From the NCBI GenBank assembly GCA_002104905.1, contig MCFE01000804.1, positions 1-34,302 on the forward strand: a DNA stretch of 34,302 nucleotides. Direction: 5' to 3'. Under the pieces are notes generated by a model. The model was not told the origin of the DNA and ran no database searches. It saw only the letters and a program-made list of their open reading frames with translations. The translations under genes were made by a program, and so were the position numbers. The stretch's first letter is position 1. Each line of letters begins with the position of its first letter. Below, in pieces: positions 1 through 34,302 of this stretch. This DNA is from Basidiobolus meristosporus CBS 931.73 (Eukaryota; Fungi; Basidiobolomycota).

Positions 1-16
1 CTTTCTCTTCGGGAAC

Positions 17-3000
17 ATGGCATTTGTCTTGAAGGAACGAGGTGGGGCAGGACTGGAGGCCAGAGATCTCTCGGAGTCTTTGGAAAACAACTTCTCTTTG
101 TTGGGAGCCTACATCATGCTGATATTTGACACTCTCCTCTACCTTGTACTCGCCTGGTATCTGAGCCAGATAATCCCTAGCGAGTATGGAACCCCCAAGC
201 CGATCCTTTTTCCCTTCAAGGCATCATACTGGAGAGGGACGTCCTCAGAGACTGCTGATTTGCATTATCATCCGAACGACCAGGAAGGCCTTGATTATCT
301 TGTTGAGCCAGCTCCTAACAACCTAAAAGCAGGGCTATCCTTGAGGAATCTGACCAAGGTCTACGAGAATTCTCAAACACGTGCAGTGGATCGACTCAGC
401 ATTGATATGTACGAAAGCCAGGTGGTTTCATTTCTCGGTCACAATGGGTGCGGGAAGTCCACAACTATCTCAATGCTTACTGGGTTGATTCCCATCACCT
501 CTGGAGATGCTATCATCGATGGTTACAGCGTGCGAAACAATCTGAAACAGGTGCGCCAACGTCTAGGCGTGTGTCCTCAACATGATATACTGTGGGACAA
601 GCTGACCGTAAGGCAGACACTGGCCCTATATGCCGGTCTAAAGGGAGTTGAGCGTTCCAAAATCCCTGCCGACGTACAAAAGTTCATCACACAGACGGGT
701 TTGCTGGAAAAGGCAGACAGCTATGTACAGACCTTATCCGGAGGGCAAAAGCGAAAGTTATCCGTGGCCATCGCCTTCATTGGCGACTCGAAAGTTGTGT
801 TTCTCGACGAGCCAACGAGCGGCATGGACCCCTATTCCAGAAGGTCCGCTTGGGACGTTATCAATCACAATAGAGCAGGCCGTATAATCGTGCTAACCAC
901 CCATTTTATGGATGAAGCTGATCTGCTTGGAGATCGGATCGCCATCATGTGCTATGGCAAGCTGCAGTGCGTTGGAAGCTCATTGTTCTTGAAGGCAAAT
1001 TACGGAGCTGGCTATACCCTCACGCTTGTGAGGACAAACGAAGTCCCTCAGACGAGCAACACTGAGATCCTAACTCGAATTCAACGCATCATTCCTGATG
1101 CTGTCAGTACCTCCGATTCTGGTGGCGAAATTGTGGTCGTAATCCCGTCCAAATCCAACGGCGACATCCCGACATTGCTACGTTACCTTAAATCCAATGG
1201 CAAGGCGATGGGAATTGCCGATTATGGTATTTCGGGAGCATCCCTGCAAGATGTATTTTTACGCATAATGAACCAGAACAACAGTCCAGAAAAGGGAGTG
1301 TACTCCATCTCCAGTGACTTCACTATGTTGAATGACAGTGGGGACCTCTATGAAATGCAAGCTCCCGAAGAACTAAAAAGGGCTACGCCGCCTAGTATGA
1401 TCAAAGGGTCGACCAATTTCTTCCAGCAATGGCGGGCAGTGTTTATTAAGAGAGCAATGATCTCGCGCCGACGCTGGGTGATGGCCCTCGCCCCTATAGT
1501 CATTCCACTTGTCTTGTGTGGAATCGGAACCCTTATCATCACCAAAGAGCAATATAGCTGTTCGCCTAAGGACGCCTCGACCAAAAAGCTGTCATTTCTA
1601 CCAACAGACTTGACCTATAGCTCATTTATCAGACAGGCGGACAGAGGCAACGCAACCCTCCCTGTCATTTTGGGAGGCGAGTTGGTCCAACAAGTTGATA
1701 GCACCATTTCTTTCGAGACATTGGCTACACCCGGCGACCTTCAGGCTTATATCGAACGTAAACGCCCGGATCTTCTAGGTGGAGTGATGATGAATTCGAA
1801 TGCCCAGCCCGGCAAATTATCCAGCTACACGATTGCATATGATATCACGAAGGATATGAGTCCATTAGCAATGGTCAATCTAGCCAACAATATGTTGATC
1901 AATCAACTGACCAAAAAAACTGGCTACACTATCAGAGCAGTCTACCAGCCCTTCCCCTCTAAGCTGTCTGACAAAGACTGGAACCCAGTGGTTCTCTTCA
2001 GCTTCCTGGTTATTTTCATGCAGATCTTCTATCTCACGTTACCCATTCTTCTCTTGGTCAAAGAGAACATATCCAGAGCCAAGCATCAGCAGAAGATCAG
2101 TGGGCTGAGTCCTATGGCCTACTGGCTAGGAAACTTCACATGGGACATTCTACCCATCTTGATAAATTCCGCCTCGCTTGCCGCCATCTTTGCATCAGGC
2201 ACAATCTACTGGACAGTCAGCTTTTTTCAAACCTTCTTGTTCCTGTTTATCTTCGGTTGTTCGCTCACCATGGTAACATACCTGTTCTCCTCAAGATTTT
2301 CTACAACCAACGGCGGATTGAATGCCTTGCTTGCCTTCCATGGACTCACGGTTTTCTTCTATTTGTCTGCGTACCTGCCGCTCTATTTTGAGACCGCTGA
2401 TGCCGCCAAGTACATCAACTATGCGGCTTTTCCGCTGTTCCCTAGCACCCCTGGATACTACTCCCTACTTGTCATGATGAACGGCTTTATGCTCCAATGC
2501 GCTCAGAATCCCCAGCTGGATCCCTCCCGCACATGGGACATCACGCTTCTTGGATACCCCTTGTTTGTGATGATTGCCCAGACTGTTGTGTACTTCCTTC
2601 TCACTATTCTAAAGGAGAATTGGAAGACCATTCGTGCCAGCTATGTGAAGCAAAAGAAACATGACCACGAGGATCACACGAGCGGGACGACCGTCAGCGA
2701 TGACGTATACAACGAGCAGGACCGTCTCAACTCTGGAAGCAACACGGATTTAGTTCAGCTTCGTCATCTCCGTAAAGAATATCCAAAGAATGCTGACAAG
2801 AAGATAAAGGTTGCAGTCCGGGACCTATCCCTTGGAATAAGACAAGGGGAGTGCTTCGGGCTGCTTGGTAGCAACGGTGCTGGAAAAACGACAACACTAA
2901 AGATACTGAGCGGCGATGTATTTCCCACCAGCGGGGAATGCATAGTCAATGGGAGGTCGATTCGTAGAAATCTAAGTAGTGTTCGAAAAACCCTGGGTGT

Positions 3001-3745
3001 TTGTCCCCAATTCGATGTACTTATCAATCAGCTCAGTGTTCGTCAACACTTTGAGTTCTACTGTAATATCAAGGGCATCCCCTCTAGCAAAGCACCCACG
3101 ATTGTTCGCTGGCTGTTAAACCATTTAAACTTGATTGATCATGCCACCAAGCTTCCTAAACAACTAAGTGGCGGTAATCGCAGAAAACTATCCCTCGGCA
3201 TCGCCATCATTGGCGCCCCCTCTGTACTTCTTCTTGATGAGCCCAGCACTGGCATGGACCCTCTGGCTAAACGGTTTATGTGGGATGTGATCAACGGTCT
3301 GACTAGCGAGAAAAGTATTATCCTAACGACGCACAGTATGGAGGAAGCAGACGCACTCTGTTCACGTATCGGCATCATGGTTGCTGGCCAGCTCTGTAGC
3401 CTTGGGAGCCCTCAGCATCTCAAGAATAAGCATGGTAAAGGCTACGAACTGGAAATCCTCGTGTGTTCAGGGGGCAATCCAGGGCATATAATATCTTCGA
3501 TCCAGCAAGTATTCGGCCAAACCACTTTGTTGGAGCAACAATGCAATCGGATTCGACTAGAGATAAGCTACTCCCCTACGAACAACCGCCCCGAGCAAAA
3601 CTTTGACTTGGCGGATGTTTTTGAGTGGATGGAGCAGATGCGCCAGCAACTTGGCATCGATGACTACTCCATTAGTCAGACATCTTTGGAGCAGGTGTTC
3701 CTTAACTTTGCCAAAGAAGACCACACATACAACAAGAACGAGTGA
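17..3745 (+). CDS. ABCA-subfamily full-size ABC transporter, N-terminus probably outside the window
   Basis: Two NBDs with Walker A (GHNGCGKST, GSNGAGKTT), signature (LSGGQKRKL, LSGGNRRKL) and Walker B (FLDEPTSGMD, LLDEPSTGMD), plus ABCA-typical LTTHFMDEAD/LTTHSMEEAD, C-terminal SQTSLEQVF and an intervening TMD. The frame is open upstream of position 17 (FLFGN), so this ATG is probably internal. Confidence 0.95.
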   Translation: MAFVLKERGGAGLEARDLSESLENNFSLLGAYIMLIFDTLLYLVLAWYLSQIIPSEYGTPKPILFPFKASYWRGTSSETADLHYHPNDQEGLDYLVEPAPNNLKAGLSLRNLTKVYENSQTRAVDRLSIDMYESQVVSFLGHNGCGKSTTISMLTGLIPITSGDAIIDGYSVRNNLKQVRQRLGVCPQHDILWDKLTVRQTLALYAGLKGVERSKIPADVQKFITQTGLLEKADSYVQTLSGGQKRKLSVAIAFIGDSKVVFLDEPTSGMDPYSRRSAWDVINHNRAGRIIVLTTHFMDEADLLGDRIAIMCYGKLQCVGSSLFLKANYGAGYTLTLVRTNEVPQTSNTEILTRIQRIIPDAVSTSDSGGEIVVVIPSKSNGDIPTLLRYLKSNGKAMGIADYGISGASLQDVFLRIMNQNNSPEKGVYSISSDFTMLNDSGDLYEMQAPEELKRATPPSMIKGSTNFFQQWRAVFIKRAMISRRRWVMALAPIVIPLVLCGIGTLIITKEQYSCSPKDASTKKLSFLPTDLTYSSFIRQADRGNATLPVILGGELVQQVDSTISFETLATPGDLQAYIERKRPDLLGGVMMNSNAQPGKLSSYTIAYDITKDMSPLAMVNLANNMLINQLTKKTGYTIRAVYQPFPSKLSDKDWNPVVLFSFLVIFMQIFYLTLPILLLVKENISRAKHQQKISGLSPMAYWLGNFTWDILPILINSASLAAIFASGTIYWTVSFFQTFLFLFIFGCSLTMVTYLFSSRFSTTNGGLNALLAFHGLTVFFYLSAYLPLYFETADAAKYINYAAFPLFPSTPGYYSLLVMMNGFMLQCAQNPQLDPSRTWDITLLGYPLFVMIAQTVVYFLLTILKENWKTIRASYVKQKKHDHEDHTSGTTVSDDVYNEQDRLNSGSNTDLVQLRHLRKEYPKNADKKIKVAVRDLSLGIRQGECFGLLGSNGAGKTTTLKILSGDVFPTSGECIVNGRSIRRNLSSVRKTLGVCPQFDVLINQLSVRQHFEFYCNIKGIPSSKAPTIVRWLLNHLNLIDHATKLPKQLSGGNRRKLSLGIAIIGAPSVLLLDEPSTGMDPLAKRFMWDVINGLTSEKSIILTTHSMEEADALCSRIGIMVAGQLCSLGSPQHLKNKHGKGYELEILVCSGGNPGHIISSIQQVFGQTTLLEQQCNRIRLEISYSPTNNRPEQNFDLADVFEWMEQMRQQLGIDDYSISQTSLEQVFLNFAKEDHTYNKNE

Positions 3746-4521
3746 ACTGCCATCGTGCAGACTTTGCTATACCTCTGTCCCAGAGGACACATGTATCTAC
3801 TTCAACAACAACAACCCCCCCCCCTCTTCACTCGGTAAAATACCCTCCATCAACTATTCTATTTTGAAGAAATTTGTGTATCAGAACCATCGTTTAAAGA
3901 TAATTAAGAAATAACACCGAAACGATATCCATCGATCCCAGAGCCCAGCCACCTCCCCGAATACACAACGGTGCATTTTCCCGTCTCCCCCTCTGTAGGC
4001 TAGGTGGCTGGCTAGTATGGAACTCTGCGGGGATTGTGCTCCCTGTATAATCCATCTATGTTTGTGTTGTACGGTTCTATGCTGATGAGCCAGCAATATA
4101 TCGTGACACACTCGAGGTGACGAACATGGCACTCGCTGAAGTATCCTCACATTGGCTATACCGATATTGGTGTACCCAACGTATGTGGGCTGTGGAATGA
4201 CCTAAGGGTCCGGTTTCATCTGTAAGCAAAGACAGTGGATGTTTGCTGATTTGGGTTGGATCCCCATCATAGTACACCGGTGGGATATCTCGCGGGCACC
4301 ATGTGACGTCACAAAGGCTAAGAAACCCCTTCTCAGCCATTTATTCCCAATATTAACTAGTATCCATGTATAATAAATAATCTCCCTCGCCATAGGCATC
4401 ATCAGTCAAACCACTTACCTGGTGAACGCTGTCAGGATAAGCTTCAGTTATTGATTTTAATCGCTATAAATCCCGCAAAACCAGGCCCACCTCAACCTTA
4501 CCAACCCATCTACCAACTACA

Positions 4522-5160
4522 ATGAGTGACTCAAAGCCGACCTTCTCGCAGTGGCTCCAGGAGTACACCGAGCAACACATCCCCTTCCTCAAAGAGCTTT
4601 TCAAGAACAGAGACTCGAGAGGCTTGCTGAAAGCACTCAGGTACCCCGACGACATCGACCAGGCCTGGCTTTTCTACGAGGCGGCATTACAGCTGGATGT
4701 CAATTGGACAAGATTCCTCCTACGTCTCGACCCGGACGTTCACTTCCGTGTGCCCTGGGATCACTGCAACTTCACGGCGCTGAGCCCACCATTGTATCGC
4801 AACAATATGGAGCTGATGAAAGTGGTGGTAGGTGAAGGCGGTTACAATGTCAGTTCCTGGGTGGATGAGCATGGATGTAGCGCAGTCGATTGGCCAGATG
4901 TAGAGGATCAGCCAGAGGTTTGGGGTGATATGAGTGAATACCTAAAAGCGGCGGTGGAGAAACAATCCTCCGGCGAATGGAAGATCTGGAGGGGCAAGAA
5001 GTTCCCTTCGGTGGCTGGGGAAATTCTGAAGGCATGCAAGACCGATTCCACTACCTACCAGTCGCCGAGCGAGCTTGAGGATAAATACAGGAAGGAGCTG
5101 AATGCCTGGCAGGAAATGATCGAGAATATTCTTGCCGAGATGGAGCAGAAAACCCAATAA
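4522..5160 (+). CDS. Hypothetical 212-aa protein with degenerate ankyrin-like repeats
   Basis: Single intronless ORF with coding-like composition. The segment FYEAALQLDVNWTRFLLRLDPDVH...TALSPPLYRNNMELMKVVVGEGGYNV...DEHGCSAVD loosely follows the ankyrin consensus; the family call is tentative. Confidence 0.6.
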   Translation: MSDSKPTFSQWLQEYTEQHIPFLKELFKNRDSRGLLKALRYPDDIDQAWLFYEAALQLDVNWTRFLLRLDPDVHFRVPWDHCNFTALSPPLYRNNMELMKVVVGEGGYNVSSWVDEHGCSAVDWPDVEDQPEVWGDMSEYLKAAVEKQSSGEWKIWRGKKFPSVAGEILKACKTDSTTYQSPSELEDKYRKELNAWQEMIENILAEMEQKTQ

Positions 5161-5566
5161 ATGTCGTTGTTGAGCAAATAAATACATATATATTGAATGA
5201 CCCCACAATTCTGAGCCGCTGTGTTGGAATGTTGTAGACATTTGGATTTCACACGATACTTGCATTATTCCACCAGACGGTTTAGAACTGTAAAGCATCA
5301 TTGGGATGTTCACCCACCGCCCAGCGCCAGGCTACACTGAATGCCTTGTATATTACTTTATTCTTGTCAAGACTACTTCTGGTTCTATATACAATATAAC
5401 TACCAATGCTAGGATATGGCTAAATCGTAGAGTACGAAATGATGAAAACGTCACCAATATTCGTAAAGGGTGGGATATGTTTCCATCGAACTAAGTATCA
5501 AGTTAAACCTGTAGCAATTAGCTAGGCATGATTCTAGGTAGATGGAGCAATTACGGTGTACATGGG

Positions 5567-8306
5567 TTATGCGGGTTGCGATTTTCGCATCATCTTGGAC
5601 CACTCTGACAGAACACGGTTAGAGAACGATCGTACAAATACAATGGCATAGATAACATACTTAAACCACAAGAGTTACAGAGGGTTCCGGGGCCTTCTGG
5701 GCCTTTTCGCCATTCAGGAGAATCAATACGCTTGCAACTTGTGCAGCATTTGTCTTGGATGGCCACTCTCTTTTTCTAAACAAAAATGAAGCAATCAATC
5801 AATTGGCCCCTAGGGGACAGTCAACGATGGTGCAAACCTTCTTCTTGGGCGTCATTGACACCTTGTGCTCTTCTAGTTTCTTTATATCCTCATTCAATTG
5901 TCTGTTGGCCAACTTCAGAAGATGCATCTCATACTGCCAATTTGCTGGGTGGATCTCATTTAATATGCTGAACAAGTTGTCAGCATCCATTGAGACCTCA
6001 TCCGTTTGCGGCATTGGGGACGCTTCATAAGGTGCTGAGTCAAACCCTTGGATCAGCTCAGACTCCATTTCACGGGTTTGGCAGAGAACAAATGCAACTC
6101 CTCCCTGGTAGCCGATATTTCCGGGGTAGAACACACTGGTTAGATTTATGACTTCGCCTTGCTTTGTTCTCGCCTTATGGTGAAGCTTCACTGTAGTCCC
6201 GGTTTGTACGTTCCTTAACGATTCGCTTAAACCAGAAAGGTGCTCTTCTGGAAATATGCATGCAAGATTGGTCTGTTGTAGTTCCGAAGCTGGGTACTCG
6301 AGGAGATTTTCACACTGATCGGTGATATGCAGGATCATTCCTTCGTTAGAGAGCTTTGACCACATATCCATATCGTTTATGCCACCGCTACTTCGACTGA
6401 TGATTCCCCGAGAAAGCCTGTAAACCGGCCGTGGACGTCCCGAGAGTATAATATACTTCCGGCTTTTACCGCGCTCCGAAAAGAGCTTACCAGTAGCCTC
6501 AATCCACATGTATCCCGAGAACTTGCGTTTCGCACGATACAGCATTGTCACAGTGTCGTTCTCACTGTTCGCTTCCTTGATTTCGCGCATTACAGGATTC
6601 AAGTCACTAGGCTCACAGATTTTCGAGATTGACTGGCCAACAAGCTCTTCAGGCTCATACTCCAATAATGTCTTGCAGGATGTGGAGGCGTATGAAAATA
6701 CTCCTTTCAGTGAGAGCACATGAATAAAGTCATCTGCTTCATCGAGCAGCATCTTATTCCAGATCTGGGCGCATTCATCTTTGTCCTCCTCATTCGAAAC
6801 ACCGATCAACTGGTAAAATTCCTCTGAGAGCAGCGACTGTGGGAGGGTTGGTAAGGCTACCTCGCATAACTCCTCCGGCTCAATCTGCGTCAAATCTAAC
6901 AAATACGCCCGTTAATCTCTCCGCAAGTGTAAAATGGCCACGTCTCGAACACAAACCGGATTCTAGTAGCGGGGCGATCAACGGCAACGCCTCATTTTGC
7001 ATATATGCTCCCTCTATAGTGCAATCTATGGCGTTAGCAACAAAGATAAACATCAGGGGCCCACTGGCGATGTACCTTGAACTTTCTGTCGAATTTCTTT
7101 AGGTCTTTCAACAAAATCCTGGGGCCACAAGGATGAGTATCAGCACACCGAGCTGAAATACAAACCACACTTACCACTTGGAATCCAACAAAATGCGTTA
7201 TCCCCCCGCCGTGCATCGAGATCGGGATCACAGTGACCAGGTTCACAAAAGCCTATCGATAGCAAACAGTTGAACAGCCGGCTCACCCACGAGGCAACAT
7301 TCCACGGCAATCTGGACTAACCTCGCCCGATTTTTTGTAGTTCACCAATGACACCTGGATTTCTTTTTTCTGGATGATATGGGTTTTGAGGTTGTACACT
7401 GCGTTGTTATCTGTATATCGACGACGAGACCCCACTGTAACTAGCCCTTCAGGAGCCTGTAGAAATCGGGAGTTTCGTCCCAGCACCTCTTGAGTGGAAT
7501 ATCCCGTCAAGGTTTCAAATGATTCACTCGCATAGATTATTGGTAGATCGTCAGCAAGAGCGTTCGCTATGAACATCCAAGTTAGTATCGTCGATTCAGG
7601 GGTTGGGAACTGCCGAATAATCTATGGGATATGTGAAACAGCCCCTGCCCCCAAAAGCAAGGGAAACGAAGGTGAATGAAAACGGAAGTTTTCATATATG
7701 AAACATGTTTTAAACAGCCAGGCAAGAAGTGAGTATTCCCTACCTACAACAAAGGACGCACTCATGTCAACAGGGCCAAGGTTGATCTGAGGATTAGGCC
7801 TAGTCAATTGAGGTCAGTCATCAGCACAAGGCCCACAATAGTAGAGCTCTTACCTGGTAGCTACTTTCAGCTGATTTGGACGCAAGGCAAATACTTTTAG
7901 TCATCCGATTCAAGCAGCTGGTGACAGTAAAGGCCTACCAGCACTGTGATCATGTCTATGCCAGAGCTAGAATACACCCCACGATACTGAGAATCGTCTA
8001 GCTGTTTCGCCATATCTGGGATGGCGCCGGTGCCATCGTTACCACCTTCACTAAACCCTTCGTTGAATTTGGGCACGCCGCTCATGTCTTGAAAAACAGA
8101 AGCGTTAGAAACGAACAATACCACCATCCAGCCGCAATATGGATATAGGAAAGCACTGCAGGTTTACCAGACATATAGGATGCTTGGGGGGTGGGGTCGT
8201 AAGGATATAATGGAGGGTTTTGACCATCGTTCATAAGGGCATGTTGATTATCATCCATCCACTGAACATTGGCACAGCTCTGCTTTATATTCTGCGTCCT
8301 CAACAT
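5567..8306 (-). CDS. wc-1: White collar-1-like LOV-PAS-PAS-GATA transcription factor (about 11 exons) with a non-canonical LOV domain
   Basis: Spliced by eye: [77 protein letters not shown]...[20 protein letters not shown]...[33 protein letters not shown], coiled coil [15 protein letters not shown] and basic KKKKKR follow. The GATA finger [26 protein letters not shown] (C-X2-C-X18-C-X2-C) lies in exon 5661-5775; stop TAA at 5567-5569. The start codon at 8306 is less certain. Confidence 0.93.
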
Positions 8307-9797
8307 GTGTCACTTTCCAAAATAATCCAAGGAATCAAATATTTTCCAAGACTTATATATTTCCAATGATTTCGATATAAAAGGGTGGGGTGTGTATGGG
8401 GAAAGGCTAACTGACTAGCAATAGAAATGCCGAAGGAGATTGTTAACTGTTGAACACTGACCATCTGTTTCCTCTTCTTTGGGCTTTTATATACGAATTG
8501 CGCAGCAATAAGGAAGTTTGCGTGTCCTTCCTATTATAGAATTATTGGGAAGCGGATCAGGTCAACTGGCACTCAAATACCACACGACGAACCAATGAGG
8601 TCTGAGGCACGCACATGCTTTGATCACAGCGAAATGATAAGGGATAGTGCAATGGAGCCTGGATAACACTGCGTCTGATTCTGACCTGCGATTCATCCAA
8701 AATAATGCTGTGCCAAACTGAAGCCCAGAGGCGCAGAGGACGTCCAAAAGAACTTGTTTCATCAGCTCAACCATGGAGGGATCCTGGTTCTCGCCCCGGC
8801 CAGGGTGGAGCCCGCCGAACCTGGAATCGAATGGATGACAGAGATTGAGCATGAGTCCCAACTACCTGTGTTTTAGATGGGGGAAGCCATAATCACAAGC
8901 AGGCTTGCACAGACTTTCCCAAAATGAAGAGATTGCATGGTCAGTGAATGCTGAATCGCACAAATTCAATTAATTGGTGCAATGCGTCTCAAGTCATTAA
9001 GAAGATGCCGTTACACCCGATGAGCCATCGCCCCCTTCTTGAATGGACTACGTCTCATCCTTCACGCTAATTGTCTGTCTCTAGTGACTGATCCAGAGAT
9101 TAATATAGCTCTCCAAACATCATTGCTGGTAGGTCACGTGGAAGTGCACATTCTCGGTTTTGACAATCTTCTGATCAAATATCACGAAGACAGATGCTTC
9201 AATGGTGGTGCCAGTGTTGAGGGTATCTGCACCACCAGGGATCATTGGACGATCCATGCAGGCCCTCCGTTCCCGCGGCGATACAGTCAACTGCCAATTC
9301 AGGACAGAAGTAGGAGAGCTAAGTACAGCTCGTGATCCAATTCAGTTGCTTGGAACTAAAACAATGGCGGATAATGGGGCAAAAGATTGGATGGTTTACA
9401 TATATGTATGCGTGTGAATGACATTGTTCTGAGGCTCAGGGCTTCAGGAATATCCCGGCTTTCCAATAGGAAGGAGTATTTCACATCGATGTACTACATG
9501 TATTCCAAACAGCACAAAACCAGACAAAGGATCACTTAAGCAGCCTCCTCCGATTTACACCCGAAGTGAACAACCAAATGGGCTAGATTCGATGGCAACT
9601 TATACGGGCAAGGATGAGACCCTGGCATAAACACATCTAGGTGGTTTTTTATAAAGACATTGTTATTTATTGATTCTCCAGCTCCGTTCAGATTGGGAAG
9701 TGCCGGTGGCAACTGGGCAAGTCATTAAACAGATTGACAAGCCTACCTCTATCCAAGATACACCATACCCGTTGGTGGCACCTTGAAGAGCAACGCT

Positions 9798-10772
9798 TTA
9801 GTTGCCTTCGGCCCATTTACCAGACTTCTTTCTATGGCACTTGGTAGGCTTAGGCTTATTGCTGCACTTGCTAGGTTTAGTGCTGCATTTTTTAGAGTTA
9901 GTATGTCTAGGCTTGGGAGGGCACTTGGTGCCACTGTTTGAAGGAGTAGGGCCTAAGGTTGTGAGTACAACAGAAGTCTGGACAACAGTTGAACCAACCG
10001 TGGTTGAGGCGGTGGCATTTTGGGTGATGGTCAGAGTTGGAGCTGAAGTAATGGATATCGCACTACTCGAGCCACTGACACTACCGCTGCTTGAGGGGGT
10101 TATTGTAATCAAACGCATGAGAGAAGATGTAGCAATGTGGCGAGTCACAAGAGTGGAGCCGAAGGTCTCAATAAATGTGGATGTAGAATCAAACTGGGTA
10201 GTGGTCGAGCCTCCATCCGTTAGGACTATTTCTTCTCCTTGCCCAATATGGTGAGTTACGGTGGGGCCGGGAATGGTGTTGATAACCGACCTTGAACTTA
10301 GTTGTTCTATTACAGTTCCAATCGCGATACCATTACTTGTGGGACCGGTGATGGTGGTGAGGTCGCCTGCAATCCCACTGGTCACAACTGTAGCCACCAC
10401 ATCTGAAGGAAAAGTCTCTGTGAAATAAGATGACCACAGAGTTCGGCTAATGCTAGTAAGTTGCAGAGAAGCCTCTACTACTGAGCTAGGAATCTGCCGG
10501 GTGAAGGTCTCTCCAGGAATAGTCCGTGTGACGAAAGAGCGGCCATCGTTTTCAGTAATGGTAGCATCGCTGACCGTTTCGGAGTAAGTGATTGCGTCAA
10601 TGGTAGCGATCTGGGTGTGCGCAGATATGTAGTCGGTAACCATTTCAGTAGGAACGAACCAGGTAATCGTTTCCGACGGATACGACAAAGTGACGGTTTC
10701 AAGCACCTGCCCTTGCGCCAAACAGGCAGAACCCAGCAGAGCAAAGAAAAGTGATTGTTGGACTTTTGTCAT
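9798..10772 (-). CDS. Secreted Thr/Ser-rich protein, paralog 1 (unknown family)
   Basis: 324-aa intronless ORF with a signal peptide (MTKVQQSLFFALLGSACLA), a Thr-rich core collinear with the neighbouring paralog, and a basic tail with four KC motifs. Confidence 0.85.
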   Translation of the reverse strand: MTKVQQSLFFALLGSACLAQGQVLETVTLSYPSETITWFVPTEMVTDYISAHTQIATIDAITYSETVSDATITENDGRSFVTRTIPGETFTRQIPSSVVEASLQLTSISRTLWSSYFTETFPSDVVATVVTSGIAGDLTTITGPTSNGIAIGTVIEQLSSRSVINTIPGPTVTHHIGQGEEIVLTDGGSTTTQFDSTSTFIETFGSTLVTRHIATSSLMRLITITPSSSGSVSGSSSAISITSAPTLTITQNATASTTVGSTVVQTSVVLTTLGPTPSNSGTKCPPKPRHTNSKKCSTKPSKCSNKPKPTKCHRKKSGKWAEGN

Positions 10773-11523
10773 GGTTTGTTTTTATCGGAAGCTAGTGAAG
10801 ACTCTTTACGACTTGTTCTGAAGTCTTCACCGCACCTACCTGTTTGCTTTATACTCCGAGCTGCTGTCACGTACACAATTATTTTTGCAGCACTTAGATA
10901 CGATGCCCTAAAATAACCAACAATGCCCAATAAAAAAGACTACGCACACTATTTTTACGTCGTGAGCCCTTCTCTAATCGATGAAAGCCAGCTCGAGTGG
11001 CCGTAATAGAGGCGCCTTTTCCCAAAGGAGCAATTTGTTAGGTTTAGTAATAATTATCGGATTATTCTCCAGGAAGCATCAATGGTGCAATTCCGCGTCT
11101 ATTTATAAGCGCATCATCATGATGATTCTCCAGGATTTGGAACTCGGTCAGTTGATTGTTGACCTGATGCCATGAATATATCCTCCGAGAGAGCGAGCCG
11201 AAATCTGACCTTAATTACCACGGCCAGACATTGGCTAGAATTACTCGAAGCTTAGAATAGTGCCTTCGGAGGGCTGCGCTATTGGCCGCGCGATCTTAAA
11301 GATAACTTGGCCCTGGTACTCTGTTAAAAATATTCTCCTCCGGTTGGCACATGTAAGGAGCGGACATGTTGCTACGAGACCTATTGGTTGGTATTGATTC
11401 GTCAGAACAATGCTGCAATTCAAAGAATTTTATTGTCAAGTGCCAAAATAGCCAGCAGTAGCTTGGCATTTGTAAAAGTGCGTTACTACATTCAGATCAC
11501 GAGATTCAAGCATACTACGCTTT

Positions 11524-12495
11524 TTATTGGCTTCCAAGGCATTTGGTGTGCTTGGGCCTAGTATGGCATTTTTTGGATTGGGTGGTTGGCAAACATTTGT
11601 TGGCGTGGCTATCTGTTGGGCTAGAGGTGGCTATGGGAGAGCCTTTGGATTCTTGACATGGCTGCGGTGGATCAGTCGCAACATGAGGCGCACCGACCGT
11701 CGCAGAGACGGGTGTCCTCGTGATCGAAGCAGTAACATCTTGGGTAATCGTGACAGTTGGAGGGCTCCATAGAGATCTTGAGCTTTGGATGCCACTGACG
11801 CTACCTGACGAAGGGATGCTGACTGTGAAGGTTACACCCCAAGCCATAGACGATGATTCGATCCGTCGAGTCACAAGGGTTGAGCTAAAGGTCTCTACAA
11901 GGGTGGAGGTAATGTTATACTCCGTCTCAATTACTCCGTTCGCCGTGGTCACCATCCGATCGCCTATTCCAACATCATGGGTAACAGTTGGGCCTGGAAT
12001 GGTTTTTATCACTGAGCGCTCGGCCAACTTCTGCACCACCGTGCCTACAGCAACACCACTATTGATCGGACCCGTGATCGTGTATAGGCTTCCGGGAATC
12101 CCGCTGGTCTCGACTTCCACCGCCACGTAGTAGGCATCTGTTCCCGTGTATATCGAAGGATATAGCGTTCTGCTGATACTCGTAAGCTTTAGAGAGGCAG
12201 AGACGGTGGATTTCGGAATATATCGAGTGAATGTTTTGGGCTCAACAGTCCTAGCAATGGTGTAGCGGTCATCAACAAAAGTCACCGTGTCCCCATATAG
12301 CGTTTCCGAAAAGGTGACAGCATCAATAGTTGCCACTTGGGTGTGGGCAGAGATCACCCCGCTGATATACTCGGTAGCAAGATGCCAAGTAATTGTCTGT
12401 AGTGGATAGGTGTGCGAGACCGTAGTAAGGTTTTGCCCATGCACAGGCAGGGCGGTTCCTAACGTCAAAATAAGAAGATTCTTGAGGCTCAGCAT
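11524..12495 (-). CDS. Secreted Thr/Ser-rich protein, paralog 2 (unknown family)
   Basis: 323-aa intronless ORF with a signal peptide (MLSLKNLLILTLGTALPVHG). It shares ISAHTQxATIDAxTxSET, SLxLTSISRTL, RSVIxTIPGPTVTH, STLVTR and SSGSVSG with paralog 1 and has a KC-containing tail. Confidence 0.85.
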   Translation of the reverse strand: MLSLKNLLILTLGTALPVHGQNLTTVSHTYPLQTITWHLATEYISGVISAHTQVATIDAVTFSETLYGDTVTFVDDRYTIARTVEPKTFTRYIPKSTVSASLKLTSISRTLYPSIYTGTDAYYVAVEVETSGIPGSLYTITGPINSGVAVGTVVQKLAERSVIKTIPGPTVTHDVGIGDRMVTTANGVIETEYNITSTLVETFSSTLVTRRIESSSMAWGVTFTVSIPSSGSVSGIQSSRSLWSPPTVTITQDVTASITRTPVSATVGAPHVATDPPQPCQESKGSPIATSSPTDSHANKCLPTTQSKKCHTRPKHTKCLGSQ

Positions 12496-13412
12496 GGGAT
12501 CACTTGTGGATATCTTGAGTCCCTGCTTACTTTATATGCCAATGCAAGTGCTCGAAGAGCCCTGTCAAGATGTATTTTTACATCCCATTCTATGATTAAT
12601 AAGCAGCATGGATGCACTCGGCGAAGCCCAAAAGACGGACGCCCAATACAGAGATAGTCATGAGTTCCAAGCATCTTGTCGATATGAGATGTAATTTGCT
12701 ATGTTTGGTCGCAATATACACCGCCAATGATCGAAGCGTTGACTACAATTTATTGGAAAAAAGTGATAAATGAGTAATTGCAGATAGCTCTGGCAACTGC
12801 TGGATGTCACCCGTATTTATAAATATACCTTGCATAATGAACCAGCCAGCATGGCAAACAGAGCAACATACTGGCGATAGTACCGAGAAACACAGCGACT
12901 ACGATCGAAACCCTATAGCTGAAGTAGCTGTTCCTGCTTCAGGTTACTAGCAGCCTGATATTTGACCTCTAGCGCCTGAAAAGCCCAGGAACATCGTTTG
13001 GATAACAATCCAGCAGCATGCAGTGTCCTCCAATCTTGATAGCAAAGTCATATCGATCTTGGAGATTGAGGGTGCACCCATCCCTTGTTATATAGCTTTG
13101 GTGAGAAATGGGAAATTTCAACGGCTGATGCTTGCTGTGGCTTTGCTCTTACTGGTCGATCCACACCTAGCCGCACTGATATTCCGCACAACCGGGTACC
13201 TCCGCATCATTTGCAGGTTTGTTTAGAATACCCGCAATGATGTGATTCTCCATTCTTCGACGTTTGCGATTCCAGAACTATCTAGCACAGTACACATCGG
13301 TAATATTGTGGGATCAAAACAAACTAGATTAGCCATGATCTGACTAATCTCCTTATGCAAAATAAATACATCCAAATCGGCCAGCTTTCCCTTACGCTTT
13401 AGTTACCTTACT

Positions 13413-13928
13413 ATGTCTACCATTCAACGTCATTTAGAGATCAAAACTGGTGTAGTTAAAAGGTCAATGTTCATGGGCCGCCGGATTCATAAATTGGTGC
13501 TAATTCTCGTTTTTTATAGAATCTACAAGGAAGGTCTTTACTATATCAAAGAGAAGGACCAGCAACAGGCCAAGATCGACAAGATGGTTGAAAACGGCGA
13601 AGATGAGTATGACATCAAAAAACAGGTGACTTTAGTCCTTTCAGAATAGCTTTTTCACTTGAATGCTAAAATCACCCTTGCACCTTCGATAGCGAGAGGT
13701 TCTTGACGAGACCCTTCGTATGATTCCTGATGGAAAGAAGCGCCTGGCTGCCGCTTACCAAGAATTACAGACCTTAGTGGTACACAGCCCTGAGTTTTAC
13801 CTGATTTGGTGATCATTGTCGCTAACCTCTTTAATTTGTCCTAGCTCCAAAACGCCGAAGAACCTAGCGTCAACGCCACTAAAGAATTCAAGAATGCCTC
13901 TGAATTGCTCAAGGAAATTGAACTGTAA
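13413..13928 (+). CDS. TBCA: Tubulin-specific chaperone A (cofactor A, Rbl2-like), 4 exons
   Basis: Spliced product MSTIQRHLEIKTGVVKRIYKE...EDEYDIKKQREVLDETLRMIPDGKKRLAAAYQEL...LLKEIEL matches the TBCA motifs LxIKTGVVKR and ExxxMIPD. GT-AG introns; stop TAA ends at 13928. Confidence 0.92.
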
Positions 13929-14313
13929 TAAGAACACTGGTATTTACATGATGTACGCACTGTTAGCGATGCTCTGCTCTGCTCAAATAAATAAAGGGAT
14001 AAAGCCCACCATGTATATGTATCATTCGCAATACACGTGGATTTAGGATGGTGCGTGAAATTTTGCATGTATTTATTACAAGACAAGAATAGACCAATGG
14101 AGTTGGCTTCTGGTGCACATCGATAGAGCCTCGTAATTCTATATGCGTGGAAATGATCACTAAGCTTGGGTTTCTATACGGAGCATAGTGCAGTAGATGC
14201 ATCGGTTAGTGAAATGGAGTTTGAAAGCAGAGGGGACTTGGGTTGAATGAAGCAATGAATTGGTATATAGGTGGAGAAGCAACTCGAAATAAACAGACGA
14301 GCCAGGATTGGCT

Positions 14314-15312
14314 TTATGAAACAGAGATCTCCGCGTTCTCCGGTACGAACTCCGATGTCGGCTCCTCCTTAGTTGCGCCGGCTGGTTTGGTGGTCCACTT
14401 GATCAAGATCCCCGCCAAAAGGATCACCGTTGCCGTGCCGAAAGCCGCCACTAGAAAGATTGACGTTAATGAAATCAGGCAGTGGTCAGAGACAGGCAAC
14501 TCATCGTCACATACTCATTCCCTTTCGTGTGGTTTCCCATTTCAATGCCTCGATATCCGTTCGAATATCCGAAAGCTGCAGGGTGTATTTATTGTCGAAC
14601 TCGTGGATTTTCATCTCCATTTTCTTTTGCTCCTGGCGAACCTCGGCCTTACGGTTGTTGAACTCCAAGTGGATATCGCTCTTCAAGCTTCCAACAACCT
14701 CCCGCAGTTTCTGGGAGAGTGCTTCGACATCTCGGCTGATGGAGCTCACCTCCGATTCCAGGATGCTGTGGTCGTTCTTGCGTAGAATCTTGATCTCGGT
14801 ACGCAATTCACTTAAGGTTGCCTTGAACAGGTACAACTCCTAACAAACGGCTCATTACAAAGGCCAACACCGAGATACATAAGAGTTCAACCTACCTTCT
14901 CCATCTCTGATTTAGCAAGCATTTCGGAACGCACCTGAGCGGAGCTAAAGACTCACACATCAGTCATATGAACATACAGGCAGAGTCCAGGTGTAGTATG
15001 TGTCCGCAGTCCTCACCTATCCCGCATCAACACACGTATACAGCGCATGATAGCCACTGCTTGGTTTCTAGGAAATTTTCCATTGGTCTCCAGCTTTGAG
15101 ACCGTTTGGTACGTGTCGAAATTGTGCTTGGTGTTGATGTAGCGGACTACAGAATTCTGCAAACCAATTAGTACCGCAGCCCGCTTGTAGAAGAGAGTCA
15201 GATTTTGCTGTTGCCGTCAGTGGGATACCTTATTTGCGGCTCTCAATCCAGGATGCCTCCACGCCAATGAAGAAAAACATATTGAGGGCCTAAGGACTCT
15301 GGGGCTGAACAT
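14314..15312 (-). CDS. DUF1640 / CCDC90 (MCUR1, Fmp32/Put6-like) mitochondrial coiled-coil protein, about 5 exons
   Basis: Presequence-like N-terminus (MFSPRVLRPS...), head motif HNFDTYQTVSKLETNGKFPRNQAVAIM, coiled coil LSELRTEI...DIRTDIEALKWETTR, and a C-terminal TM segment. Confidence 0.85.
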
Positions 15313-15524
15313 CTTGGGCGAAGTCACAAGGGAAAGAGAATACTCCAGGTGAAAAATGGAGAAGCCGATATTGGGCATTTTGCTATCAGGTAAATGGACA
15401 AGAATATTTAATCAGATCAAGCTAGAGTCACATCGAAATTCTGGTTTAATCACGAGAACATGCATCCGGGATATTTTATACACTCGCGCAAAATTCTTGT
15501 TTAGACTGCATTGTGGGACTCGAA

Positions 15525-16187
15525 CTAAAGATGGTAACCACAATGCTGCTCAAAAGCCCTGAATAGCTGATCAGAATACATAATCTGATAATAGTACAAG
15601 ACTGGCTCCTCTCCGGGATTCTTAACTGTCTTGTAAAAGTCCTCAGTGCAGGGAAGGCATATGTCTTTCCGGAGTTCTTCAGGGGGGACTGAGCGGCTTA
15701 GGCTATTCCCTAAAGCAATACTTGCGCGAATAACTCTAGACAAGCAGTAAACGCCATTATCCTTGCGGCAGGCAACCGTGGCCGCCTTTGCGTTGGACCA
15801 GGAAGAATACACTCTCTGACTATTTGAAGAAGATTGAGAGGCACAACTCTTGGAGATCAACTGCGCTGCCCCGATGGTATCTTGAAAGCATTTCTTGTCA
15901 CAGACCTCGTTTAGCGTTGAGAAGAAAAGTGGAAGCTGGGAGTAGCACTGGTTCAGTGCAGGGTACTTGCTTTCGATTTCCTGTATGACTGCACGACACT
16001 TGGAGTCAGGATTGTAAATGCCATCGGCGAAGTGGCTCTTTGGCTTGCCATAAACGTTAGTGACCTGCTGCAGGATATCGAATGCCTGTTGTCGAAAGGC
16101 ATTCACTAAGGTGAACCCGTCAACTGTTGCTGCCCGAAGGCTTGCACTAAAGAGAAGCAGAACACCTACATTAACGATGGCTTTCAT
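15525..16187 (-). CDS. Secreted cysteine-rich protein (10 Cys), unknown function
   Basis: Likely start MKAIVNVGVLLLFSASLRA at 16187 (signal peptide). Ten Cys including CxxxC, CxKDNGVYC and CLPC; intronless. Confidence 0.75.
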   Translation of the reverse strand: MKAIVNVGVLLLFSASLRAATVDGFTLVNAFRQQAFDILQQVTNVYGKPKSHFADGIYNPDSKCRAVIQEIESKYPALNQCYSQLPLFFSTLNEVCDKKCFQDTIGAAQLISKSCASQSSSNSQRVYSSWSNAKAATVACRKDNGVYCLSRVIRASIALGNSLSRSVPPEELRKDICLPCTEDFYKTVKNPGEEPVLYYYQIMYSDQLFRAFEQHCGYHL

Positions 16188-16620
16188 GGTTAGCCTGGCT
16201 ATGACAAAAGAGGTGGTGGTGATGGGCAATATCACATCGCCCCCTCTGCAATAGTAAGTTATTATAGCCTATGCAGCTCAGGCCATGGTAGATAGGAGTG
16301 CATCAATGTTGAATAGCATCATGCATTGCGATGCAGATACCCGACTCTCGCATGTGGGGTAATTAGTAATTCCGTTCAACCAATACTCCATTTCATCAGT
16401 CCTTGTGGTGTTTGAGTGTTGTCTTCGGGGTGATAACGAAAGATGATTCAGCGCTACGTCATTGGTTGGATCGGAGCTTGGTTTTAAAGAATAGAATTAC
16501 GTTGTCCGTTGAATTACCAATGCGACGCTTGGACCGCAGTCAGGATTAGAAGCATGGGTATCCCAAGAGCATAAAAGTAAGGACTGAGAAAGGAACTCTG
16601 CCTCATTACACTTGTTCATC

Positions 16621-17367
16621 ATGTCAAAGCTCGAAGGGAAAGTAGCACTAGTCACCGGAGCTTCCAGGGGCATTGGGAAGACCATTGCTCTGCGCCTTGC
16701 CAGGGATGGTGCCAAAGTAGTGGTGAACTACGTCAACAGTTCCAAGGCGGCTGAGGATGTCGTGGCTGAAATTAAATCCAACGGTGGGGATGCCATCGCG
16801 CTCCAGGGGGACATCCAGAACGTCTCGGAGATCAGAGCCCTAATCGCCGAATCCTTCAAACATTTCGGTAAAGTCGACATCTTGGTGAATAACGCTGGCA
16901 TAGTCCACTACAAGCTGCTGGAGGAGCACACAGAGGAAACCTACGAGCAGATCTTTGGCACCAACGTACGCGCTACGTACTTCGCCATCCAGGAAGTGGT
17001 CAAGGCAGGCATGTCTAGAGGTGGCCGTATCATCAATCTCTCCAGCACTACCACTGCGATCCAAATGCCCAGATACAGTCTATATGCGGCATCCAAGGCT
17101 GCCGTGGAAAACATCACCAAGCACCTAGCCACCGAGTTGGGGCCAAAGGGAATCAACATCAACGCAGTGTCCCCCGGCCCAACTGATACAGAGCTCTTCA
17201 GAAAGGGCAAGGATGAAGAGACCATTGAAAGGATGAAAAAAATGGCGCCGCTGTATGGATTGGGCACGCCTGGAGATATCGCAGGCGTGGTTGCTTTCTT
17301 GTGCTCTGAGGATGCCAAATGGATCACTGGTCAAAATATCAAGGTCAATGGCGGTCTTGCTAGCTAA
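16621..17367 (+). CDS. Classical short-chain dehydrogenase/reductase (FabG / hydroxynaphthalene-reductase-like, probably NADPH-dependent)
   Basis: TGASRGIG, NNAG, Ser in NLSST, YAASK, VSPGPTDT and WITGQNIKVNGG motifs. Intronless; probable start MSKLEGK at 16621. Confidence 0.93.
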   Translation: MSKLEGKVALVTGASRGIGKTIALRLARDGAKVVVNYVNSSKAAEDVVAEIKSNGGDAIALQGDIQNVSEIRALIAESFKHFGKVDILVNNAGIVHYKLLEEHTEETYEQIFGTNVRATYFAIQEVVKAGMSRGGRIINLSSTTTAIQMPRYSLYAASKAAVENITKHLATELGPKGININAVSPGPTDTELFRKGKDEETIERMKKMAPLYGLGTPGDIAGVVAFLCSEDAKWITGQNIKVNGGLAS

Positions 17368-18105
17368 GCGAAGCTGCCAATCAAACAAAGCAATCAATAA
17401 AAGCGAGATTATGACAACAGTCTCTCACGAAAACCCAAGTTTATTAATGTGCAACAGATCACCCCCACTCCTTGCTCTTGGGAAAAAGCTTGATCTGCCA
17501 GGCCTCCATCACCCACCACCACCCTCGAGTGCTTGGGCAGTTGATGCAACCCGAATCACGAGGTAGATGTCAGCAGGATTAAACCCTTTCTGATGTAGTA
17601 CACAATAAAATCGCAATAGATTGATAGAATCCCAAAACTAGTCGCTAATCTTGGCTAATATCTTCGTGTCCGAAGAAATGTGATGGGATCTCTACAATGC
17701 CATGGAAGCTTCATTGGCAGTGGGCATCTTGTACCACATAACCTTAAAAAGTCATCGGAGAAACGATTAAGCCAATCCTCCATTGCAGTCAATAAAATCA
17801 AGTTGCGACAGTCATAATGGAATTGAAGGGACCCCATATGAATCGTGGCCAGCTACCCCAAAAAGTCGAACACTCAATCTTTTATGATTCATTAACATCA
17901 ATCTGAAATGATGCCATTTTGCGCACGAATTGCTGATCGAGTCATCCAAGCAATAATTAGTAATTGTGGATTCTTTTGGGTCGATGTCGCGATGTTGCAA
18001 TCAATGTCATATCTGAGTCTTACTCGACGGCCCTATAAAACGACGGGATTCTTTCCGCATTTGCTAACTCACAAACGTTAAACTCCCACTGCCCGAAATT
18101 TCACG

Positions 18106-19599
18106 ATGCTGAGAGTTCCTTTGAGCCGTCTCCCAACCTCTCAAGTTCTTCAATCTGCGCGTCGTAGTGCCACTACCATCCCCTCCAACACCTCGTACAA
18201 GGTGGTTGTTATTGGAGGTGGCCCTGGAGGTTTATCCGGTAAGATTCCCGCGGCTTGTTCTCACTTAGATGCTGCCTATCTGACCCAGTAACTTCAGTCT
18301 CCTCCACCCTATCGTCAATCCTTGGTCCCAACAATGTTGCCGTAATCGAGCCCTCCGACGTTCACTACGTGCGTATCTGTATCCCCAGGCTAAATCCGCT
18401 TCCCATCGCTAAATTGACATTATCTAGAATCAACCACTGTGGACTTTCGTCGGTGGCGGTCTCAAGAGCTTCGACCAATCCAGAAAACCTATGGAGGAGG
18501 TCATTGCCAAAGAGGTTGATTGGATCAAGAAATCCGCCGCTGGCTTCGAGCCAAACAGCAACGTAGTCATCTTGGACGACGGCCAAAAGATTAGCTACGA
18601 CTATTTGGTGGTTGCTGCCGGCATCCAAATCAACTGGGACAGTATCAAAGGCTTGAAAGGAGCCCTTGGCAAGGATGGTGTAACCAGCAACTACTCAGCT
18701 GATAGTGTCCAGCGAACCTGGGAATTTGTTAACAACTTCAAAGGGGGTAACGCCATCTTCACTATGCCATCCACTCCTATTAAGGTATGTCTCGAGCCCC
18801 GTAGTACTTGTGAACCCGTCTAATTCCAAGATGTACCCTGCAGTGTGCTGGAGCTCCTCAGAAGATCATGTATCTGGCCGAAGAGCAGTTCAGAGCCAAC
18901 GGAATCCGTGACAAAGCCCAGGTCATCTATAATACTGGCATTGGGAAGATTTTCGGTATCGACAAATACGCCTCCACTCTCTCTCAAATTTGTCAGGAGA
19001 GAGGGATCACCGTCAATACCACCACTGAGCTTACTGAAATCAGACCTGAAAACCGGGAAGCCGTGTTCAAGAAGACTGGCCCCAACGGCTCTGAGGAGCA
19101 AGTCTACAACTATGACTTCCTCCATGTTGCACCACCAATGGGGGCCCCAGACTTCATCAAGAAGTCACCCATAGCCGATAAAGCTGGCTGGGTGGAGGTT
19201 GATCCTGCCACTCTCCAACACACCAGATACTCTAATATCTTCTCTCTTGGCGACTGCTCATCCTGCCCCACCGGGAAGACTGCTGCCGCCGTCGCCTCCG
19301 AGTCCCAAGTCGTAAAGAAAAACCTTCTGTCATTGATGGCTGGCAAGAGCTTGAACGCCAAGTATGACGGATATACCTCCTGCCCTCTAGTTACCGGTAA
19401 GAGCAAGCTCGTGCTTGCTGAGTTCAGCGGCTACACTTCCAAGCCTCTTGAGACCTTCCCTGTTAACCAAGCGGAGGAAAGATCCTCGATGTATTACCTC
19501 ACCGCCCATGCACTTCCCGAGCTGTACTGGTCTGGGTTGTTGAAGGGCACCTGGCATGGACCTGGATTTTTCCGCAACATCTTCAATAACCAACAATAA
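18106..19599 (+). CDS. SQR: Mitochondrial sulfide:quinone oxidoreductase (SQOR/Hmt2-like), 4 exons
   Basis: Transit-peptide-like N-terminus, GGGPGG FAD motif, QPLWTFVGGG, YDYLVVAAGIQ, and both catalytic-Cys motifs PIK|CAGAPQK (split by an intron) and YDGYTSCPLVTG. Confidence 0.95.
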
Positions 19600-20567
19600 T
19601 TCATTAATCAAGCCCTCGCCTCAACTATTTGTAATCATTGATTCCCTTCCATATGAATAATTCTGCACATATTGCTACTAAGTTGGCTTCAAATTAAAAT
19701 CATCAAGATCCTACTTCTGTACAACAATTGAGATTCCCATCACGTGTGACTGGTGCATCCGAGTCATCCACCACAAGCCTCCATGACAAGTGTGTTCGTC
19801 TTCCAGCAACAACAGCGCAAGGCGCTTGAATTAACCTCTGACCTACATCCAAATCGAGCTGTCGGCGAAGCTCCGTCCGAGATCTGTCGACTAAATTGAC
19901 TTTATTCCTTTACGGGTTAGCATCCCAACTGCTGTCGAATTGGTTGTATGTCTGGTTGGCGTACTGGAAAGTCACATTATGAGGCATCTTGAAACCATTC
20001 GAGATATAACAGGCTGAGCTCCATTGGGAAAATGTGTTCCAAGATTCTTCTCTACTGCTTCTGTACAACTCCATGTTGATAGCAAGCTACTACTGACACC
20101 AGTTGTACTGTCAGACTTCAGCTCATGGTGAGGTCCTCGGTAGCCTCATCAAGCAATGATACCCACGGTTGTATCCCATGCGGTCACGTGATCTAACAGC
20201 GCAAATACCACTGTGGCTACGCGGAGCTTAGGCCTCTTGTTTAATACAAGTGCATGGACCTCACAAATCCCATCAGCTGCCACCACAGCATTACTGCTTG
20301 GGTCCACACGGCTCTGGAAAACATGGCCCAGTGTAAAAATACACGCAGCAACTCTAGACTCACCATATATTAGGTACACACTCCGGTCGATTGGCTCAAA
20401 AAACTCAGGGATAAAATTTTTAGAAAAAAGATTTCCTCAGTGGCCAATCAAGTGCCGCTACGATGGACATCGGACCTCGCAATACTATAAATATTTTTTC
20501 CCTATATATCAGTCAGTTCCCCCTTTTTCGCTTGTGATCAGCGTTCTCTATTGTACTAGCGTTTATC

Positions 20568-21061
20568 ATGGTGGTAAGTTGTTTGATATTTGTTGGATGC
20601 GAAACCACCGTCAAGGTATCTCGCGCAGTTGGTCAACGGTACAAACGTACCTTTTCTGTGGTGGATGAACCAAGGAATCCCGCTAAGCCCTTTAGTGCAG
20701 TTTTCTTTGAACCAACCATGGATGGATGGCTATCTTCTGTTGCGGGATATCTGTGGATTCAGCAGTGGCAATTGCCTCGTTGCAGCCAAGACTCACCCGT
20801 TTTCATCTCCAGTTAGCTGTTGACCTTTTGAACCCTTCCGTTGAACACGAGAAGAACACCCACAAGCTTAAGAGATTGGTGCAATCCCCTAACTCTTACT
20901 TCATGGACGTTAAGTGCCCTGGCTGCTTCAACATCACCACCGTCTTCAGTCACGCTCAAACCGTCGTCCTTTGCGGTTCCTGCGCTACTGTTCTCTGCCA
21001 ACCTACCGGTGGTCGTGCTCGTTTGACCGAGGGTTGCTCCTTCCGTAAGAAGGCTAACTAA
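20568..21061 (+). CDS. RPS27: 40S ribosomal protein eS27, 2 exons (intron 20574-20812)
   Basis: MV|LAVDLLNP...[21 protein letters not shown]...[37 protein letters not shown]; 84 aa after splicing. Confidence 0.98.
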
Positions 21062-21961
21062 ATGGATACCAATTCGGCTAACGTTAGCTGATTTTCTCAC
21101 AGTAATAGAGCAACTCGTTTTGATTTCAATTGTATATTCCGAGCTTCAATTCTGATATTTCATGTTAAGTTGAATGGAATGTAATTAAAATTTGGTCAAG
21201 CCTCAAAATTGGTTGCTTCTTGTTCTTGTAATGTGAGTGCCACGTTCTCTAGATCGATTGCAGATGGATGTACACCCAGTGGCCGTTGCTGAGGCGGTCG
21301 CCATCCACTGATTGAGCATCGGGAAATCGAGTTACCACTGATTCGATCCTTTCGATGGGTGCAAAGATTGGCCAGAATGGTGCTCAGGCTAGTAGCCGGA
21401 TTGTTGTGATGACATGAATGTTACTTCATGGGCCATGCTAGGTAATGGTTTTCCGGGTTAGGGATTTACCTTCCACTTGTATATGGCGTTCTTTCTCACA
21501 TCTGAAGGAGCCACTGAGAATACTTGATGCTGACCGCGCCATTGCTCTTGCTATTGGTGGTTGTTTGGGTGGATCCCAGCCAAGTTCTCACGATCATTTT
21601 CACTGTTGAGAAATGGCCGCTAAATAGGCTCTGATCAAGCTAGCAGAATGTTCATGAAGTGCTCGACGGACTGGTAATTGCCATATGCAGACTGGTGTGC
21701 TACATTGACTCTGCCATTTATTTGATGTGAGCCATTACATGCCTCATGTGAACGTGTGAATATATGATCTATCCTGGGGCTATTTTTCGAGGGAAGCGGC
21801 TTGGTATAAACATCCTTGGGGCCTCAGTTATTTCAGTTAGACCTACCAACAGGCCGCGCAAGAACACCCACAGGAATGTAAGTAAAGCCCAAGCAAGCCG
21901 TACCCGCCACCACAGCGCTCTAATCCCACCTAGAGAATTTTGTTAGAACTTGTTTGTAGAT

Positions 21962-23276
21962 ATGCCTGTTCCTGATTCAGCTAAAGACTTTATCGCTGGT
22001 ACGTTCGGTGGTTGGGCTCAGGTCGTGGCCGGGCATCCGTTTGATACTTTGAAGGTGAGGGAGTGCGGCATTCAAATGTCCTTTTCCATGTATTCAACCT
22101 TTTCCTATAGGTCCGTCTTCAGACCCAAGGTAACCCACCCAAATATAACGGTGGTATGGATTGCCTTCGTATAACTCTCAAAGAGGAGGGGGTAAGCGAT
22201 TTCCCACTGTTCAGCATCAGGGACACATAGTAATCAGCTATTTATAGCTGGCGGGGCTTTATAGAGGAGTGACCTCCCCACTGGCCGGTATTGGTTTCTG
22301 GTAGAGTGATATAGTGTATTAATGTCAAAGACGGGGTTGCCTCTAACTCGGACTTTGGATTTACTTGCTTCCAGCAACGCGGTGGTTTTTAGCGCCAACG
22401 GATATTTCCGAAGAATGCTCCAAGGGGGAGAGGCCAAGCCACTCACTTTATGTAACGATATTTGCCATGCTACTTCCACCACCTAATACTCATCGCTAAC
22501 AAACCCTTATGTAGCACAAATCGCTGTTGCTGGTGGTCTGGCAGGCTCGGTGATGTCGTTTATCAATTGTCCGGTGGAGCTTCTGAAGGTCAAACTTCAG
22601 GTTCAGAGTAACGCCGTTGCCAATGGAGTTGCTGGTGCTGTGAAGCCCGTGAGTACAAGGTGCATTCTCATTGATTTCAGGGATCGGTTCTAATGTGAGT
22701 GTGCAGTATTCCGGTGTGTTTGACTGTGGTGTTCGTACTTTCTCTACCTATGGCATCAGAGGCCTGTATCGTGGCATCACCATCACCATCCTCCGAGATA
22801 TCCCCAGTTTTGCTGCCTATTTTGGTAAGGGGAGTTTGCAACATGGTACATGGATGGTTGCTAACCGCTCCTAAAATAGGTTTCTATGAAGCTTTGAAAG
22901 CCAGTTTCAGTAACACCTTTGCTGCTGGCCGGGAGCTGAACGGGTTTGAGCTGCTTTTGGCCGGTGGTACTGCAGGTATTGGTTGCTGGACCGTCTGCTA
23001 CCCACAGGATGTTATCAAGAGCCGTATGCAAAACGACCGAAGGTGAGAACCTACAGTACATCGGCCTCATTTGATGAAGTGCTAACCTTGAGATCCAGCT
23101 ACAAATCCTTCCTGGACTGCGCGGCCAAACTCAACGCCGAGTCTGGGTACCGTGCGTTCTTCCGTGGCTTTGGACCCACCATGGCCCGTGCCTTCCCGGC
23201 CAACGCCGCCACTCTTTGGGCATACGAAATGGCCATGAAATGGATGAATTCTACCGATGACTTGGCCATCCTCTGA
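21962..23276 (+). CDS. Mitochondrial carrier (SLC25; carnitine/ornithine/basic amino acid carrier-like), about 8 exons
   Basis: Three PX[DE]XX[KR] signatures (PFDTLKVRLQ, PVELLKVKLQ, PQDVIKSRMQ), GLYRG repeats and ARAFPANAAT. The substrate is not determinable by eye. Confidence 0.92.
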
Positions 23277-23619
23277 ACCAAAATCCCAATTAGGCCCCAT
23301 GATTCTTAACTGCCCAACCCTTGGTACCAACTTTGTATATCCGGTTCTACTACAATGTATCGCATAAAATTGCCAGTTTCATCCAACCAACGATCCCTAT
23401 CCCGGATCACCATGTTCCACATCATTTCGAGTAGACCGCTTACACTGTGACCTTTGGCAATCACCTGATGCAGTGCGGAGTAATAACGAGATAGCATCAT
23501 GGCATCGGATTATTGGTGGTAAGGTCAACAAATACGATTTCGTGTAATTCAGCAATGAACGCCATATATAAACAATTCCGTCGGACCGGCCAAACCACTT
23601 CCACGTAATCCTTCCCGAC

Positions 23620-23964
23620 ATGGCCGAAACAGTTAGTATAGCCCACCCTCCGGTTGCCCCTCGTTTCCCGGAATAACCCCTCTGCTTCCTTCTAGCAAAA
23701 GTTCAAGGTAGAGATGACCTGTTCAGGTTGCTCCGGTGCCGTCAACAGAGTTCTGAAGAAGTTGGCCGGTATGTGTCCTACTCGTTGACCCAGACGTCGC
23801 GGTGGAACCTCAGCCTAATCAGTGGTCACTTTTCTTGGGATTTAGGCGTCGAAGAGGTCGACATCTCCTTGGAAGACCAGACCGTCGTTGTCAAGGGAAC
23901 CGCCTCGCAAGAAGACATCCTCACCGCCATCAAGAAGACCGGGAAGGCCGTCAGTCCATTGTAG
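23620..23964 (+). CDS. ATX1: Copper chaperone Atx1/ATOX1, 3 exons
   Basis: Spliced MAET|QKFKVEMTCSGCSGAVNRVLKKLA|GVEEVDISLEDQTVVV...IKKTGKAVSPL, with the MxCxxC metal site and KTGK motif. Confidence 0.95.
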
Positions 23965-24111
23965 GCCTTTGACCGGTTCCCTTCCCATCCACCCGCGGAC
24001 CAGAAGCCTCCCGCGTGTATCCCCACCCCTCCCTCCCCTTCCCGAAATAAACGGCACTTTCAAACATACATCATTTATTTGGGATGGGCCTCGTCTATCT
24101 ATCCCTGGGCA

Positions 24112-24126
24112 ATATATATATATATA
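24112..24126. repeat. Short (AT)n microsatellite
   Basis: atatatatatatata directly visible downstream of ATX1. Confidence 0.8.
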
Positions 24127-24388
24127 GATAGAGAATCGAAATGTTTGGATTACACTGAGCTAGCTAGGAATACATCATGATTTGATAATCAATAAAATTA
24201 CTGGTCGAATATATAGATGCAAAGTGGTTCCGTCAAAATAGAATTATATGGTGCTGGGTGGGTTAGTATGGATTAGTAGGTTTCGGGATATATGGCGAAG
24301 GCATTGCAACAAGTGGTGGTCTCCATCACACAATCTCCCATGAAGCCCAAACATCGATGGAGGAAGAAGGGGAGGGGTGGTGCGGTGA

Positions 24389-26458
24389 TTAATTCTCCGT
24401 GGGTTGATTAGGTGTGTGTAGTTTGAGGTGCAGCTGGTCGCCTATCTCGCTGATCTGCTGGAGTGCCCAATCGAGGTCTTCTTTGGTGTGCGCGGCTGAA
24501 AGACAGAACTTGGCCCTTCCGCCTACGATCGGTGCGTTGGGGTAGGAAATGACGTTGACTGCTATCCCTCTGGTTAGGCATTCCCGCGAAAAGGCGCTGG
24601 TGATGCGAACGTAGGGTTGTGTTAGATGGGTGGTGGATGTACATGGGGCTGTCAGCTACTTACGGAATGTTGGCTGGATTGAAGAGAACCAGGGGAACGA
24701 TGGGTGAGTCGATGTCCCCATAAACGATGAAGCCCATCTCCCGCAGTCTTGAAGAGAAGTACCTGGCGTTGAATGCCAACGTTTCCAACCTCTTGATGCC
24801 GTCGTTGGTGCTATCTTCTCCCATGATGATCTTCACGCTCGAAATGATTTGCTGGAGAACGGGGATGGAGATCGCTTCGGCATATATCGAGGAGTAGCAT
24901 TGCGTGCGCAGATGATCAATGATCTCTCGTGAGGCAGCGACGTATCCGCCGGCCGCACCGAACGACTTCGAAAACGTTCCCATCAGGATGTCCACCTCTG
25001 ACGAGGGGACGCCCCAATAGTCACATATGCCCTTCCCGCATGAACCGAGAGTGCCTATGGAGTGGGCCTCGTCGATGTAGAGATAGAATTTGTACCTGCG
25101 TTTGAGTTCCAGGATTTCGGGCAGCCGAAGGATCGATCCCTCATTGGTGTAGAGTCCCTCAACAGCCACCAGGATCTTCTTCCAGGGTCGGTGTGTGCGT
25201 GGTTGGCCTTGGGAGATGGCTTGGCGAAGCACTTTCCGGAGGCTGTCGATGTCTAGGGAGAGTCAAGGGGTTAGCTAGCGGCCGATGCTACAGGACATGG
25301 AGGCGAGCACCCACTGTTATGCTTGAACACGCAGCTTACTGCCCCGGAGATACGAACTCCGTTGATGATGGAGGAATGGTTGAATTCGTCGGAAATCACT
25401 AGGCAATTCTATGGGAGGGAAGTCCCAGTTAGGTGGGTCTGCGAAGGGAATGCACACATGGTTGCGATAAATACCTTCGACACTAGACCTGGCAAGGTGG
25501 CGGAATTGGCAGCGAAGCCGGTGCCAACGATCATCGCCGCTTCCTTTCCAACAAATCGGGCAACCAATTCCTCGGCAGCTGTGTGAAGCCTATGGGTTCC
25601 TACATGCACGAGCTGGGTAAACGGATGGTTGACACAAATGCTCAGAGGTAAACCAGGTACAAACCGCCTTCAAATCGGCTGCAATTCATGCTGACCCCGT
25701 AGCTGGTCAAGCTCTGCTCCACGGAGTCGATGCAGGTACCCTCGTTTTGAGAAAACCCGAGGTAGTTGTAGGATCCGAAATTCAACAGGGTGGTGGTCCG
25801 ACCGGTGTATCTATCCAGAAAGGTGAGTTCAGGCTAGGTTCTATAGGGATATGGGATGGGCTCATACCTAAAGGAGCGGTTGTAGTCGACGCTCGTTCGA
25901 TCCAGGAGGGTAATGAATCTTCCGGGGATACCGGAAACCGGTCTATTGAAGCAATCACACATTCGACGGTAAAGTCTGCGCCGGTAGAAGCTTTCGAAGT
26001 CCGACAACATCGGCGCATAGCCCTATATAAATGGAGGTCAGCGTCTGGGTGGATGGAGGGGCTGTTCGAAGAAAAGGTAAACTCACGTCAATGTAACTGA
26101 AGGGGACATATTCGGAACTTTTGAAGTATTTACCAAAGGAATCCCTGACCCGGCCAAATAAAATGAGAACGATGTAGCCCAGATAGGTGGTGATTAGTGT
26201 CAAGAGAGGTACATCTTCCAGTTCTTCCGGATGGCTCCTGACGATTTTGGGGGGATTGCGCGCGGGAACCAAGTGGTCTCTAACTAAAGGAGAGTCGTTA
26301 TCGGTCTCGTTGAGAAGTGGGGAATGGGAATGGGCGGCGGAAGATAGTGGTGGGGTTAAGATGGAGGGATCTTTCTCAGCATCTTTGGTGGCGACGACTC
26401 TGTCTCGAAGGGAGGAGGTGGAAAAAAATCGTTGCAAGGCACGCTTTCCCTTTCCCAT
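24389..26458 (-). CDS. LCB2: Serine palmitoyltransferase LCB2/SPTLC2-like PLP enzyme, divergent paralog, 7 exons
   Basis: Spliced motifs [67 protein letters not shown]-Lys motif GTFSKSFG and [13 protein letters not shown]. No frameshift or internal stop found; stop TAA at 24389-24391. Confidence 0.92.
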
Positions 26459-29232
26459 TTGGTTAGAAGTGAGCAACAGAAAATACAAGTATGGTAAGCT
26501 ACGCTAGACCAAAGACGACCAAAAGAAGTGTAGTGTTATTGGGGTTATACAGGTGCGAAGTGGGAAGGGAGAGTGGGTGGTGAATCAAAGGCTTGAAAAT
26601 ATAGGAAACCAAGAAGTGCAAAAAGGTGGTAATCCGTTCGATTATTATAATAGATCCACGCTGCTTCCGCATGTAGGTAAATTTCCGCTTTTGATCAACA
26701 AGTGGATTACCAAGTGCAAGTTGGTCCGAATTCCCGATAATTTGTCATATTGATCGGCTCATCCGCACCCAAATCCGTTCCTTTATATTGACGCCTCCAC
26801 AATGATCAAGGTGAACGGAGGGTGCATATCAGTACACAGCGGTGATCACTCAAACACCCACGTTTGAAACGAAGCTTGAAACAGCGGCGCCCAAGTGTTG
26901 TCTGAGTGCCGCTGTCCTGGCTGGGCCTCGTAACATACGGACAGCTAGGGTTGCTCGTTCTTGAATAGATCGTTTCCTTAGCACATGCTGTGAAATCGTG
27001 TCAGACTCATGGACTGCTTATGCAGTCCGCAATGGCAATCAATATCCATGAAATCTTCTCAGGGACAACGGCCAGGAGTTGACCATGCATGATATCAATG
27101 TGGATGATGGCCTTACAGCCCTAGGGTGTCTACACTTGGCTTCCATCGCCCTGCCCACAATACCGCTGGAATGAAGTACCAGGCAGGAAAGCCTCCTGCG
27201 TGTTCAGTTAGGCAGGCTCCTGGCGGTTGCTCCTTAGAGCCGCGCAACTAGCAGCTCCTTTATTCCTTAGTCTAGACGCTGGCTGTTGCCCTCCAATCGT
27301 CGATTAACTTTGCTCATATATTAGTCATACATTGGACAAATGATCAACCTCCTAGTTAGGTACACAATCACTTCATGATGTCACTGAACCACGATGGCAC
27401 CGCACCTTCAGCCTAGAACCGAATCCCGAGGGAAAGGCCCACCGCGTTTCAGCCTGGAGTAGGCGTCGCCGCCGCAAGTGGATTCGGACGGGAACTGCTG
27501 GAGGCCACAGCCTACGTACCGGTCAATTGCCTTCAATGCGATGTGTCCGGCTGAATTCCAGTCAAGCTGTTCCACTCCGAAATTTCTGCGGAGATCCTGA
27601 CCTTATTTTGGCGGGGAGATTTATTTGTGCTGCGTGAAGCTGGATACTGAATGGACACATCTTCCAGCGCGGTATAACCGTCGCCCCATTGGCTCCATTG
27701 GCTCTATCCCTCACATGAATCGTCGGCCGGACACCAGCCAGCGCTTTTGCAAATCAACCCCCGAATTTCTCTGATCCCAAGCCCAAGTCCCTTGCGACAT
27801 TCAGCAACGTGGCTTGTGGTACTCCAGTGCAAGTGTAGCCAACACGCATCCACGCCAGTCTCCAGCATGCTTACCAACACTCCCTGCTGTGCTGGATTCA
27901 AGCTCAGCTCAGCTCTACATCAACATGAGAAATGCAAGAGGGATCAAGCATCAGCTAAGCCATCGTCGCCTTAAGCGGGAACACTCCCATCAGGCTGATC
28001 ACTCCAGTTCTCCCATCCCCCTGTCCACACAAGGTGATGATGGGTGACCCCTGGTGGGAAGTAGTGGAATACCTGATTAGTATTTGCTGGTAACAAACCT
28101 ACCCTAGGTGCGATTATCACATCTGCATGCCATGATTTGGTATCTGGGCCAACCAGCACCCTCGCGCCCAATTCTCTCATCCGGTTGTGGTTGCTGATAA
28201 CTATGGTCGCACAAAAGAAGTTTGGCGCTCAGCAATCACTGCTATAGATGCATATGCATTAGGACTGCTCAAAACTAACCAGCATGGAGTCAGGTGAGAG
28301 GCATCGAGTTGGTGTCCAATCAGGCCAGCTGCTGGGGTGCCCTATTGGCTGCTAGTATCGGGCAGGGCCAATGTGTAGGTGCTTTAGAGCCTTTGGCCGG
28401 ATCCTTGCAATTCATGATTTGGCTAGAGCTAGTGTTGAAGTGTAACACACTGTAAATGCAAGTTGGTGGATTTCTCTTTGGCAGAGCATTGGAATGATAG
28501 GATCCAGCGCTTTGTTGTGTATGGCCTTCAAATTATTGGTGACCTGATACTGGATGGCTTGGTTCATCTCTAAAACCTCCTTTTGTTCAATCACCCACCA
28601 CTGCTACCAGGATTACACTCCTTGAGAAATGGGGTGGTAATATCACCAAATGAAGTCCCTATCAGGGATTACAAAGTTGGAATTTGCTAGGATTGCTTGA
28701 TGGTCAGGTTTAATCCAAGCTGAGCATCCGCTGATTTTTGTACAATATCTGATGGGTTCTGTAAAACATTTCTAATCACAGAATAGAGATGCTGGCAAAT
28801 CAAAACAATGACAAGTATAACCTCTGTCCAAATTTGCTGTCTGAGTGGACCCAGAATACCCCTCACTAAAATGCTGGGTGTCCTGAATTACAATTACCAG
28901 CCATAGGTAATATATCTCAAGCCATTGCACTGTCAAATGTCTACTATTACTGTCACTAGAAGCACTTTCCCAACCTCCATTTTCTGGAATGGTAAGTGTA
29001 AATATCAAAACTCAAAAGTGTGCTTATATAGCACTAGGAGAAGCAAATCAACCATAGTCAGCTGCTAAGTAGAAGCATTGGAGACAAAAGTTCCTTAATA
29101 TTGAGATGCTTCTTGCTAGAGAAAAGCAAAAGCTCAATCAACAATGATGAGTTACCTTTTACCTTGGCATGGCACACATATGATATAATCAGATGCCCTT
29201 AGGAACAAAAGCTGTCAGATGAGTCTGTGGGT

Positions 29233-29446
29233 TGTTGTAAGAGTCTTGGAGATATTGGAAGTGATTTGGAGAACAAGTAGATTATGTGGCTTTCACTTAA
29301 TGATTTATTGAATGTAAAAGTAGTATTTATACTTTTACCTGGTCTTGGCATTACAAACACATAGGATAGGTTAAGGAAGGTCCCAAGAACATGTGTGCAA
29401 AGTTTGGGGCTGTTTGGACAACTTTGAGAATTTTCATGTTCTGGGT
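29233..29446 (-). repeat. Inverted, 5'-truncated copy (214 bp) of the copia LTR
   Basis: Reverse complement of 29581-29794 with about 7 mismatches by eye, all transitions. It ends exactly at the LTR CAACA terminus on the minus strand. Confidence 0.9.
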
Positions 29447-29539
29447 GTTTTAAAAATTTGTATTTCCACCTAAATATTCACCTAACTTAGTCACTTAGAT
29501 CATCACCTTCAAATCCTAGAGAATACTGACCAAATTCCT

Positions 29540-29794
29540 TGTTGGGATTTACTTAGAATATTTTCACCAAAATACCAGGTACCCAGAACATGAAAATTCT
29601 CAAAGTTGTCCAAACAGCCCCAAACTTTGCACACATGTTCTTGGGACCTTCCTTGACTTATTTTACGTGTTTGTAATGCCAAGACCAGGCAAAAGTATAA
29701 ATACTACTTTTACATTCAATAAATCATTAAGTGAAAACCACATAATCTACTTGTTCTCCAAATCACTTCCAATATCTCCAAGACTCTTACAACA
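29540..29794 (+). repeat. 5' LTR of the copia element (255 bp, TGTTG...CAACA)
   Basis: TGTTG at 29540 and CAACA ending at 29794, an internal TATAAA (gtataaata) and aataaa, immediately followed by the PBS and gag. Confidence 0.85.
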
Positions 29795-29806
29795 GGTTAT
29801 GAGCCC
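29795..29806 (+). promoter_or_regulatory. Primer-binding site GGTTATGAGCCC (Ty5/copia half-tRNA-iMet type)
   Basis: Directly abuts the LTR CA end. Matches the GGTTATG(A/G)GCCC PBS recalled for Ty5 and Drosophila copia. Confidence 0.8.
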
Positions 29807-29825
29807 CAAGCTGTCACTCTCTGCA

Positions 29826-32679
29826 ATGTCTACCACTGCTATTACTGGAATTTTCCCTCTGCTGAAAAGTTGGATGGATCTAACTAACAAGTGTGGAAGG
29901 TGAAGATGAAGACGCTGCTACAAGAAAGAGGCCTTTGGGATATTGTCATGGGAGAAGAATGCCCTTCTAAAAACATGGGAGAGGAAGCCTTAGAGTACCA
30001 GAAGAAAGAACAAAGTGCCTTTAACTGCATTTGCCTTAATGTCAAGGACAAATTGCTAATTCAATGCTCAAGAGCAAAAACGGCAAAGAATGCCTGGAAA
30101 GCATTAGAAGACACCTACCAGTCATGTTCAGCTGCCAAGAAAATGTATCTGAGACAAAAATTCTTTACTACAAAGATGCTGCCAGGAGAAGAAATGAAAA
30201 ATCTAATTAACAGAATTACCCTGCTGGTAGATAAGATGGAATCTGTGGGCGTACCAACTACTGATGAGGATGTGATAGTTACCATCCTGAATAGCCTGAC
30301 AGACAAGTGTCAGGGCCTTGTATCAGCCCTAGAGTCCAGAACTGAAGATTTGACCTTAAATTACGTATATGGAAGGCTCCTGGATGAAGAATTAAGAAAA
30401 TCAAGCGCCAATAAGAAGGAAGAAGAAAATGCTTTAATAAGCAATGATAACCAACAAAGGAGGTACCCAAGACCCTACAAAGGCAACAGCAACCTATTTT
30501 GCAACTACTGCAAAAGGAAAGGACACACATCAGACCGGTGTTTCAAAAAGAGAGATTATCAGCAAAAGAAGCCTGAATATGGAAATGCTGCAACAACTGA
30601 AGATAGACTATTCATATCTGCACTAAATATGACCACAAACAAGGATTCTCAGACGTGGTATATTGACTCTGGAGCTTCTCAACACTTTACACACCAAAAA
30701 GAACTTTTTACCCAATATCAAGAAATTCCAATTAAGAAGGTTTTCATGGGTGACAATAGAACACTTGATGCAGTGGGAGAAGGAACTATCCAAGTAAACC
30801 TTAGAAGCAGTGAAGGAAGCCATACACTGACCTTTGAAGAAGTACTCTATGTACCAGAAATAGCCAAGAACCTACTCTCTGTAAGCAAGGCCACAGCAGA
30901 AGGACTCAGTTTCAGTTTTGACAATTCTGGATGCAGGATCACTGATCAAAATGGTACCCATATTGCTTTGGGCATCAGAGATCAAAATCTATACAAGTTG
31001 ACTTATATTCCATCATATCTGGAAGCCAATATAAGTAACTTAAATGAAGAAACACCAATGCTTTGGCACAGGAGATTTGGGCACATCAATTTTGATTATT
31101 TGCGTAATATGATCAAAGATCAGCTAATTTCTGGAGTGAAAATTGATCCCCCAGCTAATTTGGAGCACTGTGAAGCCTGCATATATGGGAAACAAGCCAG
31201 ACAACTGTTCAAGAGCTCTGGGTTAATCAAAATTAAGAAAAAATTAGATCAAATTCACTCAGATCTGTGTGGACCTATACAAAATTTATCCTTAGGCGGG
31301 ATGAAGTATTTAATCACTTTTATTGATGATTATACAAGATACACATGGGTCTACTTCATGGAGAGAAAGGAAGAAGCTCTGTCTAAGCTCAGGGAGTTTA
31401 AAGCCATGGTGGAGAGAGAAACTGGTGAAAAAATCAAGAAAATATGCTCTGACAATGGTGGAGAATATACCTCAAAACTCTTCATCCACCGCTGCAAAAT
31501 TCATGGGATAAAGCAAGAGACTACTGTACCATACTCCCCACAGCAAAATGGAGTAGCAGAACAAGCTAACAGATCAATAATTGATATGGCAAGATCTATG
31601 ATCCATGATCAAAAATTATCCTATGATTTTTGAGCGGAATCAGTTGCCACTGCTGTATACCTTAAAAATAGGAGTTATAACAGAATACTTTGTGATTCTA
31701 CTCCATTTGAAGCATGGTATGGATACAGACCAAGTGCAGAACATTTAAGAATATTTGGGTGCACAGCATATGCCAAAAAACTGGTCGGAAATCAGTCAAA
31801 ATTTGAGCCAAAAAGTGTAAAATGCATATTTTTGGGCTACTGCAATGAGAGTAAGGCATACAGACTCTACAATACCAAAGCAAAGAATCTTATCAAGTTT
31901 AGGGATGTGTTGTTTGATGAAAATTCAAAATTCTCACAAAAAATGACATCAGATGATGACAAAAATTTGATCTCAAGTCCACCAATTGTCAGGATTGAAT
32001 CAGAGCAAAACAATGAAAATTTTTTCACTCCATAGGACTCTACAACTGTGGTTCAGCCAGAATCAGTGCCCAGGATTATCCCAGAAGTGATCATTCCAGT
32101 ATCAAATGCCCGGAGGTCCAATCGGACAAGAAATAGCCCAAATTACTATATTAATGAGGGTACAAACTTAGCCTATGCCTATTCAGTCCATATTGATGAA
32201 CCCCAGACTGTAAAAGAGGCCCTAAATAGCCCTCAGATGATGTTTTGGAGATCTGCAATGACTGAGGAATATCAGGCCCTGATGGAAAATCAAACTTGGG
32301 ACTTAGTCAAATTACCAATCAACCAAAAATCAATTGGATACAGATGGGTCATCAAGACAAAGTACAAGGCTGATGGTACAATTGAAAGATACAAAGCTAG
32401 ACTTGTAGCCAAAGGATACTCTCAAACAAACGGACTTGACTATACTGAGACCTTTGCACTGGTAGCCAAGTTTAATTCCATCAGATTAATATTGGCTATT
32501 GTAGCCAAATATAAGTTTTTTATTCATCAAATGGATGTAAAAACTGCATTTTTGAATGGAGAACTTGATGAGGACGTGTATATGGACCAGCCTGATGGGT
32601 TTGTTGACCAAGATAACCCCCATTTGGTCTGCAAGCTTAAAAAGTCACTATATGGTCTCAAACAATCACCGAGAGCCTG
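29826..32679 (+). pseudogene. Copia gag-pol pseudogene
   Basis: ORF pieces 29891, 31832 and 32048 share one frame, broken by TAA (29885), TGA (31631, expected Trp) and TAG (32033). A probable frameshift follows the ATG at 29826. RT is cut at KQSPRA-W and RNase H is absent from the window. Confidence 0.9.
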
Positions 32680-34302
32680 TGTTGTGCATCAACATTTAAA
32701 ACTTAGCCAATTTTACTCTGTTTGAAAATCTGGTACCCTAACTGATTTTCCCTAACCCAAACATAACAAATCCCAGTTACAGTTTATTTTATCCCACCTC
32801 AGAATCTATTTTTAGCTATCACACCTGATCTATTTTCAAATGGTCATTACGTTATCAACCTATCTGCCAAGCCTTCCCAGGTGATTAGTCATCTGAGATC
32901 TATCCAACCATGGTGCAGTTGCCAAGACATCAGTTGATTGATGATGTAATTTTCATTTATCTTATGCACCTATGAATACCCAAATTGATTTCAATCAATC
33001 CAGTCCCTTGGCGCTTAATAATTCAACTTGATCAGAAAAGTATAAATAAAGTTTACTGAACCTTTTGGTTTAGTGTGTGTCTCAACAAAATTAAGATTCT
33101 CTCTCAGCAAAATAAGAATCCAACATTTCCGTTCCAGTTTCTATCCAAGCCTAGTATATCTAGCACTCCAAAGAACACCAAGCCTAGCCTGCCTAGCAAA
33201 CAAATATCATTGCCTTTATAGCCAACCCAGCTATATCCAAGACCAATATTAGATCAGAATCTTCCTGCTAATATTTCCGCCACTCTCTGACAATTCTAAG
33301 ATTCTGCACTTAATTGTCCCTTTGGTTCAGTTAAACCATTCAAGAGCTTTATTACACTTTCTCTTGGATACAACATTTTTTTTGTTGAATTCCATTACAT
33401 TCAGCCAATTAGAAGATGTCCTCAGCAGCAAGCAATCCAAACCTTCCCATGTTGGAAGAAGCTAGAAGAAATCAGGAAGAACTTACTGAACAGCTTGAAA
33501 ACATCATGCTTGAAAGAAATACCATGATGCTTGAGCACTCAAAGCTTGCCAAAACAAGATCTGATAATCACCGTAGAGATGAACTCCTTGAAGTTATATC
33601 CGGTTACCAAGATGAAATTGGAATAATTAAGGAAGCACTGGAGAATATTGCCATAGTAATTGACAGCATTGAAAATCCACCAAGCCTTGCTCTGCATCAG
33701 CCACCAAGAAGTCATGCCTTTGAATCCTCCAGATCTACATCTCCTTCTAGACCTGCCCCGGTGGTTGTCCCAGGATCCTTGGCTGTTTATGCTGAAGGCA
33801 CCAATGCCATCAAGAATCCAACTGAGTTTCTTTACAAGTTTAGTCACGTCTTAGCTGCACACCAGCTAGACCCTGACACCAACTGGGCTAGACTTCTGCC
33901 TCTCTGTCTCACAATGCAAGATGCTGACTGGGTTGAAGTGAACATTCCTTCCAATAGTACGTGGAAAATTGCCCAAAACCTCTTTTGCAGCCATTTTGAA
34001 GATCCTCTCAAGAAAGCACATCTGAACTGCAACTTATGGAAAACTAAAATGCAAAAAGGTGAATCTGTGCAACACTTCTGTGATAGATTCCAAAGACAAA
34101 TGAGATTAGCTGGAGTTAGTGATGATAATCCATCGCTTACTGCTCATTTTCTTTCAAACTTTTCACACCAGCTACAGAGCAATATTGCTATTGTCAAAGC
34201 ATGCAACCCTGCACGTACCTATGACCAGATCTCAGAGATATGTACACTGGCAATCACCTTGACTGCAGCTGTTAGCCAGACTTCAGGCAGCTCAACCCAA
34301 TA
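32680..34302 (+). mobile_element. Nested LTR retrotransposon (Ty3/gypsy-like), 5' part only
   Basis: Copia RT homology stops at a TGTTG start (32680), followed by an AT-rich LTR-like segment with tataaataaa. Candidate CAACA ends lie at about 33087 or 33125, and a gag ORF follows. The LTR end is unresolved. Confidence 0.75.
33416..34302 (+). CDS. Retrotransposon Gag (gypsy-like capsid), running off the window
   Basis: Uninterrupted frame of about 295 codons from ATG 33416 (absent from the ORF track because no stop is reached): coiled-coil N-terminus, NPTEFLYKF, WARLLPLCL, TWKIAQNLFCSHF and MQKGESVQHFCDRF (major-homology-like). Confidence 0.8.
   Translation, partial: MSSAASNPNLPMLEEARRNQEELTEQLENIMLERNTMMLEHSKLAKTRSDNHRRDELLEVISGYQDEIGIIKEALENIAIVIDSIENPPSLALHQPPRSHAFESSRSTSPSRPAPVVVPGSLAVYAEGTNAIKNPTEFLYKFSHVLAAHQLDPDTNWARLLPLCLTMQDADWVEVNIPSNSTWKIAQNLFCSHFEDPLKKAHLNCNLWKTKMQKGESVQHFCDRFQRQMRLAGVSDDNPSLTAHFLSNFSHQLQSNIAIVKACNPARTYDQISEICTLAITLTAAVSQTSGSSTQ

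Follow-up and report, generated by a model that had tools for sequence, protein, structure and literature searches.

The window analyzed here is the whole scaffold of Basidiobolus meristosporus CBS 931.73 (34,302 nucleotides; contig MCFE01000804.1), and its minus strand carries the coding region of a WC-1 paralog, K493DRAFT_293436, at positions 5567..8234. Exact splice mapping of the public model (P0001 = K493DRAFT_293436, 640 aa) gave a 100% match to the window and resolved 11 exons, of which exons 1-6 lie at 8234-8168, 8087-7939, 7870-7854, 7799-7744, 7566-7322, and 7252-7175 and exons 7-11 at 7118-7076, 7013-6957, 6895-5838, 5775-5661, and 5604-5567. Eight of the ten introns are spliced out in a contig of sequencing run X3, with GT..AG ends on the minus strand. 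The third exon is a micro-exon of only 17 nt (7854..7870, minus strand) that encodes N-cap residues about 73-78; its letters were found in the X3 contig between the sequences that flank the 7801/7939 joint, and a 17-nt exon occupies the equivalent place in loci L001, L002, and L003. Exon sizes are identical in the ortholog from B. ranarum and in a pair of Cys-bearing paralogs from the two species (P0003/P0002). A further in-frame ATG is present upstream of the annotated start, at 8306.

The encoded domains follow the order N-cap plus LOV, PAS-B, PAS-C, and GATA finger, as expected from the initial annotation of the gene as a WC-1 homolog. The N-cap and LOV domain (7110..7983, minus strand; residues 58-207, exons 2-7) matched Pfam PAS_9 (2.8e-27), and PAS-B (6432..6749, minus strand; residues about 287-392) matched PAS_3 (1.7e-20) and PAS (1.8e-14). 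The PAS-C region (6063..6395, minus strand; residues about 401-515) aligns with PAS-C of WC-1 relatives and has a weak match to Pfam PAS_2 over residues 422-484. The GATA zinc finger (5585..5745, minus strand; residues 601-635; Pfam GATA, 1.6e-11) has the pattern C-x2-C-x18-C-x2-C. The last intron splits this finger, which is preceded by the basic stretch KKKKKR. At 640 aa the protein is short, and poly-Gln regions are absent.

A serine in place of the adduct cysteine

The N-cap and LOV domain aligned without gaps to Neurospora VVD over 147 residues (E = 1.6e-40), and 115 LOV sequences in the PDB were matched at E < 1e-10. The alignment to VVD, from which VVD numbering was derived, includes the column of the adduct-forming cysteine (VVD Cys108), which is Cys in 128/128 other WC-1-type LOV domains of our first collection and, in a wider set of 275 proteins, in 290 of 298 LOV matches. 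The VVD match and this conserved column together indicate homology and not chance likeness. In K493DRAFT_293436 the column is serine: the minus strand from 7482 to 7459 reads GGA CGA AAC TCC CGA TTT CTA CAG (GRNSRFLQ), with the Ser129 codon TCC at 7469..7471, as first read from the window letters and now recovered in public protein P0001.

The codon TCC differs from TGC by one base, and the serine could be explained by a strain polymorphism at that base or by an error in sequencing or assembly. However, no letter differed in contigs of X1 and X2, the likely source runs, and an intron-free, cDNA-like contig of run X3 that spans 7321-7566 likewise had 0 differing letters; TGC at this codon was absent from every contig. 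Run X4 (6% of words) gave no contig matching at 90% likeness. The three informative runs (two DNA-like and one cDNA-like) thus agree, and serine is also encoded, by the other codon AGT, in the independently sequenced B. ranarum. We consider the probability of an error negligible. The gene is spliced and expressed, and no sign of pseudogenization was detected. Ser129 is neither an error nor the mark of a pseudogene.

The remainder of the flavin pocket is retained. The flavin-contact set, comprising the motif residues N128, R130, and Q133, a second Arg (R145), two beta-sheet Asn (N172 and N182), and the I-beta Gln (Q203), is present in both Basidiobolus species, and the FAD-type extended loop (11 residues) aligns to the VVD loop without gaps; the Asn of LVNYKK, the Asn of FVNL, the Gln of VGFQ, and the fungal loop, all previously thought to be kept, are all present. 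Among 26 columns that are invariant in 128 relatives, all are kept except Cys129 and Asp98. The glutamine that signals from flavin N5 (VVD Gln182) is Gln203 (codon CAA, 7178..7180, minus strand), in a column that is Gln in 125/128 relatives, and the dimer contact Tyr40 of VVD is retained as Tyr61. At the VVD Met135 and Met165 sites the protein has the non-Met residues Leu156 and Val186, and by reading of the protein sequence there is no Trp within the LOV region (residues 58-207).

Changes upstream of the serine, also noted initially (MSASFVV and ANA on either side of the intron at 7743-7567), proved to be real and clade-specific. Ala92 (codon GCG, 7757..7759, minus strand; GCT in the B. ranarum ortholog) occupies the hinge site of VVD Cys71, which is Cys in 116/127 relatives; the hinge Cys is thus also absent from 11/127 relatives that bear the adduct Cys. 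Asn98 (codon AAC, 7562..7564, minus strand; AAT in B. ranarum) occupies the VVD Asp77 site, which is Asp in 127/127 other sequences. Five more near-invariant positions in the N-cap and C-terminal linker are altered (F66I, D136E, P179A, L206F, and Q209R). The change of Asp98 to Asn, together with these five, suggests that the signal relay may be rewired or disabled.

A strict definition of LOV places the adduct Cys in GXNCRFLQ. Both species have Ser129 at that place, and by this definition the domain is therefore LOV-like ('LOV*') and not a canonical LOV photosensor. The broader description of LOV* by Yee et al. 2015, conserved LOV residues minus the Cys, fits the domain, but Asp98, invariant in WC-1 relatives, is Asn here.

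Paralogs, orthologs, and selection

The expectation that an early-diverging fungus would carry several wc-1 paralogs was borne out, with six in B. meristosporus, five of which are canonical and Cys-bearing, and at least nine in B. ranarum. Phylogenetic reconstruction placed the Ser gene inside the Basidiobolus WC-1 expansion (support 92), within zygomycete WC-1, and its sister comprised two Cys-bearing paralog groups (support 98-99). The Ser pair has a stem branch of 1.07-1.1 substitutions per site, compared with 0.38-0.45 for the sister paralog groups, a difference that indicates a shift in function following duplication.

Caution over the uniqueness of a Cys-less WC-1 was warranted, since among 275 LOV-bearing relatives two other WC-1-like lineages without Cys were identified, each independent. 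P0177 (Logan SRR22388151) has GRNARFMQ, with Ala for Cys, and P0224 (an ascomycete-like ENA fragment) has GRNSRFLQ, with Ser for Cys. Like the Ser paralog, both have a WC-1-type N-cap and LOV domain and sit on long branches, and P0177 shares with it the change of hinge Cys to Ala and the GIDM changes. In contrast to the Basidiobolus proteins, the signaling Gln is lost in both lineages (to Cys in P0177 and to Leu in P0224), and P0177 has no GATA finger.

The B. ranarum ortholog (P0046, 661 aa; longest isoform P0159) also encodes GRNSRFLQ, and the two loci are syntenic, with a neighboring secreted protein that is 69% identical. The selection comparison covers these two species, B. meristosporus and B. 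ranarum, between which synonymous sites are saturated (overall pS about 0.78) and intron identity is 53-67%; Jukes-Cantor dS was not computable for most regions (pS > 0.75), and pN and pS are given instead. A search with the 97-aa LOV exon ORF for more Basidiobolus orthologs among short ORFs returned one unrelated 45% match. Conservation within the protein is highest in the N-cap and LOV domain (96.7% identical, pN 0.025; 82 codons are identical, 63 differ synonymously, and 5 differ non-synonymously), followed by PAS-B (90%) and PAS-C (76%). In the Cys-bearing control pair P0003/P0002, the pN of the LOV domain is 0.029, and the ratio pN/pS is about 0.04 for LOV and 0.13 overall in the Ser pair versus 0.03 and 0.10 in the control pair. 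The LOV domain of the Ser paralog is constrained as strongly as that of the canonical Cys-bearing pair.

These values bear on whether the Ser gene is a redundant duplicate drifting to loss of function, under relaxed selection or as an incipient pseudogene. Its long stem branch, the loss of a key catalytic residue, and the room for redundancy left by six-fold paralogy are compatible with drift. Yet two species with saturated synonymous sites both retain an intact 640-codon frame and every splice site, pN/pS is like that of the canonical pair, the terminal branches are short (0.13-0.18), and a spliced transcript contig exists. Drift is accordingly very improbable in our estimation.

The two species encode Ser129 differently, by TCC in B. 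meristosporus and AGT in B. ranarum, and the P0003/P0002 pair has the Cys codons TGC/TGT at this position. Ser129 is the only one among 94 serines conserved in both species to have switched between the TCN and AGY codon sets, and this switch suggests that the Cys was lost twice. Loss of the Cys probably followed an earlier burst of substitutions along the stem branch (hinge Cys to Ala, Asp98 to Asn, and others) and may have occurred independently in both species. A more far-reaching and rather doubtful scenario is that rewiring of the N-cap hinge came first after duplication, through changes that both species inherited (Cys92 to Ala, Asp98 to Asn, and others), and that the Cys was then removed twice (TGC to TCC in B. 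meristosporus; TGT to AGT in B. ranarum). On this reading, independent removal would mean that adduct formation was disadvantageous, more than merely dispensable, and selection would have maintained the protein, a eukaryotic transcription factor, as a dedicated sensor of flavin redox state or photoreduction. If true, it would be the first natural WC-1 to rely on the Cys-independent mechanism, for which engineered VVD and YF1 are the only demonstrations to date.

Sensor or light-blind subunit

With moderate confidence, we propose that K493DRAFT_293436 is a functional, expressed WC-1 paralog in which the FAD pocket is kept, formation of the cysteinyl-flavin C4a adduct is impossible, and sensing would proceed by adduct-independent photoreduction or redox chemistry. 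The LOV domain would still bind flavin, and one-electron reduction followed by N5 protonation would generate any signal, either through a light-driven neutral semiquinone or through the cellular redox state. Gln203 would relay N5 protonation to the N-cap, as experiments have demonstrated for Cys-less VVD and YF1, with output via PAS-B/C and the GATA finger, presumably with a WC-2 partner. Within the expanded white-collar network, such a protein could form a branch that is either slower and less sensitive or gated by redox state.

In favor of this reading, Cys-less VVD dimerizes and signals via the neutral semiquinone, for which Gln182 and Tyr40 are required (PMC4682037), and a LOV1 domain with Ser for Cys keeps FMN bound and yields a flavin radical in light (PMC11089501). 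Against it, photoreduction in Cys-less VVD has a quantum yield about a tenth of that of adduct formation (PMC4682037), and VVD Cys71Ser undergoes no detectable conformational change upon photoactivation (PMC5397860). The elements that VVD needs, the equivalents of Gln182 and Tyr40, are present in the Ser paralog, and the Cys71 equivalent is Ala.

Strong conservation of the pocket would also be expected if flavin is a structural cofactor only. It is quite possible, if somewhat less probable, that the LOV domain, with or without flavin, is solely a structural or dimerization module. The protein would then serve either as a GATA factor that is constitutively active ('dark-function') or as a competitor, by titrating WC-2 or by pairing with LOV domains of light-sensing paralogs, and it would tune the response and not sense. 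Dark and clock functions of Neurospora WC-1 are not known to require LOV photochemistry. A light-blind subunit accords with the replacement of the adduct Cys and also of the hinge Cys (VVD Cys71 type), with the change of an invariant Asp, and with the long stem branch, as well as with the intact and conserved PAS-B, PAS-C, and GATA finger and the five Cys-bearing paralogs left for light sensing. However, Gln203, which is dispensable for flavin binding, and Tyr61 have been kept across saturating divergence, and the Gln has been lost in the two other Cys-less WC-1-like lineages. The LOV domain, at 96.7% identity versus 76-90% in the PAS domains, is also conserved beyond what would seem necessary in a passive scaffold. 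Of the two readings, we favor an adduct-independent sensor with bound flavin over a light-blind subunit.

LOV signaling without the Cys is established for engineered proteins and has been suggested for some LOV-like domains of prokaryotes. For its natural use in eukaryotes the Ser paralog offers a test case, a WC-1 factor whose Cys-less LOV is constrained as strongly as the LOV domains of its photoactive sisters, with the canonical paralogs of the same genome as internal controls and a codon history that points to repeated Cys loss. It would bear on how duplicated photoreceptors diversify toward light sensing, redox sensing, or pure regulation, and optogenetic or fluorescent tools might be built on it as a natural FAD-LOV scaffold that forms no adduct. 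If light-blind, it would exemplify a built-in modulator of the white-collar complex.

Comparison with known systems

Literature searches returned no paper on a Cys-less WC-1, and the papers found covered Basidiobolus white-collar genes by gene counts only. In its architecture the Ser paralog resembles the WC-1 family (Neurospora WC-1; Phycomyces MadA/WcoA/WcoB; Mucor Mcwc-1a/b/c), with which it shares the N-cap, the FAD-type LOV with an 11-residue loop, PAS-B, PAS-C, the basic stretch, and the GATA finger; the LOV domain is 52-67% identical to those of these members. Unlike them, it has Ser for the adduct Cys, Ala for the hinge Cys, and Asn for the invariant Asp. The canonical paralog K493DRAFT_91526 (P0003) and its B. 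ranarum ortholog P0002 (longest isoform P0162) share with the Ser gene the exon-intron plan with its 17-nt micro-exon, the domain order, the GATA finger, and a similar strength of purifying selection. Identity to the Ser gene is 47% in the PAS region (367-aa ORF) and 64-65% in LOV, and P0003 and P0002 differ from it in having GRNCRFLQ, MSCAF, and the Asp-bearing FVVSDA.

Natural Cys-less LOV* domains number about 70 GenBank entries, including the halobacterial BAT-LOV* (PMC4682037; bioRxiv 10.64898/2026.07.30.741865). As in the Ser paralog, their flavin-binding set is conserved except for the Cys and the Gln is kept, and a role as light/redox integrator has been proposed. In contrast, the examples that have been characterized, BAT-LOV* as well as those in the 2026 preprint, come from halophilic archaea and replace the Cys with Ala, His, Pro, or others, and BAT-LOV* lacks the FAD loop that is present here. 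The supplement text of Yee et al. 2015 (PMC4682037) consulted here contains no fungal or white-collar terms.

The same substitution, Cys to Ser, was made in Chlamydomonas phototropin LOV1 C57S, which keeps FMN and in light gives a semiquinone radical instead of an adduct (PMC11089501). LOV1 C57S is, however, a laboratory mutant of an FMN-type plant/algal LOV in which the radical partner is a nearby Trp, a residue absent from the Basidiobolus LOV region. Engineered Cys-less comparators are YF1 C62A and VVD-III (VVD C108A) (PMC4682037). Like the Ser paralog, VVD-III is a fungal FAD-type LOV with an N-cap and without the Cys in which Gln182 and Tyr40, the equivalents of Gln203 and Tyr61, are kept. 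The Ser paralog has the non-Met residues Leu156 and Val186 at VVD Met135/Met165, as in the VVD-II/III background (PMC4682037). Unlike VVD-III and YF1 C62A, the Ser paralog is natural, carries Ser and not Ala, and has its Cys71 equivalent replaced as well; and whereas VVD-III is a stand-alone LOV, the Ser paralog is a DNA-binding multi-PAS protein.

Gene structure and transcription of a serine-bearing WC-1 paralog

The motif GRNSRFLQ is encoded in the window region 7200-7900 by the minus-strand codons GGA CGA AAC TCC CGA TTT CTA CAG, with the Ser codon TCC at 7469-7471 (-), as read in the initial annotation. The ORFs surrounding this codon encode PAS domains, and a word search with a 367-aa PAS ORF identified the window as a complete 34302-bp scaffold of Basidiobolus meristosporus CBS 931.73 and the gene as K493DRAFT_293436, whose 640-aa product (P0001, with the Ser at residue 129) is named ‘White collar 1’ in UniRef, bearing out the earlier assignment to WC-1. 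Exact splice mapping of the protein placed 11 exons between 8234 and 5567 (-). Pfam matches comprised PAS_9 (LOV; residues 101-205), PAS_3/PAS (287-392), a weak match to PAS_2 (422-484), and a GATA finger (601-635). The protein may start upstream of the annotated position, since an in-frame ATG lies 24 codons 5' at 8306 and a low-depth transcript contig from run X3 covers exon 1 and extends to 8375; the Basidiobolus ranarum ortholog model begins at the position corresponding to 8234. Elsewhere on the scaffold, G+C falls to 38-41% in the last 6 kb (28001-34302), compared to 45-51% in the remainder.

The initial annotation had called for the Ser base to be checked in reads and cDNA, and contigs from three runs agree with the Ser codon. 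Runs X1 and X2, the probable sources of the assembly, gave contigs without a differing letter, and a 1955-nt X3 contig matches the gene minus eight introns, all GT..AG on the minus strand, with 0 other letters over 7321-7566, which includes the Ser codon. Such an intron-free contig can only derive from spliced RNA, and the gene is therefore transcribed, with the Ser codon in its transcript. The spliced contig includes a 17-nt micro-exon in the N-cap coding region (7854-7870 (-)) that is matched in position and length in the B. ranarum ortholog locus (L001, 8374-8390) and in the loci of a canonical, Cys-bearing control pair (L002, 1921-1937; L003, 2420-2436). The B. ranarum annotation gives the ortholog three isoforms (intron 7 retained, last intron retained, and downstream start; L001 9198-9363, 10541-10769); the B. 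meristosporus X3 contig represents the fully spliced form only.

Orthology and codon history of residue 129

Searches with full-length P0001 and its LOV region returned 692 matches. The motif Cys was present in 128 of the 130 LOV-bearing proteins then collected, the exceptions being P0001 and P0046 (K7432_004858) from B. ranarum, the motif of which is also GRNSRFLQ. P0046 is the ortholog of P0001, as shown by 82% overall identity, the same exon plan, and a conserved upstream neighbor gene. This neighbor encodes a secreted, Thr/Ser-rich 324-aa protein (9798-10772 (-)) with a syntenic ortholog at L001 5012-6022 (+) (69% identity). L001 carries another similar gene farther upstream (3196-4167); no Pfam family was found for it or for the neighbor.

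Six WC-1 paralogs were identified in B. meristosporus and at least nine in B. ranarum, with best cross-species matches of 66-89% identity. In maximum-likelihood trees, Basidiobolus WC-1 proteins form a single expansion (support 92) in which two Cys-bearing groups are sister to the Ser pair (support 98-99). The stem branch of the Ser pair is long (1.07-1.1 substitutions per site versus 0.38-0.45 for the sister groups) and its tip branches are short (0.13-0.18), a pattern that points to rapid change after duplication and conservation thereafter.

Residue 129 is encoded by TCC in B. meristosporus and by AGT in B. ranarum. Of 94 conserved Ser columns (Ser pair, 46; control pair, 48), only this one takes its codons from both Ser codon sets. 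TCC and AGT are each one step from TGC/TGT, the Cys codons of the paralogs. The fewest amino-acid changes, two replacements, are needed if Cys was present at the species split and was then replaced by Ser independently in each lineage; a stem Cys-to-Ser change followed by passage through Thr or Cys back to Ser takes three. This comparison of two species thus hints at parallel Cys loss.

Constraint and possible function of the Cys-less LOV domain

Codon alignments of L001 with the window gene, and of L002 with L003, were compared. Synonymous sites of the Ser pair have reached saturation (overall pS 0.78), and intron identity between the species is only 53-67%. The N-cap and LOV region (residues 58-207) is nonetheless the best-conserved part of the protein at 96.7% identity and pN 0.025 (82 codons identical, 63 synonymously different, 5 non-synonymous), compared to 90% identity in PAS-B, 76% in PAS-C, and 48% in the N-terminus. 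The LOV of the control pair (P0003 from B. meristosporus and P0002 from B. ranarum) is 94.0% identical with pN 0.029, indicating that the constraint on the Cys-less domain is no weaker than that on a photoactive one. Such constraint effectively excludes decay of the gene, which we consider very improbable, and, together with the concordant contigs, a sequencing error at the Ser codon, which is more improbable still. P0001 is a real, expressed, and selectively maintained WC-1 paralog. The LOV exons of the Ser pair (7110-7983 (-) versus L001) also have a pS of 0.59, clearly below the value of 0.86 seen both in the rest of the gene and in the control-pair LOV; codon bias, RNA-level constraint, or chance could account for this.

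Compared to 128 other WC-1-type LOV domains, and numbered on the Neurospora LOV protein VVD by a gap-free alignment (E = 1.6e-40), the Ser pair departs at nine columns that are elsewhere at least 90% conserved: F66I in the N-cap; C92A at the hinge (VVD Cys71); D98N (VVD Asp77; Asp in 127/127 others); C129S (VVD Cys108); D136E; P179A; and L206F, Q209R, and Y226E in the linker that follows the core. Both species share all nine, in the same codon family except at residue 129. The other 24 invariant columns are all retained, including N128, R130, Q133, R145, N172, and N182, as are near-invariant Gln203 (VVD Gln182; Gln in 125/128) and Tyr61 (VVD Tyr40); the positions of VVD Met135/Met165 are Leu and Val.

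With Ser129, the domain cannot form the canonical flavin adduct. The flavin itself is probably still bound, given that all of its contact residues are conserved in both species despite saturating divergence; a LOV1 domain with Cys replaced by Ser retains FMN, and illumination produces a flavin radical in it (PMC11089501). The reading we favor, at about even confidence, is an adduct-independent sensor in which light or the cellular redox state would reduce the flavin and thereby lead to N5 protonation, to be read out by Gln203. It is favored because Gln203 and Tyr61 are kept, although flavin binding alone needs neither; dimerization of Cys-less VVD persists via the neutral semiquinone and needs Gln182 and Tyr40 (PMC4682037). 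The main rival, which we hold possible rather than probable, is a light-blind subunit or competitor; in its favor are the missing hinge Cys, Asn in place of Asp98, and an N-cap and linker that have been rewired. Both readings had been put forward in the initial annotation. The light-driven conformational change of VVD depends critically on Cys71 (PMC5397860).

Recurrence of Cys loss in WC-1-type LOV domains

An exhaustive HMMER search with residues 58-210 returned 14056 proteins at E <= 0.001, from which the best 150 representatives were taken; the Cys survey comprised 302 collected proteins, 275 with a LOV match over the motif column. Among those 275, the only other Cys-less WC-1-like proteins were P0177 and P0224. 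P0177 is an intronless fungal protein of 605 aa (L004, a Logan SRR22388151 contig, 6001-7818 (+)) with the motif GRNARFMQ (Cys to Ala), hinge Cys to Ala (‘FSASIL’), GIDM, signaling Gln to Cys, and no GATA finger; its long branch is independent and lies close to Glomeromycotina sequences. P0224, a 258-aa ascomycete-like WC-1 N-terminal fragment on a 3.8-kb ENA contig, is a second natural Cys-to-Ser case (GRNSRFLQ) but with signaling Gln to Leu, on an independent long branch nearest to the lichen ascomycete Caeruleum heppii. Because Cys-less lineages were few and independent among these proteins, loss of the motif Cys from WC-1-type LOV domains is rare yet recurrent. The top HMMER matches, P0168 (4197 aa, JGI/IMG) and P0169 (3055 aa, Logan), carry about ten tandem LOV-like stretches each, with one Cys-less repeat apiece (Ser in P0168 and Leu in P0169).

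A literature search found no paper on the Basidiobolus Cys-less WC-1, P0177, P0224, or the giant multi-LOV proteins, and the available part of the supplement text of Yee et al. (PMC4682037) contained no fungal or white-collar terms. Judged by its sequence, P0001 is a eukaryotic white-collar transcription factor with a natural Cys-less LOV* domain, of added interest given the strength of selection and the hint of parallel Cys loss. Among the Cys-less WC-1-type LOV domains compared, the signaling Gln is kept only in the Basidiobolus case.
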